From a virus (Duplodnaviria; Caudoviricetes), in IMG/VR virus record IMGVR_UViG_3300026549_000895, positions 128,001-192,000 of that record: a DNA stretch of 64,000 nucleotides. The stretch is one strand, 5' to 3'. A program made the translations under genes and the position numbers. Below are positions 1-64,000 of this stretch, piece by piece. Each line of letters begins with the position of its first letter. Positions within the stretch are counted from its first letter, which is position 1. The notes under the pieces were generated by a model. That model did not search any database, was not told the origin of the DNA, and worked only from the letters and a program-made list of their open reading frames with translations.

Positions 1-1230
1 AGTATCCAAGTCGCCTACGAGTTGATAGTTTGTTCCATCATACACGAAGAGATACACTCTCTGAGCGGTCAGAGTAGAAGCATTCGGAAGATTGGCGTTT
101 CTATACTTGATAGGTGCTCCACCTGTACCATTTACATTCAATTGTAGAGAAGCAACAGCTCCAGTATTTGTAACAGTAAACTTTACCGCTATCCATGCAC
201 CGGTTACTTTGGTAAATCCTGGACATGCAACAGCCTTTGTTGTTGTCGTAGCATCTGTAGAACATACACCATAGTGGATGATTCCAGCAGAACCATCAAA
301 GGAAACACCATCGATAGTAGCCGGAGTTGTTAACTTTGTTGCAGATAGAACGTTCTTATCTGCATCAGCTGTATTATCAACATTACCCAATCCAACATCA
401 GACTTCGTAACATTATGAGGATTTCCTGATGTAAGCTGTGAGTGGTCATATGCTATCTTACCTCTATCACCTCTATATGCAGTGGATGAAGTTTCACCCA
501 ATGCAAGGGACTCTGAGATTTCAACATATGCCGTCCCACCCCAACGATATGTTTTATTAGTGGATAAGTCAGTATATATTTTTCCGGCTTCAGCAGGGAT
601 CTCTGTTGTATGAGCAGAATCCTCATAGAACTTTCCGTTGTAAAGATATCCTTCTTTAACATCGTCAACAAACGAAGGAAGTTGTGAAGAAGGTACCTTA
701 CCAGATGCATCAAGTGTTGCAACATTATGAACATTAATTGTTTGCCATGCTGAGCCAGATTCCTGAACTTGGAAAGCACCATCCGCAGTACCTTCTCTGA
801 AAGCATATGTAGTATCAGTACCCGACAAACTCTCATAACGGGCATCGGCTGTATCATATCTGAACGTCGCATTCGATGCTTTGTCTATATAGATTCTATC
901 ACCAACAGTTTCCATCTCGGTGGTGAAAGCTGAATCCGTATAGAATTTATTTGTTTCTGCATCATAATAACCTTCGACGGTATTCTTTGCAACATCTGGA
1001 ATTGCAGCAGGCTTAATGGTAAATTCATGTGTTGACGGATTGTAGTCAACCATGTTTTGATACCAGCTATATATTTTTGCAAGTTCTATTGCGAGATTTG
1101 TCTTACCCGATGGATCGAGATTTGTAAGTAAATCTACAGTAACGCCTTCGGTAGTTACTCGCTTGGTGACATCATTGAGAACCGTTAAGAACTCGAAAAA
1201 AGCTTGAATATCATCAAATGTTCTTGCCAT
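1..1230 (-). CDS. Tail fibre protein (3'-truncated by window edge; absent from ORF track)
   Basis: ATG at 1230 with AGAGGAG RBS, open to position 1. Translates MARTFDDIQAFFEF...VATLDASGKVPSSQLPSFVDDV...GNPHNVTKSDVGLGNVDNTAD...LNVNGTGGAPI...FVYDGTNYQL, motifs typical of phage tail fibres. Confidence 0.8.
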   Translation of the reverse strand, partial: MARTFDDIQAFFEFLTVLNDVTKRVTTEGVTVDLLTNLDPSGKTNLAIELAKIYSWYQNMVDYNPSTHEFTIKPAAIPDVAKNTVEGYYDAETNKFYTDSAFTTEMETVGDRIYIDKASNATFRYDTADARYESLSGTDTTYAFREGTADGAFQVQESGSAWQTINVHNVATLDASGKVPSSQLPSFVDDVKEGYLYNGKFYEDSAHTTEIPAEAGKIYTDLSTNKTYRWGGTAYVEISESLALGETSSTAYRGDRGKIAYDHSQLTSGNPHNVTKSDVGLGNVDNTADADKNVLSATKLTTPATIDGVSFDGSAGIIHYGVCSTDATTTTKAVACPGFTKVTGAWIAVKFTVTNTGAVASLQLNVNGTGGAPIKYRNANLPNASTLTAQRVYLFVYDGTNYQLVGDLDT

Positions 1231-1257
1231 TTATTCTCACTCCTCTTTTATTAAATT

Positions 1258-2322
1258 TTAATCCGGGTTCATATTACAATTCAATGTAATTTTTCCCAAG
1301 CTACTAAACAAATCAATGTCCGTGTCAGCATCTCTTTTTGATACCGTGAATACACCCGGAGCTGATTGTTTTTCTGAAACCTCAAGTACACCCTCATTGA
1401 CAATACTATTATCTTCATTATCAACGGACAAACCTTGTCCTATGTTAACATTGATTGTATCGTCCTCTTCTGATATTGTTATCGCAGTTCCGGCATGATA
1501 TTCATTACCAGACAAAACTCCTTCTTCGGTAATTTCTAAACCGTCGCCAACAATAATGCCGCCCAAAGTAGTATCAGTCGCAGGTGGTAAAACATATGAG
1601 CCGCCTTCGACATCAACCCATGTTCCATCCCCACGCAGGAATTTGTTAGTTTCGGAAGCAGATGGAGCGGGGACTAATCCATCCACTCCATCCTCTTCTT
1701 CAGTAGCTGGTACGAAGACATCATAATTCTTCAGTGATTCAAGTTTCTCATCCTTTTCGGTTGTGTATACAGCGGAAGTACTGTCAAGGATAGCCTTGTT
1801 TCTATGAGCATGCGATAAAGCTTCAAGCTGTTGTAATCGAGGAAGTATTTCAGACTTCTTACAGTACTCAGAAAGATCAATATCTATAATACTTCCTCCA
1901 GAGAATACCCATTTGGAACCATTCCAAACGTATAACAATGGATCATCATGTTGATTATTTGGATTCTTAACAAATCTGACATCACCAAGTTTATTACCGG
2001 TCTTTGGTAATTGATTACGTGATTCATATTCCTCTGTGGATTTAATTGACATGAATTCGAGATTCTCTACTATCAAATCAACTTCTTCTTTTGTATAGTA
2101 ATTGGATAAGTCCTCCATATCAGATATGTAGGGAAGTTGTGAATAGAATTTATTTCCTTCACCAACTTTTATTTTTGTTTTACCATTGGAAGTTAATTCT
2201 ATACAAAGAACTCCACGTGGAATTACATGATACTGATCACCGGATGAATTCCATTGATCCGATGTTCGTATAACGTGACTCTTATCAGATGATGATGGAA
2301 TCGGACTTTCTTTTTGTACCAT
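1258..2322 (-). CDS. Tail fibre/tail-associated protein with Mtd/hyaluronidase-like N-terminal motif
   Basis: W..PRGVLCIE..KIKVGEG..YSQLPYI N-terminal motif; GLVPAP..KFLRGDGTW and LPPATDTTLGGIIVGDGL fibre motifs; AAAGGAGG RBS. Confidence 0.65.
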   Translation of the reverse strand: MVQKESPIPSSSDKSHVIRTSDQWNSSGDQYHVIPRGVLCIELTSNGKTKIKVGEGNKFYSQLPYISDMEDLSNYYTKEEVDLIVENLEFMSIKSTEEYESRNQLPKTGNKLGDVRFVKNPNNQHDDPLLYVWNGSKWVFSGGSIIDIDLSEYCKKSEILPRLQQLEALSHAHRNKAILDSTSAVYTTEKDEKLESLKNYDVFVPATEEEDGVDGLVPAPSASETNKFLRGDGTWVDVEGGSYVLPPATDTTLGGIIVGDGLEITEEGVLSGNEYHAGTAITISEEDDTINVNIGQGLSVDNEDNSIVNEGVLEVSEKQSAPGVFTVSKRDADTDIDLFSSLGKITLNCNMNPD

Positions 2323-2356
2323 TAAAAGTCACCTCCTTTTGAAAATATTCTTATCA

Positions 2357-3808
2357 TCAAGGAGTATCATTTGTTGGCTCTTCGTTATCATCAGGGGTTG
2401 TATTTACAACATCACCATCAGATGTTTCAGTTCCGTCAGCAGGTTCGATCGCATCAGATGTCGTTGAATTTTCATCTCTGAGACGAACCAAGTTACCAGC
2501 TTCAACATCAGCATTGAAATCTCCTGATGCTATGAAATCCTTTGTAGCCTGATACAAATCTCCATATGTCTGCCAAATCAGCTGTGAAGCATATATCTGC
2601 TTATCAGCTCTGTACCAAACAACCGCCGCTTTGATAGATTCAAGAGCAGTAACTCTTGTATCCAAATCGGAGAGTGAAGTTGTATGGGAAGTGAGTGTTT
2701 CATTCTGAGCAGCATCACTTTGTTCAAGAGCTGTAACTCTTGTATCCAAAGCAGCCAGAGCATCATCAACTTCCTGGAACTTAGCATCATATCTGGTAAT
2801 AGTATCGGTGAGAAGAGTCTGAGTATTTTTGAGTTCAGTAGTCAATTCAGCTACCTTTTCTTCAAGAGCAGTGATTCTTTCCTGAGCAGGATTATAAAGA
2901 GCCTGATATGTTTCATAGGTATTTGTTTCCCAAATCATATCAGACATATATGCTTCGAAAGTGAACTTGAATCTGGTTGCTATATTTGCCTCAAATTCAA
3001 AGATATTTCCTTCGGTGAATGGAACCTGAACAATGGGAAGTATTGTGACCTTGTCAATGATACTCTTTACAGCTTCATGATTAATCATTATAGATGAATA
3101 ATCATCCGAGAATGCATAGAACGGATTCATTCCAGCATCAAGATGTTCCTTAGTATCAAAGGAAATAATTGCCACATCAAAAGATGTAAGTTCCACGAAA
3201 TACGGACCAGCATATCCCATCGGAAGAATATCTCCAATTAATGTAGAATATGCAGATGTAAGATAATAGTCATTGATATTCGTTTCATGGAACTTAATAT
3301 TCTCAGTAGTTCCACTAAGTTCTCCGGATGTTACAATACCTCTATCTTGATCGAGAATATTGTAATGCAGAGTACATACGAGAGGACTTTGTATCATAGG
3401 AAGATATTCCTGAAGTTCATGATATGACTGTGCAATTGTATCGTTCAGATACTTCACAAGAGCTGTATCAGTATGAGTTGAAGTTGTCATATCGATTCTT
3501 GCCGAAAGATCTATACAACCTAAATCAGCTCTTTTTGTTATACGGGTATAAACATTGTCACCAACATTTATCTTAGCACCGAACAACATCTGAGTTGTAT
3601 CAATAAGATACGGAACTCCTGATACAAGTCTGAATCCATTACCTGTCAGAGGACCGGATGTTGGAATCTTATGTTTCATAGGTGATATCGGTCGAGGTCT
3701 AACAGGCTGACCAGGATGACAAGGTCTTGCTATAACAGGTTCCACCTTCTGGTTAATTATGACCTGATTGGTCGGCGGGAAATACGGATAATTATTTTTG
3801 GGCATCAT
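2357..3808 (-). CDS. Virion structural protein with coiled-coil heptad repeats
   Basis: Repeated LDTRVTALE/ERITALE heptads; located among fibre genes. Confidence 0.55.
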   Translation of the reverse strand: MMPKNNYPYFPPTNQVIINQKVEPVIARPCHPGQPVRPRPISPMKHKIPTSGPLTGNGFRLVSGVPYLIDTTQMLFGAKINVGDNVYTRITKRADLGCIDLSARIDMTTSTHTDTALVKYLNDTIAQSYHELQEYLPMIQSPLVCTLHYNILDQDRGIVTSGELSGTTENIKFHETNINDYYLTSAYSTLIGDILPMGYAGPYFVELTSFDVAIISFDTKEHLDAGMNPFYAFSDDYSSIMINHEAVKSIIDKVTILPIVQVPFTEGNIFEFEANIATRFKFTFEAYMSDMIWETNTYETYQALYNPAQERITALEEKVAELTTELKNTQTLLTDTITRYDAKFQEVDDALAALDTRVTALEQSDAAQNETLTSHTTSLSDLDTRVTALESIKAAVVWYRADKQIYASQLIWQTYGDLYQATKDFIASGDFNADVEAGNLVRLRDENSTTSDAIEPADGTETSDGDVVNTTPDDNEEPTNDTP

Positions 3809-3824
3809 AATTTTAAACCTTCTT

Positions 3825-5108
3825 TCATTTAATTTTCAAAGTTTCTTTGATGATATGAATAACAATCGGAGTCCACAAATATACTTCACGGGACGGAACA
3901 TTGTTGAATAATGTATCACCAATGTACAAAGACAAATCTTCCATCTTTGTAATTTGTCCCCAAATATAATCATGAATCAATGATATATAATCATACCGTC
4001 TTTGATGATATGTCTTTTCACATGTGTTACAACATGGACAAGAATTGCACTGTTCTAATGTACAAGTACGAGGATCGAACTTGTTTGCAAGAATCTTGTA
4101 AACATCTTCTGGGAAGAAAAGTTTACAGTCACTCATATGACATGTTGGCTGAGTTGGAATCATAATCTGCCAATCATCATATCCATACATTGCGAACGAT
4201 GAATCTCCATATGCGACAGCTGGAGCAAGATAGAATTTAAATGTTTCCAGATATCTAATAGGAGCATGACGTTCAATCCATTTATATGGAGACAATTCAT
4301 ATAGCTCATTCATTTCACGAATACGAATTTTATTTTCGTTCAATGTAACATTATGAGCTCGGTCATCTATAATCATTGTGGCATTGCGAGCCATGAACAT
4401 ATTTCCACACAAATCGAACCATGTCTCTCCACCAAAATGAAGCACATAACAATTGTGCATTTCATTATAATATCGAGCTTCATAATTCTCAATCATGTCA
4501 TATAGCATTGATATCAGCCTGCTACGTAATTCATGGTCTTCTTTTCCTATTACCGGAGTTAAGTCTTCTCCACCAATAGTCTGTAAATCCATGACACTAT
4601 GATTCGTAACCTGCTTATCAATCCAACAGATTTCCTCAGGGTTAGTTGAATACAAAGAATACTGGATTTTATAACTACCATCTGTATTCAATCCATCCTG
4701 TGTAACTTGATTGATTCTGAATATATGATTCATATGAACATAATTCACAATGAACATATCGTTTTCCTTTGGCATTACAGTACCTGGAATCGTAGTACAT
4801 TCTCCAGAAATAGAATAGTTTCTCACATTTGTTTCAGAGGCAGTTGTCTCTTCTGGTGTGAAAGGTGACATTCCAAGAAGTACCATATTCTCGATCTTAT
4901 TGTAACGGAAAGGAGAATCAGGACCGAGCACCTGATAATGAGTTCCCAATCCAAGCGAACCAGTTGTGTTCTCTTCATCTATGCTGAAATATGTTACAAG
5001 TGTACGGGCATCGCCTGTATATTTGTTAATTCTTGAATGAAGAAATTTATCATATTTATAGATTTGAGAATCAACCAATTCCTTTTCATCATATATTAAT
5101 CTTGACAT
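3825..5108 (-). CDS. Conserved jumbo-phage virion structural protein (probable start MSRLIY at 5108)
   Basis: VTYFSID..YQVLGPDSPFRYNKIEN..PGTVMPKENDMF resembles phiKZ-like virion proteins; preceded by the late-type motif at 5160-5172. Confidence 0.5.
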   Translation of the reverse strand: MSRLIYDEKELVDSQIYKYDKFLHSRINKYTGDARTLVTYFSIDEENTTGSLGLGTHYQVLGPDSPFRYNKIENMVLLGMSPFTPEETTASETNVRNYSISGECTTIPGTVMPKENDMFIVNYVHMNHIFRINQVTQDGLNTDGSYKIQYSLYSTNPEEICWIDKQVTNHSVMDLQTIGGEDLTPVIGKEDHELRSRLISMLYDMIENYEARYYNEMHNCYVLHFGGETWFDLCGNMFMARNATMIIDDRAHNVTLNENKIRIREMNELYELSPYKWIERHAPIRYLETFKFYLAPAVAYGDSSFAMYGYDDWQIMIPTQPTCHMSDCKLFFPEDVYKILANKFDPRTCTLEQCNSCPCCNTCEKTYHQRRYDYISLIHDYIWGQITKMEDLSLYIGDTLFNNVPSREVYLWTPIVIHIIKETLKIK

Positions 5109-5185
5109 CTTTTCACCACATTTCTCCAAAAATTTGGTTTGTTATAAAACCATCAGAGGTTAACTGGACGTTTTGGCAATTTCCA

Positions 5186-5206
5186 TCACCCCCATACAGG
5201 GGGTGA
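5186..5206. terminator. GC-rich hairpin between divergent genes
   Basis: TCACCCCC-ataca-GGGGGTGA. Confidence 0.5.
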
Positions 5207-5357
5207 CAAAATTACCATTGGTGAATAACGAAGGATGTATAACTGTTCGTCGATGTTAACTGGCAACCATCGACGATATATGAAACAGCGCGAATATTTC
5301 ATATAATTAAATGTAATTTTCATATATACATATTTATTATAGAAAGGAGCTGATGTT

Positions 5358-6566
5358 ATGGATGAAGAGTCCAAATATTCTTATTCCACCGAAGAACTTG
5401 ATGCAATATTAAGAAAGATGGAAAAAGGAATCACACCAATAATTCCAGATGATATGATGAAAGAAGTTCTACTTCGTAAACGTGAATTGGAATTATTGAG
5501 AACAGGCGATGATGAAGACTTGGAAGAATATCTGTCCGAGGTCGAGAAACATAAAAAACTCACCAGAGCCCTGAAGGAACGAGAACACAAGGCAACAAAA
5601 ACAGAAGCGTATGTATATACAATGACTCCTGAACAATTAAAAGAAATCGAAGAGGATATGACAACCACCTTTGTTAGAGAGAATCCAAATTCCCCATATA
5701 ACAAATCTTCCTTTGATTCTGAAATGTCCGAAGAGAAGCGTGAGATATTAATTAAATTATCAAAGCTTCGCAATTGTTATTATAATCAGAAGGATTATCA
5801 GGAGGCTATTGAAACTATTCGAAAAGCAATTGAGATATCTTTGAAGACTGATTATCCTTGGCTTTCTCCAGAAGAAGCAATACGTAAATTCAAGAATAAA
5901 GAAATCGTATATTCTTTCGGAGCTCTTCCCAAGATATATCTCAATTATATCACACCAGTAACAGATCCGGAAATGGCTAAGAAGATAGCATCTGGAGAAA
6001 TTACTCTTGTTGATAAGAATGAGAATCGTCCCAAGAAGAGAAGAAGGAAGAGTAAAGAAGGAGTCACTGTCGAAGTTCGTCCTATTGGTAAACAAGAAAT
6101 TGAAGATGAACGTAAGATGTTCAATGCAGGATATGATTCCAGTATTGCACCTATGCTCAAGGGAAGTGTTAATGCATATGGTAGATTCGATATGCCAAAT
6201 TCTGGATATTTCCATGATGATATTGAATCTCCTTATGAGCAAGAAAAAGAAGATATGCTTAGTGATTTTGATTGGCTCCAAGAGGATGCTGCTGAGAAGT
6301 ATTATAATCTGCTCAATAATATCGATGATAAGATGACAGTATATGATCTTCTCAAGGATATTCAGAAAACTCGGAATATTGATATCAATCCAGCAGTTGG
6401 CAATAATATGACTGATTTCTTGAATTCATATAATCTTGGTCCATCTGAATATGACAATGTTGCATATTCTTCACATGGTTACGCAAGATCTATAATCCAA
6501 CCAAATCAAAAGGCTTTGGAGATAGAGGAGCAATTGTTGGAAAATATACGTAATTCCAATCCATAA
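5358..6566 (+). CDS. Hypothetical protein, 402 aa
   Basis: Long ORF, GAAAGGAG RBS, early-type motif at 5324-5335, followed by a terminator. Confidence 0.75.
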   Translation: MDEESKYSYSTEELDAILRKMEKGITPIIPDDMMKEVLLRKRELELLRTGDDEDLEEYLSEVEKHKKLTRALKEREHKATKTEAYVYTMTPEQLKEIEEDMTTTFVRENPNSPYNKSSFDSEMSEEKREILIKLSKLRNCYYNQKDYQEAIETIRKAIEISLKTDYPWLSPEEAIRKFKNKEIVYSFGALPKIYLNYITPVTDPEMAKKIASGEITLVDKNENRPKKRRRKSKEGVTVEVRPIGKQEIEDERKMFNAGYDSSIAPMLKGSVNAYGRFDMPNSGYFHDDIESPYEQEKEDMLSDFDWLQEDAAEKYYNLLNNIDDKMTVYDLLKDIQKTRNIDINPAVGNNMTDFLNSYNLGPSEYDNVAYSSHGYARSIIQPNQKALEIEEQLLENIRNSNP

Positions 6567-6583
6567 TTTCTATGCTATATGAG

Positions 6584-6613
6584 ATACCCCGGGAAACCGG
6601 GGTATTCTTTTTT
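6584..6613 (+). terminator. Rho-independent terminator
   Basis: ATACCCCGG-gaaa-CCGGGGTAT followed by a T-tract. Confidence 0.8.
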
Positions 6614-6634
6614 CCGGATTTTTTGAAATTTCAT

Positions 6635-6822
6635 ATGTATATTATTAATATGAATAAGAGATAAGAATCCCTTAATCAGAATCAGATTCAAGCCTCATAA
6701 GGCAAATATAAAATAATAGAATCTTTAGATGTCTGAGTAATATATCTTATCATCTTACGATATTATGGGTTATCCGAAACCCAATACAATTCGGGAATGA
6801 TGTTTACCAAGCATCAGAAAGG
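6635..6822 (+). ncRNA. Conserved structured leader/ncRNA, copy 1 (promoter motif, ~100-nt stem-bubble-stem, pseudoknot, hairpin)
   Basis: Core 6671-6745 closely matches 48796-48867. Pairings TAAGAGATAAG/CTTATCATCTTA, TCAGA/TCTGA, AGATTC/GAATCT, GCC/GGC. Confidence 0.6.
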
Positions 6823-6829
6823 TACATTT

Positions 6830-7165
6830 ATGACTAACGATTTCAGAACAATTATGGGTATTGAAGAAGAAAGCACACCCACAACAACAGAAACAAAAGA
6901 AGCTACAACCTTCCAGAAGGTTGTATACGTTGCAGCAGGCGTAGGCGTCATAGCCGGTGCAGCCCTCGTAACTATGAAGGCAGCAGACCACCTCACAGCT
7001 GAAGTTGTCGGCGGTGTAAAGGCTGCAAAGGCTTGGAAGGCTACAAGACCTACCAAGCTCGATAAGGAAGTCGCTGCACGCGATGCATTCGCCAAGAGCC
7101 TCAAGGACGCAGGCTGGGAAGATGATAAGATTCTCGAAGCTTGTGTAAACAAGTACGGTTTCTGA
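6830..7165 (+). CDS. Small predicted membrane protein (cassette 1 cargo)
   Basis: GAAAGG RBS before ATG 6830; hydrophobic VVYVAAGVGVIAGAALV segment. Confidence 0.75.
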   Translation: MTNDFRTIMGIEEESTPTTTETKEATTFQKVVYVAAGVGVIAGAALVTMKAADHLTAEVVGGVKAAKAWKATRPTKLDKEVAARDAFAKSLKDAGWEDDKILEACVNKYGF

Positions 7166-7174
7166 TCAAGAAAG

Positions 7175-7213
7175 GAAACCCCGCATATGCGGGGTTTCTT
7201 TTTTCTTCTTTTT
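7175..7213. terminator. Bidirectional terminator
   Basis: GAAACCCCG-catatg-CGGGGTTTC with T-tract on + and an A-rich 5' flank, between convergent genes. Confidence 0.85.
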
Positions 7214-10200
7214 TCATTCGATTAAGATATAATCATTTCCAGCGGTAGTCTTTAAATACATACCAGCATATTCAGAAGGTATTGACAATGTCACACCAAG
7301 TCTCATAACAGTTACAATTCTTTCAGTATTATTAGTATCTGAAATATCGGCTGTTGGATCCTTTGTTATATACACTGAGAAATATCCTTCGTACTTTCCG
7401 GAAGTATGCACATCATATGTATCATCTTCTGGATTGTATTTGCAATGTAACTGAATAAATGTTTCATCACCAGTATCAGAAACATACTCAAATGAAGTAT
7501 CCATATCAAAGTCAGTTAAACGTTCATACTTCCAAACATCGTTCAACATTTCCATCATCATTTTAGCATCTATTTCAACACCCTTCAAATCATCCAACAA
7601 TACATTCTTTACTGTTGTTCCGTTTATAGAAATATCATAATAGGAAGAAGATGATTGAACAATGTCAAGCATAATGTCATGTTCGATATCAGCATTGTTC
7701 GGGTTGTCTACATAGTTGCCTAAATATGTATCAATTGTAGATGAATTGTTTGTACCAAATCCAAATCGAATTGATTGTTTAACATACTTGGAAGCATCTT
7801 CATTATGCAACATTACTTGTTTCATAGATGAGCATCTCTTTCCATCAAGTGTTTCATAAACAACCGATCTATGGAAAGTAGGCGAATCCTGATAGTAATC
7901 ATCGCATAATTCAATGACTTCAAAGTTCCTCAGAGATCTGAGGTTAACAAGTTGCAAGGTAGTAGGAGATGTTATAATAACATTCTTTTTTGTCAAGTAT
8001 CTACCATTTATCCAGAATTCATATCTATCAAATGAAAGAGGGGTTGGAATGTATCCTGTAAGATCAATGATGCCATTTTCATTTATCATTGATTTTGAAT
8101 ATCTGCAGACATGTAAACATGTTGTGGATATCAACTGAACATCCGGATTATCTTCTTTTGAAAGTTGTAATCTTGATGAATAGTTATCAGATGATATATT
8201 TGAGAATGGTAATCTGTAATGATGTTTCGTATCATAATAGTATGAATATGGAGTTAATGGTCCAAAGTCTGATTCTGAACTCTTTTCAGATAAATAAGCT
8301 GTACCTGCAACATTATGTGAATATCGTACTTCTATTTCTGAATCCGATAAGTATGATACATCTCCAAATGTTTGGTTTTCCGAAGAATCAAATGTTGTCA
8401 CATTTGGATATCTGTGGAAGGTATGTTGAATATTCCAAACATTGTTAGCATTGTCAAAATCAAACTTACTATTTGCTGGAGTGAAGTCATCAGAATATGC
8501 CAAGTACGCATTACCCTTTTGAGGTGATGAGAAAGTTATCGTGATTGTATTTGCATCCGTATAAACCAAATCACCAAGTAAAGTATTTCCAAATTCGTCC
8601 TTTGCAACTATATACGGATATTGATTCAAGTTATGAACTATTGTCCATACAGCAGAAGCCGTGGTTTGAGTGAACGTAAAGTTTCTTGCTATTGTATTAT
8701 TTGAATAATACGCTGATTCAATATTGAGATACAAAGGATTCTGATCAGATATACTCAACTGAGTCTTTGGAATGAGTAAGAATTTTTCAGGAAGTTCATG
8801 ATAATAAGAATAAGAATCTTCTATCTTAACATAATCCGTGAAAGTTTCTGGTGTGTCATTGTTTTCGATTGTTATTGTAATCAATCCACCTTCGCAAGGA
8901 TACTCATCATTTCGAGCGCATGTGAATACAAATGTACCAGTCGTCCTATACGGAACTTTGGAATCAACTACACGCAATCTTTGCTCATGTTCTTGTGTAT
9001 AGTATGTTCTACAAACAAGAACGATATTTGATACGTTTCCATTGAATGAAGCAACATCGTCATTCTGAATGCATATCAGATTAATATCTAATCCATCCTG
9101 GAAAGAATCGATTGGTTTGTTGATTGTTATTGTATATTCCGGATTGTATTCAGTATATTCAACCGATACATCCCTGAACGGGTTTGGAACATACAAATCA
9201 AAATCCAAATATGATAACATTTGTGTTGAATCATATCCGGTTATATGATGGAATCTGAGAACTGGAATTTCGTCATATTCGTCACAGTATCTCTTTCTAT
9301 CGACTATAATTCCTCTATCATCATAATCAAATTCTGTGAATTTGTATTTCTCGATGACATCGAAATGTTTTCTTACAATGATATTTGAATACAAAGGATT
9401 TCCTTCTGCATCATTATAATGGTGAGAAGAAGTTGTCAATACTGGTTTGAATACAACATTACATATTCCATCATCATTTAACTGAATATCATCATAGATA
9501 TCAGATTTGTAGTATCCGAAGTATACATACAATTTACTTGATGAAATAGACTGGTCAAGCTCGATGATTATCTTTGTATGAACATTGTCGGTTTTGTAAT
9601 TACCTGAAACATCTACGTTCATCTGATTCTCAACTTCCGTTGAAACTGTATACAACTCAGGAGATATCCAAACATGATGTTCTTGGTCATATAAGAAACA
9701 ATCAATCTTATCGGTATAAATTAAATCACGAATATCATGTTTAATATAAGCATCAGCCATTACCGCTTTACCGTTGTCGATGTATATCATTGCAGCATCA
9801 TTTGATACTACATTGAACCAAGATGTTGGTTTCTCCAATTCATCATATAAGTATTGAACCTTTTTGATACGTTGCTCCAAAGAAACGTTCTCCATCTTCA
9901 GATGATCGATTTGCGCTTGGATTCTATCTTTTTCTGATTGGTCAGTTACTCGTGCTTTTTCTGCTTCATATCGAGCAATAGACGATTTGTTTGCAGATAT
10001 TTTACTTTGTGAAGAATAGATATCCTGATAGAATACTATTTTCTCTCGTTCCCATATAGCTTGATCATTTGGTTCTGTTCTGAGAATAGGATATTCTTCC
10101 TGAGGTGTTAATGGAGAACGATAATGATTCAATGCATTTATAACAATCTTTTCATCAAAGGAATTTGTTGTTGTTATGAACTGCATATCATATTTCTTAT

Positions 10201-13200
10201 GCTCATCATCGATGAAACGATTCTCCCATTCATCATTGAATATCCAATTAAGACGAGTGTGAATATAATCAGTATTATTCAATACATATATCGGATCTCC
10301 TCTTAATGAATACATATCAACGAAGATATCATCAGATGATTCCGCATCAGTATTATAGTAACTTACGTAATCATGATTGTTATATTCATCCAGCAAGTTT
10401 CTCATGTTGTCATCAACAATCTTACACTGAACATAATCGCCAAGATAAGTTTCTATATCTTCATTGGAATCAATCTTTAACCATTTAGCATTGTTCTGAT
10501 CAACTTTGCATTCAACAAAACCATGCTTTTCGGAATGGTCTATTTTTGTGATAATGCACGGGAAGAAATATTTTCCATCGATAGTTTGTAAGTAGATTGT
10601 TTCACCTTCGTGATACATTCCACCTATTGATTCGATAACTCCAAATTCATCGGGTTCTAAATGCAAAACCTGAACTGGCTTTACATATAATTGATTAGAT
10701 GAGCTATTTGAATTCTCCAAGATAGCCAAATTATTCAACTTGGAATTCGGAATATAAATAACATCGCACGGACCAGGAAGATTACCTTTGGCTGTAAGAA
10801 TCAATTCTTCTTCATGTTTCAGAACATCGAAATGATTTCCTACATACAACTCATAATTCATTCTACAGTTCTTATGAGTAATCATGTGAGTTTCAGTAAC
10901 AGTATACTCATAATTATTTTCGAATTGAATACGAGTATTAGCCATCGAAGATATTGTATGAATATCCTCTAACTTAATTCCATATTCAGATACTTCATTG
11001 AATTCCAAAACAAATTGTTCTGTTGTTGAAGTACCATCTTCGAAATGAATTGTTCCTGTTATTGTTAAATCAGAAGAATCAAATATTGCATATTCAGCAA
11101 TCGGTAAAATGTTAGTTATAGAATATTTGCCATTATTGACATCATATTCAATTGCGAAATTTAATGTTGATGCTATTGGAGCTTGCTGACCAATAATCGG
11201 AATAAAATGTGAATCGGATCTGTCAATAGTATATGTCATATACACAGGCTTTGAGGTATACTCAGATCCTTCTGTATATTTAACATTTGATATACGAGAA
11301 TATGAACCATTGTATCTTTTCAATAAATCAATACATTTGCTTCTCCAATCATGAAGAATTCCTTCTCTTAAGCCAGGAATCTTATCTTTGATTTCTCCAT
11401 AAATATCCAATACAGTATGATATGCTCTCTCGTTATTGATGATATTGTAAACTCTTTCGAACATAGATCCTGAGTAATCATTGTTTTCATTGTTGGAAAT
11501 ATATTTAGGAACATCTCTTAATATCGATAAATCAATATCTTGTTCAATGAACTTTTTAATCTTCCACCAATTGTTTGCTTTATTGATTTGCTTTAATGAC
11601 ATATACAAAGCACGAATTCTTGGTGCTGCATATTCAACAAATCCGAAGTTAACGTAGAGATATTTTATCTCTGACATTACCATATTCAGAAGAGTGTTAT
11701 AAGACATCTTTCTTCCTGCATATGTGACATATGGAGCTTGTTCTATTGCAGCGTGTAATCTAACGATGTTGTCATACACAAGATTATTCTCTTCGGATAC
11801 AATTGTTTCTAACAAAGTCGGAAGCGTGGGATCATTGTATTCCAAGTTCATCAAGTCTTCTTTGATAGCTGTTATATCAGCCAACAATTGCTTCTTTGCA
11901 GTTGTCAATTGTGAGAATGTATTGAATGATGCTTCATAATCTGTTTCGATAATATTCCAATAATAAGTAGCATCCGAAATAAATTTCAGAATGTATTTAC
12001 AAGCAAGAATATCATTATAACAGAAATAAGAAACAAAAGTATCTTCTGCTGAAAAGCCAACATACTTATCATAATTCAATGCATTATCTTTGTATAGATA
12101 ATAACGATTTGAAGTATAAGTGTTATAAGTATAAGGATAAACTGGTGTAATCGAACGACCATGAGAATTTATCAATGCTGGGAAACCAGAGAAGATATTA
12201 ACTTCATCCAAATCTGCCAACGAACTTGCTGAATCATCGATTTGCGGAATATCAGAAACTTGTGAGAAGTTCAAAGATATTGTATTTTCATTATCAATAA
12301 CATCACTGATATCGATGTCAGTATATCGGTTAGTGAACTTGGTTCTTGCAATAACATCATAGAAGTAAGCTTGAAGTTTATCTTCCTGATTGTTCATCAT
12401 GTTCATAGTATAGAACAAGAAGTTTATTGCAAATGGAGATTCATACAAATCTTCACCATCACCAACAATACCATTTGTGGTAGCATTAGATGATTCATAA
12501 TTCATTTCAGAAGGATAGATATATAACAAATCATTTGATATAATCTTTCTTCTGAGAATCTTTGAAATGATCGCCGCTGTTTTCTCACGAGAATAATCAG
12601 AGAAATACATTCTGCTTAGCTTAGCCAATTTATTCTCGGAATACCAGTATCTGATATATCCTAAATGAGACATTACTTCATTCTCAAATTGTGAGAAATC
12701 AAATACTTGTTCTTCTGTTAATTGGTCAACAGAAGTCTCATCTGGAGAATCAGTATCAGTATAGACAACAAAGAGTTTGAATATTTCATCACCCTTCAAA
12801 TCAGTCAGATAGAACACATTACCAATTCCACAGAAATGATGAATCTTTGGTACATCAAAAGTCCAACAGTTTTCAGTATTCTTATATCTTAATGCAATGA
12901 AATTCTGTTCGGAAACAGGTCTCTTGAAATGATTGTAATCATAATCTTCAAAGAAGTTCTGATTGATTTCAGATATGTATGAGAATTTCTTCAATACTTC
13001 TGATTCATATACCGAGCATACTTTGTCAACGAAACTGAGATATTGATGAAATTCATCCGGAATCAAACCAACCATCTTATTGAATGATGATTCTTGATTA
13101 CCTTGTTCATCTTTATGAGGAGACGAATTATTTCTTAATTCATTCATATTATATAATGAATTTCTGAAATTAATCATCATAGTCACATAAGATTCAGGAA

Positions 13201-14518
13201 TCAAAGATGTTGCAATAGCACCGAATGAATATTTAATTAAAGCTTCTTCTGCAACTTCAAGAGCTGGTTTAACATATGGGTCAAGATAAGCTATCGTGAT
13301 TGTATAAGTATTCATCCATTGATTACCAAATTTTGAAATCTCAACAATCTTATCATTGATTGATGTTAACATATCACGAATTGACAGCAAGTCCGTTATT
13401 ACGGAAAACGAAACATCTGAAGGTCTGTCGAGAATTATTGGAGGAGCCGATATCTTCTGATCGGTTTTAATATAATCTCTACTAACATCAGCAGCGTATA
13501 TTTTGTTACCGTTTTCATCATCAATGTGTTGATGTTGTTCGTCATACACAAACCTTCTGGTGGTCAAATCTTCGAAGTTTGCAGCTGGATAAATACTCGG
13601 TAATTCATTTAATCCATCAACCATTGTCAATATAATATTGACTTTCTTAGCGTTGACAGATTGAAGTTGATTGAGTGTATGTTTCTGAATGCTCTTGATA
13701 ACAAGTTTGCCATTCTTAAATGTTGCAAAGTTTGGTGCAACAACATGAGATGTTCTGTAATTCGGATCATAAATATCGCATATGAATTTATATCCATCCA
13801 GAGTTTTATTGCCAATTACATTATTTACAACTCCATTGTTGATACTTTTAATATCAACATCTTTCAGAAGCAGCACATTTGATGATTTGATTTTGTAGAT
13901 TGTGAAAGTTACTGATTGAGAATATCTCCAACCCACTTTGAATTTGAATCCGTATTCATCAAAGCCAACTTTGATATTGTTATTAATGAAACCATTTGAA
14001 CAACATACAAACGAAAAGTCCAAATACTTCATTATGTCTGATGATACAAAATCTTCATAATCAACATAGTTATCAAAATCGGAATGATGCATCAACTGAA
14101 GCTTGTTACGAATGAAATTATCTCTGTCTCCAAAGTTAATCAAATCATAAGGAACGTCAATAACGTAATAATGAGATGACGGTTCGGACTTTACATGAGG
14201 ATCATTAATGCCTCCATTGAATACTATCAATCCAGAATTTACAACAGATCTGGACATTGCATTCTGTAAAGATTGTCTGTATGTATTTATTAACGATTCA
14301 TGAATATCATCGAACGTATAATTCGACTGACTCATCAAATCTATCAGACGATTCAAACCATTCTCATTACCAACAATTCCAAATGGTTGATTAGAAGAAT
14401 CTTGTAATTTCGATTGTTGTTCTTTGAAAGTAGCCCATTTAGTATCATTGAATGTTTTGTCATTTTTACGATACTTATGGAAATCATAGAACCATTTGTT
14501 GTAGTTTATTCTATTCAC
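7214..14518 (-). CDS. Very large (2434 aa) putative virion baseplate/tail protein
   Basis: Uninterrupted ORF, GTG start with GGAGG RBS, late-type motif at 14547-14559; two W-x-I-x-H-(N/T)-x3-YP beta repeats near the C-terminus, as seen in virion proteins. Confidence 0.55.
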   Translation of the reverse strand: MNRINYNKWFYDFHKYRKNDKTFNDTKWATFKEQQSKLQDSSNQPFGIVGNENGLNRLIDLMSQSNYTFDDIHESLINTYRQSLQNAMSRSVVNSGLIVFNGGINDPHVKSEPSSHYYVIDVPYDLINFGDRDNFIRNKLQLMHHSDFDNYVDYEDFVSSDIMKYLDFSFVCCSNGFINNNIKVGFDEYGFKFKVGWRYSQSVTFTIYKIKSSNVLLLKDVDIKSINNGVVNNVIGNKTLDGYKFICDIYDPNYRTSHVVAPNFATFKNGKLVIKSIQKHTLNQLQSVNAKKVNIILTMVDGLNELPSIYPAANFEDLTTRRFVYDEQHQHIDDENGNKIYAADVSRDYIKTDQKISAPPIILDRPSDVSFSVITDLLSIRDMLTSINDKIVEISKFGNQWMNTYTITIAYLDPYVKPALEVAEEALIKYSFGAIATSLIPESYVTMMINFRNSLYNMNELRNNSSPHKDEQGNQESSFNKMVGLIPDEFHQYLSFVDKVCSVYESEVLKKFSYISEINQNFFEDYDYNHFKRPVSEQNFIALRYKNTENCWTFDVPKIHHFCGIGNVFYLTDLKGDEIFKLFVVYTDTDSPDETSVDQLTEEQVFDFSQFENEVMSHLGYIRYWYSENKLAKLSRMYFSDYSREKTAAIISKILRRKIISNDLLYIYPSEMNYESSNATTNGIVGDGEDLYESPFAINFLFYTMNMMNNQEDKLQAYFYDVIARTKFTNRYTDIDISDVIDNENTISLNFSQVSDIPQIDDSASSLADLDEVNIFSGFPALINSHGRSITPVYPYTYNTYTSNRYYLYKDNALNYDKYVGFSAEDTFVSYFCYNDILACKYILKFISDATYYWNIIETDYEASFNTFSQLTTAKKQLLADITAIKEDLMNLEYNDPTLPTLLETIVSEENNLVYDNIVRLHAAIEQAPYVTYAGRKMSYNTLLNMVMSEIKYLYVNFGFVEYAAPRIRALYMSLKQINKANNWWKIKKFIEQDIDLSILRDVPKYISNNENNDYSGSMFERVYNIINNERAYHTVLDIYGEIKDKIPGLREGILHDWRSKCIDLLKRYNGSYSRISNVKYTEGSEYTSKPVYMTYTIDRSDSHFIPIIGQQAPIASTLNFAIEYDVNNGKYSITNILPIAEYAIFDSSDLTITGTIHFEDGTSTTEQFVLEFNEVSEYGIKLEDIHTISSMANTRIQFENNYEYTVTETHMITHKNCRMNYELYVGNHFDVLKHEEELILTAKGNLPGPCDVIYIPNSKLNNLAILENSNSSSNQLYVKPVQVLHLEPDEFGVIESIGGMYHEGETIYLQTIDGKYFFPCIITKIDHSEKHGFVECKVDQNNAKWLKIDSNEDIETYLGDYVQCKIVDDNMRNLLDEYNNHDYVSYYNTDAESSDDIFVDMYSLRGDPIYVLNNTDYIHTRLNWIFNDEWENRFIDDEHKKYDMQFITTTNSFDEKIVINALNHYRSPLTPQEEYPILRTEPNDQAIWEREKIVFYQDIYSSQSKISANKSSIARYEAEKARVTDQSEKDRIQAQIDHLKMENVSLEQRIKKVQYLYDELEKPTSWFNVVSNDAAMIYIDNGKAVMADAYIKHDIRDLIYTDKIDCFLYDQEHHVWISPELYTVSTEVENQMNVDVSGNYKTDNVHTKIIIELDQSISSSKLYVYFGYYKSDIYDDIQLNDDGICNVVFKPVLTTSSHHYNDAEGNPLYSNIIVRKHFDVIEKYKFTEFDYDDRGIIVDRKRYCDEYDEIPVLRFHHITGYDSTQMLSYLDFDLYVPNPFRDVSVEYTEYNPEYTITINKPIDSFQDGLDINLICIQNDDVASFNGNVSNIVLVCRTYYTQEHEQRLRVVDSKVPYRTTGTFVFTCARNDEYPCEGGLITITIENNDTPETFTDYVKIEDSYSYYHELPEKFLLIPKTQLSISDQNPLYLNIESAYYSNNTIARNFTFTQTTASAVWTIVHNLNQYPYIVAKDEFGNTLLGDLVYTDANTITITFSSPQKGNAYLAYSDDFTPANSKFDFDNANNVWNIQHTFHRYPNVTTFDSSENQTFGDVSYLSDSEIEVRYSHNVAGTAYLSEKSSESDFGPLTPYSYYYDTKHHYRLPFSNISSDNYSSRLQLSKEDNPDVQLISTTCLHVCRYSKSMINENGIIDLTGYIPTPLSFDRYEFWINGRYLTKKNVIITSPTTLQLVNLRSLRNFEVIELCDDYYQDSPTFHRSVVYETLDGKRCSSMKQVMLHNEDASKYVKQSIRFGFGTNNSSTIDTYLGNYVDNPNNADIEHDIMLDIVQSSSSYYDISINGTTVKNVLLDDLKGVEIDAKMMMEMLNDVWKYERLTDFDMDTSFEYVSDTGDETFIQLHCKYNPEDDTYDVHTSGKYEGYFSVYITKDPTADISDTNNTERIVTVMRLGVTLSIPSEYAGMYLKTTAGNDYILIE

Positions 14519-14573
14519 TACATAATCCCTCCTTTTAGTATCAAGGTTATCGAAACGTAAAATTTAAGCGTCG

Positions 14574-14593
14574 ACCCCGGCATATGCCGGGGT
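14574..14593 (-). terminator. Terminator-like hairpin downstream of vRNAP beta
   Basis: ACCCCGG-catatg-CCGGGGT. Confidence 0.65.
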
Positions 14594-14608
14594 GACACAT
14601 ATAAGAAG

Positions 14609-14776
14609 ATAGATTCAATTCATAAGGAGGATATGCATCAATGTGATTAATGGCAATCACGACAAAGAGCAAGTGAACTCGTAAAGCAAAAGGAGGTATA
14701 TCCTTATCATGAGAGGGTTCTCATCAGCAGGGATAGCAGCAGTACCGACTTTTTGTGCCCAATGAATTGAATCTAT
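14609..14776. ncRNA. Candidate ~170-nt structured RNA
   Basis: Perfect 15-bp terminal inverted repeat ATAGATTCAATTCAT (14609-14623) / ATGAATTGAATCTAT (14762-14776) enclosing several internal hairpins. Confidence 0.45.
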
Positions 14777-14794
14777 TAATTTGATAGTATGTCG

Positions 14795-17700
14795 TTAAGA
14801 ATTATATATTTCTTCTAATTGACGTTTAAGTTCTATCATTACTTTGTTAGCAGCGCCAATGAGAATTGGTGAAGCTATCATACGTCTCAAACAAGATGTC
14901 GATGAAACGAAAACAGATATCTCTTCATCAGGTCTTGTTTCAGAGAAAGGTTCAAGTCCCTCTGGAATAACTTCTGATATGATTTGCTTTGAAGCAGCAT
15001 ATACAGCAAGCTTATCTCCAACCGATGCTTCATCAGCATGCTCAATATATATTTCAATAAGAACATCTGTATTTATTCCGTTGATAGAATCTGTTTGCAT
15101 AGGTTCGGTTGGTCTTGTGTAAAGAGTATCCAACTTATATGGAGAAGCTGAAGAATCATGTTTGTCCAACATCTTTCTTCTCTTCTTGTTTTCTTTGAAA
15201 TGTTCGGAAAGTAATTCGAACAATGAAGGAGATAATTTATCCATTGCCTTTGTAGTATACATTCTTACATCAACAACAGTACCGGCATGCTTTGCCTTGA
15301 TTACTCTCTTGGCAGTATCAGCATTTATCTTATCAGAAGAGAACGCTTTAAGGAAAGCATCAACTGACTTATCACCAGTATCACCAAGTCCGAACAGTAC
15401 AAGAGGATCTCCAATCTCAACAACATCTCCAACCTTTACAACAGAATCGATTTGATCTGTCGCATTGATTTTTATTTGTTGACACATTGTCAGTGTTGTT
15501 CCAAGTCGTTTTGAAAATGCATGAGTTACAACACCGGCGTCTTCATATGTTGAATATGTATCAGTGAAAGCAACCTTTGCCATAGGACCAATGTTCTGAC
15601 GAACTACTCCATCCGATCCTTTGTGGAAGAACTTCTCATGGAATGCAAGTATGTCTCCTTCTTTGAAGCTATCACCAACTTCAAAAGTAGTTTTCAATTT
15701 GTTATTAACATAGAAGCCACTTCCTGAGTTGAATGAATACTTCGGAGATATCTGAATTGCTTTCTTAGTTTTGGATTTGTATTCAACAACGATGAACTGG
15801 TCGTTCATATCGATTACCTTGCCATCCTCATCTGCAACAACTGCAAATTCCTCTGATAAGTATGAAGGAACAATTTCATCAACGCCATTTGAAACAATAG
15901 CAGGTTCTGCATCTTCGGTTGAAATAATATGAGAAGACTGTGAACAAGCAATTGCAGTACGAATAGCATCATCTCTCGCAACAGTTCCAGGTGTTAACAA
16001 TTCAGAGAATGATGAAAGCTGAAGGTCTGTTTTCGGATCATCAGGAGAATATACACGAGTATATCCACGAATGGATTCGATATTAGGATCAACAACAAGC
16101 TGACGAGATACACCAACTTCTGCAGAGTTTGGAGTTGACATTGCAATCTTGGAAATCATTGTTTTATCAAATGATCTCTTTTGAACGGTGAATACTTTAC
16201 CACCGCCACCAGATTCATTAACACCTGCATATCCTTTCTTTGATATTGCTTCACGAGTATGAAGTTCAATAATAGGATTCAATGCAGATATAGGAGCAAC
16301 TGTTTCAACATTCATCAAATCATTTATTACACAATTGGCAGTCAAAGACAACTTGTTTCCTCTTGCCTTACTACCAGAAGTGTTATTATACTTTGATACA
16401 GCAACTGCGAGATTGTAATGCAGAATTGCAGGAATGATTTCAGTTGATCTGATTCTGTACAATGAAGCGTTTGTTTCATCAACGTGTTCATTATCACACA
16501 GAATATTCGAAGCATAAATCAACATACCAACCAAATCATTCGGTAAGTTATAATGATTACATACTTCATACGTGATTGGATCAACGAAGAATTTATAACG
16601 TGAAATGAAAGTTGTCAACTGAGAATATGTTGTGAAGAATAACTGGTCAAAGATATCAATGTATATCGAACTTTGATCCATAATCGGAACATCGAATTCA
16701 GCAACAGTATGACTCTTTGTAGGAAGCTTGTATAAGCCATTGAACAACAACTGATTTGACAATGTGTTCTTAACAGCCAATACCTTATCCTTGAATGGAA
16801 TCTTTATATATCCTAAATCATTAAATGACTTATCGACATATTTATGTTCAGCGCGTGTCTTATTCAGGAATTCAGTTATACCTTCCCATGCACAACAAGC
16901 AACACCAAGAGGAATCTTGATTCCAATAACTATTTCTGAATACATATGAACCTTTGTGGGTTTCTGCTTCATATATGCTTCACGTATTTCCTGAGGAAGA
17001 TTATCGAGAATAACTTCTGTCAATGTTTTGTTGTCTCTGGTAAGTCCAGATTCAGTATTTATAACAACAGGAACTTTGTTGACCATACCACAACAGAATT
17101 CATTATCAGCCACAGTGACGAATCCATATTTCTTAAAGCACTCATTCATGTTGAAATAAATTTCCATGTGAGTTTCTTTACATTTAATATACGACCATCT
17201 CTTGGCGAATTCATCAAACTCGATAGTTGTCATATATGAAGAATTCGCGTATGTGGATCCACCTGGCTTTACATATTTATTTACTCCATTGGCATCTGTT
17301 TCCTTATCAATCAACTTAACAAGCATGCCTACATCAACGAGTGATTTAGTATCATATCTATTGACAGAAATCTTGTTGTAGTTTGTTGTAAGAATAACCT
17401 TCTTCGGATTAACTTTCAGAATCGGAATCGGGAAATCTTGTTTACCAATGTTGAACCATTTACCACCCGAGAAGAACTCACCATTCTTAACTATCGGAAT
17501 TCGAACATTGATAACATTCTGAAGTCCAGATTGTTTTGATTTCAAAGTAACTTTCCAGTTCTTTACCAGTTCGGATATTGTTGATATATCAGAAACTTCG
17601 ATGTTGAGAACTTCAAATCCATCGGGAAGTTTCTCCAACTGATTGAATACCGCAACGATATCCTTATCCATCATTTCCTTCTCATATATACGAGAAGCAT

Positions 17701-19030
17701 TTGGGAATCCAGAACCACGTGCAACACCCTGATTGGTGGTTGATATGTTTCGAGGTCGTTGTGGTTCTGGCATTGGCATATCAGTTACATTTGATAATTT
17801 CTCAATATCATTCTTATCAAGTTTGATTTGAGACAAAGTGTTTCTCAAAGCAAGTTCACGCTTTGAAGATACAATATGTTTTGATTCTTCCTTTTCATCA
17901 GACTTGACAATGTTTGATAATATCTTACCTGCATCATCAAGATACTTCTTTGATACGTCATCTGTATCAGGAGTTTCCAAGTCAGATGAAATATGTTCAT
18001 AGTTATTAATGCTCTCTTTGATTTTTGTTGTGTTAATTCTGGACAACAGTTCAGCATTTATCTTCATTGATTTTGCATAATACAAAGTATCTTTCTTGAC
18101 TTCACCCTTTGGAACTCCATACTTAGAATGAAGAGCATTCAGAGTAGACTTAGTATTCTTTGAAACTGATTGAGCTTTATGTTGTAAATCAGAAACTTCT
18201 TCATCTCCAAGAGATTCCATTTCATCTTCAATAGAGATGTCTTTCTCAACAACTTCATCTTCAGCAGCTATGTCATCTCTTCTCTTAGTAACCTCAACAG
18301 TTCCTATTTCAGATAACAAAGTTTCAAATTGTGATTGTTCTTCTGATAAGTCATTGTTGAAATCAACCTTGTAATCAGTCCCCTTTGAAATAGAACGGAA
18401 TACAATTATGAGATTCATCTTCTTTGAAATACCTTCTGTACAACAAGCACTCAAGAATCCATTCAACACATCATCGCTGACTCTTTCGATATCATAATTC
18501 TTGAAGATGTCATATCTATCGACATCAACAACCATAATGTTCATCTTCTTGGGATCGGTCATGTTGAATACATTCATCATATTCCATACGATGTCTCGCA
18601 TGTTTGATATCAGTTTCTCATTATCTAACTTACTCTTCCTGAGATGATTTGTTACTTCCTGCATATAACCAGTCATTGATACATAAAGAGGATTTTTTGC
18701 TTTATCCAAATCTTCCTTCTTGGAGAACATAACAGGTTTTATTGGAGTAACAGATTTCAGATTATTCAAAACATAATCAACTCTACGATTGAATTCCTTT
18801 CCGCTTATTGAATAATTAACTCTCAATGTGGAATTGTTTATTGCAAGCGGAATATACAAATCCTTATAATTTATTCTACTTGGAGGAAGCATTGATTCTA
18901 CGAGTTTCATTTCATATTCAAATGAATTAGATACAAGGAAAACTCGTGTGTTAGAATCTTTATTGTCAGGCATACTTGTTATTGGATTCTTCACATAGTT
19001 TTTCAATCTTGTTATATCCATAAATTTCAA
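14795..19030 (-). CDS. Multisubunit RNA polymerase beta subunit, large N-terminal part (probably virion RNAP, phiKZ gp178-like)
   Basis: Beta motifs MSTPNSAEVGVSRQL, DDAIRTAIACSQSSH, TYEDAGVV, SVGDKL..SKQIISEV and CLRRM (equivalent to PSRM); lacks the beta C-terminus; late-type promoter at 19078-19090. Confidence 0.85.
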   Translation of the reverse strand: MKFMDITRLKNYVKNPITSMPDNKDSNTRVFLVSNSFEYEMKLVESMLPPSRINYKDLYIPLAINNSTLRVNYSISGKEFNRRVDYVLNNLKSVTPIKPVMFSKKEDLDKAKNPLYVSMTGYMQEVTNHLRKSKLDNEKLISNMRDIVWNMMNVFNMTDPKKMNIMVVDVDRYDIFKNYDIERVSDDVLNGFLSACCTEGISKKMNLIIVFRSISKGTDYKVDFNNDLSEEQSQFETLLSEIGTVEVTKRRDDIAAEDEVVEKDISIEDEMESLGDEEVSDLQHKAQSVSKNTKSTLNALHSKYGVPKGEVKKDTLYYAKSMKINAELLSRINTTKIKESINNYEHISSDLETPDTDDVSKKYLDDAGKILSNIVKSDEKEESKHIVSSKRELALRNTLSQIKLDKNDIEKLSNVTDMPMPEPQRPRNISTTNQGVARGSGFPNASRIYEKEMMDKDIVAVFNQLEKLPDGFEVLNIEVSDISTISELVKNWKVTLKSKQSGLQNVINVRIPIVKNGEFFSGGKWFNIGKQDFPIPILKVNPKKVILTTNYNKISVNRYDTKSLVDVGMLVKLIDKETDANGVNKYVKPGGSTYANSSYMTTIEFDEFAKRWSYIKCKETHMEIYFNMNECFKKYGFVTVADNEFCCGMVNKVPVVINTESGLTRDNKTLTEVILDNLPQEIREAYMKQKPTKVHMYSEIVIGIKIPLGVACCAWEGITEFLNKTRAEHKYVDKSFNDLGYIKIPFKDKVLAVKNTLSNQLLFNGLYKLPTKSHTVAEFDVPIMDQSSIYIDIFDQLFFTTYSQLTTFISRYKFFVDPITYEVCNHYNLPNDLVGMLIYASNILCDNEHVDETNASLYRIRSTEIIPAILHYNLAVAVSKYNNTSGSKARGNKLSLTANCVINDLMNVETVAPISALNPIIELHTREAISKKGYAGVNESGGGGKVFTVQKRSFDKTMISKIAMSTPNSAEVGVSRQLVVDPNIESIRGYTRVYSPDDPKTDLQLSSFSELLTPGTVARDDAIRTAIACSQSSHIISTEDAEPAIVSNGVDEIVPSYLSEEFAVVADEDGKVIDMNDQFIVVEYKSKTKKAIQISPKYSFNSGSGFYVNNKLKTTFEVGDSFKEGDILAFHEKFFHKGSDGVVRQNIGPMAKVAFTDTYSTYEDAGVVTHAFSKRLGTTLTMCQQIKINATDQIDSVVKVGDVVEIGDPLVLFGLGDTGDKSVDAFLKAFSSDKINADTAKRVIKAKHAGTVVDVRMYTTKAMDKLSPSLFELLSEHFKENKKRRKMLDKHDSSASPYKLDTLYTRPTEPMQTDSINGINTDVLIEIYIEHADEASVGDKLAVYAASKQIISEVIPEGLEPFSETRPDEEISVFVSSTSCLRRMIASPILIGAANKVMIELKRQLEEIYNS

Positions 19031-19077
19031 TCAACCTTTCGTTTAATATTTGTCATTTGATAAATAGATGACCAAAA

Positions 19078-19090
19078 TTACACTCTCGTC
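19078..19090 (-). promoter_or_regulatory. Late-type promoter motif ACG-N6-TAW (representative copy)
   Basis: GACGagagtgTAA. Other copies: 5160-5172(-), 14547-14559(-), 26706-26718(-), 47517-47529(-), 47530-47542(+), 56507-56519(-), 57459-57471(+), all upstream of structural or lysis genes. Confidence 0.65.
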
Positions 19091-19124
19091 AGAGGATGTA
19101 AAATAATAAAGGAGGAAAGAAAAA

Positions 19125-19469
19125 ATGTATGAAATTATTGAAAATCCAATTCTCCATGCATGGAGCAAACCAATATATGGTTTGAATAAAATAGGAGAAC
19201 GAGTAAAGGAATTTGTTGATGAAATTCTTTATTCAGATGAGTGCACATGTGAAAAGTTTTCAGTCTTATTCATTCCTGGATATAACAAAGTGAATATCTT
19301 CAAAGATAATATCAATGGGATAAAAGACGAGGAAATGCCAATAACATGTTCATTCATAGAATACAATGATCACATAGGTCAACTTATAATTTCAATACCG
19401 ATATCGACGAAGCCAAGCCTTGCAAAAGAAATCGGTAATAAAATAAAGAAAGCTTTCAAAGGAGAATAA
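19125..19469 (+). CDS. Hypothetical protein
   Basis: AAAGGAGG RBS. Confidence 0.65.
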   Translation: MYEIIENPILHAWSKPIYGLNKIGERVKEFVDEILYSDECTCEKFSVLFIPGYNKVNIFKDNINGIKDEEMPITCSFIEYNDHIGQLIISIPISTKPSLAKEIGNKIKKAFKGE

Positions 19470-19476
19470 AAAGAAA

Positions 19477-19728
19477 ATGAGCAGAGATTTAAATTATGCA
19501 GTTTTTGTATGCTATGATGACATATCTTCAAACATTATTAACGAAGCGAACCCAGTCATCTATAATCCAATACTTGATGAAGCAGAAAAAAGAACACAAC
19601 TTCATGACAAAGTTAAAGATTGCTTCAATGTTGAACTCACAACAGAGCAGCTTGATTCTTTGTGTTCAAAAGACAAATATCATATTGAAGAATTTGTCGA
19701 AGAATTAAAATCGTACATTTATAAGTAA
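19477..19728 (+). CDS. Hypothetical protein
   Basis: AAAGGAG RBS; followed by a terminator. Confidence 0.65.
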   Translation: MSRDLNYAVFVCYDDISSNIINEANPVIYNPILDEAEKRTQLHDKVKDCFNVELTTEQLDSLCSKDKYHIEEFVEELKSYIYK

Positions 19729-19736
19729 AAAGAAAA

Positions 19737-19756
19737 CCCTCCCCATATGGGGAGGG
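19737..19756. terminator. Terminator between convergent genes
   Basis: CCCTCCC-catatg-GGGAGGG. Confidence 0.75.
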
Positions 19757-19763
19757 CGTAATC

Positions 19764-20171
19764 TTACTTATTATTTTTCTCGGCTAACGATTTAAACATT
19801 TCTCCGAGGATTTCAAACTCACTGGGAACAACATCAATCTCGTCAAGTTTATGCTGTTCAACATATTCAATGGCTTTTAATGCCGATCCTTCACCGCAGT
19901 CGCGTTCATATAACCTTTCATCGAATGTGTCTCCGGTTATGTTACACTTTATGACATGTCCATCGACATAGTCAAAGTATAAACAGTTTGGACGGTTTTC
20001 GCCTTCTGGATCATACCCTCTTTCTTTTATGAGTTCTTTCGCTCTATCAAGAGTGAACCCCTCTTTTGTCTGAGGAAGTCCAATAAATGATATTCCCTGC
20101 GCATGTGAATTGTGCCAAAGACTATACAAGACTTCAGCTTTATCGAGTCCTTTTATGTTCAACATATTCAT
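19764..20171 (-). CDS. Conserved hypothetical phage protein
   Basis: IKGLDKAEVL..LW..SHAQG..YFDYVDGHVIK..FDERLYERDCG pattern of a widespread uncharacterised family; GAAAGGAG RBS. Confidence 0.65.
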   Translation of the reverse strand: MNMLNIKGLDKAEVLYSLWHNSHAQGISFIGLPQTKEGFTLDRAKELIKERGYDPEGENRPNCLYFDYVDGHVIKCNITGDTFDERLYERDCGEGSALKAIEYVEQHKLDEIDVVPSEFEILGEMFKSLAEKNNK

Positions 20172-20509
20172 TCTCCTTTCGCTAATAACACATTCGTGTT
20201 ATCATACGGATTTCCTATGACAACGAAGTCAGTACCATTCAAATTATTCAAATGATGAATGACACGGCTTCTCACGTTGTTGGTATTGAATCTGATGACT
20301 GATACTTTCATGACATATTTTATGATGGCAAGAATCTCATCACAGTCATGAGCTGTATCCTTTTCATCAAGATCAATGACTATCATCTTTTCTCCAATAT
20401 GGAGATTCTTTTTCAAATCCTTCAGATATTGAAGATACATGAGTTTTGAATCATACAGAACATCGTCAGCTTTTATAGAATTCAATAACTTCTGGACTTT
20501 TACTTTCAT
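20168..20509 (-). CDS. Hypothetical protein
   Basis: ATGA-coupled to both neighbours; GGAGG RBS. Confidence 0.65.
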   Translation of the reverse strand: MKVKVQKLLNSIKADDVLYDSKLMYLQYLKDLKKNLHIGEKMIVIDLDEKDTAHDCDEILAIIKYVMKVSVIRFNTNNVRSRVIHHLNNLNGTDFVVIGNPYDNTNVLLAKGE

Positions 20510-22467
20510 ACAGGCCGTACCTCCACAGCATCGCGTAAGAAATTATAATAAAATCTGTCCCAGAGATCTTTTGAAATCTTTTTCGGTGTTGATCTGAAAT
20601 CAAATTTGTAAAGTACTGCTTCTTGCGGAGCTTGTCTAACTTCAAGAGCAGTAGATAATTCCGCTTTGACATTGAATTCAGAATCCGAATTTTCTGAGGA
20701 TAAACGATCTATATTCAGTTTACACTGAACACCATGAATATCTATACCAGTTATTTCAAAATGTTCATCAGATTTATTGTTATAATATTCTCTGAATACT
20801 GTGATAGAGACTTTGTCCTTATTGAAGATATGCCAATCCTTCATATCATTTGGATTGAAAACAATGCCGAAATTATTGGTATGGATATTTCCCATTAAGA
20901 AACACTGGAACTTCATATCCGGATCAGGATGTGATAAATCGATTACAGTATCAACCAACATTGCATTGATTAATTTGTTTATATCCTGATCACAATCTTT
21001 GCTCATTTTTCTCTGAAGATCTTTCAGACCATTACTGATTTTAGACCAATCAGGGTTCTTCATTTCATCACAATTCTCACGAGTATCCTTATCCTGATGC
21101 TTCTTGACATACATTGCACCGATGAAATTCCAGATAGCAGCTATCTGATGAGGTTCATCTGTTTGTCCATCAAGAAGCTGCTGAAGATGTCTCAGACCTG
21201 AGTCTCTGAAAGAACCACCACGTTCACCCTTTGTTTCGGGTATTCCTTTCTTCCAGTTGTCAACACCATACTTCTCAGCTCCCATTTCATAATGAATAGC
21301 AAGGTCTTTCAGCATCTTAACGAATCCCATCATGAATGCATAGAAATTCTGATTATTAGATGTAACGATGTAACAGTATCTGATGATATTGATGATTATC
21401 TCGATATAATTATCATATGTCAGATCGTCAGCATCTGGATAAGCTGACATCAGTACATTGTATATTGAGCAGAATTTATCGTCTTTTCCGATTATGTTAT
21501 CCCAATTCGGTTTAGCGTAGTCGAGTATATCATGAATCTGTTGAGAAGGAATAAGGTCATAACGACCTTTTCCCTTCTTTGTATACCTGATGGCGCCTCC
21601 TTCGAAAGAATCCTTCTCACCATCCATCTTGATATAATTATCTTTATTTTCCATTTCTTTTTCTCCTTCTATCTTGATTTTTTCAGAAGTTTTGTTTGTT
21701 TCAGTTTTAACAACCTCTTGTGGAATCTCTGATATTCCATGATACATATCGGCTGCTGTAAGAGTTTTCAGATTGAATGCATTTTCAAGGGCATTAAATA
21801 ATTTGAGCATTCTATCGTCATCATGCATCATCCATATTATATGATCATTATAAAGCTCAATATATGTTCTGACAACATTTCTACCAGAAGCAATCATCCA
21901 ATGCTCTTGTTCCGTAGAATTAATAAGAGCGATCTTGAGAATACTTCCATCCTTGAGAGCCCATTCATGTACTTTCGTATTATTTTTATCGGGGAAAAAC
22001 TCTCCAAGACAATCACTCATATTTTCATTTATGAATTTTATGAGTTCTTCTTTGGAAATCAGTTTTCTTTCAGAAGTTTCAACGACTTTCGATTCTGCTG
22101 ATTCATCTTTAATTAACTCACTAAGTTCTATGAAAGCATCATATATTAGTGCCTGTAATGATGATGTTGAAACAACTTTACCTCCTTCCCAACTAATACT
22201 CCTGATATTAGGATAAATGATTATAAACACAACATCCGCTGGTCCATAGATTTCCCAAGCGTTAGTATCAGAATTCCATAAAGCACCTATCCTTGCTTTA
22301 CCGCCGAATATATTTTCCCAATAGAATACTCCTGGGGTTGATGCACAAAAATTCCATTCTGATTTATTAATTGATGAAGAATTCATAACTGTTTCTTCTA
22401 ATACTTTGCGTATCTCATCCTCGGTGATACACGGCTTATTCTTTTTCTTCGACATTTTCATTTTCAT
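20506..22467 (-). CDS. Multidomain protein containing a dATP/dGTP diphosphohydrolase (DUF5664-type) domain
   Basis: GGAIRYTKKGKGRYDLIP, HYEMGAEKYGVDNWKKGIP, DSGLRHL..DEPHQIAAIWN motifs. Confidence 0.75.
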   Translation of the reverse strand: MKMKMSKKKNKPCITEDEIRKVLEETVMNSSSINKSEWNFCASTPGVFYWENIFGGKARIGALWNSDTNAWEIYGPADVVFIIIYPNIRSISWEGGKVVSTSSLQALIYDAFIELSELIKDESAESKVVETSERKLISKEELIKFINENMSDCLGEFFPDKNNTKVHEWALKDGSILKIALINSTEQEHWMIASGRNVVRTYIELYNDHIIWMMHDDDRMLKLFNALENAFNLKTLTAADMYHGISEIPQEVVKTETNKTSEKIKIEGEKEMENKDNYIKMDGEKDSFEGGAIRYTKKGKGRYDLIPSQQIHDILDYAKPNWDNIIGKDDKFCSIYNVLMSAYPDADDLTYDNYIEIIINIIRYCYIVTSNNQNFYAFMMGFVKMLKDLAIHYEMGAEKYGVDNWKKGIPETKGERGGSFRDSGLRHLQQLLDGQTDEPHQIAAIWNFIGAMYVKKHQDKDTRENCDEMKNPDWSKISNGLKDLQRKMSKDCDQDINKLINAMLVDTVIDLSHPDPDMKFQCFLMGNIHTNNFGIVFNPNDMKDWHIFNKDKVSITVFREYYNNKSDEHFEITGIDIHGVQCKLNIDRLSSENSDSEFNVKAELSTALEVRQAPQEAVLYKFDFRSTPKKISKDLWDRFYYNFLRDAVEVRPV

Positions 22468-23170
22468 TTTCCTCCGGAATAGGCGCAGTCAACATTCTGT
22501 GCTGAGCTGCTATAATTACTCCATCCATATATGACAGAGCATTCAATAATAAGATCGATATTTCCTTATCGAAATCATGTTTCGGAAGCCATTCAGAAAT
22601 ATCAACACGAATGTTTTGTTCGTTGAAGAAGTTCATGAGATCATTTCTTACAACATCTGATCTAACTTCACCGCCGAACCAATCAGATGCCATGTCAAGA
22701 ATTCTACCTCTGAAATTCATACATGCGTCAAGATCTTCCATGGATATCTGATCTGTAGTAATATAGTAATTATCCTTATTAAGCATCATAGATCTGTCGT
22801 AGTGGACAGTGTTTGATACTTCAGCTTCCGGAATATCTTCAGCAGATTGCTGCTGATTAGGATCAAGATCTATTGTATGATATTGATCACCAGATGTAGA
22901 GACTGCATCATCTGTATTCGCAAAATTGGTTTCGTCTTCCATATATTTCTTCCTCATAGAAAGCACTTCGTCATATGCTTTCTGGAAAGTCATCTCTTCT
23001 TTCACGATATCAGATATCAACTCATTGTCATCAATCGTAAACTGATCCTGATAATATAGATAGATGTCATCATCTGTTGGATGACGATATATGAGAAATG
23101 GTATACCCGCTGCCAGACCAACACCAAACTGTTTCTCTTCCTTATTTACATTTGACTCATCTAAAATCAT
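22436..23170 (-). CDS. Hypothetical acidic protein
   Basis: GAAAGGA RBS; 244 aa ORF within the operon. Confidence 0.65.
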   Translation of the reverse strand: MILDESNVNKEEKQFGVGLAAGIPFLIYRHPTDDDIYLYYQDQFTIDDNELISDIVKEEMTFQKAYDEVLSMRKKYMEDETNFANTDDAVSTSGDQYHTIDLDPNQQQSAEDIPEAEVSNTVHYDRSMMLNKDNYYITTDQISMEDLDACMNFRGRILDMASDWFGGEVRSDVVRNDLMNFFNEQNIRVDISEWLPKHDFDKEISILLLNALSYMDGVIIAAQHRMLTAPIPEENENENVEEKE

Positions 23171-23316
23171 TTCTTTTTTCGTCCTTTCGATTTATTATTT
23201 TTCTCCATCTGGTGGAGTTTGACTATCATCGGAGTCTCATCCTTCTTGAACAGCGACTCCTTTTTCTTCTTCCTCTGCTGAGACAGATTCTTCAGAATGT
23301 TCTCCACATCGCTCAT
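23167..23316 (-). CDS. Small basic protein, 49 aa (not in ORF track)
   Basis: AAGGAGG RBS; MSDVENILKNLSQQRKKKKESLFKK...KSKGRKKK; stop overlaps the next ATG (ATGA). Confidence 0.55.
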   Translation of the reverse strand: MSDVENILKNLSQQRKKKKESLFKKDETPMIVKLHQMEKNNKSKGRKKK

Positions 23317-23464
23317 CTGATTCACCCTCCTTATTAAATTTTTCTCCGTATGCTTTACTCAAAGCTTCGGTAGTTTCAGGATTTCCCCAACCTTTCATCA
23401 GGAATTCCAAATCCTTATTAGTAGTCATCTTCTTAATCTTATCTTTCATGCGATTGTTCTTCAT
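23237..23464 (-). CDS. Hypothetical protein
   Basis: AAAGGAG RBS; overlaps the next small ORF by 80 nt. Confidence 0.5.
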   Translation of the reverse strand: MKNNRMKDKIKKMTTNKDLEFLMKGWGNPETTEALSKAYGEKFNKEGESDERCGEHSEESVSAEEEEKGVAVQEG

Positions 23465-23541
23465 TTGAATTCTCCTTTAACAAAATCATTAATACAGTAT
23501 TAGTTGCTGTATCATTTTAAAATAATAGGGAGGTAAACAAT

Positions 23542-23868
23542 ATGTTGGAATTCTCAATCGTTTCAATCTCTGCATTTGTTTCCGTTCTGAATGAACTGAC
23601 GAAAACAATTGCAAACAATTGCTTCAAGAAGTCTATTAACAGATACATTCCAATATTCTCATTGGCATATGGTGTCGCACTTGCGATATGCGGCTACTAT
23701 ATTCCTGATACATATTTTGGAAATAATCTGGTTGAAGCAATCTTCATTGGATTGTCTGCAGGTGGAGCTGCAGTTGGTGTCCACCAAACATTCCATCAAC
23801 TTTCGAAACCGTCAGAGAACGGTGATGATGTCATCCTTCCTCCTAACAATGAAGATGACACCAAATAA
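23542..23868 (+). CDS. Phage holin (A118-like Gram-positive type)
   Basis: Three hydrophobic segments, RYIPIFSLAYG..AIFIGLSAGGAAVGVHQ; GGGAGG RBS. Confidence 0.65.
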   Translation: MLEFSIVSISAFVSVLNELTKTIANNCFKKSINRYIPIFSLAYGVALAICGYYIPDTYFGNNLVEAIFIGLSAGGAAVGVHQTFHQLSKPSENGDDVILPPNNEDDTK

Positions 23869-23887
23869 AATGAAAAAGTTACTTAAG

Positions 23888-23909
23888 TCTCCCCCATGTA
23901 CGGGGGAGA
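23888..23909. terminator. Terminator hairpin
   Basis: TCTCCCCC-atgtac-GGGGGAGA. Confidence 0.7.
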
Positions 23910-24063
23910 TTAATGTAACTTATTTCGACATCTTGTCCGATGTCACGGATACAGAATGCATCCGTTATCAAGCCCCTCGCCATTCAACATTGATTGTTGT
24001 GCCAATCGAATATCAAAATACAAGTTAACTTAATAGTGGAATGACATTCTTTTGATTATTGGA

Positions 24064-24468
24064 TTAATCATCATCTACTACTATTGCACGTTTAACAATA
24101 GACAGTAGTTTCTCAGTACTGTATTCCTTGTCCAGTTCAACACATTTGATTCCATACATTTCGGAAATGAACTGTTCAACGATACATCCTCTGGCTGCAC
24201 GCCAGCTATGTCCAAATGCTATAATGTCACACTTTGCAATTCCTTCAGCCAATGATAAGCCGAAGTAATACAAATTCGGATGCCTTAACTGCTTGAGTTC
24301 TACCTCATCTTTCAATTCGTCCATATGAGGATGAAGTATCATTACGTCAATACCAGCTGTCTCAAACAACTGTCTGATTTCTTCGTCTTCCTTTGCCATT
24401 CTTTTAGCGATTTCATCATCATCGAATCCTGACAATGGAAGTGCGTGAAACACTTTTATCGCTCTCAC
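24064..24468 (-). CDS. DUF4406 / nucleoside 2-deoxyribosyltransferase-like protein
   Basis: KVFHALPLSG N-terminus; CDIIAFGHSWRAARGCIVE motif. Confidence 0.6.
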   Translation of the reverse strand: MRAIKVFHALPLSGFDDDEIAKRMAKEDEEIRQLFETAGIDVMILHPHMDELKDEVELKQLRHPNLYYFGLSLAEGIAKCDIIAFGHSWRAARGCIVEQFISEMYGIKCVELDKEYSTEKLLSIVKRAIVVDDD

Positions 24469-24479
24469 GATATTCCTCC

Positions 24480-25487
24480 TTAGCGGAAGTAATTCCTTTT
24501 ACCATCACCACAGAATGCTGTGTAGTGCGGGAACTCGTCCTGATGCTGGAAATAGTATTCAACAGAATCAATTACGGACTGAGTTACGTTACACCTGTAA
24601 TAAGGCACGGCGTATGCTGGGTTGTACTGATACGGGGCTGTCAATACATTGTATATTGTACTTGGCTTACCATTCGTCCAACCTCCATCACGAACTCGGT
24701 TCATGACTGTCGCTACCACACAAGCTTTATCGTACAATGAAACCCAATCAGCACCATATTCGGTACCAACGACATTGCACAGATAAATACGTTCCACATC
24801 TGTGATGAAGTTAAGTGAATAATAACCTCCATCATTATTTGTCACTGCAGGTTGTGTTGTTGGTTGTTGCGGTGTAGTATCCACATACTCTGTTGCAATT
24901 TCCATTTCTGGATTGCACTCAGAACAACGCCTGCATTCTAATCCTTCAGTGTCCCCAATTTCATAACATTCTGAATCGAACCATCTGCATGTGCTGCGAT
25001 GTATGTAATGCGTACTTGGTTTATACGCTACATACTCACGTACAGGTTCTGTTGGTTCTTCAACAACTTCATCAACGGTAGTAGCAACTTCGGCAGTTGT
25101 TTCTGCCTCGGTTGTCTTCTCTGTTTCAGTAGTTGTTACTTCAGTAATTGTCGTTGTTGTCATTTCCGTTGTTGTCGTTGACTCAGTCGTCGTTGTTGTG
25201 GTAGCAGTTGTAACCATTGTTGATGTTGACGACGTTGTCTTTGTGGACACTTCGATTGGCGTTGGCATCTCATCATATATCTTATAGAATAATGATTCGA
25301 TTCCAACTAAAGAACCATTCAAACTTGCAGGTTTATATTCCTCCTGTTTTTCAGACTCGGCTGCGACCGAAGATCTGCTTGCAAAATTGAGTAAACTTAC
25401 TGGAGTGAAACCAATTAATGCCGCCATGGTAATAGCACCAATTCTCTTAGATATTGAACGATTCTTTTTGATGTTTGTGAATTTCAT
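24480..25487 (-). CDS. Exported SleB/Hydrolase_2-type cell wall hydrolase with Thr-rich linker and Zn-binding module (probable start MKFTNI at 25487)
   Basis: Signal/TM segment, poly-Thr linker, H..C..CxxC module, then LCNVVGTEYG..KACVVATVMNRV..TIYNVLTAPYQY. Confidence 0.7.
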   Translation of the reverse strand: MKFTNIKKNRSISKRIGAITMAALIGFTPVSLLNFASRSSVAAESEKQEEYKPASLNGSLVGIESLFYKIYDEMPTPIEVSTKTTSSTSTMVTTATTTTTTESTTTTEMTTTTITEVTTTETEKTTEAETTAEVATTVDEVVEEPTEPVREYVAYKPSTHYIHRSTCRWFDSECYEIGDTEGLECRRCSECNPEMEIATEYVDTTPQQPTTQPAVTNNDGGYYSLNFITDVERIYLCNVVGTEYGADWVSLYDKACVVATVMNRVRDGGWTNGKPSTIYNVLTAPYQYNPAYAVPYYRCNVTQSVIDSVEYYFQHQDEFPHYTAFCGDGKRNYFR

Positions 25488-25903
25488 TTTAGACCTCTTT
25501 TTCTTTTCCTTAGATTTTTGCTTATGTCCAATTCTGTCAGCGAATTTTATAAGAGATTTGACAGATTTGGTGTCGACAAATTTCTTCAGTAATAGTGAAG
25601 AAGTGTTCGAACGAATCACACGCGTGTTCATTAAGGGTATTCCCTTAATGTATTAAATAGTACTATACGTATGAGCAGAATTATAATAAATACATTCTTT
25701 TCTCCTTTCATTTTAATATATTAAATTGAATATATTATCTCCTTCTGCGTATTAAAGATATACATACATATTGAAATATTTTAATTACCGAACTATAATA
25801 AATGTAGTATATGTTTTCCGCAGCTTAAAATCACATCATCACATCAGAACAAGAAACTATCTACAGTTATTTGAAATATCCTACAAGAAAAGGGGAGTTT
25901 ACA

Positions 25904-26356
25904 ATGTCAACGCCAGAGGCAATTTTCACCATCGCTGGTATCGTGATTGGTAGTGGTGGTATAGGTGCAGTAATCACATCGTTCATTAACCGACGAAAAG
26001 TTGTGTCAGACTCACGATCGACAGACGTGCATGCAAACATTGATCAGTTTCAAGCCATTACTGAGAAATTAAAAATAATGGCTGATGATGCTAACGCACG
26101 TGCCGAGCGTGCTCGACAAATGAATGATGAATTGATGTCAAAAATAAACGATCTGCAAATCAAGCTATCACAACTCACAATGTGGGTTATCGGTGACAAC
26201 ATGCAGTACCGATCAGCTTTGGAAACAGCACTTAAACAACTTAACCCAGATTTCACATTCCCGCAGGTATCAGATCCTCCGATAGAATTAATGAAAGAAT
26301 ATAATTCTCATATTCGTTCATCCAAAGAAAAAGAACAGGAAGCAGAGAATAATTAA
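25904..26356 (+). CDS. Membrane-anchored coiled-coil protein (possible lysis accessory)
   Basis: GGGGAG RBS; N-terminal TM IFTIAGIVIGSGGIGAVI followed by RRK, then coiled coil. Confidence 0.55.
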   Translation: MSTPEAIFTIAGIVIGSGGIGAVITSFINRRKVVSDSRSTDVHANIDQFQAITEKLKIMADDANARAERARQMNDELMSKINDLQIKLSQLTMWVIGDNMQYRSALETALKQLNPDFTFPQVSDPPIELMKEYNSHIRSSKEKEQEAENN

Positions 26357-26363
26357 AACATGA

Positions 26364-26388
26364 ATAAGGCGGCTTTAAGCCGCCTTAT
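26364..26388. terminator. Terminator between convergent genes
   Basis: ATAAGGCGGC-tttaa-GCCGCCTTAT. Confidence 0.75.
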
Positions 26389-26393
26389 CTGAA

Positions 26394-26678
26394 TCATGTA
26401 TCGTGTCCCGGTCTACCTGCAGCAACCCAATCATCATATGTCAGAGAACCTCTGTTGTATAAATATGCATTATATACTAAGACATTACTACCGTCATCCG
26501 GATCAACATAACCATCTTTATCAGTATCAGAAAGCACTCGTTGTTGATCGGTGAAGTAATGAGTACTACTCTCACTCGGATGTAGACTTGCCCAAGCAAC
26601 ACATGCGAGAATGATAGAAGCGTCAAATTGACCAGGTCTTCCTGTGAAAGATGGATTAGCCAATAATGGTGTACTCAT
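26394..26678 (-). CDS. Stand-alone dockerin-like protein (Ruminococcus-type)
   Basis: DASIIL..A..S..FTDQQ...DTDKDGYVDPDDGSNVLVYNAY: an intact DxDxDGxVxxxD Ca-binding loop plus helix; GAAAGGAG RBS; own late-type promoter and terminator. Confidence 0.65.
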   Translation of the reverse strand: MSTPLLANPSFTGRPGQFDASIILACVAWASLHPSESSTHYFTDQQRVLSDTDKDGYVDPDDGSNVLVYNAYLYNRGSLTYDDWVAAGRPGHDT

Positions 26679-26724
26679 AAGAATACATCTCCTTTCAAAA
26701 TAAAATTACTGATTCGTCATTATA

Positions 26725-26749
26725 TCACAGCCCCATGAAGGGGCTGTGA
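26725..26749 (-). terminator. Terminator after RNAP beta' gene
   Basis: TCACAGCCCC-atgaa-GGGGCTGTGA. Confidence 0.7.
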
Positions 26750-26758
26750 CAAATATGA

Positions 26759-28141
26759 TTATTCAGTAATTAGACCAGCAGAGATAGCAACCCATTCCTT
26801 ATTATCGAAATCGATTGTATTGTCAATGTAATTATACATTGAAACAAGTTCAAACTCTGCAAATATATCCTTGGTGTTTTCTTCGAGATTTAGAATATCA
26901 AGCTCATCACCATCAAAGTCTGCATTTAGTCCAGTAAGAACTTCAAGCGGAATTGATATGGTCGAGTCGTGCATTTTGTATTTACGAATCTTAAAACGAC
27001 CAACCGATTTGATATTGTTAACCGGTTCACGAAGCATCATAGCATATCTACCAGAATGCATAAGTTCATCTACTATCTCAACAACACGAGGATCATACTT
27101 ATGCTGATCTACAGTGAGATATGATTGCTCAAGAGGTTTGTGAAATCTCTTTGCAAATATTGATGTAATTCTGTATATCAGAACATTAACAATTGATGTG
27201 TAAGGAAGATCAATTTCATCAGCTCTAAGTGTGATGTCAGGAATAACAACACCTCTGATTGAGAAGTTGAAAGCACCGCCAACAATTTCAGATCTGATGA
27301 AACCTGTTTTCTTTGATAAAGAATTCTGCTGCAAGAACTCAGCACCTTCAACCCAGTTGGATTCAATCTCATTCAATCCAGAAATAATCTCTTCTTCCAG
27401 TATCATGGAATCGAGTTTATTAGATATCGAAAGCATCTTTGTGAGATACTTATTGATTATTGGATAGAACATTGTTTCCGAAGTCTTTGTAACTGGGCGG
27501 AAAGCTGTTGGATAAACTGGGATCTTGGAAGTGAATATAGCTTCTTTTTCACATCTAAGCATTATATATGCATCAGAATCTTTGTCTGAAATACATTCAT
27601 CAATAATGTCATACCAGTTGTCGTATAAAGCATCAAGTCCAATTCCCTGCAGATGATGTTTAGCTTTTGGAATTTTCTTGATTATTACAGAAAGATCGGA
27701 AGGTGTAGGTCTACCTTGTCTTCTCTTCCTCTTTTCGGAAAGTCCATCATCTTTATCAGAGTACTGCATCTCTGATAAATCATCTTTGTAGTCTCCCATG
27801 ATGAACCTGAGTAAGTTCGCACCAAATATATGACGAACAGAGTTGAAGTATCTTGGTGTGATGACGTGATGATCACCTAAATCAATCCATCCTGTATATT
27901 GGAAATTCAAAGAGTGAAGTGCTATTTCGGTATTGCATAATGGACAAGTGTGTCCTACTAATTCTTGTCCTATGAAAGCACCGCATTCACAACGATATTC
28001 ATTGTCATTGAACTTTTGATTGTTGATAAGATCATCCAAAGATACTGGTGAGAATTCATCTTCTGATTTAATAACAAAGCCATTGTGTTCTGCTATATCA
28101 GTAAGATATTCATTGTATAAATTAGCCTTTACGAGTTTCAT
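26759..28141 (-). CDS. RNA polymerase beta' N-terminal/catalytic subunit (probably non-virion RNAP)
   Basis: Zn finger CECG..CPLC, GWIDLG, IPVYPTAFRP, KKTGFIRSEIVGGAFNFSIRGVVIP, LREP and catalytic LNADFDGD. Confidence 0.85.
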   Translation of the reverse strand: MKLVKANLYNEYLTDIAEHNGFVIKSEDEFSPVSLDDLINNQKFNDNEYRCECGAFIGQELVGHTCPLCNTEIALHSLNFQYTGWIDLGDHHVITPRYFNSVRHIFGANLLRFIMGDYKDDLSEMQYSDKDDGLSEKRKRRQGRPTPSDLSVIIKKIPKAKHHLQGIGLDALYDNWYDIIDECISDKDSDAYIMLRCEKEAIFTSKIPVYPTAFRPVTKTSETMFYPIINKYLTKMLSISNKLDSMILEEEIISGLNEIESNWVEGAEFLQQNSLSKKTGFIRSEIVGGAFNFSIRGVVIPDITLRADEIDLPYTSIVNVLIYRITSIFAKRFHKPLEQSYLTVDQHKYDPRVVEIVDELMHSGRYAMMLREPVNNIKSVGRFKIRKYKMHDSTISIPLEVLTGLNADFDGDELDILNLEENTKDIFAEFELVSMYNYIDNTIDFDNKEWVAISAGLITE

Positions 28142-28172
28142 TGTTCATATCCTCCTTTAATGACAATTCCTA

Positions 28173-29813
28173 TTATAACATCTCTCCATTCATCCATTCA
28201 AACAGTTTGCAAATTGTATCTAATACATCCAACATCATCTTGGAAGATTCATAGATGAAAGGTTTTCCAAGTAATGAAGGATCATTATGATTTACAATGG
28301 TATATGAACTCAGAATAGAATTCAATATATTCTGTATGAATGATTGTACGTTTGTTCCAGATAATAAATAATCTGATAACTTATTTGCAGATGCATATCT
28401 GTAAATGGTATCAAGATCTTTCTTTGTAAGTGTCTTTGTAGAAGTAGTAACTGTTTTAGCAGTCAACAGATTGATGATTGGTGAGGTTGTCGAATCATAT
28501 TCTGATACTTCGCAAAGTTCCATTATTATATCACGCACATACAAAAGCAATATGTATCTCTGCTTCTGTGATATTGTACGAGTGGAAACCGTTGAATGGA
28601 ATCTGTTATAAAGAATTGCGTCTATGAGGATTGCTGAAAGTTCGTTCATTTCAGGAAGATTCTTCATATAGAAATCAAGTGATGACAAATCGGTTGACAA
28701 TGCGATTTCACCGATGATGTTATTCAAGTCTTCCGTCATGCATACAAACTTACCGGGATTGAATGAACGAAGTGCGGATATAGATGAATTCGAAGTTATG
28801 GAATCATCAAGTATCTGACTGACGTCATCAACCGTTGCAAGTGAATAACGAAGCTGAACTTTTCTTGTTACGCTTGCTGCTGAATTAATAACCGATTTAA
28901 TCAATCCTACACATGAATATGCCGGACGCTTATTATCATAATCCCATTCTGAAGCAAATGTTAATTTGATAAGTCCATTACACATCAATTCTTTCTTAAG
29001 AACTGAATTTGTGAGTGTTGTAATAGTAACACCTTGAAGCGCCTGCATATCACATATATTTGAATTGGCTTTAACGAATTGGAGTACTGACTTACTTACA
29101 TAGCGATACAGTACAACATACATATTCTCATTACGCTTGTTCATTGTTTCGGTATATGCATGAGCGAACAGTTTGTACATGTTCGTAGGACTATTTCCTG
29201 TTGATAGAATGAAGTGTTCAATAAAGATATGAAGTATCTTCATCTGGAAAGTCACTATGTAAGTATCTCTCAAGAATGAGAGGTCAAACAATCCAACTAC
29301 GTCATCACCAACATCGTTTTCATCGACCATCTTTTCTATCTTTTCAATTGTTCTTGGAGGGAACAACTCTTCATATATCTTATCAAAATATTCATTGAAT
29401 GTTTCAATAGTATATGTTTGTGAGTCAGTTATGTTCTTTGCTATGAACATAGAAGTTATAAGATCATTGTCAGGATCATACAGAGCACAGAAGAATGAGA
29501 TCTGTTCACATATGATATTCTGTAACTTTGGACGACGTGATCTCATCTGGAAAATCTGTATTTCCGGAACCTTTACAACAGATTCCCCGAACACGCTTTT
29601 GAAGTTGACAATGATTTGTTTGGAAGCATGTCTCATGATTACATCTTCAGGAACAGGCATCCAATCTTTGAAGCGAGTCTTTTTATAATGCTTCTTATGC
29701 ATTCCAAGCGGAAATGCATTGTATGGATATTCGGTTGAATGTGTTGTATCATACGTATATTCCTCATCGGGATCATACGTATAAAGCAAAGCCTTGTCGA
29801 GTATATCTGCCAT
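28173..29813 (-). CDS. Hypothetical 546-aa helical protein; candidate nvRNAP promoter-specificity (sigma-like) subunit
   Basis: Directly upstream of beta' in the same operon; size similar to phiKZ gp68/AR9 gp226. No diagnostic motif recognised. Confidence 0.35.
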   Translation of the reverse strand: MADILDKALLYTYDPDEEYTYDTTHSTEYPYNAFPLGMHKKHYKKTRFKDWMPVPEDVIMRHASKQIIVNFKSVFGESVVKVPEIQIFQMRSRRPKLQNIICEQISFFCALYDPDNDLITSMFIAKNITDSQTYTIETFNEYFDKIYEELFPPRTIEKIEKMVDENDVGDDVVGLFDLSFLRDTYIVTFQMKILHIFIEHFILSTGNSPTNMYKLFAHAYTETMNKRNENMYVVLYRYVSKSVLQFVKANSNICDMQALQGVTITTLTNSVLKKELMCNGLIKLTFASEWDYDNKRPAYSCVGLIKSVINSAASVTRKVQLRYSLATVDDVSQILDDSITSNSSISALRSFNPGKFVCMTEDLNNIIGEIALSTDLSSLDFYMKNLPEMNELSAILIDAILYNRFHSTVSTRTISQKQRYILLLYVRDIIMELCEVSEYDSTTSPIINLLTAKTVTTSTKTLTKKDLDTIYRYASANKLSDYLLSGTNVQSFIQNILNSILSSYTIVNHNDPSLLGKPFIYESSKMMLDVLDTICKLFEWMNGEML

Positions 29814-29835
29814 TTCGAATTACACACCCTTTATA

Positions 29836-30537
29836 TTAGTATTGAATGAAACCTGCGGTGATACATGAGATGTATCCTAAAAACACATTATCCTTTTTCT
29901 GTATTTTTCCTTCGGTTCCATCTTGGAACATTTGTGACAAATATAAGAAATCATCACAAACTGTTAGTACAATTGGTTCTTCGATAGTTGCACATTTATT
30001 AATGATATTCAAATCTGATGTGACAATTGTTGAGTTTACATGTTCTTTGATTATGGGATCTATGTCTCCATAGACATATTCTACTTTGAATGGAAATGAA
30101 CCCTTAATATATTTTTCTATATGAGAAGAATACTGTCGTGAGTATATTGCAAGATATGGAATACTTTGAATTTTTGCTGCATCGAATATCTTATAGATGA
30201 ATTTATTCGTAGGCTTCAAAGCGTATGCTGATTCATAAAATACTTCTTCTTGAGATATGTAATCAGCATCTTCCTTGGGGATACCTTGCTTTTGTAAATA
30301 CTCGGAGAAATTATATTCTTTTCGATTTACATAATCAGATATCAACTGCTGGTCAGAAACATCTATTATTTTATTTTTGCGATATTGGTCGGCTACATTG
30401 TAGCCGACCATCGCAACTATTTCTTCATATGAACAGATGATACCCTCTTTACCGATGAATGATAAATCGAGCATGTGAAATCCTGACGATTTGTTCTTAC
30501 CCAAGAAATCTAACGATTTCAGACAGTAAGCTATCAC
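29836..30537 (-). CDS. Hypothetical protein (start may be MLDLSF near 30474)
   Basis: ORF heading the RNAP operon. Confidence 0.6.
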   Translation of the reverse strand: MIAYCLKSLDFLGKNKSSGFHMLDLSFIGKEGIICSYEEIVAMVGYNVADQYRKNKIIDVSDQQLISDYVNRKEYNFSEYLQKQGIPKEDADYISQEEVFYESAYALKPTNKFIYKIFDAAKIQSIPYLAIYSRQYSSHIEKYIKGSFPFKVEYVYGDIDPIIKEHVNSTIVTSDLNIINKCATIEEPIVLTVCDDFLYLSQMFQDGTEGKIQKKDNVFLGYISCITAGFIQY

Positions 30538-30768
30538 CCGGTGTCGAATCCGGGCTAATTATGAATTAAATATTAATCGTTTTTCCTTTCATTATATTAT
30601 TTTCAACATAATATATTTAATCCATTAAAACATTTTAAAATGTTTGATACTGATTTCTCAAATCACAAATTAACTATTCATGGTATCTTGGTTATCGATT
30701 ACCAATTAATTTGTGATTATTATATGAGAAATTTGATGTTTGTGTTTGAATCCTCCTTCAATGATGAA

Positions 30769-31395
30769 TTAGAATGGAGATTCCATCTCTGCTGATGTTG
30801 AAGTTTCAGGTGTGGATGTAGCTTCACCCATAGCAGCACCGAAATCATCAGGTACCTTTGACACGATCATCTTATCATATATCTTCTGACAGATATCAAT
30901 GAATGCTGTCCAGCCTCCATTCCATCCGAAGTACTGACGGAACATAATGGAACGAGGATTACCCTTTCCATCTTCAGCTATTGTAAGCTTAACACCGCTC
31001 TCAGAACCAATGATTGAAATGGTGCGAGTACCACGAGTGTGTGATACATTCAGTTCCTTAGGATTTGCATTCTTGAGATTAACAAGAGCGGATACTTCAT
31101 CAATTCCGAGATATACTGCTGGGAGTGTTGAAGGCTTTCCTTCCTCGAAGGTTATCTTTCCTGTACCAGGATTCTTTACACCGGTATATACTCTTACGAT
31201 TGCTTTAGCTCCACCCTGCTGGGAAAGCCAAAGCTCTGTTGATACATAAGAATCATCTCCATAGATCTTCGGGAACTTGTAATGCTTGTCAGTAGCGTTT
31301 AGATTTCCTCCATTGTTACCAGCATTGAAGTTTCCACCGCCGTTGTTCTGATTTCCTCCGTTGTTAAAGCTTCCATTGTAAGTGTTGAATGGCAT
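30769..31395 (-). CDS. Putative single-stranded DNA-binding protein
   Basis: G/N-rich disordered N-terminus, beta-rich core, acidic tail ending EMESPF like bacterial SSB tips; GAAAGGA RBS. Confidence 0.4.
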   Translation of the reverse strand: MPFNTYNGSFNNGGNQNNGGGNFNAGNNGGNLNATDKHYKFPKIYGDDSYVSTELWLSQQGGAKAIVRVYTGVKNPGTGKITFEEGKPSTLPAVYLGIDEVSALVNLKNANPKELNVSHTRGTRTISIIGSESGVKLTIAEDGKGNPRSIMFRQYFGWNGGWTAFIDICQKIYDKMIVSKVPDDFGAAMGEATSTPETSTSAEMESPF

Positions 31396-31487
31396 GATTT
31401 TTCATTCCTTTCGTTGTAATAAAATTCATCGTTACCTTCATGAGATAACAAAGTATATGTTAGTTGTGTTAAATATATACTTTTATA

Positions 31488-32021
31488 TTATTCTTCTTCG
31501 TATTTATCACGAATAGATTGAATAATATCATAAATATTTGAACAATCTTGCTGATGAACATTGAATGTATTTCTAAGAATATTATCATTCTCTTCATCGT
31601 ATTTATCAATCAATTCCTGATTTTCAATATCATCAATATCTTCATTGACAAATATCTCAACATACTCATGAAGAGTCTCACATATCATATTAAGATCTGA
31701 TATATTCTTGATTGGAGTTTGATTCATTAATAATGTAGCTTCAATTCCATTAATAATCTTGACGAATTTCTCCGTGAAGTATTCATTAACGAATTTAACA
31801 ACATCATCTTCGGAGCCCATGTCATCTGTAAGTTCACTACTATTATCTCTGATGACAGAAAGAATATCTCTGAGATGATCTATTACGTTCAGATATTGAA
31901 CATACCAACCATATGGATCTGTAAAGATTGCATCACCTCCTAATTCATTCAATTCTTCATCACAGTTATATGCGACTCCAGCTCTTGCTTCAATCCATGG
32001 ATATAAATTTTCCCAATCCAT
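31488..32021 (-). CDS. Hypothetical acidic protein
   Basis: GAAGGA RBS; follows the polymerase gene. Confidence 0.65.
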   Translation of the reverse strand: MDWENLYPWIEARAGVAYNCDEELNELGGDAIFTDPYGWYVQYLNVIDHLRDILSVIRDNSSELTDDMGSEDDVVKFVNEYFTEKFVKIINGIEATLLMNQTPIKNISDLNMICETLHEYVEIFVNEDIDDIENQELIDKYDEENDNILRNTFNVHQQDCSNIYDIIQSIRDKYEEE

Positions 32022-32051
32022 TTCATCTCACATCCTTCTCTTATTAATATT

Positions 32052-33977
32052 TTATAATGCTATCAGACGTGACATAGTCTGAGCACCGTATGTTTCTGGC
32101 ATTACAAAATCAAACAAACCAGCAATCTGTTTATATGGTGAAAGTATCTTATCAATTGCAAATTGTTTATTGACACATTTACCTATGAAATCTGGTATTG
32201 TTTTATATGACTCTGGTAATGATATATACGGATCCCTTTTCTTATTCTCATTTCCTTTCAGACACAATTGAAGCAGCCATGCTATCTTTGTATCATTTTG
32301 AGCATTCTCTTCCATTAGTTGCCATGACAATGGAACAACATAAACTCGATCCATCGTCTGCATTTTCTCATCAGGGAACATGGTATTCCATATCATAGCA
32401 CCATGAACATGTGCGGGTATGGATTTCTTATATGATGATGCTGGTTTAACTGAACCCTGTTTGAAATATGCCGTTGTATGACTTATCTCATTCATCAACT
32501 TGTTCTGATAGAACATATAAGATTCATATATCTTTTCTGGTTGAATCTTTGAGCCAGTCAGAATATACTTATCATACAATTCTCTCATAACAGGTTCCAA
32601 GAACTGAGCAGAATCTCTCTTCTTGAATGACAAACCTGTGAAGGAAATCTTGTGAGGATTACGAGGTTTACCTTCCTGAATCAATGTCGACATAGCATAC
32701 ATTTTCTTCGAGTAAAGAGTCATTGCCAAGAACAGGAACTCATTCTTGAAGATGAATTTATCTCTGTAATATTTGTCCTTGATATTGCAATTCAAAGCCT
32801 GATACTGAACGAACTTCGGAATTATGTTTTCAATATACAACATTCTTCCAAATGCAGATGCACACAAACATTTATCTCGGAAGGTAGGAACATCTTCCAC
32901 AAACAGATACTTCAAGAAAGATGAGAAGTGAACCATAAGAGAATCAGTATCCGTTACACATACGATGCATCTCTTCATATAATCACATCGTACTTCATTA
33001 TCATCTATTAGATATGGATAGATACAATTATCCATTACTATATCGATGATTCTTGTCATAGGTGTCATTATTGGTTCAGGTATCTTTGTACCAGCACCCA
33101 TATTGTGAATTGTTTCTTCTGTCATGTTCTCAGTATCTATCATGTTCGCTTTTATATAATCCATTACTTGTTTTACTTCATTTGGAACAAGATGATGCAA
33201 AGCATATTTAACATTGAAAGCATACATCAATTTTGATAATTCTTCATGTGACAAAGTATCCAGATACATCTTCAAATACAATGAGTCATGGAAAGAAAAT
33301 TCATGAACCTTCTTTGACAGATAATTGTGAACCATATCTGGAGTGATTGAGTTCTCAACAACACGATTAGGTCTGTCTTCAGTATCATTTAATATATGAT
33401 GAATGAAGTCGTACAGCTGAGATATGTTCATCTGTATCCATTTATTAGTATTGCCCGAGCAAAGCTCCAGACAGCAAATTAATGTCGTTGTCAGGGCCTT
33501 AGCAGAGGCTGTCGTAGCGGCCGGAACATATTGATTGTAGAATGGTGATAGCGGGGTTCCAGCCCCACCATACTCGGCGTTCATAGCAATCTTAACGTTC
33601 AATTGTCCTGTATATTTCAATTTATATTCAATTGAACCTTCAGCACAATCAAACATTGCTTTCTTCTTAACTCCTCTCTTATGTTGTAGCGATTCCAACA
33701 TTTTAACTGTTGGAGCCAGAAGTTCGGCATGCTGTTTGACAAATGTTCCATTGCCGGTTATGATTGGCTGCCGTTGGTCAATGTATGACATCACATTGCT
33801 AACGGTCGTTTGTTTCTTTTTGTTTTTCGAATTATTGTGCATGACACATGGTATATCAACACCATGTTTCTCAGAGAATGCTTTTACATGTTTCATTATA
33901 TCATCCAGATTTAATTCCGGATGCATTCGATGATATAATTCCACTATCTGAGCATCATGTTTTTCGATTATATTCAT
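32052..33977 (-). CDS. Family B DNA polymerase, C-terminal subunit (motifs B and C)
   Basis: KIAMNAEYG (KxxxNSxYG), VTDTDS (YGDTDS), FKNE, KKMYA, TGLSFKKRD. Confidence 0.85.
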   Translation of the reverse strand: MNIIEKHDAQIVELYHRMHPELNLDDIMKHVKAFSEKHGVDIPCVMHNNSKNKKKQTTVSNVMSYIDQRQPIITGNGTFVKQHAELLAPTVKMLESLQHKRGVKKKAMFDCAEGSIEYKLKYTGQLNVKIAMNAEYGGAGTPLSPFYNQYVPAATTASAKALTTTLICCLELCSGNTNKWIQMNISQLYDFIHHILNDTEDRPNRVVENSITPDMVHNYLSKKVHEFSFHDSLYLKMYLDTLSHEELSKLMYAFNVKYALHHLVPNEVKQVMDYIKANMIDTENMTEETIHNMGAGTKIPEPIMTPMTRIIDIVMDNCIYPYLIDDNEVRCDYMKRCIVCVTDTDSLMVHFSSFLKYLFVEDVPTFRDKCLCASAFGRMLYIENIIPKFVQYQALNCNIKDKYYRDKFIFKNEFLFLAMTLYSKKMYAMSTLIQEGKPRNPHKISFTGLSFKKRDSAQFLEPVMRELYDKYILTGSKIQPEKIYESYMFYQNKLMNEISHTTAYFKQGSVKPASSYKKSIPAHVHGAMIWNTMFPDEKMQTMDRVYVVPLSWQLMEENAQNDTKIAWLLQLCLKGNENKKRDPYISLPESYKTIPDFIGKCVNKQFAIDKILSPYKQIAGLFDFVMPETYGAQTMSRLIAL

Positions 33978-34041
33978 ATAAACAAATCACCGTCCTGTAT
34001 TATTAATATTATGATTTCGAAACCGAAAGGAGTGTTCATTA

Positions 34042-34179
34042 ATGAATGACGAAAATAAGCCCTCCATCAATGGAGTTGAATTAACTTCAGGAATGTCTCT
34101 TGAAGACATTGGTATCATTGAGTTGACTCCTGAAATGGTCAACGAGTTAATCTTAGAAACCTTTGGAGTTATTCTCTGA
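34042..34179 (+). CDS. Small 45-aa protein (not in ORF track)
   Basis: GAAAGGAG RBS; MNDENKPSINGVELTSGMSLEDIGI..., an NKPSINGVEL motif common in phage structural proteins. Confidence 0.6.
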   Translation: MNDENKPSINGVELTSGMSLEDIGIIELTPEMVNELILETFGVIL

Positions 34180-34270
34180 TCATATCATAAATGAAACACA
34201 TACTGTTGTCGTTTCGGAATAATGATATAAATATGAAAATTAAATTCACGAAGAAAGTGAGGAGTAAATA

Positions 34271-36331
34271 ATGCTTGATTTTATTAGAAAGCAACTCGGT
34301 GCTGAAGACCTTATTCAGGAAAGCAACATTGCTACTGATGCCATAGTTGATACCGATAATTCTCTTGTCGTTGAATATGCTCATCTTTTTCAGGAGTTGA
34401 GTGAAGTAAGCGAAGAAGGAAATGTGGATGAAGTTTCTGAGAGAGGTCGTATCGGTGGAGTTGATATTTCACTCGAAGATGATATCGATGTTGAAACTGA
34501 TATTTTCGAATATGATCCCACCAGAGGTAGCGTTGTTGATATTCCGAAGGATGCTACAAAGAATTCCATCGAAACCGAGAGTGCTGAGATGAAGACCTAC
34601 GATGAGTTCTTCACAGAGGCTTATGAGAACAGCCAAAGATTCGAAAGAGAATCTGAAGAGAATCATATCTCTCGTATTAGAAGAAAGGCAAGCAAGCTCT
34701 ATCAGGAATATGTTGATAAGTGCTACCAGGAAGGTCTCTTCGGTTTCGGTGAGATGGATATCAATGATGCCAGAGTTCCTGCCGCTATCGCATTTGATTT
34801 CGGTTCTGCTTGTGGCATGTCACCCACAATGGTTCAGGTGCCTTTCAAGTACATTACAACCGAAAGACGCGGTAAGAGAATGATTACAAAAGCTCAGTGT
34901 GAATGTGCTACATTGCTTGTTAATAATCCTGAACTTACAAATGCTATCATAGCTGACGCTGTAAATCAATTTAAACAGAACTTCTCTGAAAGATTCGGAG
35001 GAAAGAATGTCAATGAAATACTGATGTTCCAGTTCATCGGTATTCCTAAGCAGGAATCAAATGATGAATATAGAATTTACATTGCGGCAGATACTGGCAT
35101 TGCTGGTATGGCTAACTTCGATATGGTATATACGATTATAAAACCCGGACACAGAAGTTCTAATATTACGGCTTTCCCGGGTGCAGCTCCATATACAACA
35201 AACGATGGTCACACATTCACACTAATTAATCCTACAGAAACTGATTTCAGCAACAGATTCAACACAAAGGATTTCTTAACAAAGAACGAATGTGTTCAAC
35301 TTGAGTATGAAGTAAACCGTCCCAGAAGATTCGATGATTCTTTCTATGAGGAAGCTATCGACTTCGAAGAAGGTGGAAATGATGATGAAGGAAACGAAGA
35401 CACTTCTTCCTCTGATGATTCATCAGAATCAAATGATGATGAGAAGAAGAGTGTTGATACCAACGACGTATCTGATGAGATAGTCGAGAAGGTTTCTTCC
35501 AATGAGGAAGATGGAGCGGATGTTGACGAAGGCAATGATGATTCTTCAAATGATGAAGGCGACGAAGGAGCTTCTATCGATGACAGTGGAGATGAATCCA
35601 ATGGATCCAGCGAAGACGAAGGCGATGAATCAAACGTTGATGATGAACTCAATGAACTTGATGACACATTAGAAGACTCTGGTGATATGAATGTAGATGA
35701 TGACGATGATCTGAATACAGAAGGTTCATCTTCTATGGATATCGAAAAGATGACAGTTGCTGAACTTCTCGAGGAAGGTGAGAACAAGCTCAAGGGAATG
35801 ACTCTTGAACAGCTCAAGAAATTCATCTCTGGCGGAAATACTACATCCGAAGATGAAGGTGATGATTCATCTTTAAGTGATGAGACTTCTACCGAAGAAA
35901 GAGAAGGTGACGAAGAAGTTCCTGAGTCTGGTGATGATGCAGGTCTTCCTTCATCCGACAATCCTGATGATGACAAAACAGATGTTGAGTTAGAGGCTTT
36001 CGTTCTTACTCCCAAGAACATAAACTCTGAACTCGATATCAACATCAGAAACTGTCTGGGTATACTCAATGATTCAGACATTTCTTCTTCCGAAATATTC
36101 AGCAAATTCAGAAAGGCTTCCAAGAAACTCAACAAGGTTTCTGCAAAAGCAAGTAACATGAGCAAGGTTTATACTGATAATGAAAGAAAGACCATCGGCG
36201 ATATGAACAAAGCTCTTGTTAACTTAACACTTGAATTACGTTCAAAGGAAGTTGCTTCCGTTAAGGAAAAAATGAAAGCCTTTGTAAATGCGGCTGCAGC
36301 AGTCGGAAAGATTGTTGAATCTAAAAAGTAA
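34271..36331 (+). CDS. Putative head/internal virion protein with long Asp/Glu/Ser-rich region
   Basis: About 220-aa acidic low-complexity tract (35345-36000); IQES, YQEG, YEEA and ELEA motifs. Confidence 0.55.
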   Translation: MLDFIRKQLGAEDLIQESNIATDAIVDTDNSLVVEYAHLFQELSEVSEEGNVDEVSERGRIGGVDISLEDDIDVETDIFEYDPTRGSVVDIPKDATKNSIETESAEMKTYDEFFTEAYENSQRFERESEENHISRIRRKASKLYQEYVDKCYQEGLFGFGEMDINDARVPAAIAFDFGSACGMSPTMVQVPFKYITTERRGKRMITKAQCECATLLVNNPELTNAIIADAVNQFKQNFSERFGGKNVNEILMFQFIGIPKQESNDEYRIYIAADTGIAGMANFDMVYTIIKPGHRSSNITAFPGAAPYTTNDGHTFTLINPTETDFSNRFNTKDFLTKNECVQLEYEVNRPRRFDDSFYEEAIDFEEGGNDDEGNEDTSSSDDSSESNDDEKKSVDTNDVSDEIVEKVSSNEEDGADVDEGNDDSSNDEGDEGASIDDSGDESNGSSEDEGDESNVDDELNELDDTLEDSGDMNVDDDDDLNTEGSSSMDIEKMTVAELLEEGENKLKGMTLEQLKKFISGGNTTSEDEGDDSSLSDETSTEEREGDEEVPESGDDAGLPSSDNPDDDKTDVELEAFVLTPKNINSELDINIRNCLGILNDSDISSSEIFSKFRKASKKLNKVSAKASNMSKVYTDNERKTIGDMNKALVNLTLELRSKEVASVKEKMKAFVNAAAAVGKIVESKK

Positions 36332-36349
36332 AAGAAAGGAGAATATACA

Positions 36350-37126
36350 ATGCCAGAGAATAATGATATCAAAGCCAAACTTCAGGCTATCATAAATAAC
36401 ACTTCAGATGGTGATTCATCTATTGTGAATCCTGATACTGGAGCTAATGGCTTTTCTACAGGTATGACCAAGAGAGCTGATAGGAATCTCATTAGAGAAA
36501 AGCTTTCTCTTGATGTACTGAGTGATCTCGTTCATGCTATGATGCATGATGAAACCAACGAAGATCTTGATAGAATGATAGATGACAGAATCATGGCTCA
36601 TATACACAATGACTATCAGGGTACTTGTTCTTCATATCTGTGTAAGGCTTACCAGAATACCAATGACGATATGATCGCAAATATCATTCAGGAAATCGAA
36701 GACGAAACTGAAACTATTGCAAATAAGCTTGATGATCCTAACGATAATTCTGAAATCGATACTTCTGCTTTGTTAGCAGGTGTTGATAATTATGAGGAAC
36801 TTCGTAAGCGTCTGAAAGAAGAGGTTTCTAAGAGAGTTGTCAATGACGTTGCAAAGGTAATAAAGAATCATGATGATTCTCCTACCTTTGAAGGTATTGA
36901 CGAGAAACTCAAGAAAGCTGATGAACCTGGTGATCCCGATGCTCTGAAGGAGTCTGCTATCATCACAATGAGCGGAGCAATCGTTGTTGAATATGCTCTT
37001 AAGGGTGAACAGATTTCGACAGAGGAATCTTTGAATATGGCAATCGTTGAGTATTGTATCAATCAGATGGACTGGTTGTTCAAACAAAAGTGTGTTGCTG
37101 ATATTCATTCAAAATACGGCGTATAA
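36350..37126 (+). CDS. Hypothetical protein, probably virion-associated
   Basis: GAAAGGAG RBS; directly follows 34271; IQE and LKES motifs. Confidence 0.6.
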   Translation: MPENNDIKAKLQAIINNTSDGDSSIVNPDTGANGFSTGMTKRADRNLIREKLSLDVLSDLVHAMMHDETNEDLDRMIDDRIMAHIHNDYQGTCSSYLCKAYQNTNDDMIANIIQEIEDETETIANKLDDPNDNSEIDTSALLAGVDNYEELRKRLKEEVSKRVVNDVAKVIKNHDDSPTFEGIDEKLKKADEPGDPDALKESAIITMSGAIVVEYALKGEQISTEESLNMAIVEYCINQMDWLFKQKCVADIHSKYGV

Positions 37127-37151
37127 AAAGAAAAAATATTTTTGAAACAAA

Positions 37152-37175
37152 GTCACCCCGCATATGCGGGGTGAC
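37152..37175. terminator. Terminator between convergent genes
   Basis: GTCACCCCG-catatg-CGGGGTGAC. Confidence 0.8.
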
Positions 37176-37185
37176 AATATTTCGT

Positions 37186-38292
37186 TTACTTCTTTTTCTT
37201 GAAGAGTCTTTTGAACCAAGACTCTTTCTTTTTCGGTTTGATATCACCAAACAGGAATTCTGTTGTATGGAATCCAGCAGCGCCCTTATGACCACCACCG
37301 CCATATTCCTCGGCAATCTTTGAAAGATCAATATCAGGATTTTTCTTAATATCAGCATAGATTGAATATACGAAATCAGTGCCATTATAAGACCATTTAC
37401 AAACAGCCTGATGATTATCATATTCTTCTCCAAAGATAGTAGAATTACCCAGAGCTTCGTTCATTACATAGAAATCAATTCCTCTGAATGTATACTGATA
37501 TCCAATACTTTCTCTGAGCTGTTGTGAACGATTATTCTCAATAGTCATAATACGTTCACCCTCAAGGCACATATCACTCAGTGACTTTCTTGAATTGAAA
37601 GCATCAAACCATATAAAGGAAAGAACTCCTTTAGAACCTTTGTCCGCCATAGCATAGTATGTAGCAAACTGTTTTGATTGATGGAACTTGTGTTCCCATA
37701 TATCATTATCGGATACATATCTAACAATGTCAGGAACTCTGTACTCATCAGCCTTTTCATACTCTTCCTCTGTTGCATAGATATTAAACTTGAAGAAACA
37801 TCTATCATCAGAGAAGTCCCATATATCCGGTATGTGATCATAGCCGACTTCATCAATCTTTTCCTGAACACCATTTGTTGAGAGAACATATGTCCATACC
37901 CAGCACAAGAATGCTGCAGATACTTTTGAATCCATGAACGGTGTATAATGACCATTACAATCATCAATGAATTCTTTGGCTTCTTTTGTTTCTATCCATG
38001 ACAAGGAAGTTGTATGATGATCGATGTGAATGATCTTGTCACACTCTTTCTTGACTAAGAACTTGATGAGTTCCTTGATTTCCTCGCAGATGGAAAGATC
38101 TGTGATGTATACAGTTGCATCCTTGATGACATCGTCTCCGAGATCATAGAGTTCCTGTGAGATGCCATGGTAACTATAATAGAATACCAATGGCTGTGTG
38201 AACGGATCTTTCGTTGTATAATTAGCAACGATGTGACCAGATAGGTGTCCATCAGCATCTGTATGAGTTAATATAATGAATGTATTTTTCAT
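37186..38292 (-). CDS. DHH/DHHA1 phosphoesterase (probable start MKNTF at 38292, ATGA overlap with thyX)
   Basis: THTDADG, ITDLS, IDHH and GGGGHKGAAG motifs. Confidence 0.85.
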   Translation of the reverse strand: MKNTFIILTHTDADGHLSGHIVANYTTKDPFTQPLVFYYSYHGISQELYDLGDDVIKDATVYITDLSICEEIKELIKFLVKKECDKIIHIDHHTTSLSWIETKEAKEFIDDCNGHYTPFMDSKVSAAFLCWVWTYVLSTNGVQEKIDEVGYDHIPDIWDFSDDRCFFKFNIYATEEEYEKADEYRVPDIVRYVSDNDIWEHKFHQSKQFATYYAMADKGSKGVLSFIWFDAFNSRKSLSDMCLEGERIMTIENNRSQQLRESIGYQYTFRGIDFYVMNEALGNSTIFGEEYDNHQAVCKWSYNGTDFVYSIYADIKKNPDIDLSKIAEEYGGGGHKGAAGFHTTEFLFGDIKPKKKESWFKRLFKKKK

Positions 38293-38999
38293 TGTATCTG
38301 CGGCTCCTTTATATATTTTCTCCATCTGCCATTATCAAGATGGGCTTTGTAGAATTCCTCATCATATTCAATCTTATCAAAGAATACAGGAAGCTTTTCT
38401 TTAAGATAGAACAGAATTGGAATCATTATTCTTTTCATATCAGGATGGGCTCCCTTTCCACATCTGAGCATAAGAGTCTCTATCCAGTTACGGATGTTCT
38501 TCGTAACTGCAATCTTTGAAGATAAACAGTTGGGAAGAATTGCTCTTGCATCTTCAGGTTTGCACTTCTTCTCAATAAGTGCACTGTAATTCTCGATATC
38601 CTGTTTACAAGACTCCAAGAATATCTTCTGGAACTCTTGCATCTGTTCAACTGAATATCTGCCAGGTTCATAGAAATTGATTGGCATGATAAAATCAGTA
38701 CACTTCGTATATCTTGTTGACTGAGCTGAATATGAACTGATTCTGTGACGAACCAACTCAAGCTGTATTGCTCTATCAATCTGAAGTATAAATGTGATAG
38801 AGCAATGCTCTGTTACTGACAGATGTCCTCTTGAAACGATTCCTCTCAAGAAAGTTTCGGGATCACCCTTTGACTCTGACAGATAACAAATCCTGCCCAT
38901 TGTTTCAAGTTTCTTCATGATTTTATATGGATCAAGTTCATCCATATCATATGGGGTTGCTGAAGGTAAATATAAATTAATTGTTTCTAATGACATCAA
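38289..38999 (-). CDS. thyX: FAD-dependent thymidylate synthase
   Basis: GHLSVTEH, ELVRHRISSYSAQSTRY (RHRx7S), PEDARAILP, AHPDMK. Confidence 0.92.
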   Translation of the reverse strand: MMSLETINLYLPSATPYDMDELDPYKIMKKLETMGRICYLSESKGDPETFLRGIVSRGHLSVTEHCSITFILQIDRAIQLELVRHRISSYSAQSTRYTKCTDFIMPINFYEPGRYSVEQMQEFQKIFLESCKQDIENYSALIEKKCKPEDARAILPNCLSSKIAVTKNIRNWIETLMLRCGKGAHPDMKRIMIPILFYLKEKLPVFFDKIEYDEEFYKAHLDNGRWRKYIKEPQIQ

Positions 39000-39036
39000 G
39001 CATCATCGTCCTTTCAAAGTTAATATTTTATTGTAT

Positions 39037-39627
39037 TCAAGACCTTTCAAATTTACAATAGATGACATGATTAACCATGTTAACAAGTCTTGTTATTGTC
39101 AATATCGAAACTTTAAAGTCTTTCTTTTCCTCATCGGTTGCTGTCATATATTTGTTTATCAATGTATAGATATTAATGACGACCGTAGGCTTAAAGAACT
39201 CCGTCAGTTTTTCTTTAATCATCTGAGGAGTTATCTTAAAATAATCAAGAACGAAATCCAATATGTAGTTGAAATCCTTGTTCTTGGTATTATCAAATTC
39301 GAAACGCTGAATAAGCTTAGAACCATCTGGTTCATAAATCTCAAAATAACACTTTAACTTCTGAGATTCTTTGATTGTCTTCATAACACTTCTCAACTTA
39401 GAACATGAAATAGTTCTTGTTGAAGAATTCATCATGTTGACCAAACCATCATCCAGTGAAGAATGAAGGATGACACCATCGTTCATGATGGCATTAACGA
39501 GTGCCCACATAATGATGTCACACTGTTTCTTTTTAGAAACATCTATTTCTTTTAGCTCATTTGTTAAATCACGTAAATGATTAACTGCTTCTGGACTCAT
39601 CAATTTCGTAGCTTCCTCTATCGTCAT
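39037..39627 (-). CDS. Hypothetical protein
   Basis: AGGAGG RBS. Confidence 0.65.
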   Translation of the reverse strand: MTIEEATKLMSPEAVNHLRDLTNELKEIDVSKKKQCDIIMWALVNAIMNDGVILHSSLDDGLVNMMNSSTRTISCSKLRSVMKTIKESQKLKCYFEIYEPDGSKLIQRFEFDNTKNKDFNYILDFVLDYFKITPQMIKEKLTEFFKPTVVINIYTLINKYMTATDEEKKDFKVSILTITRLVNMVNHVIYCKFERS

Positions 39628-39651
39628 AACTAAACCTCCTATCTAAAAAGT

Positions 39652-39674
39652 ATCCCCCGGAATATCCGGGGGAT
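39652..39674 (-). terminator. Terminator
   Basis: ATCCCCCGGA-ata-TCCGGGGGAT with a T-rich tail on the minus strand. Confidence 0.7.
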
Positions 39675-39680
39675 TGTAAA

Positions 39681-39878
39681 TTACTTATCCGATGATATTG
39701 TTTTGAAATCATTCACGTCATCGTTGATACTTGGATAATCAACTCCAACTGTGAGTTTGCGATACTCATCCATCGATTTCGATTTCAGATACTTGTGCTT
39801 TTTAGATTCTCCAAGCTTCTCTGCGAAGGTACTTGCTTCTGATCTGTTTTCTGGAATATTAACTCCCATCGATATCAC
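39681..39878 (-). CDS. Hypothetical protein
   Basis: GGAGG RBS; overlaps the upstream stop. Confidence 0.55.
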   Translation of the reverse strand: MISMGVNIPENRSEASTFAEKLGESKKHKYLKSKSMDEYRKLTVGVDYPSINDDVNDFKTISSDK

Positions 39879-40252
39879 CTCCGATCATTATGTGGTGGAT
39901 TGAACATTGCCATGTCAATCAACCATCCGAATTTATAGATATGCTCCATCTTGAAATCCTCGTATGATAAAAATTCGAGGAATCCAAGCATAGCATATAA
40001 CGCAATATACAAATCTCTGTCCTGATATGTTCCACTAATATCTGAGAGATTGCATATTGTTTCTGTCTGAAGATTGTAATTGATTTGAACATTCTCTTTT
40101 GATTTGTTTGAATAAATCAGAAAAGACATCACACCTTTTGGATCTTCTGACATATGACAATACATATCATGACCCAAATTGATTACTTTATTTTCATCAT
40201 CATAATCAAAATGAGCTTCATAGAACTTACGCATGAATTCTTTTTTCGTCAT
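39875..40252 (-). CDS. Hypothetical protein (start MTKKEF at 40252)
   Basis: GAAAGGAG RBS; early-type motif at 40287-40298. Confidence 0.65.
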   Translation of the reverse strand: MTKKEFMRKFYEAHFDYDDENKVINLGHDMYCHMSEDPKGVMSFLIYSNKSKENVQINYNLQTETICNLSDISGTYQDRDLYIALYAMLGFLEFLSYEDFKMEHIYKFGWLIDMAMFNPPHNDRR

Positions 40253-40298
40253 ATTTGACACTCCTTTCAAGATATATTATCACACTAATGATATATAT

Positions 40299-41786
40299 TT
40301 AAAAGATATCAAATTGCAATTCGGACATGCTTAAAGCCAATGTCTTTATTGTCTTTGAACGAAGCTTGGCAAATATCACATCCATCTTTACAGAGTCATC
40401 TATAATATCATAGTAGCCGCAAGTCTTTCCATAGTAACGAAGTCGACCAAATACTTGCTCGGTCGTTATCTTTGATTTGAAAGGTGAGCAGCATATGATG
40501 TCTGTTAAGCCGGGGATATCTTTACCAGTTCCACACGATAAGATTGTGGAAATGATAACATCACATCTTCCTGTGTGTTCATTTTCCGCTTTTGAATTGT
40601 GTGAATTTATTGTGCCAATTCTCAAATCATAATCAAAGGATTGATCTTTGTTGAGATGAGTGTTTATGAAAAATCTTAAGTCTTCACATAATTCAATCAA
40701 AGGCATGAATATCAATACTTTAGCATGTTCATCTCTTGTGAATATCATACGCAATAATTCATTTATTGCATTGAAATGAACATGTCTTCTATCTCGTTTT
40801 ATAACAGCCTTTCCATACTTGGTTGCATTCATTCCACGACCATTTTCAAGTTGATACTTAGAGACATTGAATGGAACATGAGTGTTGACATGAATACAGC
40901 AATATTCAATCCATTTCCTTTTATGTTTTGCATTCTTTGTAAATTTTATGGCTTTTGTGAATACATGTCCGAATATAGCATTTTCATCTTTTGAAGAACG
41001 TCCATCAGTTGCAGTCAGATATAGATTTCTTTTTATATTCATGGACATGTCTATGAGTATGATATTGTGAAACTCCAAATGAGCTTCATCTATTATTTTC
41101 AAACCTATACCAAGATTCTCAATTGCTTTTGCTATTCGTTCAAAACAACCGCCGACGGCTTTTAATGCGAAACGAAATGTCTGATGTGATAACAAATATA
41201 CATCAGCCAAATCAAGTTCTAATTCCTCAGCAGCCAAAAAATCTTCTGTCGTTAAAGTATGAATATCAGAGTCTGCCATACCTATCTTCTCGATAAGTGT
41301 TGCTCTCCATTGTTTAAGCAATTCTGCTCTATGGCAAATGATGAGAGTTTTCTTTTTATATAAAACAGCTCCAACACATGATGTGTAGGTTTTACCAGTA
41401 CCAACAGCACTTACCATGAATATTTGGGGAGAGTTTTTAGTTCTTGCCCATTCATTTGAAGCTGATACAAAGTTAATCATTTCAACCTGTTCTTCATCAC
41501 GAGGAGGAATGATTTCTTCGTATTCAAATAACATATCAGCTGGTTCCGGAGCTTCATGCACTGTAACTTTGGCATCAACCAAAGTCTTTTTGATATATTC
41601 AACATCAACACCTTTGTTGAAATATAACATGTCTTGTTGCTCATTAATTACATATCCAAGCGTATTTATGACTTCTTCATATTCATCTTCATATTCAAAT
41701 AACTCAAGAAGCTTTCCTAATTTAATAGACGCTTCCTTTGCATTTGATACTGATATATGTGTTGGATATACATTTATCTCAAACAC
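40299..41786 (-). CDS. SF2 DNA helicase (UvsW/RAD25-like)
   Basis: PRDEEQ Q-motif, AVGTGKT, IIDEAH, LTAT, GTGKDIPGL, QVFGRLR. Confidence 0.85.
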   Translation of the reverse strand: MFEINVYPTHISVSNAKEASIKLGKLLELFEYEDEYEEVINTLGYVINEQQDMLYFNKGVDVEYIKKTLVDAKVTVHEAPEPADMLFEYEEIIPPRDEEQVEMINFVSASNEWARTKNSPQIFMVSAVGTGKTYTSCVGAVLYKKKTLIICHRAELLKQWRATLIEKIGMADSDIHTLTTEDFLAAEELELDLADVYLLSHQTFRFALKAVGGCFERIAKAIENLGIGLKIIDEAHLEFHNIILIDMSMNIKRNLYLTATDGRSSKDENAIFGHVFTKAIKFTKNAKHKRKWIEYCCIHVNTHVPFNVSKYQLENGRGMNATKYGKAVIKRDRRHVHFNAINELLRMIFTRDEHAKVLIFMPLIELCEDLRFFINTHLNKDQSFDYDLRIGTINSHNSKAENEHTGRCDVIISTILSCGTGKDIPGLTDIICCSPFKSKITTEQVFGRLRYYGKTCGYYDIIDDSVKMDVIFAKLRSKTIKTLALSMSELQFDIF

Positions 41787-41811
41787 GAAATTTCTCCTTT
41801 CGTATTATATT

Positions 41812-41835
41812 TCCCCGGAGAATATTCTCCGGGGA
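41812..41835 (-). terminator. Terminator hairpin
   Basis: TCCCCGGAGAAT/ATTCTCCGGGGA palindrome. Confidence 0.65.
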
Positions 41836-41843
41836 TATTGAGT

Positions 41844-44147
41844 TTACTTTACAATTACTCTTACAACTGGAACACCCGGAACATGTTTCGGTTTCTTAAG
41901 AGGAGTTTGCATTGTAGATGGTTCAAGAGAGTCAACATTTATTGTTGATATTCTACCATCAGCATGATACAACTTTACCACTGAAGACTTATTGACACAT
42001 GCAACATCTGCCAATACATCTCTTTCGGATAATGTCAATATCGGGAATGGCTTACTGAACTTCTTTGATGTTGATAGATACTTAGCATGGTTGAGACGAA
42101 CTCTACCAGACTGAGCAATGTATAACAAGAACTGTTTATTCGGATTGATAATGAACATTCCACAAGTCAATCCATCGTTTATGATATACTGACCTGCCGA
42201 CTCAAGAGTCTTCTGAACATTCAGAGAATCAGCGGATATTTTCTTACCGTAACCATTCTTAGTATAGACAAGTATATCCTCCCTCATTGATATGAGTTCA
42301 AGTACAGATACAATTGTTTCATCGGCATTCAAAGGAAGTAATGGACGCTTTGAATTTCTGGTAGGTAATTCTGATATGGACATACATTTGATTCTACCTT
42401 CATTGGTTAACATAGCAAAGTTATGGTCAACCTGTGAAAGAACGTGTATGCATTTACTCATTGGAACTTTGCCGATTGATGTAAGTTTAATCTGTTGATC
42501 ATGAGGAACTTTGTTGACATTGACCCATAAGAATCTACCCTTGTCATCTATGAGGCAAACTTCTTCACCAGATATAGGAATTATATCAGATGATATATTG
42601 TTTGTATCATCAGTCTCTGAGAATATGACAGAACCATCATTCAGTATCTGAACATATCCTATCTTCTTATTCTCAGCATTTCCGTTTGTATTGAGTATCT
42701 TTGAACGACGAGGATATCCATACTTCTCTTTGATTTCCTGAAGTTCATCAATGATGATTTGTTTAATCTTCTCAGGGTCCGAAATGATTGCTCTTGTGGT
42801 TTCAATCTCTTCAACAACCTCTTGAAGCTTCACTATTGTTTTATGATACTGCTTCTTTGTCAATGTATAAAGCTTGGCATCAGCAATGCAATTTGCCTGA
42901 GAAGTTGATACATGCGGTTCGAAAGCTTTGTGTAATGCATCTATGATATCTTCTCTATCATCAACATGCGATATGATGTCAATGGTAGTTTGACGATTTT
43001 CATCCGATAGCATATATTTTTTACCTTCAAGCATGTTCTTTTCGGTATTCAAATCAACAAGCTTTCTCAGATAGAAACCACGCTTTTCGAATAATCTGTT
43101 TTGAATCCATGCAAGCAATATCTGACGAGGGTCATATTTACGTGCCTTGAAATGATTATCGACAACATGCATATTTCTTGCGGATATCGGTGAACGGAAA
43201 CCACCTACTCGTTTGAATAACTTATTGAGAACATCATACAAATTACAAGGTCTACACTTGATGACATATCTAACTTTGCCTTCCATCAAATCAGAGTCAT
43301 CATCAGCTGACAATATCTCAGGAATAGGATTTGGAGAAGTCTGTATTTCACACAAACGTTTATCAATATCATCAAGGAAGTTCATGTATGGAGTGTTCTT
43401 GATTGTTATGATATAATTCATGTTATCCAATTCGAATGAAGATTGGAAGCAGAATGTTTCCTTGTCAAGCACGATGACATCACAACCAGTTGGAGAATCT
43501 GGAATGAGATTGATTTTAGCATCAGGCTTCTTCATAAGCTTTATAGTAGCATCCGCTATCTCATTCAGATTGTAAGGAAGAATATCAGAAGATATCGTCC
43601 AACCAATACCTGATGTGCCATTTAATAACACAATCGGAAATTTCGATGGTAACGAGATTGGTTCAAGTTTCGGAGGACTTGCTGACATCTTCATATTTAC
43701 TTTTCCATCGAACTCTTTGAACAATATCTCATATGCAAATTCAGACATTCGCATATCCAAATATCTCGGAGATGCAAAGTCATCACCTGATGTAGCATTA
43801 CCTGAGTTACCTGTATCAGCAGTTGATAACAACGGAACGTTATTTGTGAATGGTTGAGCCATTCTTGCAAATACTCCACCAAGACCTTGCTCACCATGAG
43901 GATGTATCTTTGAAGTTTCACCTATCATGGAATTTACTTTGAACTTATCTCTTCCATATTCCTTATAGATGAGATATAAGATTCTTCTCATGACAGGTTT
44001 AAGTCCATCCGATATCATTGGGAAAGAACGTTCGAGATTTATGTTATATCCATAAATACACATATAGTCAGAAACCAGAGGACCACATTCAGCTTCTCGA
44101 ACATTTGGATTATTAGGATAATCTTCATCCGTTATTTTATACATCAT
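41844..44147 (-). CDS. Type IIA topoisomerase subunit A (GyrA/ParC-like)
   Basis: RSFPMISDGLKPVMRRIL, IHPHGE, ASPRY (catalytic Tyr), LLNGTSGIGW; C-terminal beta-pinwheel-like repeats. Confidence 0.9.
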   Translation of the reverse strand: MMYKITDEDYPNNPNVREAECGPLVSDYMCIYGYNINLERSFPMISDGLKPVMRRILYLIYKEYGRDKFKVNSMIGETSKIHPHGEQGLGGVFARMAQPFTNNVPLLSTADTGNSGNATSGDDFASPRYLDMRMSEFAYEILFKEFDGKVNMKMSASPPKLEPISLPSKFPIVLLNGTSGIGWTISSDILPYNLNEIADATIKLMKKPDAKINLIPDSPTGCDVIVLDKETFCFQSSFELDNMNYIITIKNTPYMNFLDDIDKRLCEIQTSPNPIPEILSADDDSDLMEGKVRYVIKCRPCNLYDVLNKLFKRVGGFRSPISARNMHVVDNHFKARKYDPRQILLAWIQNRLFEKRGFYLRKLVDLNTEKNMLEGKKYMLSDENRQTTIDIISHVDDREDIIDALHKAFEPHVSTSQANCIADAKLYTLTKKQYHKTIVKLQEVVEEIETTRAIISDPEKIKQIIIDELQEIKEKYGYPRRSKILNTNGNAENKKIGYVQILNDGSVIFSETDDTNNISSDIIPISGEEVCLIDDKGRFLWVNVNKVPHDQQIKLTSIGKVPMSKCIHVLSQVDHNFAMLTNEGRIKCMSISELPTRNSKRPLLPLNADETIVSVLELISMREDILVYTKNGYGKKISADSLNVQKTLESAGQYIINDGLTCGMFIINPNKQFLLYIAQSGRVRLNHAKYLSTSKKFSKPFPILTLSERDVLADVACVNKSSVVKLYHADGRISTINVDSLEPSTMQTPLKKPKHVPGVPVVRVIVK

Positions 44148-44167
44148 TATTTATCGATTCTCCTTTA

Positions 44168-46066
44168 TTATGATTTTATACCGAACATCATATCCAGATA
44201 ACGGAAGTATTCAGTAACACTTGGTAGATTAAACCAATTGTATGTAACACCTTGTATATTTCCATTCTTGTAAGAATTGAAAATTGGTGTTGCCATATCC
44301 TTTGGATGTATTCCTCCATCAGAATCCTTCCATATATAGGTTTGATTGTATGATTTATTTATACACTGATTGTTGATGAACAGCTCATTTGAAATGTCAC
44401 ATTTGTAATCAACTGTCTCAGCATCAAGATTGTCACCCATTTTTGTCGATGGGTAGTATGCTTTTGCATCTGCATCCATAACAGCATAAATGATATTGTT
44501 AATCATCTTACCATTCAGAATTTGTCCGGTTGGTAAATTGTTTTCTGTAGGAGCAACATATGCACCTTCATAATGAGTATCAACATCAGGATCAACAACC
44601 TGTTTGCATCCTTGAATGAAACCTTGGTTTTCAAAATCAAGTTCGCGACAATTTCGAACAATGACAGTTTCCTTTGTTGCTTTTGAATATGGTGATGCAA
44701 ATTCATAACATCTTGAAACTAATGTCTGACAATCATTTACTATCGACTCAATTGCCAATTGAACAACAACATCACGAACATTGTACAGAATGAATTTTAA
44801 GAAATCTGTATATGCGAATTCTCGGAAAGTACCACTCTTGGTATCTGACAATTTGTGAATATCAGCAACTTCTCCACCAATATAAGTCAATGCATATGAT
44901 GGCATTTCCTTTTCGGCTTTTCTGATTTGCGCATATAATCTCATCTGACACATATAAACCGTGAATGATGAAGTGTGGAAGAAAGAGCCATCTGTCTTCA
45001 TTGCATAGTTATCAGACTTATCTTCAACGAAGTATATCTTGTTTGTAAGAATTTCTTCCGGTATGATAATCTCTTCTGGATCGTATCCCAAAGCCATAAT
45101 TCTGTTCCAAAGGTAATTATCATCAAAAGGTGCGTTCCAAGATAGACAGAACATCGGACGATATTTATTGATATAAGCAAATATAGTTCCAATCAATTCT
45201 ATCTCTTTATCAAAGTCATAGATATGTAATCGAACTTCATAATCAGATATCCATTTCTCATTGTCCTTATCATCGAACTTTATCATTTCAATGAACTTCT
45301 GTTGGTTCTCGGTTAACCAATTAAATTCTTCTTCCTGCTTTGCCAATAACTGATGGAACTTCTCATCTATCTTATCTTTAGGACGAGGACCCAATATGAA
45401 TACAGCACATATCTTTTGAGCTGGTAATATCAATGTAACAGCATTGATAGGTTGAGGTGCTGAATGATAATCATCCAAGTTGATTGGTCTGTCAAGAGTA
45501 TCGACCTCAATATCAAGGAATGCTGATGTAACACATCCGATATTAAACTCATCACCATGTTCCTGAACCCACTTCATTCTATACTGAGATTCTGGAATGA
45601 AGTCTCCTTTGAATACCCATGGATTCTCGCACATCAAAGCATTGATTTCTTTTTTCGAATATGAAGGGTCTTGTGACATCATTTCATATATCTGAGCATA
45701 TGTGACATTTCTACATTTCTTTCGATGGTCATAATATATAGCATCTCCAGCATGTTCATATATTTTCTTTGCAACTTGTGATGGTAAACAATGAACACAA
45801 TAACACAAGTCCCTATCAATCCAAGCATGTTGATAAATATACTTTGGATCTCCATCTTCATCAACATCATTTCGATGTTCCTTCTTGATAAACCAGATAT
45901 CTATTATTGGCTTCTCATAATTCACTTCAAGTCTCTGAGTAATAGGAGACCAATAGATTACTTCAAAACATTCTTTTGGTTTTCTATGGTATTTTACGTC
46001 AAATAATTGACTACCTTCTGGATATTGAAAGTAAGGATCAAACTTTATTTCTTTCTTAATAACCAA
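44168..46066 (-). CDS. Family B DNA polymerase, N-terminal subunit (3'-5' exonuclease plus motif A)
   Basis: ExoI LDIEV, ExoII WNAPFD, ExoIII YNVRD, YEGAYV and motif A DAKAYYPS; start codon uncertain. Confidence 0.85.
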   Translation of the reverse strand: MVIKKEIKFDPYFQYPEGSQLFDVKYHRKPKECFEVIYWSPITQRLEVNYEKPIIDIWFIKKEHRNDVDEDGDPKYIYQHAWIDRDLCYCVHCLPSQVAKKIYEHAGDAIYYDHRKKCRNVTYAQIYEMMSQDPSYSKKEINALMCENPWVFKGDFIPESQYRMKWVQEHGDEFNIGCVTSAFLDIEVDTLDRPINLDDYHSAPQPINAVTLILPAQKICAVFILGPRPKDKIDEKFHQLLAKQEEEFNWLTENQQKFIEMIKFDDKDNEKWISDYEVRLHIYDFDKEIELIGTIFAYINKYRPMFCLSWNAPFDDNYLWNRIMALGYDPEEIIIPEEILTNKIYFVEDKSDNYAMKTDGSFFHTSSFTVYMCQMRLYAQIRKAEKEMPSYALTYIGGEVADIHKLSDTKSGTFREFAYTDFLKFILYNVRDVVVQLAIESIVNDCQTLVSRCYEFASPYSKATKETVIVRNCRELDFENQGFIQGCKQVVDPDVDTHYEGAYVAPTENNLPTGQILNGKMINNIIYAVMDADAKAYYPSTKMGDNLDAETVDYKCDISNELFINNQCINKSYNQTYIWKDSDGGIHPKDMATPIFNSYKNGNIQGVTYNWFNLPSVTEYFRYLDMMFGIKS

Positions 46067-46132
46067 TTTAAACTCATCTCCTTATCGAAAATCAACATGT
46101 ATGAATTAGTATAATTCATCCATGTACAAAAT

Positions 46133-46144
46133 AAGAATATATAT
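46133..46144 (-). promoter_or_regulatory. Early-type promoter motif ATRTAYATNNTT (representative copy)
   Basis: ATATATATTCTT before polB-N. Other copies: 5324(+), 6635(+), 25754(-), 40287(-), 48757(+), 56540(+). Confidence 0.45.
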
Positions 46145-46163
46145 CGAAGATTTAAAATTATAT

Positions 46164-46183
46164 TGCCCCGCCGAAGCGGGGCA
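46164..46183 (-). terminator. Terminator hairpin after amidase
   Basis: TGCCCCGC-cgaa-GCGGGGCA (UUCG loop on the minus strand). Confidence 0.7.
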
Positions 46184-46188
46184 TATGT

Positions 46189-47490
46189 TTATCGAATTAA
46201 ATACTTCCAGTCATTTCCACCGAGATAGCCAACGCCAAGTCCATACTTTCTCTGGAAAGCATATATAGCATTCATTGTCTGATTACCTGCTATACCATCT
46301 GCGGAAATGCCGAGTCTCTTCTGAACCCACTTGATGAGGTTGCCAGTATCTCCTTTCTTAACAGTATACTTCTTGCAAGCTTGGAAAGTCTTGTCTCCAG
46401 CTATACCATCACAAACAAGTCCAGCTCCTCCAACATTCAGTATCTGCTGAAGTTCCTTGATTTGAGCGTCATATTTTCCACTCCACCAAGAAGTTTGTGC
46501 GGGCGCAGGAGTTGGCTTCGGAGGTTCGTTGTTCTTTACAACTACCCAACCTTTTCCACTCTTCAGTTTTCCATATACAATATTTCCAACTGTCTTCTCT
46601 TCAACAATAGTGAAGACACCATTTGCTCCGACAGAACCAATCATCTGCCCACCCGCATCTTTGTATACAGGTTCATTGGCTTTGAAAGATTTTGTATACA
46701 GATCCTTTTGAACCGGCTGAACAGGAGTATGCACAGCAGGTGTTTCATTCTTAATAACAACCCATCCAGCACCGGACTTAAGCTGACCATATGTGATGTA
46801 TCCAATCTTCTTATCTTTTATGATTGTATACTTTGCTGACTTTGTGATTTTGGAAACTTCCTTTCCACCAGCCGTATCATATATAGGAGCATTTGCTTCT
46901 AATGATACCAGATATCCACTGACATCAGGTGTAGAAGCTGTTTGTAATTGTGCATTTACATCATTACAAATCTGCTGTGCTCTGGCTTTGATATACGGTC
47001 CTGGGCAGCCTGTAGCTGCATACATGTAATGGAATGTAAGAGAACCATTCTCATCACCTGTGAATTCCAACTTAGGGATTCCATTTCTCTTACAGATATC
47101 AACACAAAGCTTAATCAATGCTTTATAAGAAGCATCCGATATAGGCCATCCTGTTGCATCTCCATAAGCAGAGTTTGATACTTCAATCGTGATGGCTCTG
47201 TTGTCGTTCCATTGAGATGAAGAACACCAGCTTCTATCTGCTTCAGGACAGAACAATCCGATGTCTCCCTTTACATCAATAGCATAGTTAGCCGACATCT
47301 CACGTTTCGGATTCATTACAATATTCTTGAATGTATCCAGATAACCAACTCCTGCCCAATGATGTATGGTTATTTTTGTTATCTTGGTAATGGGAGCAAC
47401 TTTTACTCCATTAACAATGTCATATCTACCAATGTTTCTATTGGGAGATATAGATATCATCGATACCAAGGGTGAATTAGTAAAAGCCAT
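46189..47490 (-). CDS. Endolysin: Amidase_2 N-acetylmuramoyl-L-alanine amidase with two SH3-like and two PG-binding domains (start MAFTNS at 47490)
   Basis: ITIHHWAG, SANYAI, RSWCSS, AITIEV, H..YAATGCPG; two YG(Q/K)LKSGxGWV repeats; two DGIAG repeats; GAAAGGAG RBS. Confidence 0.9.
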   Translation of the reverse strand: MAFTNSPLVSMISISPNRNIGRYDIVNGVKVAPITKITKITIHHWAGVGYLDTFKNIVMNPKREMSANYAIDVKGDIGLFCPEADRSWCSSSQWNDNRAITIEVSNSAYGDATGWPISDASYKALIKLCVDICKRNGIPKLEFTGDENGSLTFHYMYAATGCPGPYIKARAQQICNDVNAQLQTASTPDVSGYLVSLEANAPIYDTAGGKEVSKITKSAKYTIIKDKKIGYITYGQLKSGAGWVVIKNETPAVHTPVQPVQKDLYTKSFKANEPVYKDAGGQMIGSVGANGVFTIVEEKTVGNIVYGKLKSGKGWVVVKNNEPPKPTPAPAQTSWWSGKYDAQIKELQQILNVGGAGLVCDGIAGDKTFQACKKYTVKKGDTGNLIKWVQKRLGISADGIAGNQTMNAIYAFQRKYGLGVGYLGGNDWKYLIR

Positions 47491-47591
47491 AAACGACTCT
47501 CCTTTCATAGTATGATATACTAAATCGTTCACGCAATAATAATTCACTTGTTCCGTGTGAAAATATATTAATTTGAAAGGAATGATATTTT

Positions 47592-48680
47592 ATGACAAAC
47601 GAAATATCTATCAATTGGAACAAAAACCAACGTACGGAAAGACCGATCTTTGAAGCTTTTGATGAAGCCGCACTTGAAGATCTTCAATATGAAGCAATGG
47701 CTTTGTATGGAGAAGCTTGTTATATTGAGGATTCTATTCAGGATTATATTATGGAAGCTGCATCAGAAACAAAAGGGAATGAACCCGGCGTTCTTACAAG
47801 TGTTGGTCGATTGATCAAGAACTTAGTGGGTAGATTTATTCGTGCAATTACAAGATTCATGACTAATCATCAATGCAAAAAGGCTGTTGAATTTTTCAAT
47901 GATGCCAAAAACCGTTCTATGGTTAAAGACTATATAAAAGCTAACTGGAAACTTGAAAAAACCGATCCCGGTTACGCTTTCATGCAAGCGGTAGTTGTTA
48001 TGAAAGTATTATTGAAACATGTTAGCTCATATGAAAAGATTTTTAAAGCAAAAAATAAAGATGAACTTATAGCATCTTTGGGTGATAACCCATTTGGTGG
48101 TATCAACGACACGACATACTTCGCAGTTACAGATGTGACTCCTCAAAAGATAGGTACTTTTATTGATAAAATGTTTGGTGGAAATGGTATTTATGGTTCA
48201 GATAAAACATTAAATGACATTATTCATCAACTTGAAACTTTCAATACACGTTGGACACCTTATGATTCAAAAGATTCTCCGGTTGTAAAAATGATTACAA
48301 GCGACATAAAGGCTTTTGCTACATTCCAAAGCAGGTTACTAACGGCATATAAATTCTTTTCAACTGTTGAGAAGGATTCTGTTTTGAAAGGTCTTCATGA
48401 AAACAATAAAAAATTATCGGATATAAAAGATCAAGCTCATGAGATGAATGAAAAGGCTGACAAATCTGCGAATAAAACGGAAAAAGACATTCCGATTGAT
48501 TACAAAAAAATGATGTCAAATCATCTTGATGATACTAATAAATCGGTCAAAAATGTTCAAAAGAACATTCGTAATCAGGATGAAAAACGATATGCTGAAT
48601 TAAAACGACAGCAGGAAGAAGACAGACGAAAAGAAGAGGAAGAAGAAGCCAGACTCAGAAAAGAACTTGGAATAGATTAA
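47592..48680 (+). CDS. Putative head/internal virion protein
   Basis: Acidic N-terminal segment ending YIMEA; late-type motif CACG-N6-TAA at 47530-47542. Confidence 0.5.
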   Translation: MTNEISINWNKNQRTERPIFEAFDEAALEDLQYEAMALYGEACYIEDSIQDYIMEAASETKGNEPGVLTSVGRLIKNLVGRFIRAITRFMTNHQCKKAVEFFNDAKNRSMVKDYIKANWKLEKTDPGYAFMQAVVVMKVLLKHVSSYEKIFKAKNKDELIASLGDNPFGGINDTTYFAVTDVTPQKIGTFIDKMFGGNGIYGSDKTLNDIIHQLETFNTRWTPYDSKDSPVVKMITSDIKAFATFQSRLLTAYKFFSTVEKDSVLKGLHENNKKLSDIKDQAHEMNEKADKSANKTEKDIPIDYKKMMSNHLDDTNKSVKNVQKNIRNQDEKRYAELKRQQEEDRRKEEEEEARLRKELGID

Positions 48681-48684
48681 TTTG

Positions 48685-48709
48685 TATCCCCGGGTTTATC
48701 CCGGGGATA
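48685..48709 (+). terminator. Terminator hairpin
   Basis: TATCCCCGGG-tttat-CCCGGGGATA. Confidence 0.75.
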
Positions 48710-48756
48710 ATTTCTATGCTATGACAAAACAGGACTCGATTATTTTAACTTTTCAA

Positions 48757-48949
48757 ATATATATTATTAATATGATAAGAAGATAATAAATGTCTCTTAA
48801 TCAGAATCAGATTCAGCCTATATGGCAATTATAAAATATGAGAATCTTAGATGTCTGAGTAATATATGAATTATCTATCTTACACATCACAGCCCACCAG
48901 AAGCTGAGATTCTGGGTAGGATGCAAAAGCCAATGCATCTAAAGAAAGG
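48757..48949 (+). ncRNA. Conserved structured leader/ncRNA, copy 2
   Basis: Same core as 6671-6745; closing stem TAAGAAGATAA/TTATCTATCTTA; downstream pseudoknot and hairpin of different sequence but the same topology. Confidence 0.6.
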
Positions 48950-48956
48950 AAAATTT

Positions 48957-49313
48957 ATGGCTACCATGAAATTCAAACTCGACAAGCTTGAGCAGCGTTT
49001 CCAGGAAAGAAACATTGCAGTAGAAGGATGTGAGCTTGAAATAGAATTTGAACTCGCTGAACTGCCGGGAATAATCAAAGAAATCCCCACTGTAATTAAT
49101 TCAATTTCAGCAGCAGCCGAAAAGAGCAACTCCCGTGAATGGGAGAAAGTATGTAATGAAATAAACGAAGCTAATGACAAGCTTCGTGAGACAGAACGCA
49201 ATTTGCGCGGAGCCGAAGCGCGTGCTGAAGCTGCAGAGCGGAAAGCTCAGAGAAAGCAGGAAGAAGTTGAAGAACTTCGCAAGAAATGCTTCGGAACTCC
49301 TGCTGAAAAGTAA
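48957..49313 (+). CDS. Small coiled-coil protein (cassette 2 cargo)
   Basis: GAAAGGA RBS before ATG 48957; E/K/R/A-rich C-terminal coil. Confidence 0.7.
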   Translation: MATMKFKLDKLEQRFQERNIAVEGCELEIEFELAELPGIIKEIPTVINSISAAAEKSNSREWEKVCNEINEANDKLRETERNLRGAEARAEAAERKAQRKQEEVEELRKKCFGTPAEK

Positions 49314-49320
49314 GAAAGAT

Positions 49321-49360
49321 AAACCCCACCTTTCGGTGGGGTTTTCTTTTTTCTTTTTTA
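49321..49360. terminator. Bidirectional terminator
   Basis: AAACCCCACC-tttc-GGTGGGGTTT plus T-tract. Confidence 0.85.
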
Positions 49361-49456
49361 TTCGTCTTCTCCCTTACCATTGGAGAGTTCCTGAATCATC
49401 TCAGGAGTTTCCTCAGTTTCTTCAATTGTTGTTTTTTCTTTTTCGTCCATTTTGAT

Positions 49457-52400
49457 TCACCTCGCTTGCGGATTACTCCAAGTTTTGTCTTCGGCATTCG
49501 GATCCAACACTCCAACTTTTCCATCAATGATAGCAACAGTAGGACGCTCAGATTCAGAGATATTCTTTCTGCCGTGTCGAACAAGATTCTCAAATTCATC
49601 TTTTGTGATTAAATTTCGAATAAAGTCTCCAAACGATTCAGCGAGAAGTGTCACTTTGTAATTATCTTCCTGATCGATGCTTACAACAGGCGGGTCTGCA
49701 TTAGGTCCTGCTTCTCTATAATCGAGGAACACTTCCAAATGGCCACTTACCGGAGTATTGGCAATGTTAAGATAACCTTCGGGGTATCCCCATTCGGATT
49801 GAAGATATTCAGTTCCAAATATACTCGGCTTATTCTTATCGATACCAAGTATATCGGTTATCTCGATATGATCATTTGACCATCCTGTTTTATACCCACA
49901 TGGGAATATGCATCTGTTTACCATGCCACCATTTTGTTGTTTTATCAGCTCTTTGTATGCTGCTGGTAGTTGAACTCCCAATTCATTCTCAGCGCTTGTT
50001 ATATCATCATCTGACACTGGGTTTCCGATGAATTTCTGACCATATGTGGAACTATTGTCCCAGAAATCAGATTGTATAGAAAGCTGTTCGTTATAAATCA
50101 TATCTCTTCTGTCCATCAAATCATTGAAGTTGAAAGATTCAGTAATGTTGATATTCTTTCTACCGTGTTGAATAAGATTCTCGAGATGCTTATTCAAATC
50201 AGCTGTAGCATTAGGATCAAATACAGGAGACTCACCGAGAACGACATCATCAACAGAAGTATCTTCTATTGAATCAAATCCATTGACAAGCCATTCCAAA
50301 TATCTCTTCTGTGTAGGATCAATGAACTTTCCACCATCAGCAAGAATCTGCTTTGCAGCCTTAATACCCTGAGAAGCACGCTGATAATCCGTAGGATGAA
50401 CATCCATGATGAGAGTTCCAATTTCAGAGAACAACTTCACGAGCTTGTCAAGGTTAGTAGATAACATTTCATTGTACTTGAACTTTGTTTGATGATCTTC
50501 AGATGGTATGAAATGGAATACAACAGGAAGTTTGTACATTGCAGCGAATGCGTCTGCAAACTGCTCTTCCAAATCTTTACCAGATTTGAACTGTTGTGCC
50601 ATTTTTCTGAGCATTGCAGGATAAGCTGCAATACCAGTCTTGATGAGTGCTATGAATCCGGATACTGCTGCAAAGACACCGAAGGGTCCACTGACACAAC
50701 CCATAGCAGCACCTGCTGTGAACAATGCGGTGAAACACCAGCTAACAATAGCGGAAGCAACATGACCAGGTTTTGTCTTATACTGATCTTTCAGTTGAGG
50801 AATTACTTCATTGAGTTTGTCGATAAGAACAGTAGCATTCTCATCTGCAGTCTTACCAGTAGCACCATTTCCAGAAAACGTCTGAGAATCATCAGCGGTC
50901 TTCTTAATTTGTTTCGCCTTTACAAAAGCACTCTGAATCTGTTTAGAAGAACACAAAGCGAAGAGTTGTTTCTTAAGAGCAAGCTTCTTCAGCTTATTCA
51001 TTTTTCCGCCAGTCTCTTCAAGATATGTAACATACTTATCGATGAGGATCTTCTTTACCTTCGGAGAATTTACCTGAATAGCACGAGTGATTGTAGCTGA
51101 ATATGCGCCAACCCATGCCATATTATCCCATGCCAACAGAGTTGTTATATTATGGAATATTTCGTGAAGAAGAACAGATGTCAACATCTGACCAAAGTTC
51201 TTTTCTTCCTTAGGAGAAGCGAACTGTAACAAGCCAGTGGAAATACAAATATAGATAGTAAAACCATTCAGCTTGAAACCAGACTTCTTGGATATTGTGA
51301 CTTTGTGTCTCGGATTTACCATTCTATCCACCATGGTATATCCAACCACATCATCGGTATCTTCGAGAGTAAGTCTTATCCTACAATCGAATTGTTCAGC
51401 CAAAGCATCAATACCTTCTTTGAACTTCGGGTTCTTAATTATCTTCTGATAACTCAGAGCTCCATCTTCTTTTACATCAGACTGTTCAGATCTTACTTCA
51501 TTAAAGCATTTGATTGCTTTAACAATACCTGAATTATCAAATCTCATATACTTGATATCTTCCGGCTTGATATTGGATGCTGGAGTAGCTGACTCCTGAA
51601 CATAGTCATGCTTTTCAACGTTATAACCCATCTCTGAGAATGACGCAGTGCCAATATATGGAGTTCCATACAAATCATACAGATACTCAACATATTCATT
51701 TGCCTGCTGTTCATCAGGACCAAATGCTTGAGGTTCAGGATTCTCAGGAGGTTCATTATCAGAACCGAATTCCTGAGGCTTAGGTTCTTCCTGATCATTA
51801 ATGTATACTTTGCTCGGAACTGCAGCAAATGAAGGAGTTTCTTCAGGAGCAACTTCAAACTCTTTGTTCTTCGCAATGCAATCGGTCTGATACTGATCAA
51901 GTGCATTATCAACACGAAGTCCTATGTTATCCAACAGAGTTGCCATTGCACGAATGATGTTATCTTTGTTACCCTGAACATTTGTGTTCTCGGGAGCAAT
52001 GATAAAGTCTTCATGAACTTTAATGGACTTGAGAGAATTATCTCCCATTATATGATCTTCCGGAATATGATAAATATGAGCCAATGACTCAAGAGCACAT
52101 ACAACATCAGGAGCCTTTGCTATAGCTGCTTCGATAACAGCTTTGGCTTCTTCTGTCTTATTAGGATGCTCCCAAGTACTTTCCAGATCCTTTTCGGTTT
52201 CTTTGTTCTCCATATCATCAGATTCAGTCACCGTCTTTCGATTCTGAGCCAGGGACTTTTGCCAAGATGATTGATCTTGATTATTTTGTACTATATTATC
52301 TGATTCACCAAACGACTTTGAAGGTCCTCCAACCTTTGGCGACGCATTAAACGAACTTTGATAATGTTCTTCGGGTTGTTTGTTTGGTGCGGGAGGCGGT

Positions 52401-52630
52401 GAACTCATCGCAGCTTTATCCATACTTGTTGTTCTTTTTACATTTGCAGGAACTTCTGTTTCTTCTTGTATACTATTCTGAACAGTATCAACTACAGATG
52501 CTCCAAAAGGGGTACCATCTGCACTATTAGCAATCTTTGCTTTGTTTACAGCATTTTCTAAATTTGATGCATTGGATTTGATGTCAGGTTTAGGAAGCTT
52601 ATCAGTTTCCAGAGTTATATCGAATCCCAT
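49457..52630 (-). CDS. Multidomain putative head protein: M48-like zinc metallopeptidase plus C-terminal SMI1/KNR4 domain
   Basis: LLHEIFH, EEQFADAFA, VHPTDYQR and a hydrophobic hairpin; SMI1/KNR4 signature DDDITSAENELGVQLPAAYKELIKQQNGG..LDYRE..PPVVSIDQE..LAESFGDFI. Confidence 0.75.
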   Translation of the reverse strand: MGFDITLETDKLPKPDIKSNASNLENAVNKAKIANSADGTPFGASVVDTVQNSIQEETEVPANVKRTTSMDKAAMSSPPPAPNKQPEEHYQSSFNASPKVGGPSKSFGESDNIVQNNQDQSSWQKSLAQNRKTVTESDDMENKETEKDLESTWEHPNKTEEAKAVIEAAIAKAPDVVCALESLAHIYHIPEDHIMGDNSLKSIKVHEDFIIAPENTNVQGNKDNIIRAMATLLDNIGLRVDNALDQYQTDCIAKNKEFEVAPEETPSFAAVPSKVYINDQEEPKPQEFGSDNEPPENPEPQAFGPDEQQANEYVEYLYDLYGTPYIGTASFSEMGYNVEKHDYVQESATPASNIKPEDIKYMRFDNSGIVKAIKCFNEVRSEQSDVKEDGALSYQKIIKNPKFKEGIDALAEQFDCRIRLTLEDTDDVVGYTMVDRMVNPRHKVTISKKSGFKLNGFTIYICISTGLLQFASPKEEKNFGQMLTSVLLHEIFHNITTLLAWDNMAWVGAYSATITRAIQVNSPKVKKILIDKYVTYLEETGGKMNKLKKLALKKQLFALCSSKQIQSAFVKAKQIKKTADDSQTFSGNGATGKTADENATVLIDKLNEVIPQLKDQYKTKPGHVASAIVSWCFTALFTAGAAMGCVSGPFGVFAAVSGFIALIKTGIAAYPAMLRKMAQQFKSGKDLEEQFADAFAAMYKLPVVFHFIPSEDHQTKFKYNEMLSTNLDKLVKLFSEIGTLIMDVHPTDYQRASQGIKAAKQILADGGKFIDPTQKRYLEWLVNGFDSIEDTSVDDVVLGESPVFDPNATADLNKHLENLIQHGRKNINITESFNFNDLMDRRDMIYNEQLSIQSDFWDNSSTYGQKFIGNPVSDDDITSAENELGVQLPAAYKELIKQQNGGMVNRCIFPCGYKTGWSNDHIEITDILGIDKNKPSIFGTEYLQSEWGYPEGYLNIANTPVSGHLEVFLDYREAGPNADPPVVSIDQEDNYKVTLLAESFGDFIRNLITKDEFENLVRHGRKNISESERPTVAIIDGKVGVLDPNAEDKTWSNPQAR
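49559..50182. repeat. 33-bp direct repeat pair (49559-49591 and 50150-50182) flanking the SMI1/KNR4 domain
   Basis: gatattctttctGccgtgtCgaaCaagattctc versus gatattctttctAccgtgtTgaaTaagattctc, 30/33 identical. Confidence 0.85.
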
Positions 52631-52651
52631 TTATATCAAACTCCTTTCATA

Positions 52652-53851
52652 TTACTTATTTCTGATTTGATTCATTCGATTCATCATGAATGTTGCTATC
52701 AAACAAATATGAGCTTTTACAATTTCGCCATCATATCCATACTTTCTACGAAGCGGAATAACAACAGGCTTTCCAGGAACAGCTCTATCGACAGCTGTAG
52801 GAAATCCTTTTATTCGAGATATAAACTTTGTTGAGTTTATATCATCTAAAGTATTTCCTTCTTTCACTATAAACACATAAAAGATTCCATCTATTATCAT
52901 TCCGATATCAGAAATATCTATTGACTGTGCATATTTGTAAAGTTCATCTTTCTTAACGGATTTTAATTTGGCAATGCCTTCATAAAGTCCAGAAGTCTTC
53001 TTAGCATACAATTCATCTTTTCCGCGAATCAAACCCACAAGCTTATCTCTCAAATGAATGGTATTTCCGGTCAGAGTGAATTGATCAAAAACATCTCCAT
53101 CATTACCAACTTCTTTATTTTCCTCAATATTCTTATAATACATCTTGGCGAGTTGATACATGTTCTGATTGTATGAATTTCTCAATCTATTTAAGAAATC
53201 AACAACAACCTTTGGAGATGGTTTTAACAATAATGAATTTCTGTAAAAGTTCCAACAAGTATCAAGAGTAGAATCAATCCAATCTAATAATGAAGCGGAT
53301 TGAGTGATCTCATACTTATTGGACAAATGTGAATATGTATATTCCATTGCCTTTGGATTGAAATTCAATTTCTTCTGGAAATACTTAACGAACATTCTTG
53401 AATATTGTGTAACTGACAATTGTTCCTTTGCAGAATCTTTCAGCTTACGATAGCCTATCTGCTCTCCAAATACAATTACCAAAACATGAAGTACCGTAAT
53501 CGGTACTTCAGTTATGGTTTTAAAGTTATTTGTTGCATGAACTTCTTTTGTCAGTTGAACAATCTTTTCTTTGAGAGAAGCATTTGTAAAGTCGAATAAT
53601 GCCAAACAGTTATCAATGTATTTCTTCGGCCACTTAACAGGTCCTGTTGGATAATGCTTTGATAACATATCGGCATTTTCGGATAAGAAAGTAGCACCGT
53701 ATTCAATATATGCATTTCGCTTTTCCGTTATCTGCATATTTGTATATACAACTTCCATCAGCTCTTCCAACACCGGAGATGTTGAATATGCTTCTGTGAT
53801 TATATCCAGTGCTTCTTCTTCAGTGAATTCTTCCTCAAAAAAGTTAAACAT
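52652..53851 (-). CDS. Hypothetical protein, 399 aa
   Basis: AAGGTG RBS; lies in the minus-strand late operon. Confidence 0.7.
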   Translation of the reverse strand: MFNFFEEEFTEEEALDIITEAYSTSPVLEELMEVVYTNMQITEKRNAYIEYGATFLSENADMLSKHYPTGPVKWPKKYIDNCLALFDFTNASLKEKIVQLTKEVHATNNFKTITEVPITVLHVLVIVFGEQIGYRKLKDSAKEQLSVTQYSRMFVKYFQKKLNFNPKAMEYTYSHLSNKYEITQSASLLDWIDSTLDTCWNFYRNSLLLKPSPKVVVDFLNRLRNSYNQNMYQLAKMYYKNIEENKEVGNDGDVFDQFTLTGNTIHLRDKLVGLIRGKDELYAKKTSGLYEGIAKLKSVKKDELYKYAQSIDISDIGMIIDGIFYVFIVKEGNTLDDINSTKFISRIKGFPTAVDRAVPGKPVVIPLRRKYGYDGEIVKAHICLIATFMMNRMNQIRNK

Positions 53852-53867
53852 GACAAATCACCTTTTC

Positions 53868-54416
53868 TTACTTATTATGGCGATTCTTCTTGTTCTTCTT
53901 CTTTGAATTCTGATTCTCTGTCGCAGTAGGAGTCTCCTCTACTTCCTCTTCAGATTCGTCCTCTGTAGTATCCTCGGTTTCATCAACCACTTCCTCTTCA
54001 ACAGCGGGAATAGCAGTCTTAGCTACCTCAAGTGCTTCATCAAGAAGACCCTCAGCAAGAGTGATGTCATCAACAGAAGCTTCTACAGGAGTTTCCTCTT
54101 CCTTGATAACTTCGGTCTCGATACCAGCTGATTCTGCCTTCTCAATCAAAGCTTCAACAGGAGCCTTCTCCTCTACCTTCTTCTCAGGAACATCCTTTTT
54201 CTTAATAGGAGCAGCTACCTTTACAGAACCCTGATTAGCGAAGATCTGAGCAATGTTGTTCATTGTGATAATATCAGGAGAATCAGCAAGAGTAACCTTG
54301 AGAGTTTTTACCTTAAGAATACGAGCAACCTGCTGCTGGTCAAGATCAACGTTTCTGACAGGAGCCAGCATTTTCAGTCCAGGGATAAGTCCCTTACCAA
54401 GAATATTTACATTCAT
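53868..54416 (-). CDS. Hypothetical protein with acidic tail and basic tip
   Basis: GAGG RBS; Glu-rich C-terminal half ending KKKNKKNRHNK. Confidence 0.7.
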   Translation of the reverse strand: MNVNILGKGLIPGLKMLAPVRNVDLDQQQVARILKVKTLKVTLADSPDIITMNNIAQIFANQGSVKVAAPIKKKDVPEKKVEEKAPVEALIEKAESAGIETEVIKEEETPVEASVDDITLAEGLLDEALEVAKTAIPAVEEEVVDETEDTTEDESEEEVEETPTATENQNSKKKNKKNRHNK

Positions 54417-54438
54417 TATTAATTACCTCATCTTTCAT

Positions 54439-55188
54439 TTAATTTCGATTTTTGTTCATCATTTCACGAATCTTGTTAATTGCATAATAGGATTCTGAAA
54501 CCAAGTCTGTTTTCAATCCCATAGCAGCAAAGAACAAATCCGCCTGTAACAGTGTAGGTTTATCAAGAATACCAGTTTTGATATTTTCCAATTTAACGGA
54601 ACCTTTCTCCGAAATTTCTTCTACCATATTCTGATATTCATTAACATTATCTCCACGAGCACCAGTAAACTCAGAAAGGATTTCTTTTGCTCCAACTCCG
54701 GCAAGCAATTCGTTCTCCATTCCAGTCATAGTACCGCCCTTTGAATCACCCTTAGCTTCACCTGTCATCTCATCGACATCTGAATCTGACAAGATAAGAC
54801 CCTGCTTTTTGGTGACCAATTGCTGTGGTCTTTTTATGTTAAGATAAGCTACCAGTACAGGAGTTCGTGATCTTATTGGGCGGTTCGGGTCACTGGAGAT
54901 ATGTGGCATATAGATGTATTCAAACAATTTTAGATGTAACAAATCCGCAGCTTTCTCAACATTCTCAAATTTGATCTTTCTATTTTCAGGACCAAATTCT
55001 TCAATGTCAATTCTGAGATTACTTTTCTTATCTCCAAATAACTTTTGGAAATACTCATCGAACTGTTTGTCATTCATTGTCTGAAACATGTTTCGATATT
55101 TCTTTGCATTCACTCCAGATGGATCGATAGTACTGACAACATCATCAATTAATTTTTCCATCTTTTTTCGTTTGTCAGAAGTTATCAT
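54439..55188 (-). CDS. RNA polymerase beta subunit, C-terminal part (virion RNAP, phiKZ gp149-like)
   Basis: VLVAYLNIKRPQQLVTKK, TGEAKGDSKGGTMTGMENELLAGVGAKEILSE..RGDN correspond to the beta C-terminal GGQRFGEME..LQE..KSDD region. Confidence 0.75.
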   Translation of the reverse strand: MITSDKRKKMEKLIDDVVSTIDPSGVNAKKYRNMFQTMNDKQFDEYFQKLFGDKKSNLRIDIEEFGPENRKIKFENVEKAADLLHLKLFEYIYMPHISSDPNRPIRSRTPVLVAYLNIKRPQQLVTKKQGLILSDSDVDEMTGEAKGDSKGGTMTGMENELLAGVGAKEILSEFTGARGDNVNEYQNMVEEISEKGSVKLENIKTGILDKPTLLQADLFFAAMGLKTDLVSESYYAINKIREMMNKNRN

Positions 55189-55205
55189 ATAACCACCTTC
55201 CTTTC

Positions 55206-55694
55206 TTATTCAACATATGCTTTCTGAATATATAATTCTTTGAGCTTATTATATGAGATACCTATGACAACTCTGTTTCCTTTAGTACCATATGTCGATC
55301 TTTCAGTTCCTGATATTTCAAGAACTAAAGCGTCAACACCATCTGATGTTTTATCAAAGTAAACATCAACTGTTACTCCAGCAATAGCAAGCATATCACA
55401 TTGCTCTGCTATTTTATCTTTTATCACAATTGGAGTATTTGGATCATCAGAATATTCCATCAAATATCCTTCGATATTAATTCCTAATTCAGGAATTGAA
55501 GGATACTGTCCAGGTTTCATCATAAGTAATGTGAGTATGACATTAACACACATCTCAAACGTTGAAATGACTTTTGGTTTATACATTGAATCAGTATCCA
55601 TTAAACAGTCATATCCAAGTGGTTGAAAAGAAGGCGGGTATTTATTCTTTATTTCATCCAATGTCATACCGATTATATTATCAGCATTTACCAT
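55206..55694 (-). CDS. Baseplate wedge protein, T4 gp25-like
   Basis: VILTLLMMKPGQYPSIPELGINIEGYL matches the gp25 LLT.PGER...P.FG pattern. Confidence 0.6.
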   Translation of the reverse strand: MVNADNIIGMTLDEIKNKYPPSFQPLGYDCLMDTDSMYKPKVISTFEMCVNVILTLLMMKPGQYPSIPELGINIEGYLMEYSDDPNTPIVIKDKIAEQCDMLAIAGVTVDVYFDKTSDGVDALVLEISGTERSTYGTKGNRVVIGISYNKLKELYIQKAYVE

Positions 55695-55710
55695 TTAAAT
55701 CTCTCCTTTC

Positions 55711-56451
55711 TTAAGTTGGATGATTGTTATCAGTCTTCACATATTCAGATAAGAATTCATCATATTTCTTGTCAAGAATTTTGATGTAATAGTGTCCCAT
55801 CTTCCTACATTCATTTTCCATCATAGCATCTTTTCTTCTCTCAATATCCCTGAGATGTTCCATATAATTATCATTATAACCACCTTGCTTGATTTCAACA
55901 TGTAAACTCAAAGAAGGAATAAAGAAATCCGGAATGTAGAGATGTGTTGTACCATCTTTCCACTTGTACCAGAAGTCAGTTGGAGATGGAGCTATGATAT
56001 CATCCGGATCCCATTCCAATGACTTTAAGAACTTCAAGAAATCCTCTTCATAACTACCAATGATTCTGAAGGTATGTTTGTCATCCCATTTAAAGTCTTT
56101 GGCATCATGATGATTGTACAACATCTTTCGTTGCTGATCAGCTTCATTCAGAAGATGTTCTTTGCCGTATACTTTCACCATATTTGATTTGGCTTGTTTT
56201 GTATATTCTTCTTTACATTTTTCTGAACAGATTCGACCGTATTTCAGTGTCTCTTCATTGAACTTAACATTGTTCTTTTTACAAACAACACACAGTCTTC
56301 CAACCGGTTTCTTCACTAATAAAGAATATGCAAATTCCAAAGGTTCATATTCCTCTGGAACTTGGTCGTTATGCTTTTCTGCTATATGATGACAATACTT
56401 TTGTTTGTCATTAAATATTTTTGTACAGAACGGACATTTTGTATTACGCAA
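55711..56451 (-). CDS. Zn-finger plus PD-(D/E)xK nuclease (TnsA-N / T4 gp4 head-completion-like)
   Basis: C2H2 CPFC..HIAEKH, CVVC..CSEKC; GSYE..YKWKDGTTHLYIPDFFI..HVEIKQ; TTG start with AAAGGAG RBS. Confidence 0.65.
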   Translation of the reverse strand: MRNTKCPFCTKIFNDKQKYCHHIAEKHNDQVPEEYEPLEFAYSLLVKKPVGRLCVVCKKNNVKFNEETLKYGRICSEKCKEEYTKQAKSNMVKVYGKEHLLNEADQQRKMLYNHHDAKDFKWDDKHTFRIIGSYEEDFLKFLKSLEWDPDDIIAPSPTDFWYKWKDGTTHLYIPDFFIPSLSLHVEIKQGGYNDNYMEHLRDIERRKDAMMENECRKMGHYYIKILDKKYDEFLSEYVKTDNNHPT

Positions 56452-56603
56452 ATCATTTCACTCCTTTATCAAAATTAAATATAATAATAGTTTTATTAAA
56501 CCAAAATTACCCCAGCGTTCAACGATATTTCTTTTTTAGATATATATGATTAAAAAGAAATGGGATAAATACATTCTCAATATATAATTAATTTGAAGAA
56601 GGA

Positions 56604-56900
56604 GTGATGGTAAATATGGGGTCATTGATGTATTCGGATAATGATATTGATTCTCTTGAATATAGAATGAAAAATCATGTTCGAAGAATATCAATTAATG
56701 ATTTAAATATCTTAGGCTATGGATTAAAGCAATATATTGAACGATACAAAACATTGTTTGTTTATGATGAAGAAGAAGAAAAAATACTTAATGAATTGGA
56801 TACCATTTCCGATTTATTGATTACTCGTCAATATGATAAACTTATACATGACCCAAGATATATGATAACCACAGAAGACAACCGCGAAGATTATATTTGA
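56604..56900 (+). CDS. Hypothetical protein
   Basis: GAAGGAG RBS; early-type motif at 56540-56551. Confidence 0.6.
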   Translation: MMVNMGSLMYSDNDIDSLEYRMKNHVRRISINDLNILGYGLKQYIERYKTLFVYDEEEEKILNELDTISDLLITRQYDKLIHDPRYMITTEDNREDYI

Positions 56901-56914
56901 AAGGATTTGATTTT

Positions 56915-57127
56915 ATGAAAAATAACAACCAACCCAAATTCATACATTTGACATCTACAAACGGAACTCAGTTCCGAATCAATTCATCTGAGATTGGTAT
57001 GTATGTCAAACCAGAAGGTTCAGAAAACACATCATTGTTTATGACTGGTGAGAATGGTACAAAGGTAATGGTTAAAGAAACACCAGATGAGATTGATAAG
57101 ATGTTAGGTATCAATTTCAATGTATGA
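56915..57127 (+). CDS. Small FlbD-like protein
   Basis: FIHLTSTNGTQFRINSSEI..T.L..GENGTKVMVKETPDEI resembles FlbD-family I.LT.LNG..F.LN..I..V.ES.EEV. Confidence 0.45.
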   Translation: MKNNNQPKFIHLTSTNGTQFRINSSEIGMYVKPEGSENTSLFMTGENGTKVMVKETPDEIDKMLGINFNV

Positions 57128-57135
57128 TAATAATG

Positions 57136-57180
57136 AATACAGTAATCTCATTTATTGGGATTACTGTATTTTTTTATTTT
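57136..57180 (+). terminator. Rho-independent terminator
   Basis: AATACAGTAATCTCA-tttat-TGGGATTACTGTATT plus T-tract. Confidence 0.75.
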
Positions 57181-57380
57181 TCTAATGAATATAACTCTTA
57201 TGTACTTCTTTTACTTCTGAACCAAAAACTTAGCAAATTTTTGGCTGTACTTGCTTTTCTTCGGGAGAAACTGACAACACAAGATTGCCAAGGCCACCAA
57301 CCTGAGATGAAAAAGAGCAAATAGAGAAAGTCAGATAAGGAATGTAACCCGAATCCGTTAATGTATGACCCCGCGCCAGC

Positions 57381-57414
57381 GGGGGAAAGGGGGAGGGGGC
57401 TATGGGGGAGGGGG
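57381..57414 (+). other. G-quadruplex-capable tract (five G5 runs)
   Basis: GGGGGaaaGGGGGaGGGGGctatGGGGGaGGGGG in intergenic DNA of an AT-rich genome. Confidence 0.7.
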
Positions 57415-57521
57415 AATCCCTGGGAAGATTTTTATTTTTTGTAATGAAAGAATTCAAAAACGAGTGGATAATTTGATTAATATACTATTATTATATTATT
57501 ATCAAAATTAAAATTTTAATT

Positions 57522-60500
57522 ATGAAAGGAATGAGTTTAATGTCAGACACAAAGTTTGTTTTTTCTGGGAACTTTGAGAAGCAAATAGATTTATTGTGTA
57601 AAGCATATGATAAATTGTATACTGCTTTGAATGGTTTGAAGAATGAAAAGTTTGGGAATTATGGTTTGTGTTGTGTTGACTATGGTTTCCGAATTATCAG
57701 ACCTTCTGATGTTGCTACTTATGTAGATTATCTTCTGAAGATGATGCAGAGTAGACAGTTGGATTTTGGCAGTCCTACTGATTTGAATGTGTTCAATGTA
57801 TCTTTTGTTAAGAAGGTACTGAAAGAGAACGGTTCTGATTCATTAGAGAAAGCAATGGAAAATGCTTGTGGTTTGAGTTGGATTAATCCTAAGAGAACGA
57901 ATCTTGATAATGTACGTAGTATGCTTGAGAGAGAATGCTTTAGGACGATGATTTATTCAAACTGGGAAATGATGAAGAGAGTTCGTAGTGATCAGTTTGA
58001 GAGTGATTTGAAACTGATTTCGGATATGGGTTTTGTTCGTACAATGAAGAACGTTGTGAATGCAATACCTGGAATCCTGAATGGAGACGATTACTTCAAG
58101 GGAATTGGTAATTCACACTTGGTGGATCTGGTTCGTGTTAATATTGAAGAAATGATTATCTTCGTATTTGCTTTGAATATTCGAACAATGATGAGCATGA
58201 AGAGATATGGCTCACCTCGTTCTTCTTATGATGTACCTTCTTCATCTCACGAGGTACTGAATTTCAATGAGAGTGTTGATGTGTCGAAATGCAGACCTGT
58301 ATTCATTGTTCTGACTGAAGGCAAGACTCCTTTGATGTCAGCTGGTATTCGTCATATTACCCATTCGAACTTCACTCATGTTTCAATTGGATTTGATCCT
58401 TCTTTGAACAAAATGTATTCTTTCGGCGGTCCTTATCAGGGTGATGAGTATTCATCTGATTCTTTCGGTTGTAGAATAGAATCAATGGGAGACGGTGTAC
58501 TGGCTGACAAATACGTCAAAGTGTTTGTTTGTTGGATATCTGCTGATTCGGTTTATAAGATGATGGAAACTTGCGAAGATTTCATCAATAACCAATCTGA
58601 TACTCGTTTCAATTGGAGTATGATTCGTAACTTCGTACTCGGTATCGATAAGGACATGGGAAGTGATAAGTATCATCAGATCTGTTCTTCTTTCGTGAAC
58701 TTGCTGTTCAAGAACGTCGGAATTCAATTGTTCGATGATAAGAATGTACCTTCGCCTGTTGACTATGAAAACATGGTTGATGATAACAAAGATAAGTTTG
58801 TTCAGATCTACTATGGTAAGGCATCGGGTTATTCCGACAAATACTTCGTGATCGCGGATAAGTTCGCAACAAAGAAGAAGTCACAACAGTTCGATGATGT
58901 AGTGACCGAGTGTTGTTTGTTGAAGACGAACAGATTCGTATTTTCCAACAAGATTCCGTATAACTGCAACTTCCGTGATATCGTGTGCAACGATATGCAT
59001 CCTCACTTCAAAGATACCAAGTCGGCTTTGATGTACATTCTCGGAAATGTTGATTCTCCAATTTGTATGCTGTTGACTGAATATGCTTCTCAACAGGCAA
59101 TGGATATACTGATGAATGGCAATGCGGTGGATTCTTCATTCTTGAAGATGATAACAAGAGTGTGTCCTTATGATTCTTCATATGTTGATCATCATGAATT
59201 CAAGAAATACACAACAACCGATACCGAGGATGACTACTATAAGAAGTGGCACAATATCGGTATGCAGACTGATCCGAACTGGCTCGACAAGATTGCATAT
59301 GGCAACAACTTTCTTGACGGTAATTACCGTCGCGATGCTATGGGCACTGGTAATTCAATGCCCATTGCGAATACACTCGATATGATCTGGAAGATGTATT
59401 CTGTGGATTCTTGCGACAATAAGACTCTTGCTGATAACATTTGCAAGATAGGTGGTTTGATGCTGAACATCATAAAGGTATATTCCCAAAACAGACTTCC
59501 CAACTGGGAATTCGTTCGTGATGTTCTGAGTGTTCTTGGTGAATTGTTGACTCGTTCAATGCTTCATTTGTATGCTAATAACACCGAAATCATTTCGCTG
59601 TCTGATACAATGGAAGATACCAATGATCCTGGTTATATGTATTCTGAAGCATTCTATATTATGGAAGCTGACGATAACAATCAACAACAACAATCCAATG
59701 GTGGTAAAGTTCAAGGTGCAACCATTGCTGGTGACACTTCTAAACCTGGTGCTGTTGGTGGTGCATTAGCCAGTGCGAAAGCCGCTGCTAAATCATTCCT
59801 TAAGTGGGTTATAAAGGCATTCGGTCATATCGTTGAAGATTTCAAAAATCGTCATGTCAATGAAATGAACGCTGTCTTGAAGGATAACGCTGAAATCAAC
59901 GATAAAATCTCTGCGGCCGTTGGAAAGGATTATACTGTAACATTGAACGGTTTCCGCAATTATGATTTCAAACCCGACGTTGTTAAGGGATTATTCTCAT
60001 CGGTTGCTGAATTCATGGATCCCAAGAGATTTGGTGATAAGGAATATTCAGCTGCAAATGTGCTTGCAGAAGCATATTCGAAAACACTTAGTCAAGCAAC
60101 AATTTCTCCGGATGAAATGAAGGATGATAAGAAGCGTGCTGAAGCATTGGTAACTTGGGCACTGCACGGAAAGTATCCTTATAAACCCGATCAGGATAAT
60201 TCGAGTAAAAGGCTTGATAATGAAACATGGAATAATATTGTTAACAGTCTGAAAGATTTCTCCAATAACCAGAAGCTTGTAGCTGACCAGTTCAAGAATG
60301 ATCTTGATAATGTCGGTAAGAAGGTTGAGGCTCAAACAACCGATGAGAAGAATTCCGCTAATGTAAATAAGGAAATTCTTACAAAACTCTCATTGGATTC
60401 TGCGGCTATTCAGACTGCATTGATGAAACAGTTCTTCAAGTTCAATTACGAGACTTATTCGAATATTGTAAACAACTTCAAGTCCAAGGGTGAGTCTTCA

Positions 60501-60614
60501 TCTTCTGATAACAACAATAATGAACAACCTAAGACGGAAGGTACTGATGAAGTTTCTGCTGATACAGGTGCTGATGCTTCTAATAACAATAATGCTCAGC
60601 CTAAGGAACAATAA
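57522..60614 (+). CDS. Large putative head protein containing a permuted papain-like (NlpC/P60, YiiX-type) domain
   Basis: IRHITHSNFTHVSIGF..YSFG..QICSSFV..PSPVD (His before Cys); FNES and YIMEA motifs; late-type motif at 57459-57471. Confidence 0.65.
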   Translation: MKGMSLMSDTKFVFSGNFEKQIDLLCKAYDKLYTALNGLKNEKFGNYGLCCVDYGFRIIRPSDVATYVDYLLKMMQSRQLDFGSPTDLNVFNVSFVKKVLKENGSDSLEKAMENACGLSWINPKRTNLDNVRSMLERECFRTMIYSNWEMMKRVRSDQFESDLKLISDMGFVRTMKNVVNAIPGILNGDDYFKGIGNSHLVDLVRVNIEEMIIFVFALNIRTMMSMKRYGSPRSSYDVPSSSHEVLNFNESVDVSKCRPVFIVLTEGKTPLMSAGIRHITHSNFTHVSIGFDPSLNKMYSFGGPYQGDEYSSDSFGCRIESMGDGVLADKYVKVFVCWISADSVYKMMETCEDFINNQSDTRFNWSMIRNFVLGIDKDMGSDKYHQICSSFVNLLFKNVGIQLFDDKNVPSPVDYENMVDDNKDKFVQIYYGKASGYSDKYFVIADKFATKKKSQQFDDVVTECCLLKTNRFVFSNKIPYNCNFRDIVCNDMHPHFKDTKSALMYILGNVDSPICMLLTEYASQQAMDILMNGNAVDSSFLKMITRVCPYDSSYVDHHEFKKYTTTDTEDDYYKKWHNIGMQTDPNWLDKIAYGNNFLDGNYRRDAMGTGNSMPIANTLDMIWKMYSVDSCDNKTLADNICKIGGLMLNIIKVYSQNRLPNWEFVRDVLSVLGELLTRSMLHLYANNTEIISLSDTMEDTNDPGYMYSEAFYIMEADDNNQQQQSNGGKVQGATIAGDTSKPGAVGGALASAKAAAKSFLKWVIKAFGHIVEDFKNRHVNEMNAVLKDNAEINDKISAAVGKDYTVTLNGFRNYDFKPDVVKGLFSSVAEFMDPKRFGDKEYSAANVLAEAYSKTLSQATISPDEMKDDKKRAEALVTWALHGKYPYKPDQDNSSKRLDNETWNNIVNSLKDFSNNQKLVADQFKNDLDNVGKKVEAQTTDEKNSANVNKEILTKLSLDSAAIQTALMKQFFKFNYETYSNIVNNFKSKGESSSSDNNNNEQPKTEGTDEVSADTGADASNNNNAQPKEQ

Positions 60615-60635
60615 AAAAGAAAGGAGTTAAAGAAT

Positions 60636-61493
60636 ATGCCACTTAAGTCAACTCAAACAAACAAATACGAAACCGCATGTTTCGTACAGGAAGCTGGAGT
60701 AGGAGCAAACATGGACAGAGGAACTCTTAAGATTCTTAAGAATAAATCTGATGGCCGTCCATATTGTAAATTCGATTCCGTACTGTGGTCATTCGCTGGT
60801 AAGAATAGAATGGGAAGATTCTATGATATCAATAATGCAAAGGCATGTATTAATAACGACACCAGAATCCAGAAGTTGAAATCCATCAACAAATGGAGAG
60901 GAGAACTGAATCATCCTAATCCGGACATCAAAGGACAGGAATTCAACTCTATCAGAATGACTATTCCTGAGCAGACCAGAACCTCTCACTTCATAAACAA
61001 GGATAGATTCGATGGTCTTCAGTACAAGGCTGAGATTACTACAAATGGTGCTAATACCGAATGTGGCAATCAGGTAAACTGGGAAATCATTGATAATGGT
61101 TCAGTACCGGATTTCTCTGTACGCCTTATGGGAATTATGATTCCTAATGCTCCTATGGGTAGACCGAATATGAGAGTCAACAGAGTCATTACTTTTGACA
61201 TGGTTGATTTCCCTTCACACGAAGATGCTGAAGCAGATATCAAACCTGTTCAGGAATCAGCTGACATTTGTAAGATTATATTCCTTCAGGATCTGGCAAA
61301 GTACTGTGTTGAACAGTCTGAGAATCTCAGATGTGTATGTGAATCATTTGAAATTACTCCTGAGGAAGTATATGGAATCAGAGATGGTTCTATTGAAATT
61401 CATCAACGCGACTCTTCTAAGATTCTGATTCCTATGGAGAAGCAGATCAGAAGAGAAGCTATCTCAATTATTCTTGGAAAGGGGATTCTGTAA
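60636..61493 (+). CDS. Prohead (head maturation) protease, T4 gp21 / phiKZ gp175-like
   Basis: NRMGRFY, GELNHP, SHFI, FSVRLMG, ITFDMVDFPSH. Confidence 0.85.
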   Translation: MPLKSTQTNKYETACFVQEAGVGANMDRGTLKILKNKSDGRPYCKFDSVLWSFAGKNRMGRFYDINNAKACINNDTRIQKLKSINKWRGELNHPNPDIKGQEFNSIRMTIPEQTRTSHFINKDRFDGLQYKAEITTNGANTECGNQVNWEIIDNGSVPDFSVRLMGIMIPNAPMGRPNMRVNRVITFDMVDFPSHEDAEADIKPVQESADICKIIFLQDLAKYCVEQSENLRCVCESFEITPEEVYGIRDGSIEIHQRDSSKILIPMEKQIRREAISIILGKGIL

Positions 61494-61496
61494 TTT

Positions 61497-64000
61497 ATGA
61501 AGATTTATGATATGCTTTCATACCATCAGAACGAGGTCCCTGAAATTGCAAAGACAAGACTGTCTGGAATCATTTCCTTCTTAAAAGAAAAGAATCTTCT
61601 TGTGAATGATAACGTCAATCTGGCCTCGAGTCAGATTGACGAAACCATTCTGAATGAGAAGGGTAAAGCTTTTCTTGATACTGCAATGGAAGTTGTCAGA
61701 AATATAAAGGTTGACGAGTTAAGATCAACTCTTGACAAACTCTATGATCAGTTCCAGCGTGCATATGGTAAGAACATTATGGAGAATGCAATCGTTGCCG
61801 AAGCTTCTTATTTTTCTAATATAGAAACTGCCATCAAATCAATCAACGATTATTTCTCTTCTGATTTTAAGAATCAGAACTTTCCGATGCTGAATGATGA
61901 CTTTGAACTTGATTCAAATATTCAATCATTCATCAATACATTCAAGAAGATTCCTCCGACTTGGATATCCAATCCGGATGAAATCGAGAACGCTATAAGT
62001 GTAATTCTTGAAGAGCATGAAAAGAATACATCTGAGCAGTCTACTTATTCAAAGCTCGTTGCTGAGAATAAGACTGAGATTGTTGATCTGATTGAATCTT
62101 TCATTGCTTATAAGAAGCTTCAGTTCATAGCTGATAACTTCGATGACTTCCAGAATATAATTCAGGGAATTTATTCACTTAAGATTTTCACAAATCCTAT
62201 GGATTTCAAAGAAGCTATTCAGAAGATGCAGACAGTTAGCATTGATGAAATATCTGATATATTCGAAGAGGATGAGATAGATCCTTCTATCATAACTCCT
62301 ACAAGAATTGCAAATTCTGTATTCGATAATAACAATCAGATTACTCTTCCTTCTTCTCTTATCAAGGAAGATGAAATCAAACGTATGAATGATTTCCGTC
62401 CTCTTCAGATGGATATCGTAATAAACGATGTTCCTGTTGATGAATACTATGTTCAGGAAGCAGCGGAAGTCAATTACTTCAAGGAAATAAAACCTGTCGA
62501 CATCAAGTACAACGCTGGTTCAGACAGATTTGAAATTTCCAAACAACTCAAATCTCAAATCAAGAATTTGATTTCCGGAATCGAAGCTTGCAATACAACA
62601 GAGGATCTTAATAAATTCTTCTCTGAATATGGAGATCCTTCTGATATGATTAAGACCAATTTCCCATTCCTCCTCAGTAAAGTATTCTGGAATAAGAAGA
62701 AATACACTAAGGAGATTGAGGAAAAGAAGATTCTTCAGGATTACATTGGATCTTATTCATCTATCGCAAACAAGAACAAGGGTGCAAGAAGATTCATTTC
62801 ATATGATCTTTACACATTATTCAAGACAGACAAGGAAGGAACAATTCAGTTCTTGAAGGATTTCCTGTATCTTGATCTGTATAACAACAAGGAAGTTGTT
62901 ATCTCTAATAATGTAGCTCTTGCTATATTCAACATCTTCGATTCTCATATCTATTTCGATATTCTTTATAATGTATCCGGAAAGTCTGATGTGACTAATT
63001 CCGAATTCATCAAAGAATCCAGAAAGAGAATCAATAAGAATTCTCATGAAGCGAAGCCTTACGACAACGGCGAGAATGAAACAAAACCGAAGAAGGAAAC
63101 TTCCAAAGAGATTCATGAATACGCTGTTGCACGTTTCAATGCAATGGGAGATATTGACATTGCAGATATGCAATACTGCGAAGGATACAGAGACATCCTC
63201 ATGGATGAAATTCTTTGCTTTGAAGATGCTGCTTACAATGCAAATCTGTCACAGCAGGCTATTACAAAATACATCGGTGAATCATATGACGTTGTACAGG
63301 AAGTAATTCAGGGAGTTATTCCTGATTACATGCAGAACAGAATAGCTGTTTCTGATGAAGAGAATGGTGGTCATAATGAACCTAACATTCAGCCTGTAGA
63401 TCTTCCTCCGGATATTCCTACAAATCCGATTGATGAACTTGCTGGTTCAATCAATGCTAAACTCGATATCGATGGTGACATCGAACAGAAGCTTGGTACT
63501 GGATATGAGAATAATCCGAACAGAGACAGGAATGCTTCTCACGTTGTTTACAATATTACGAACAACTACAACAATTCCTTCAATAAACATTCGGATTCTC
63601 ATAATACAACTTCTTACGATCTTTCTTCTAATAAGAGAGATTCACACAACACTGTATATGATCTTTCGTCAAAAACTAATGCGAAGGATTCATACAATAA
63701 AAATGTTCCGATTCGTCGAACAAAGAACAACACTAAAGGTAATGTATCATCATCTGGAATAAACAGTGAAAAGAACGGTGGACACGATGATTTAGTCAAA
63801 CTCGAATCAGGTTTGTCTGTTCAGGAAATGTTCGCTTTTCTCGAAGCTGCAGAGCCCCAAACCAATGAAGATACATCAGCGACACCGAACAAAGCAAAAC
63901 CTCCAAAGGATGATGCTTTGACAAAAGCTATGGACAAAGATCGTGAAACTCTGGCTAAGCAAGAGGAAGCGAAAAAGAAAGTCCAGAAGGCTGTCAACAC
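61497..64000 (+). CDS. Large putative head protein (3'-truncated by window edge; absent from ORF track)
   Basis: ATG 61497 with AAAGGGG RBS; reading frame MKIYDMLSYHQNE... appears open to the window end; YVQEA, VVQE and FLEA motifs. Confidence 0.7.
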   Translation, partial: MKIYDMLSYHQNEVPEIAKTRLSGIISFLKEKNLLVNDNVNLASSQIDETILNEKGKAFLDTAMEVVRNIKVDELRSTLDKLYDQFQRAYGKNIMENAIVAEASYFSNIETAIKSINDYFSSDFKNQNFPMLNDDFELDSNIQSFINTFKKIPPTWISNPDEIENAISVILEEHEKNTSEQSTYSKLVAENKTEIVDLIESFIAYKKLQFIADNFDDFQNIIQGIYSLKIFTNPMDFKEAIQKMQTVSIDEISDIFEEDEIDPSIITPTRIANSVFDNNNQITLPSSLIKEDEIKRMNDFRPLQMDIVINDVPVDEYYVQEAAEVNYFKEIKPVDIKYNAGSDRFEISKQLKSQIKNLISGIEACNTTEDLNKFFSEYGDPSDMIKTNFPFLLSKVFWNKKKYTKEIEEKKILQDYIGSYSSIANKNKGARRFISYDLYTLFKTDKEGTIQFLKDFLYLDLYNNKEVVISNNVALAIFNIFDSHIYFDILYNVSGKSDVTNSEFIKESRKRINKNSHEAKPYDNGENETKPKKETSKEIHEYAVARFNAMGDIDIADMQYCEGYRDILMDEILCFEDAAYNANLSQQAITKYIGESYDVVQEVIQGVIPDYMQNRIAVSDEENGGHNEPNIQPVDLPPDIPTNPIDELAGSINAKLDIDGDIEQKLGTGYENNPNRDRNASHVVYNITNNYNNSFNKHSDSHNTTSYDLSSNKRDSHNTVYDLSSKTNAKDSYNKNVPIRRTKNNTKGNVSSSGINSEKNGGHDDLVKLESGLSVQEMFAFLEAAEPQTNEDTSATPNKAKPPKDDALTKAMDKDRETLAKQEEAKKKVQKAVN

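Follow-up and report, generated by a model that had tools for sequence, protein, structure and literature searches.

Two loci in the 64,000-nt stretch of phage DNA analysed here (the window) carry copies of a structured leader RNA whose fold has no counterpart in Rfam. We consider it probable, with moderate confidence, that this is a two-copy 5' leader of about 180 nt which is transcribed from early promoters and acts in cis, rather than a mobile cassette. In jumbo phages with their own polymerases, expression proceeds largely without the host transcription machinery, and the post-transcriptional tuning of early genes is poorly understood; here, a well-supported fold of three parts lies on the predicted virion-polymerase transcripts of two unrelated early genes.

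Repeat, surroundings and cargo genes

The repeat spans positions 6621-6750 (locus A) and 48743-48870 (locus B), 42 kb apart and with 84% identity, and corresponds to the direct-repeat families D4 and D5, which are among the longest in the window. As for the copy number, which the earlier note had left to be counted, the 239,830-bp phage genome contains only two full-length copies, the sole full-length genome match of one being its partner (E 6e-33), and the core pattern is likewise found in exactly two places in one 235-kb relative. Homology between the loci extends neither into the ORFs nor into the flanking genes, and the flanking genes of locus A are unrelated to those of locus B. The neighbours encode a head-tail joining protein, a 2434-aa protein, the beta subunit of a multisubunit RNA polymerase, an endolysin, and a protein of 1057 aa that carries an SMI1/KNR4 (SUKH-type) domain. 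The source appears to be a 240-kb jumbo phage of rumen type.

According to the earlier note, both loci share one order of terminator, motif, structured element, pseudoknot, hairpin, SD, ORF, and terminator, and every one of these items is indeed present (Table 1). The upstream terminator was borne out in part: its hairpin occurs at both loci, and the T-run at locus A only.

Table 1. Features of the two loci (positions in the window)
Feature	Position	Strand	Remarks
Locus A, 15-nt motif ATAATTTCTATGCTA	6563..6577	+	upstream of leader A, in overlap with the stop codon of the preceding 402-aa ORF
Locus A, intrinsic terminator of the upstream gene	6585..6612	+	GC hairpin, then T-run; from sequence and terminator list
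Locus A, early promoter of virion-RNA-polymerase type	6613..6652 (core 6638-6652)	+	PWM; predicted start G6652
Locus A, leader rod	6655..6757	+	imperfect 5'-terminal hairpin; fold prediction, covariation
Locus A, H-type pseudoknot	6766..6795	+	S1: 6766-6770 with 6779-6783; S2: 6773-6778 with 6790-6795
Locus A, hairpin P4	6799..6815	+	directly adjoins SD
Locus A, SD and start codon	6816..6832	+	SD AGAAAGG 6816-6822; ATG 6830-6832
Cargo A, 111 aa	6830..7165	+	one strongly conserved transmembrane helix
Terminator separating cargo A from the convergent 2434-aa gene	7176..7213	.	A-runs and T-runs on both sides; the phage's common type
Locus B, GC hairpin after the upstream 362-aa ORF	48686..48708	+	without T-run
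Locus B, 15-nt motif, second exact copy	48707..48721	+	after the hairpin (before the hairpin at locus A)
Locus B, early promoter	48735..48774 (core 48760-48774)	+	PWM; predicted start G48774
Locus B, leader rod	48776..48882	+	fold prediction, covariation
Locus B, H-type pseudoknot	48890..48915	+	S1: 48890-48893 with 48903-48906; S2: 48897-48902 with 48910-48915
Locus B, hairpin P4	48920..48939	+	covariation
Locus B, SD and start codon	48943..48959	+	SD AGAAAGG 48943-48949; start codon 48957-48959
Cargo B, 118 aa	48957..49313	+	small beta-alpha-beta head and long coiled coil
Terminator separating cargo B from the convergent 1057-aa gene	49321..49360	.	the phage's common type

The 15-nt motif occurs as an exact match only at loci A and B of the genome, and a near-identical motif is kept in relatives upstream of both leader types. 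Near-matches to its full length are mostly intragenic. A role as a general promoter was rejected; occurrences of the 9-nt core number 8, with about 3 expected. An antisense match of 19 nt (window positions 30362-30380) was put down to chance, as it is A/T-rich and part of a coding region.

In all fetched relatives with readable flanks, both the position and the cargo type of each leader copy are constant, with neither an empty site nor a third cargo type among them. Searches for the core pattern gave no hits in IMG/VR, GenBank phages, or 185,579 species genomes, and four loci in metagenome contigs. The element is thus far found in a single phage clade and never in bacterial genomes. For the 402-aa protein encoded upstream of leader A, no relatives were found in IMG/VR.

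Cargo A is a membrane protein and cargo B a coiled-coil protein. They had been described as unrelated, and neither BLASTP nor profile-profile comparison detects any similarity between them; judged by sequence, the two are not homologous. Pfam, PHROGs, and a protein atlas give nothing above noise for either protein. The AlphaFold model of cargo B has a pLDDT of 75.7 and no Foldseek match below E 3, and the model of cargo A is poor (pLDDT 55). A ZapA chain matched the cargo B model at E 5, which is a lead only. Across divergent relatives the identity of the cargo proteins falls to 45-58%, and both copies are kept.

Early promoters and leader fold

The box TATATTATTAATATG is present at no fewer than 18 intergenic sites of the genome. 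According to a whole-genome PWM, 18 high-scoring intergenic sites have one consensus in common, which equals the early promoter of phage AR9 with +1 at G; the latter, recognised by the virion RNA polymerase, was mapped experimentally as AAATATATATTAT-N6-G+1 (PMC5312081). Promoter A, with a PWM score of 43.5, belongs to these 18 top sites and agrees with 11 of the 13 AR9 consensus positions, and promoter B scores 45.1 with all 13 positions matched. The G is correctly spaced from the box in both copies. Since the box matches the AR9 early promoter, transcription is predicted to start at G6652 and G48774. The top-scoring promoter site of the genome leads into an RNA polymerase subunit gene (phrog_2986), and a beta subunit of phiKZ/AR9 type, with only about 28% identity to that of AR9, is encoded at 14795-19030.

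Shine-Dalgarno sites (SD) and terminators at both loci are of types common in the phage genome, and many further sites have the promoter region (about 45 nt). Promoter, SD, and terminator style, being used genome-wide, therefore do not set these two units apart; what looks like a "cassette frame" can consist for the most part of the phage's ordinary punctuation.

The leader proper (about 180 nt) starts with a terminal rod of about 100 nt, followed by an H-type pseudoknot and by a hairpin that adjoins an open SD. Stems P1, P2, and P3 make up the rod, together with a small hairpin at its apex and a conserved strand rich in A/U; with about 35 bp, the rod is an almost uninterrupted duplex whose internal loops are conserved. 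Minimum free energies of rods A and B are -23.5 and -23.8 kcal/mol (z-scores of -3.8 and -2.4, respectively), and the same rod was obtained from all leaders folded singly (12/12).

Covariation was assessed on 14 distinct leaders from related metagenomic jumbo phages, which represent one fairly narrow clade. Among these leaders 95.0% of pair cells are paired, in comparison with 33-40% for slid controls and 85.5% for shuffles, with 0 of 500 shuffles reaching the observed value. Compensatory changes on both sides were counted in 17 pairs and 59 cells, on an alignment fitted to the model and in a set where shared ancestry inflates such counts. The outer rod stems covary, the inner helix and the A/U-rich loop are invariant, and invariant unpaired or junction nucleotides lie beside the covarying stems. 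For the inner helix P3, which shows no variation, covariation is uninformative either way. The rod core is better conserved than the remaining leader and has been exchanged between the two paralogues.

The pseudoknot was found in every leader, with about six sequence variants of S1 and about five of S2, and is rare among shuffled sequences. On a structure-blind MAFFT alignment, 88% of its cells are paired and double changes occur in 7 of 10 pairs. Measured from its first nucleotide, the distance to the AUG is 64 nt in copy A and 67 nt in copy B. The hairpin P4 (helix 8) has both-side changes in 5 of 6 pairs and 97.6% of cells paired; the relatives L021, L022, and L026 have a swapped stem sequence, with compensation, in the hairpin of locus B. 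As for accessibility, the predicted unpaired probability of the SD is 0.84 in copy A and 0.76 in copy B (0.48-0.94 over the 14 leaders), and that of the first 12 leader nucleotides is about 0.18. Counted from the predicted starts, pairing in the rod begins at +4 in copy A and at +3 in copy B, and the 5' arm of the leader stem is purine-rich. A hairpin beginning within nucleotides 1-4 is present in 12 of 18 early leaders, compared with 20% of shuffles.

A third early leader (genome positions 673-764, minus strand) has the module of pseudoknot, hairpin, and SD without a rod; therefore, the rod is a separable domain. Leader parts are also mosaic between lineages, as in relative L017, where a B-like rod is joined to an A-type pseudoknot and cargo.

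No Rfam 15 family matches inside the leader, either at gathering thresholds or at E values up to 5. The structured and unrecognised RNA element of the earlier note is in this way confirmed, with its fold conserved in 14 leaders. Neither a leader terminator nor an alternative fold hiding the SD was seen. A possible long-range pairing of the A/U-rich loop with the linker that precedes the pseudoknot, judged by eye, holds in some leaders and fails in copy B and L032; it was dropped because A/U matches of this kind easily arise by chance. A conserved AUG inside the rod was rejected as a coding feature, its frames having 3 to 10 codons, no SD, and lengths that shift with indels.

Possible function and competing readings

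Under the explanation that we favour, transcription of each copy would begin at one of the numerous early promoters that the phage has, of the type used by virion-packaged RNA polymerases (AR9, phiKZ). The RNA, beginning at G6652 in locus A and G48774 in locus B, would fold from about +3/+4 into the rod, then into the compact pseudoknot, and then into the hairpin that ends at the exposed SD. The 5'-terminal stem may shield the 5' end of the mRNA, as simpler +1 hairpins would do on most other early transcripts. The invariant rod core could serve as a sequence-specific site for one putative trans-acting partner, for which a phage or host protein, a nuclease of RNase III type, or a small ligand are candidates, and such a partner would tune the stability or translation of both early mRNAs jointly. 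Pseudoknot and hairpin would insulate the ribosome site from the rod and hold it open. The leader could also be purely constitutive, because it has no terminator and no alternative fold that sequesters the SD.

A bolder proposal is that rod and pseudoknot represent an undescribed class of regulatory RNA in own-polymerase jumbo phages, either a switch that senses a ligand or protein or a decoy RNA derived from the 5' end, which would time a small set of early proteins (the membrane and the coiled-coil protein) independently of host transcription factors. It is put forward tentatively, as we regard it as rather unlikely.

The rod might alternatively be a processing site for a nuclease such as host RNase III, or be released by cleavage as a stable non-coding RNA (about 105 nt) that has a role apart from the ORF, e.g., as a decoy that binds a polymerase or defence protein; the ORF would then be only a passenger. 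Early RNAs of T7 and SP82 are processed by host RNase III, and a long, near-continuous duplex with conserved internal loops agrees with this, as do the position of the rod core as the most conserved and exchanged leader part and the separability of the rod seen in the third early leader. However, the stretch between rod and ORF contains neither a terminator nor a known cleavage motif, neither leader strand resembles a promoter (the best PWM score is 2.8, against at least 22 for real sites), and no match to 6S or another RNA family was found, so this reading seems unlikely. Another alternative is a new class of riboswitch, in which the rod, with or without the pseudoknot, would be an aptamer for a metabolite or ion that sets both early genes by the state of the host. 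Covarying stems next to invariant loops and junctions are found here, in an elaborate composite architecture with a pseudoknot and on two unrelated genes, but an expression platform is not apparent (the SD is predicted to be open, with no leader terminator) and no Rfam class matches, relaxed thresholds included. Given also that the cargo genes provide no metabolic clue and that the element was found in one phage clade only and never in bacterial genomes, we consider a riboswitch distinctly unlikely.

In the earlier note, the two loci were taken as members of a modular, PeSL-like family of cargo cassettes, with promoter-leader and terminator frames acting as recombination sites that move accessory ORFs within or between phages. 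This is very unlikely with only two full copies per genome, whose position and cargo type are constant in the fetched relatives with readable flanks; empty sites, which the earlier note had suggested looking for, did not turn up where flanks could be read. Although a common frame does surround unrelated ORFs, and each unit is transcriptionally self-contained between hairpins, the element is not placed on both sides of an ORF and the likeness of the terminators is genome-wide style. The recurring promoter region could support homologous exchange, and mosaic leaders such as that of L017 would fit it; recombination between the two copies, however, would lose 42 kb, including RNA polymerase and virion genes. 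Highly improbable, finally, is a neutral remnant of an old promoter-leader duplication with function limited to promoter, 5' hairpin, and SD. It would account for the presence of two copies only, and generic parts do explain much of the similarity, but both copies are retained across relatives with cargo identity as low as 45-58%, and the many compensatory changes that keep the stems, together with invariant loops, are unlike neutral sequence.

For further work on RNA stability, the control of translation, and the recognition between RNA and proteins in uncultured phages of the rumen, the covariance model R2 and the 14 natural variants are available as resources. The rod-less third leader and the relative in which a B-like rod precedes an A-type pseudoknot form a natural domain-swap series.

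Comparison with known systems

Stem-loops at the 5' end stabilise mRNAs of the E. coli ompA/papA type, as well as the B. subtilis aprE leader, ermC, and SP82 transcripts; such stabilisers are either simple hairpins or purine tracts that bind ribosomes. Part of these examples appears in the reference list of PMC3997798. The leader described here likewise has a stem within a few nucleotides of the predicted 5' end and a purine-rich 5' arm, and the 5' stem is common to most early transcripts of the phage. In contrast to the known stabilisers, it carries a rod of about 100 nt with an invariant core, which pure end protection leaves unexplained. Another RNA with a rod shape and conserved unpaired stretches is 6S RNA, a decoy that mimics a promoter for the polymerase, its bubble imitating the open promoter. 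Here, however, the rod is continuous with an ORF and not a separate transcript. Promoter mimicry of the 6S kind finds no support in the sequence, with no 6S match in Rfam and PWM scores of at most 2.8 anywhere on either leader strand.

As for the promoters, those of both loci have the same extended AT-rich consensus as the early promoters of AR9, phiKZ, and phiR1-37, with G+1 six nucleotides past the box (PMC5312081). AR9-type early promoters also resemble the present ones in occupying intergenic sites that face non-structural genes, in phages that encode multisubunit polymerase subunits. The starts are mapped in AR9 and predicted here, and the word "hairpin" has no hits in the text of the paper on AR9 early promoters (PMC5312081).

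PeSLs of T4-type phages are promoter/terminator composites of about 100 bp with sigma-70-like promoters; they are numerous, clustered in hyperplastic regions on both sides of ORFans, vary in presence between close relatives, and form mini-circles (PMC2839356, PMC4122927). The combination of an early promoter with GC-rich stem-loops, and small ORFs set as insulated units beside late genes, is similar here. At both loci, 25-50 nt separate the early promoter from a preceding GC hairpin, which lacks a T-run at locus B. Unlike PeSLs, the two loci have promoters of the AR9 virion-polymerase type, their distinctive portion is a transcribed and folded leader of 180 nt, and there are two full copies of fixed position and cargo, each of them preceding one ORF and none following.

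The gene 32 mRNA operator of T4, T2, and RB69 contains an H-type pseudoknot of two stacked stems, in T4 67 nt before the start codon, which is thought to act in translational control; it is followed by an unstructured A+U-rich tract and bound by the product of its own gene (PMC3014915). An H-type pseudoknot about 65 nt upstream of the start (64 and 67 nt) is common to both systems. The element considered here, however, serves two or three unrelated genes, and its control would therefore not be autogenous. In addition, the gap between pseudoknot and SD is filled here by a covarying hairpin, and a large rod precedes the pseudoknot.

The two-locus repeat and its gene order in relatives

The earlier note's description of two loci with a common regulatory frame and dissimilar genes is accurate, since the loci align at 84% identity while their ORFs and neighbours are unrelated. 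This locus A/locus B repeat accounts for two direct-repeat families that rank among the longest in the window, and the likeness resumes at the ribosome site and the terminators, not in the ORFs. Neither BLASTP nor a family-level profile-profile comparison detected similarity between the two cargo ORFs; the ORFs upstream (402 aa for A, 362 aa for B) are unrelated to each other, as are the convergent downstream giant ORFs (2434 and 1057 aa).

Each cargo protein has homologues in metagenomic contigs, the longest of 245 kb; the sample of relatives consists of the fetched loci of these homologues and four loci from a pattern scan of metagenome contigs. In all fetched loci with readable flanks, the A-type order runs from a 403-405-aa ORF across a gap of ~260-300 nt to the membrane-protein ORF (~110-120 aa) and then a convergent ORF (2434-2455 aa). 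The B-type order, equally constant in such loci, is endolysin, an ORF (242-320 aa in relatives versus 362 aa in the window), a gap, the coiled-coil ORF, and two convergent ORFs, the first of ~865-876 aa (1057 aa in the window) and the second of 399 aa. On a 235-kb contig the strict core pattern occurs at exactly two places, one A-type and one B-type. According to both BLAST and the covariance model, the ~180-nt transcribed leader has only two full copies in the genome. The same note had proposed a modular cargo-gene cassette, which these results do not bear out: position and cargo type are constant, and no empty site, third cargo, or other location was seen among the fetched relatives' loci with readable flanks.

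As for the cargo proteins, the transmembrane helix of cargo A is almost invariant and rich in small residues. For cargo B, the model shows a long coiled coil carrying a small beta-alpha-beta head, and no known structure matches it significantly; its layout generally resembles that of the cell-division protein ZapA, which was seen only at E 5 and so counts as a lead rather than a match.

Both loci have an exact copy of the 15-nt motif ATAATTTCTATGCTA, which is also conserved in relatives (fetched loci L009-L033) and lies before the upstream terminator hairpin at locus A and after it at locus B; looser copies stand upstream of two other early promoters. The virus record (239,830 bp, 36% G+C), of which the window is bases 128001-192000, ends in 60 nt that recur at position 72, therefore approximately its last 131 nt repeat its start. 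Though listed as linear, the record is probably that of a circular or terminally redundant, hence essentially complete, assembly.

Features of the two loci and of related early leaders
Feature	Coordinates	Reference	Strand	Identifier
Aligned repeat, locus A	~6621-6750	window
Aligned repeat, locus B	~48743-48870	window
Start predicted by AR9 analogy, locus A	G6652	window
Start predicted by AR9 analogy, locus B	G48774	window
Cargo A ORF, 111 aa	6830-7165	window
Cargo B ORF, 118 aa	48957-49313	window
Motif ATAATTTCTATGCTA, exact	6563-6577; 48707-48721	window
Motif ATAATTTCTATGCTA, looser	~1130; ~39790	genome	minus
phiKZ/AR9-type multisubunit RNA polymerase beta subunit	14795-19030	window		phrog_3148
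Highly structured 300-nt leader, outside the window	225126-225425	genome	plus	L003
Second leader family, predicted starts, outside the window	121322; 108636; 53113	genome (G000)	minus	L006, L007
Third early leader with R2 match, outside the window	673-764	genome	minus	L039
Relative with linker duplication	3798-4003	fetched locus		L015
Recurring contig ends	1-~131; 239700-239830	genome (G000)

Fold and domains of the leader

The same rod was obtained from each of the 12 leaders available at that point, folded singly. It comprises P1, an internal loop/short helix, P2, P3, an apical hairpin, and an A/U-rich strand. P1 begins 3-4 nt from the predicted 5' end, P3 is invariant, the small apical hairpin covaries, and the A/U-rich strand (~15 nt) is conserved. 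In the alignment of the covariance model R2 (14 distinct leaders), standard pairs fill 95.0% of pair cells versus 85.5 ± 0.7% in shuffles, of which 0 of 500 attain the observed value, and sliding the partners by 1-3 columns leaves only 33-40% of cells paired. Both sides have changed in 17 pairs (59 cells), and the covariation score is 0.273 compared with 0.102 for shuffles.

An H-type pseudoknot can form 3' of the rod, at the same place in every leader, with several stem sequences (S2 variants include CCGAA/TTCGG, CCGGA/TCCGG, CCAGT/ACTGG, and CTGAAA/TTTCAG). In a MAFFT alignment made blind to structure, 88% of its cells pair, with double changes in 7 of 10 pairs, both figures including four sequences whose register is known to be off by one column; shuffled sequences seldom give comparable pseudoknots. 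For P4, the final hairpin, 5 of 6 pairs in the R2 alignment show double changes. The Shine-Dalgarno (SD) site is predicted to be largely unpaired, and the leader's first 12 nt largely paired. A ~17-nt tandem duplication in the rod-pseudoknot linker of one relative (L015) suggests that this linker tolerates length change.

Rod and pseudoknot module are separable, exchanged domains, with the cargo genes staying put, because one early leader lacks the rod and another combines parts of both types. The former (L039), which matches R2 at 45 bits, has a simple 5' hairpin in the rod's place, followed by pseudoknot, P4, and SD; the ORF after it (138 aa) matches no family. The latter, in the relative L017, has B-like rod arms (78-81% identical) and an A-like pseudoknot part.

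The earlier note's view of the RNA element as unrecognised stands: the leader has no match in Rfam 15 at gathering thresholds or at E up to 5, and the only sub-threshold matches lie on terminators. The core pattern is absent from IMG/VR, GenBank phages, and 185,579 species genomes.

Promoter, ribosome site, and terminator

Nothing about the promoter, the SD, or the terminator is peculiar to the two loci: each type recurs across the genome and belongs to the phage's ordinary punctuation. The box TATATTATTAATATG, with ≤3 mismatches allowed, has ~25 sites, mostly intergenic, and an iterated weight matrix yields 18 strong promoter sites. Their extended consensus is identical to the early promoter mapped by experiment in the Bacillus jumbo phage AR9, AAATATATATTAT-N6-G(+1), from which the injected virion RNA polymerase transcribes (PMC5312081). 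The beta subunit in the window has its closest cultured relatives in Staphylococcus and Bacillus jumbo phages (~28% identity). The best-scoring promoter drives another RNA polymerase subunit gene (phrog_2986), in agreement with AR9 and phiKZ, whose non-virion polymerase is known to be expressed early. Terminators with an ACCCC...GGGGT hairpin and a T-rich tail are spread genome-wide, and AGAAAGG is the usual ribosome site of the early genes.

A hairpin within nt 1-4 begins 12 of 18 early leaders versus 20% of shuffled controls. The leader that follows the strongest early promoter, L003, is highly structured (−82 kcal/mol). Its terminator-like hairpin and T-run lie immediately before an RNA polymerase subunit gene, and it may act as an attenuator or form a small RNA of its own. 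A second shared family comprises 3 genes with a near-identical ~50-nt leader and a GATATC-containing hairpin before the SD.

Proposed role and known systems

The best-supported explanation is a cis-acting leader. Its outer stem would protect the end, as is common among the early mRNAs of this phage, base-paired 5' ends being established in E. coli and Bacillus as a shield against 5'-dependent decay. The invariant rod core would be a shared recognition site for one putative partner, and pseudoknot and hairpin would frame an open ribosome site. Rival explanations rank lower. The case for a riboswitch suffers from the missing expression platform, the promoter matrix scan does not speak for a decoy that mimics a promoter, and a processed RNA or RNase III site is a less probable candidate.

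A cassette like the promoter-early stem-loop (PeSL) cassettes of T4-type phages also ranks below the cis-acting leader, as the comparison fails on copy number, flanking arrangement, and presence/absence variation. Although neither its autogenous control nor its unstructured downstream RNA holds for this leader, the nearest mechanistic precedent for the leader pseudoknot is the T4 gene 32 operator, an autogenous pseudoknot 67 nt before the start codon, followed by unstructured RNA (PMC3014915).

Follow-up and report, generated by a model that had tools for sequence, protein, structure and literature searches.

The window, a 64-kb stretch of DNA (bases 128001-192000 of a 239,830-bp IMG/VR virus record; 36% G+C), contains two plus-strand cassettes built on one shared frame: the end of an unrelated upstream gene, a promoter, a long hairpin, about 70 nt, the ribosome site AGAAAGG, a small ORF and a bidirectional terminator. 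In cassette 1, the upstream gene P0001 (5358-6566) is followed by its intrinsic terminator (6583-6606, plus strand; 10-bp GC-rich stem and T tract), and the Shine-Dalgarno (SD) sequence AGAAAGG (6816-6822) precedes the start codon of the ORF P0003 (start codon, 6830; SD and ORF together, 6816-7165; 111 aa). The corresponding features of cassette 2 are the terminator of the upstream gene P0002 (48685-48709, plus strand), AGAAAGG at 48943-48949, and the ORF P0004 (start codon, 48957; SD and ORF together, 48943-49313; 118 aa). Cassette 1 ends at a bidirectional intrinsic terminator (7169-7204) facing a convergent 2434-aa gene, which together with that of P0001 makes up all the terminators at this cassette, and cassette 2 ends at a similar one (49321-49344) facing a convergent large gene; both cassettes are monocistronic, with terminators on either side. 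P0003 is a predicted single-pass membrane protein of no known family, P0004 is a coiled coil with no family above threshold, and the two are unrelated to each other. Searches for the functions of P0003 and P0004 in Pfam, PHROGs and a protein atlas gave nothing usable.

An early-type promoter lies directly 5' of the hairpin in each cassette, namely TTTCATATGTATATTATTAATATGA at 6629-6653 (plus strand; core TATATTAT, 6638-6645) and TTTCAAATATATATTATTAATATGA at 48751-48775 (plus strand; core, 48760-48767). Both are instances of a 25-nt promoter-like motif, TTTCAWATRTATATTATTAATATGA, found at about 23 sites of the genome before genes, with a ribosome site and an ORF downstream. The early promoter of the Bacillus phage AR9, experimentally defined as AAATATATATTAT-(6N)-G(+1), is read by the virion RNA polymerase, and transcription of phiKZ and phiR1-37 likewise starts 6 nt past the consensus (PMC5312081); early motifs predicted for OBP and N1M2 read TTTYARRYAKATATTATYWWADTG (PMC7058600), a consensus that the 25-nt motif also fits. 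The consensus TATATTA(T/C)-6 nt-start G was present in both copies, copy 2 being exactly AAATATATATTAT-6N-G, and by the AR9 rule transcription is predicted to start at G6652 and G48774. The 6-nt rule would place the start of the RNA 2-3 nt before the first helix of the hairpin (P1), leaving an overhang of GA or GAA. Further points of likeness to the AR9 and phiKZ promoters are an AT-rich TTTCA box upstream of the TATATTAT core with its 6-nt spacing to G, and the occurrence of dozens of copies before non-structural genes. The phage, a jumbo phage, probably has split multisubunit RNA polymerases: a beta-like ORF of 1411 aa in the window matched PHROG 3148 (E = 3e-139), and a short beta'-like ORF of 460 aa carried RNA_pol_Rpb1_2. 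An earlier note on this DNA had rightly taken the phage to use phiKZ/AR9-type early promoters, but had missed the true one, TATATTAT-6N-G, immediately before the hairpin. The same promoter sequence can also be read as sigma-70-like (TTGAAA-17-TAATAT), which would move the start about 6 nt further downstream, inside P1.

Most leaders of the genome are 28-96 nt long, and the two that bear the hairpin are 158-177 nt. They are highly structured; published 5' UTRs of phiKZ, by comparison, are mostly 31-40 nt (PMC8244752). When the first 45 nt after the sibling promoters were folded, the hairpin of the minimum-energy fold began exactly at the G in 12 of 23 cases, and over the 23 sites the median overhang was 1 nt and the mean z was -2.2, which lends independent support to the predicted start. 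The 5'-hairpin design recurs in most early leaders of this phage.

The long hairpin occupies 6654-6758 (copy 1) and 48775-48883 (copy 2), both on the plus strand, and the copies are 84.8% identical over an alignment of about 130 nt. The coordinates given for them in the earlier note were correct, and the shared strings that it quoted were found exactly twice in the window; two diagnostic 20-mers also occurred twice each, a number of hits reached in none of 100 shuffles. Scans of the 239,830-bp genome by BLAST and with a covariance model (R1) gave a copy number of exactly two, with no third, diverged copy elsewhere. The model scored 97 bits (copy 1) and 102 bits (copy 2) on the plus strand, versus 22-23 bits on the minus strand at the same two places. 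The comparison with Rfam that the earlier note had proposed yielded no match at the gathering score in the window, and the hairpin matched no family even at E-values up to 10; weak leader- or terminator-like Rfam hits fell only on the hairpins that follow the small ORFs. Positions 6400-7300, compared in distant mode with the INPHARED phage collection, had no counterpart there, and no likeness of the leader to a TnpB guide-RNA region was found.

Each copy, folded alone, formed the stem-loop-stem structure that had been described (z = -3.8 for copy 1 and -3.0 for copy 2), and all the paired segments named at that time (TAAGA/TCTTA, GATAA/TTATC, TCAGA/TCTGA, ATC/GAT, AGATTC/GAATCT and GCC/GGC) were present in the minimum-energy fold. 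In copy 1 (plus strand), P1 (6655-6666/6745-6757, A6752 bulged) is separated by an internal loop of 5 nt versus 4 nt (6667-6671/6741-6744) from P2 (6672-6683/6728-6740, G6731 bulged), which is followed by P3 (6684-6689/6719-6724) across a UUA bulge (6725-6727), by the short helix P4 (6692-6695/6700-6703), itself supported by covariation, and by an A-rich loop, J4/3 (6704-6718). The bubble proposed in the earlier note proved to be a small variable internal loop, most of which is closed by an additional helix, P1b (ATAT/ATAT or AUGU/AUAU), in 12 of the 15 homologous sequences described below, the loop being cut to 1-3 nt per side in these. P1, P1b, P2, P3 and P4 together make about 35 bp with bulges. 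On inspection by eye, the A-rich loop showed no conserved pairing with either the linker or the spacer before the AUG.

Homologues were collected from relatives of the upstream proteins and their contigs and by one pattern scan of metagenome contigs. Thirteen further distinct hairpins were obtained in this way from related metagenomic phages, giving 15 distinct sequences in all; in viral contigs, a 17-mer scan returned chance matches only, single-protein locus searches with P0001 and P0002 returned nothing, and a structured pattern scan returned 0 hits. Both loci are represented among the homologues, in one case on the same 235-kb contig (L142 for locus 1 and L134 for locus 2). Copy-2 sequences of different phages were closer to each other than to the copy in their own genome, and this clustering across phages indicates that the duplication is older than the clade and that both copies have been retained. 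Nucleotide identity of the hairpin to its relatives was 72-83%, no lower than in the coding DNA on either side, where it was 71-74% upstream and 60-64% downstream. In three more distant relatives (L131-L133, locus 1), the whole cassette was absent.

Across the 15 homologues, the differences fell in loops and changes in stems were compensated, in agreement with the conserved RNA-level structure that the earlier note had claimed. Standard pairs accounted for 93.5% of the pair cells of P1, P1b, P2 and P3 in 12 sequences and for 93.7% in the 15 distinct homologues, and when the 3' partners were slid by 1-3 columns as a control, pairing dropped to 31-48%. Six pairs were doubly changed, and the covariation score was reached by none of 500 shuffles; covariation, the absence of which would have spoken against the element, was therefore present. 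Compensatory changes in P2 comprised UA/CG and AU/GC, together with CG/GC/AU at the position where the window has an A-G mismatch, and P4 varied as GCCU/AGGC, UGCC/GGCG, GGAUA/UAUCC and UCCU/AGGA. Changes to G-U were also seen in P2 and P4; in all, at least 15 cells were G-U pairs, which would read A-C on the opposite strand. P3 (AGAUUC/GAAUCU), the three AUC/GAU pairs of P2a, the bulged G and the loop motif UAUAAAAU were invariant across homologues and in both paralogue lineages, with the adjacent helices covarying; since P1 and P3 hardly vary, these two taken alone give little evidence for or against their pairing. Whole-leader MAFFT alignments (A2, A3 and A5) placed P4 and the two downstream elements described next in inconsistent registers, so that these were parsed sequence by sequence, with some optimisation bias in their pairing.

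Downstream of the long hairpin, an exhaustive pseudoknot search identified an H-type pseudoknot on the plus strand at 6766-6795 in copy 1 (S1, 6766-6770/6779-6783; S2, 6773-6778/6790-6795; loops L1, 6771-6772, and L3, 6784-6789) and at 48890-48915 in copy 2 (S1, 48890-48893/48903-48906; S2, 48897-48902/48910-48915). In copy 1 it scored 27 against a shuffle mean of 9, with 2 of 100 shuffles reaching the score (copy 2, 0 of 100), and over the 12 sequences scored individually, the values were 26-34 against shuffle means of 2-9, with 0-2 of 100 shuffles reaching them; because the helices were parsed per sequence, some optimisation bias remains in these scores. The pseudoknot is kept at the same position in all homologues, with both stems covarying and the loops varying freely. 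S1 occurs as TGGGU/ACCCA, CAGC/GCUG, UAGGC/GCCUA and UAUAGC/GCUAUG (compensatory changes UA/CG and GC/AU, and four pair types at position 4), and S2 as CCGAA, CCAGAA, CCAGU and UCUGAU, each with its partner (compensatory changes AU/UA, AU/GC and CG/AU/UA). A small hairpin, P5, follows the pseudoknot after a gap of 3 nt, and 0-3 nt then separate it from AGAAAGG (plus strand; GATGTTT/AAGCATC at 6799-6815 in copy 1 and GGATGCA/TGCATCT at 48919-48940 in copy 2); it is present and covarying in all homologues, although nearly all of its sequence differs between lineages. AGAAAGG itself was unpaired in every fold examined.

The modular construction of the leader is illustrated by L152, a more distant relative at locus 2 whose upstream protein has 44% identity. 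This phage keeps the promoter, a hairpin consisting of P1 only (AGAUAAGAU-loop-AUCUUAUC), the pseudoknot, P5, GAAAGG and a homologous ORF, and is devoid of the hairpin interior, P1b to P4. Since the remainder is retained without it, the interior is considered to be a module set in the apical loop of a P1 hairpin; the sequences are compatible either with its insertion in the other lineages or with its loss in L152.

The element is thus very probably the 5' domain of a plus-strand, cis-acting structured leader RNA of about 175 nt, a three-module structure supported by covariation and kept at both syntenic loci across an uncultured phage clade. Structured leaders of phage mRNAs that combine a 5' hairpin with a pseudoknot are already known as a general kind; the architecture found here and its position behind jumbo-phage early promoters are new, and the leader is a candidate for a new RNA family and an entry in an RNA family database, with a function proposed from comparative data.

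Jumbo phages that have RNA polymerases of their own produce their early mRNAs within minutes of injection, and these messages have to withstand host nucleases and be translated when no phage protein is yet present; to our knowledge, almost nothing has been established about RNA-level control at this stage. We favour, with modest confidence, an account in which the leader combines a stabiliser with a docking site. The leader would head two monocistronic early cassettes, its RNA starting at the G 6 nt past the TATATTAT core; P1 would seal the 5' end against 5'-end-dependent decay, and the pseudoknot and P5 would act as a rigid spacer keeping AGAAAGG single-stranded, the outcome being a stable and well-translated early mRNA. 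The interior (P1b, P2, P3, P4 and the A-rich loop) would be an add-on to a generic 5' hairpin, in which the kinked invariant core (AUC/GAU, AGAUUC/GAAUCU, the bulged G, the 2-3 nt bulge and UAUAAAAU) docks one trans-acting factor, and a single docked factor would treat both cassettes alike. A stabiliser needs no invariant core and a factor site has no obvious need of a pseudoknot, so that the two halves of this explanation rest on different evidence.

For the first half, the B. subtilis RppH requires at least 2-3 unpaired 5' nucleotides and G at position 2 (PMC3997798). With a predicted overhang of only 2-3 nt, GA(A), and a 5'-terminal helix, 5'-end-dependent decay should be hindered. The leader resembles in this respect the 5' stabilisers of E. 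coli ompA and papA and of B. subtilis: its first helix begins 2-3 nt from the predicted 5' end, inside the roughly 4 nt expected of such a stabiliser, the overhang would be too short for RppH and 5'-end-dependent RNases if the predicted start holds, and the ribosome site is open. Known stabiliser hairpins are short and sequence-tolerant, whereas the present one measures about 105 nt, comprises four helices and an invariant core, and precedes a pseudoknot, its stabilising role being proposed by analogy. A comparable pseudoknot is that of the T4 gene 32 leader, which nucleates binding of the gene's own product on an unstructured A/U-rich tract. Both are compact, of the H type and without a linker between the stems, and both precede the start codon of a phage mRNA by a few tens of nucleotides; the leaders differ in that the proteins downstream are here unrelated and a hairpin, not an open tract, follows the pseudoknot.

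For the second half, the invariance of the core in both paralogue lineages, next to helices that covary, argues for sequence-specific recognition by a trans-acting factor. One candidate would be the RNase III of the host; a dedicated, sequence-specific RNA-binding protein, encoded by the host or by the phage, is an equally likely one. Genes for RNase III, dsRBD proteins, CsrA, S1 and S21 were sought in the phage and none was found; a search for RegA gave no match, but was uninformative, as the control gave none either. With no gene for an RNA partner found in the phage, no phage-encoded candidate can be named. The leader, together with its natural interior-less counterpart L152, provides a defined object for testing stabilisation or co-regulation of early genes.

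Should the factor be RNase III, the favoured account would overlap with one in which the hairpin is a processing module, cut by this enzyme at the pseudo-symmetric bulged core or by self-cleavage as a new ribozyme, so that P5 would come to protect the newly formed 5' end, much as in RiboJ-style insulators. The RNase III hairpins of T7 (R1.1 and others) and of SP82 early leaders consist of a stem, an asymmetric internal loop or bulge and a second stem, and the form seen here is similar, a near-continuous helix of about 35 bp (RNase III substrates being at least about 20 bp) with a central asymmetric bulge flanked by the near-mirror boxes GAAUC and GAUUC. The stem-bulge-stem spans at least two helical turns and, as in T7 and SP82, the genome has several copies of it, conserved in sequence and located in early transcripts; a hairpin adjoining the ribosome site is, moreover, general in the early leaders of this phage. 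In contrast, the T7 and SP82 sites are shorter or lie between cistrons, cleavage of the hairpin studied here is hypothetical, and this phage, as far as its genes were searched, encodes no RNase III of its own. L129, with GGAUC in place of GAAUC, departs from the mirror symmetry, and no ribozyme family was matched even at E-values up to 10. A processing element, which the earlier note had listed, is still a serious candidate, although processing as the main function is regarded as rather unlikely.

It is also conceivable, though unlikely, that the interior represents a new class of regulatory RNA domain carried by selected early mRNAs of phiKZ/AR9-like jumbo phages. Such a domain, having entered a generic 5' hairpin as a module, could serve as an aptamer or docking site that binds a small molecule or a factor of the host or the phage, and could set the fate of the early message with regard to timing, localisation, processing or decoy action. 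A riboswitch, in which the long hairpin, with or without the pseudoknot, would be a small-molecule aptamer controlling both early genes, appears quite improbable. The leader is complex and conserved, with covariation support and invariant nucleotides in bulges and an internal loop, and stands in two copies before unrelated genes, and as no known class was matched it would have to be a new one. The invariance of the bulged G, of the context of the 2-3 nt bulge and of UAUAAAAU, however, fits an aptamer and protein binding equally, and no expression platform is recognisable: the ribosome site is never sequestered, and no anti-SD segment, competing helix or U-tract terminator was found within the leader. 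The loops of the pseudoknot and of P5 are not conserved, and the leader of L152 works without the interior.

The presence of two copies per genome, each right after a strong early promoter, recalls putL/putR of HK022 and nutL/nutR of lambda, and the hairpin is 5'-terminal and bulged, as is TAR. An RNA that acts on the transcribing polymerase in antitermination (put-, nut- or TAR-like), or a trans-acting small RNA derived from the 5' UTR, is nevertheless very unlikely, because each transcription unit is ended at about 500 nt by a bidirectional terminator, beyond which lie convergent late genes, and read-through into these would produce only 7-12 kb of antisense RNA. As to a small RNA, no target complementarity was detected to the co-promoted ncRNA or elsewhere in the genome. 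Pairing of the leader with that ncRNA (G000:225127) was evaluated and rejected, the duplex energy being no better than that of shuffled leaders.

The leading idea of the earlier note, more striking than the account given here, was that the hairpin engages the phage RNA polymerase as a 6S-like decoy or as the mimic of an open promoter; it was set aside by this analysis and is now judged highly improbable. Its starting point stands in part: GTAATATAT does have as its reverse complement ATATATTAC, a sequence similar to the TATATTAT core of the phage itself, but only the subclade nearest to the window conserves the segment GTAATATAT, which is replaced by TGTCTATAT or TGTACATAT in 5 of the 15 homologues, a variation among relatives which indicates that the resemblance to a promoter core is not under selection. 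In 12 of the 15, the segment is mostly paired, in the end of P2 and in P1b, and the conserved single-stranded part of the hairpin is the A-rich J4/3 loop instead. The RNA, moreover, is not free-standing but an mRNA leader, in which no terminator follows the hairpin and the transcript runs on into the pseudoknot, P5, the ribosome site and the ORF. With the segment mostly paired and the RNA not free-standing, the 6S-like reading loses its basis. The hairpin shares with 6S RNA the long imperfect form and a roughly similar length; it differs in being part of a longer transcript, in having no conserved large central bubble, in matching none of the Rfam 6S models, and in that the mimic sequence proposed for it is not conserved.

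Equally little credence is given to a DNA-level element, that is, an antisense promoter or a cruciform promoter or operator, which the earlier note had also listed: although the minus strand of copy 2 contains a sigma-70-like CAGACA-18-TATAAT and both strands of the core read as inverted repeats (GAATC-A-GATTC), the '-35' box becomes CGGGCA or CGGACA in relatives with compensation on the partner strand of the RNA helix, the half-site spacings are unequal (1 versus 4-5 nt), a consensus scan yields as many sites by chance, and neither the G-U cells, which a hairpin of the minus strand would contain as A-C mismatches, nor the plus-strand score of about 100 bits, as against about 22 bits on the minus strand, would be explained.

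A further motif of 14 nt, AATTTCTATGCTAT, is associated with both cassettes on the plus strand, at the stop codon of the upstream gene in cassette 1 (6565-6578) and, in identical form, after the terminator of P0002 in cassette 2 (48709-48722). The sequence AATTNTCTATGCTA occurs 8 times in the genome, 5 of these occurrences lying beside a terminator or an early promoter, and is conserved in relatives; the AATTTCTATGCTAT motif may represent a second class of promoter.

The 14-nt motif AATTNTCTATGCTA occurs eight times in the phage genome, at the two cassette copies (window 6565-6578 and 48709-48722) and elsewhere on the whole-genome contig G000:C1 at 121419(+), 222214(-), 45931(-), 39794(-), 6305(-), and 1133(-), and five of the eight copies adjoin a terminator and are followed, 35-60 nt further on, by an early promoter of the consensus type. 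In phiKZ the core of the late promoter is TATG, and the 'continuous' genes of AR9 have dual early and late promoters. Since TATG is contained in AATTNTCTATGCTA, both cassettes may likewise carry dual early and late promoters.

The early motif itself (window 6623-6651 and equivalent sites) can also be read as a sigma-70-type promoter, with TTGAAA or TTGACT separated by 17 nt from TAATAT, and the same sites might also be used by the host RNA polymerase with a start approximately 6 nt further downstream. Genome-wide, a hairpin begins exactly at the predicted +1 G in 12 of the 23 early-type promoters; such hairpins could protect early mRNAs or could reflect an initiation property of the phage polymerase.

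A second type of conserved leader, GGATATC-loop-GATATC, is located directly 5′ of AGAAAGG and is common to three other early leaders (G000:C1 108659(-), 53136(-), and 121345(-)), and the early genes of this phage seem in general to be built with a hairpin set right against the ribosome site. Long leaders that carry further helices besides a strong 5′ hairpin, and that are unrelated in sequence to the cassette element, follow the consensus early promoters at G000:C1 39758(-) (approximately 154 nt) and 1106(-) (possibly approximately 400 nt). The 25-nt early promoter recurs in a third, identical copy approximately 33 kb past the end of the window (locus L003, G000:C1:225103-225345), where it would drive a highly structured RNA of approximately 210 nt, in which no convincing ORF was found and whose 3′ end is an intrinsic terminator; no special complementarity was found between this RNA and the two cassette leaders.

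A natural 'mini-leader' was found in the more distant relative L152 (2560-2680). It lacks the conserved interior and comprises the promoter, a hairpin made of P1 alone, the pseudoknot, P5, and the ribosome site, and so provides a ready-made deletion control for that interior. The gene-caller start of L152 at 2649 is probably wrong; it is the ATG at 2677 that comes after GAAAGG. In the homologue L127, the linker that joins the hairpin to the pseudoknot contains a tandem duplication of approximately 21 nt (GCAATATTATCTATATTGCAATATTAT; 3928-3950), which shows that this linker tolerates a change in length.

Follow-up and report, generated by a model that had tools for sequence, protein, structure and literature searches.

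Does one and the same RNA fold precede unrelated genes of an uncultured phage, and if it does, what could it do there? The question is raised by a stretch of 64,000 nucleotides of phage DNA (the window), which comprises bases 128001-192000 of the 239,830-bp IMG/VR virus record IMGVR_UViG_3300026549_000895. For two places in the window, 48890-48949 and 6766-6822, a preliminary description had noted a hairpin whose loop is complementary to the sequence behind it, then a second hairpin, and then the Shine-Dalgarno (SD) sequence of a small gene. The bases were found exactly as written there, and both copies pair as described. To our knowledge only a handful of phage and bacterial mRNAs have a leader structured as a pseudoknot through which translation or stability is affected. 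The motif reported here is a module on unrelated early genes in a little-known clade of gut and rumen AR9-like jumbo phages.

The phage genome, taken as the 239,830-bp record, has a G+C content of 36%. An ORF of 1410 aa in the window (14795-19030, minus strand) resembles the RNA polymerase (RNAP) beta subunits of Staphylococcus and Bacillus jumbo phages with 28-30% identity (best E 4e-104) and is, judged by this similarity, the beta subunit of a phiKZ/AR9-type multisubunit RNAP, which places the phage in that group. We infer that the source is an uncultured AR9/PBS1-like jumbo phage with a Bacillota-type host; the host, and hence its set of RNases, is presumed from SD usage and GC content.

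Two cassettes with a common layout

The two loci in the window are small plus-strand islands of the same composition. An upstream gene and a terminator are followed by about 170 nt that the cassettes share, about 75 nt in which they differ, an ORF and a further terminator (Table 1). Both have an SD of the type AGAAAGG, 7-8 nt 5' of the ATG. The proteins flanking cassette 1 and those flanking cassette 2 are mutually unrelated. The cargo of copy 1 is a 111-aa ORF (6830-7165) with a hydrophobic stretch that is probably membrane-spanning, as read by inspection of a conserved hydrophobic block in alignment A3. Copy 2 carries a 118-aa coiled-coil ORF (48957-49313), for which homologues were found.

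Table 1. Features of the two cassettes, in window coordinates. S1 and S2, pseudoknot stems; P3, SD-proximal hairpin.
Feature	Position	Strand	Detail	Basis
Terminator upstream of cassette 1	6583-6606	+		Terminator scan
Predicted AR9-type early promoter, cassette 1	6633-6652	+		11/13 match to AR9 box
5' rod domain, leader 1	6653-6760	+		84% identical to copy 2 rod; RNAalifold
Pseudoknot, copy 1	6766-6795	+	S1: 6766-71 with 6778-83. S2: loop 6773-77 with 6791-95, 4 Watson-Crick pairs and one G.U. L3: 6784-90	Sequence, covariation
Hairpin P3, copy 1	6798-6816	+	6798-6804 with 6810-16; directly abuts SD	Sequence
SD and start codon, copy 1	6816-6832	+	SD 6816-22 (core 6817-22); ATG 6830-32	Sequence
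Terminator after copy 1 cargo	7169-7204			Terminator scan
Intrinsic terminator of upstream gene, 5' border of cassette 2	48685-48709	+		Terminator scan
Predicted AR9-type virion-RNAP early promoter, cassette 2	48755-48774	+	13-nt AT-rich box, N6, G+1	13/13 consensus match
5' rod domain, leader 2	48775-48882	+	mRNA 5' end 48775-87 with 48870-82; inner helices include a covarying hairpin (RNAalifold)	RNAalifold, 7 copy-1 and copy-2 leaders (A5)
Pseudoknot stem S1 and 9-nt loop, copy 2	48890-48906	+	48890-93 with 48903-06, 4 bp; L1: 48894-96	Sequence, covariation
Pseudoknot stem S2, copy 2	48897-48915	+	Loop 48897-902 with 48910-15, 6 Watson-Crick bp; L3: 48907-09	Sequence, covariation
SD-proximal hairpin P3, copy 2	48919-48940	+	48919-25 with 48934-40, 7 bp, G.U at base; loop 48926-33 with 5-nt conserved core 48929-33	Sequence, orthologue compensation
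Extended SD and start codon, copy 2	48943-48959	+	SD 48943-50 (core 48944-49); ATG 48957-59	Sequence
Bidirectional terminator, 3' end of cassette 2	49321-49344			Terminator scan

A third copy outside the window

Behind one of about 20 genomic repeats of a motif from the shared upstream part of the leader, a third copy of the same topology was found on the minus strand at 673-764 of the genome, outside the window. It resembles copy 2 recognisably in loop, junction and SD context. Its cargo (L004:262-675 (-), i.e. 262-675 of the phage's own genome) is a protein of 138 aa that contains the C-terminal domain of the RNA polymerase alpha subunit (alpha-CTD; PF03118), so that three cargo proteins without relation to one another are served. 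When a covariance model built from the final alignment was run over the whole genome, it returned these three leaders only (E 7e-11, 1e-9 and 4.5e-8), the next match having an E of 2.2.

Among relatives the alpha-CTD protein is conserved with 68-86% identity, and it may act on the host RNAP as a decoy or adaptor made by the phage. In one relative of 191,884 bp the gene caller started this ORF at an ATG inside S1 (L037:10001-10066), giving 159 aa instead of 138, which is probably a mis-set start. The same relative has a gene for TnpB (OrfB_IS605/Cas12f-like) near the copy-3 locus (L037:14483-15703 (-)). A conserved 15-nt motif containing TATG lies 5' of the early promoter at 6563-6577 and 48707-48721 of the window and at about 1140(-) of the own genome; in cassette 1 the terminator follows it, whereas in cassette 2 and close to copy 3 the terminator precedes it. 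This motif may be a second promoter, for an RNAP other than the virion enzyme, or a processing signal.

Database searches

Scanning the whole window with Rfam at the gathering thresholds gave no match, and a permissive Rfam search (E<=10) of 48640-48990 and 6540-6870 returned noise only (HLE, snoRNAs), with no match of note to pistol, preQ1, SAM-II or frameshift elements at either locus. The leaders had no BLAST match among GenBank phages. In IMG/VR, exact leader words gave no match for one word and two unrelated-looking contigs for the other; the 16 matches to a pattern that linked the conserved junction with the SD were due to chance, none having a pseudoknot; and scans guided by the cargo or upstream proteins, singly or as alignments, gave no match. 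On the alignments described below, the element is a new covariation-backed RNA motif of about 60 nt that is absent from Rfam.

Chance, orthologues and covariation

A loose pseudoknot descriptor had 2971 matches in the 240-kb AT-rich genome, and the full descriptor of pseudoknot, hairpin and SD had 46, against 9-22 in Markov shuffles. Because the loose topology is so common by chance, two copies alone prove little, and the descriptor counts were not used as evidence. Homologues of each of the three cargo proteins occur in metagenome assemblies, and related contigs yielded 13 distinct orthologous leaders (7 of copy 3, 4 of copy 2 and 2 of copy 1). The early promoter and the entire module were kept in 13 of 13, and S1, S2 and the SD-adjacent hairpin were present in all 16 leaders when the three own copies were included.

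To score covariation, the 16 distinct leaders were aligned in a plain MAFFT run (A4), and three S1 and six S2 pairs were named as the pseudoknot. At these nine pairs 97.9% of the cells formed standard pairs, and double-sided changes were seen at six of them (27 cells). None of 500 column shuffles reached the observed pairing and covariation values, and slid controls, in which the 3' partner was moved by 1-3 columns, paired to only 14-61%. Taken separately, the three S1 core pairs were 93.8% paired and two of them covary. The complementarity between loop and downstream sequence, the lack of which in further copies would have refuted the preliminary description, was retained throughout the further copies: S2 was 100% paired in the 16 leaders, and four of its six pairs covary.

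The changes can be followed within each group of paralogues. S2 occurs in copy 2 and the copy-3 group in four variants that differ at three positions and are always compensated. S1 switches between C-G and U-A within the copy-2 group and again within the copy-3 group; the C-G of the own copy 2, for instance, is a compensated U-A in the orthologue L051. The copy-1 group has three versions of S1, of 4-6 bp. In P3, three consecutive stem pairs are swapped among the copy-2 orthologues with full compensation. On the MAFFT alignment the varying length of P3 leads to different registers, and the helices were therefore also parsed sequence by sequence. All three were then 100% paired with several pair types per position; as this parse maximises pairing, it is biased for percent paired, and only the diversity of pair types counts as evidence. 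By that measure S1 had 7 distinct variants, S2 had 7 and P3 had 11, all of them pairing.

G.U pairs were found at the first pair of S2 in two leaders and at the base pair of P3 in 11 of 16. They make the fold specific for the sense strand, and it is therefore a fold of the RNA. RNAalifold, which cannot draw pseudoknots, rendered S2 as a plain hairpin and gave the 5' strand of S1 another partner. This nested alternative helix was rejected, being broken (A.C) in exactly the two leaders in which the S1 C-G is compensated.

The dimensions are those of a small pseudoknot. S1 has 4-6 bp, and S2, with 5-7 bp, is directly stacked on it; L1 has 0-3 nt over the 5-7 bp of S2, and the loop lengths are sterically compatible with the stems that they cross. 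The A-rich L3 has 3-7 nt once S1 is limited to its geometrically allowed length, while the gap from S1 to the 3' strand of S2 is 1-7 nt in the parse, two rows of which extend S1 further only at the expense of L3. The length of L3 follows that of S1, in that an S1 of 4 bp goes with 3-4 nt and one of 5-6 bp with 6-7 nt, as the geometry of an H-type pseudoknot requires. P3 ends 0-4 nt before a strong, extended SD, and the SD lies outside all helices in 16 of 16 leaders. Among the unpaired positions almost none is invariant across the 16 leaders, and L1, L3 and the junction vary from one paralogue group to another. The 3-nt junction after S2 and the first base of P3 are conserved within the copy-2 and the copy-3 group; in copy 1 the junction is different.

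The element is an H-type RNA pseudoknot followed by a hairpin, with S1 and S2 independently supported. As far as substitutions among the leaders can tell, all three helices are shown to be under purifying selection for pairing. The selection on RNA structure that the preliminary description had suspected is thus strongly supported, since S1, S2 and the hairpin covary over a third paralogue and 13 orthologues. It had also called the copies conserved in structure and not in sequence, of which the first half stands and the second holds only in part: the copies can be aligned and have a mean column identity of 60%. One copy-1 orthologue (L058) even has the same six core S2 pairs as copy 2.

The conserved core of the copy-2 P3 loop (48929-48933), invariant in all copy-2 orthologues, is complementary to UGGCU at 48958-48962, which overlaps the start codon. 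A kissing contact between loop and start region could form here.

Early promoters and leaders

In AR9 the consensus of the early promoters, read by the virion RNAP, is a 13-nt AT-rich box followed by 6 nt and a G as +1 (PMC5312081). Copies 2 and 3 match it in 13 of 13 positions and copy 1 in 11 of 13, and a promoter motif of this type is repeated about 20 times in the genome. As placed by the promoter matches, the most likely starts of the leaders are G 48774, G 6652 and genome position 764(-), and the module is predicted to sit in the 5' leaders of early genes with virion-RNAP-type promoters. It is an optional middle piece, present in three of about 20 early leaders. Judged by eye, a helix at +1 or beside it opens at least nine clear early leaders, among them the three with the module. 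In the leaders of copies 1 and 2 this helix closes a rod of about 110 nt that runs from about +2, joining the 5' end to the segment before the pseudoknot. The inner hairpin covaries among the orthologues, and the rod may serve as a site for RNase III-type processing or as an additional regulatory domain. Copy 3 has a short 5'-terminal hairpin in place of the long rod, and its pseudoknot lies about 30 nt from the predicted 5' end.

Pseudoknot-like topologies near the SD were also seen in four other early leaders of the phage, at the genome positions 108636(-), 121336(-), 53127(-) and 39735(-) outside the window, among which are a family of palindromic 6-mers and a 158-nt leader with its SD in a hairpin loop. 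The covariance model scored these four near noise (E ~5). In PBS1, by our reading closely related to AR9, most early leaders measure 20-50 nt and the module is missing, which makes it a feature of this uncultured clade and not of AR9-like phages generally.

Two further candidates for a conserved leader function were rejected. An upstream ORF could begin at an ATG that some leaders have in S1, but copy 2, L057 and L058 lack this ATG, and a weak sigma70-type site (9/12) lies inside leader 1 only, with none on the same strand in leader 2. On the opposite strand, leader 2 contains a sigma70-like promoter match (48857-48828 (-), 10/12, with a perfect -10) that is absent from leader 1.

Proposed function and its alternatives

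Our preferred reading, to which we assign a probability of about 0.45, is that of a constitutively folded, cis-acting leader module by which selected early mRNAs would be protected against 5' decay and a strong SD would be presented. Among the functions that had been offered for the element, an exonuclease block or a translational enhancer appears the most plausible. RNase J1 of Bacillota is blocked by 5' ends that are base-paired and by ribosomes sitting on strong SDs, as in the hbs case (PMC3997798, PMC5737220). With a base-paired 5' end, the pseudoknot and P3, the leaders described here would offer no single-stranded entry for 5'-dependent decay by RNase J and RNase Y, and the module would form a compact mechanical stop ahead of the SD. 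Pyrimidine-rich segments of the leader would be held paired and the extended SD would stay free, while P3 possibly stacks on the SD/anti-SD helix. The outcome would be an early mRNA that persists for long and is efficiently initiated regardless of the coding sequence downstream.

That the module would be constitutive and not a switch follows from three observations, namely the SD that is always unpaired, the lack of consistent complementarity between S2 and the SD, and the unpaired positions that vary between groups. For copies 1 and 2 the duplex energies of the S2 3' strand with the SD region did not surpass those of shuffles, and some copy-3 leaders did so only mildly. An anti-SD switch was rejected on these energies and on the absence of a conserved alternative pairing, and the translational switch that had been offered as one option is accordingly disfavoured, the SD being unpaired in 16 of 16 leaders. 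Several points count against the preferred reading. The RNases that it involves are those of a presumed host. A generic stabiliser would be expected to be more widespread than three of about 20 early leaders, the others having a simple hairpin, and the group-conserved junction, the first P3 base and the copy-2 P3 loop core could be contacts of a factor.

Such contacts would fit a translational operator, the main rival and a rather unlikely though not far-fetched reading, in which a phage or host RNA-binding protein at the pseudoknot or hairpin shuts off the three early genes later in infection. The gene-specific distribution, the immediate neighbourhood of the SD and the conservation of post-S2 junction and P3 loop core within groups speak for it, and T4 provides precedents with gp32 on a leader pseudoknot and gp43 on a hairpin operator (PMC3014915). 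The helix sequences vary freely, however, and the junction of copy 1 differs from that of copies 2 and 3, so that a single sequence-specific reader is not obvious; the unrelated cargo proteins make autoregulation of the gene 32 type unlikely; and neither RNase III nor S1-domain proteins nor RegA were found in the phage genome, in a limited test of these three families in which the RegA control likewise matched nowhere. We consider it improbable that the leader contains an exonuclease-resistant RNA (xrRNA) in the strict sense, at which RNase J would stop after processing of the 5' rod and leave a defined, stable and translatable 5' end; this would be a stricter form of the preferred reading. 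Just as improbable is the wider proposal that the module is a portable, ~26-nt bacterial-virus counterpart of the xrRNAs of eukaryotic viruses, stopping RNase J a few nucleotides before it. In small plant-virus xrRNAs, too, a hairpin loop pairs with downstream sequence and L3 is A-rich, and this likeness favours the xrRNA, as does the long imperfect rod, a possible processing site, before the pseudoknot of copies 1 and 2. Copy 3, on the other hand, has its pseudoknot close to the predicted 5' end and no long rod, and the genome yielded no phage RNase III. An xrRNA is defined by a ring-like three-dimensional fold around the 5' end and a demonstrated exonuclease stop. If the xrRNA proposal is true, it would mark the first time that an RNA fold resistant to an exonuclease is described for RNase J.

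Several riboswitch classes are typified by small H-type pseudoknots that precede the SD, and this is the attraction of a ligand sensor with a pseudoknot aptamer. We hold such a riboswitch to be very improbable. No Rfam model matched at E<=10, the features of preQ1-I/II/III, SAM-II/V, fluoride and guanidine-III riboswitches were not found, and the SD is not embedded in the fold but lies outside the pseudoknot, always free, without a conserved alternative pairing. Moreover, L1 and L3 differ between the paralogue groups, which leaves no conserved pocket, and the cargo genes have no metabolic link. It is harder still to credit the module with no RNA function whatever, as a DNA-level recombination cassette resembling the PeSLs with chance complementarity. 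Its frame of terminator, early promoter and leader before unrelated ORFs is much like that of PeSLs (PMC2839356), and loose pseudoknot topologies are frequent by chance, but neither a DNA-level process nor chance explains compensatory changes in three helices over 16 leaders and strand-specific G.U pairs; the cassette idea may explain the spread of the terminator-promoter-leader frame. The smallest probability falls to a self-cleaving ribozyme of the pistol kind. Pistol has a 5' hairpin, an A-rich linker, a segment that pairs with the loop of this hairpin and then a further hairpin, an order of elements that the module recalls; pistol is also common in phage-rich Bacillota metagenomes. Membership in this class (RF02679) was rejected because the Rfam model had no match at E<=10 at either locus and the conserved core and the P2 helix, which would enclose the pseudoknot strand and P3, are missing, with no partner after P3. 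Invariant nucleotides are nearly absent from the unpaired positions of the 16 leaders, and the small ribozyme of the preliminary description is likewise disfavoured.

Should the proposed leader module stabilise or insulate messages in Bacillota, it would serve as a small and portable part for gene expression and as a test case for the stopping of RNase J by RNA folds.

Comparison with known systems

The closest described element is the pseudoknot in the leader of T4 gene 32. In T4, T2 and RB69 it is, like the one described here, of the H-type with two coaxial stems and lies in a phage 5' leader upstream of the ribosome binding site (PMC3014915). The gene 32 pseudoknot is bound by the product of its own gene and lies 67 nt before the start codon, with an unstructured A+U-rich tract behind it (PMC3014915), whereas here the hairpin P3 fills the interval to the SD and three unrelated genes are served. 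The cargo proteins match no known nucleic-acid-binding family except for the alpha-CTD-like product of copy 3. With unrelated cargo, of which only this one product looks nucleic-acid-binding, autoregulation is unlikely, and the features of a gene 32-type autoregulatory operator were not found.

With the 5' stabilisers of Bacillota, such as that of B. subtilis hbs, the leaders share a structured course, a paired 5' end and a strong SD (PMC5737220, PMC3997798). The SD is in both cases complementary to the 3' end of 16S rRNA. The stabilisers known to us in Bacillota are hairpins or bound ribosomes, and not a covarying pseudoknot. A 5' leader pseudoknot that promotes initiation, as is proposed here, occurs in the tisB +42 mRNA of E. 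coli (PMC7708055). There the ribosome binding site is sequestered, and the pseudoknot works together with a distant single-stranded standby site and protein S1 (PMC7708055); here, by contrast, the SD is open and lies 20-30 nt downstream of the pseudoknot.

In their layout the cassettes resemble the PeSL cassettes of T4-type phages, in which a terminator and a strong early promoter precede unrelated small ORFs (PMC2839356). Terminators and promoters flank both cassettes of the window in the same way, the promoter class being that of the virion RNAP and not sigma70. PeSLs have sigma70-type promoters and no leader pseudoknot; here a virion-RNAP promoter is combined with a pseudoknot. For AR9 itself, the authors of the promoter study noted a motif in early 5' UTRs that they left unexplained (PMC5312081).
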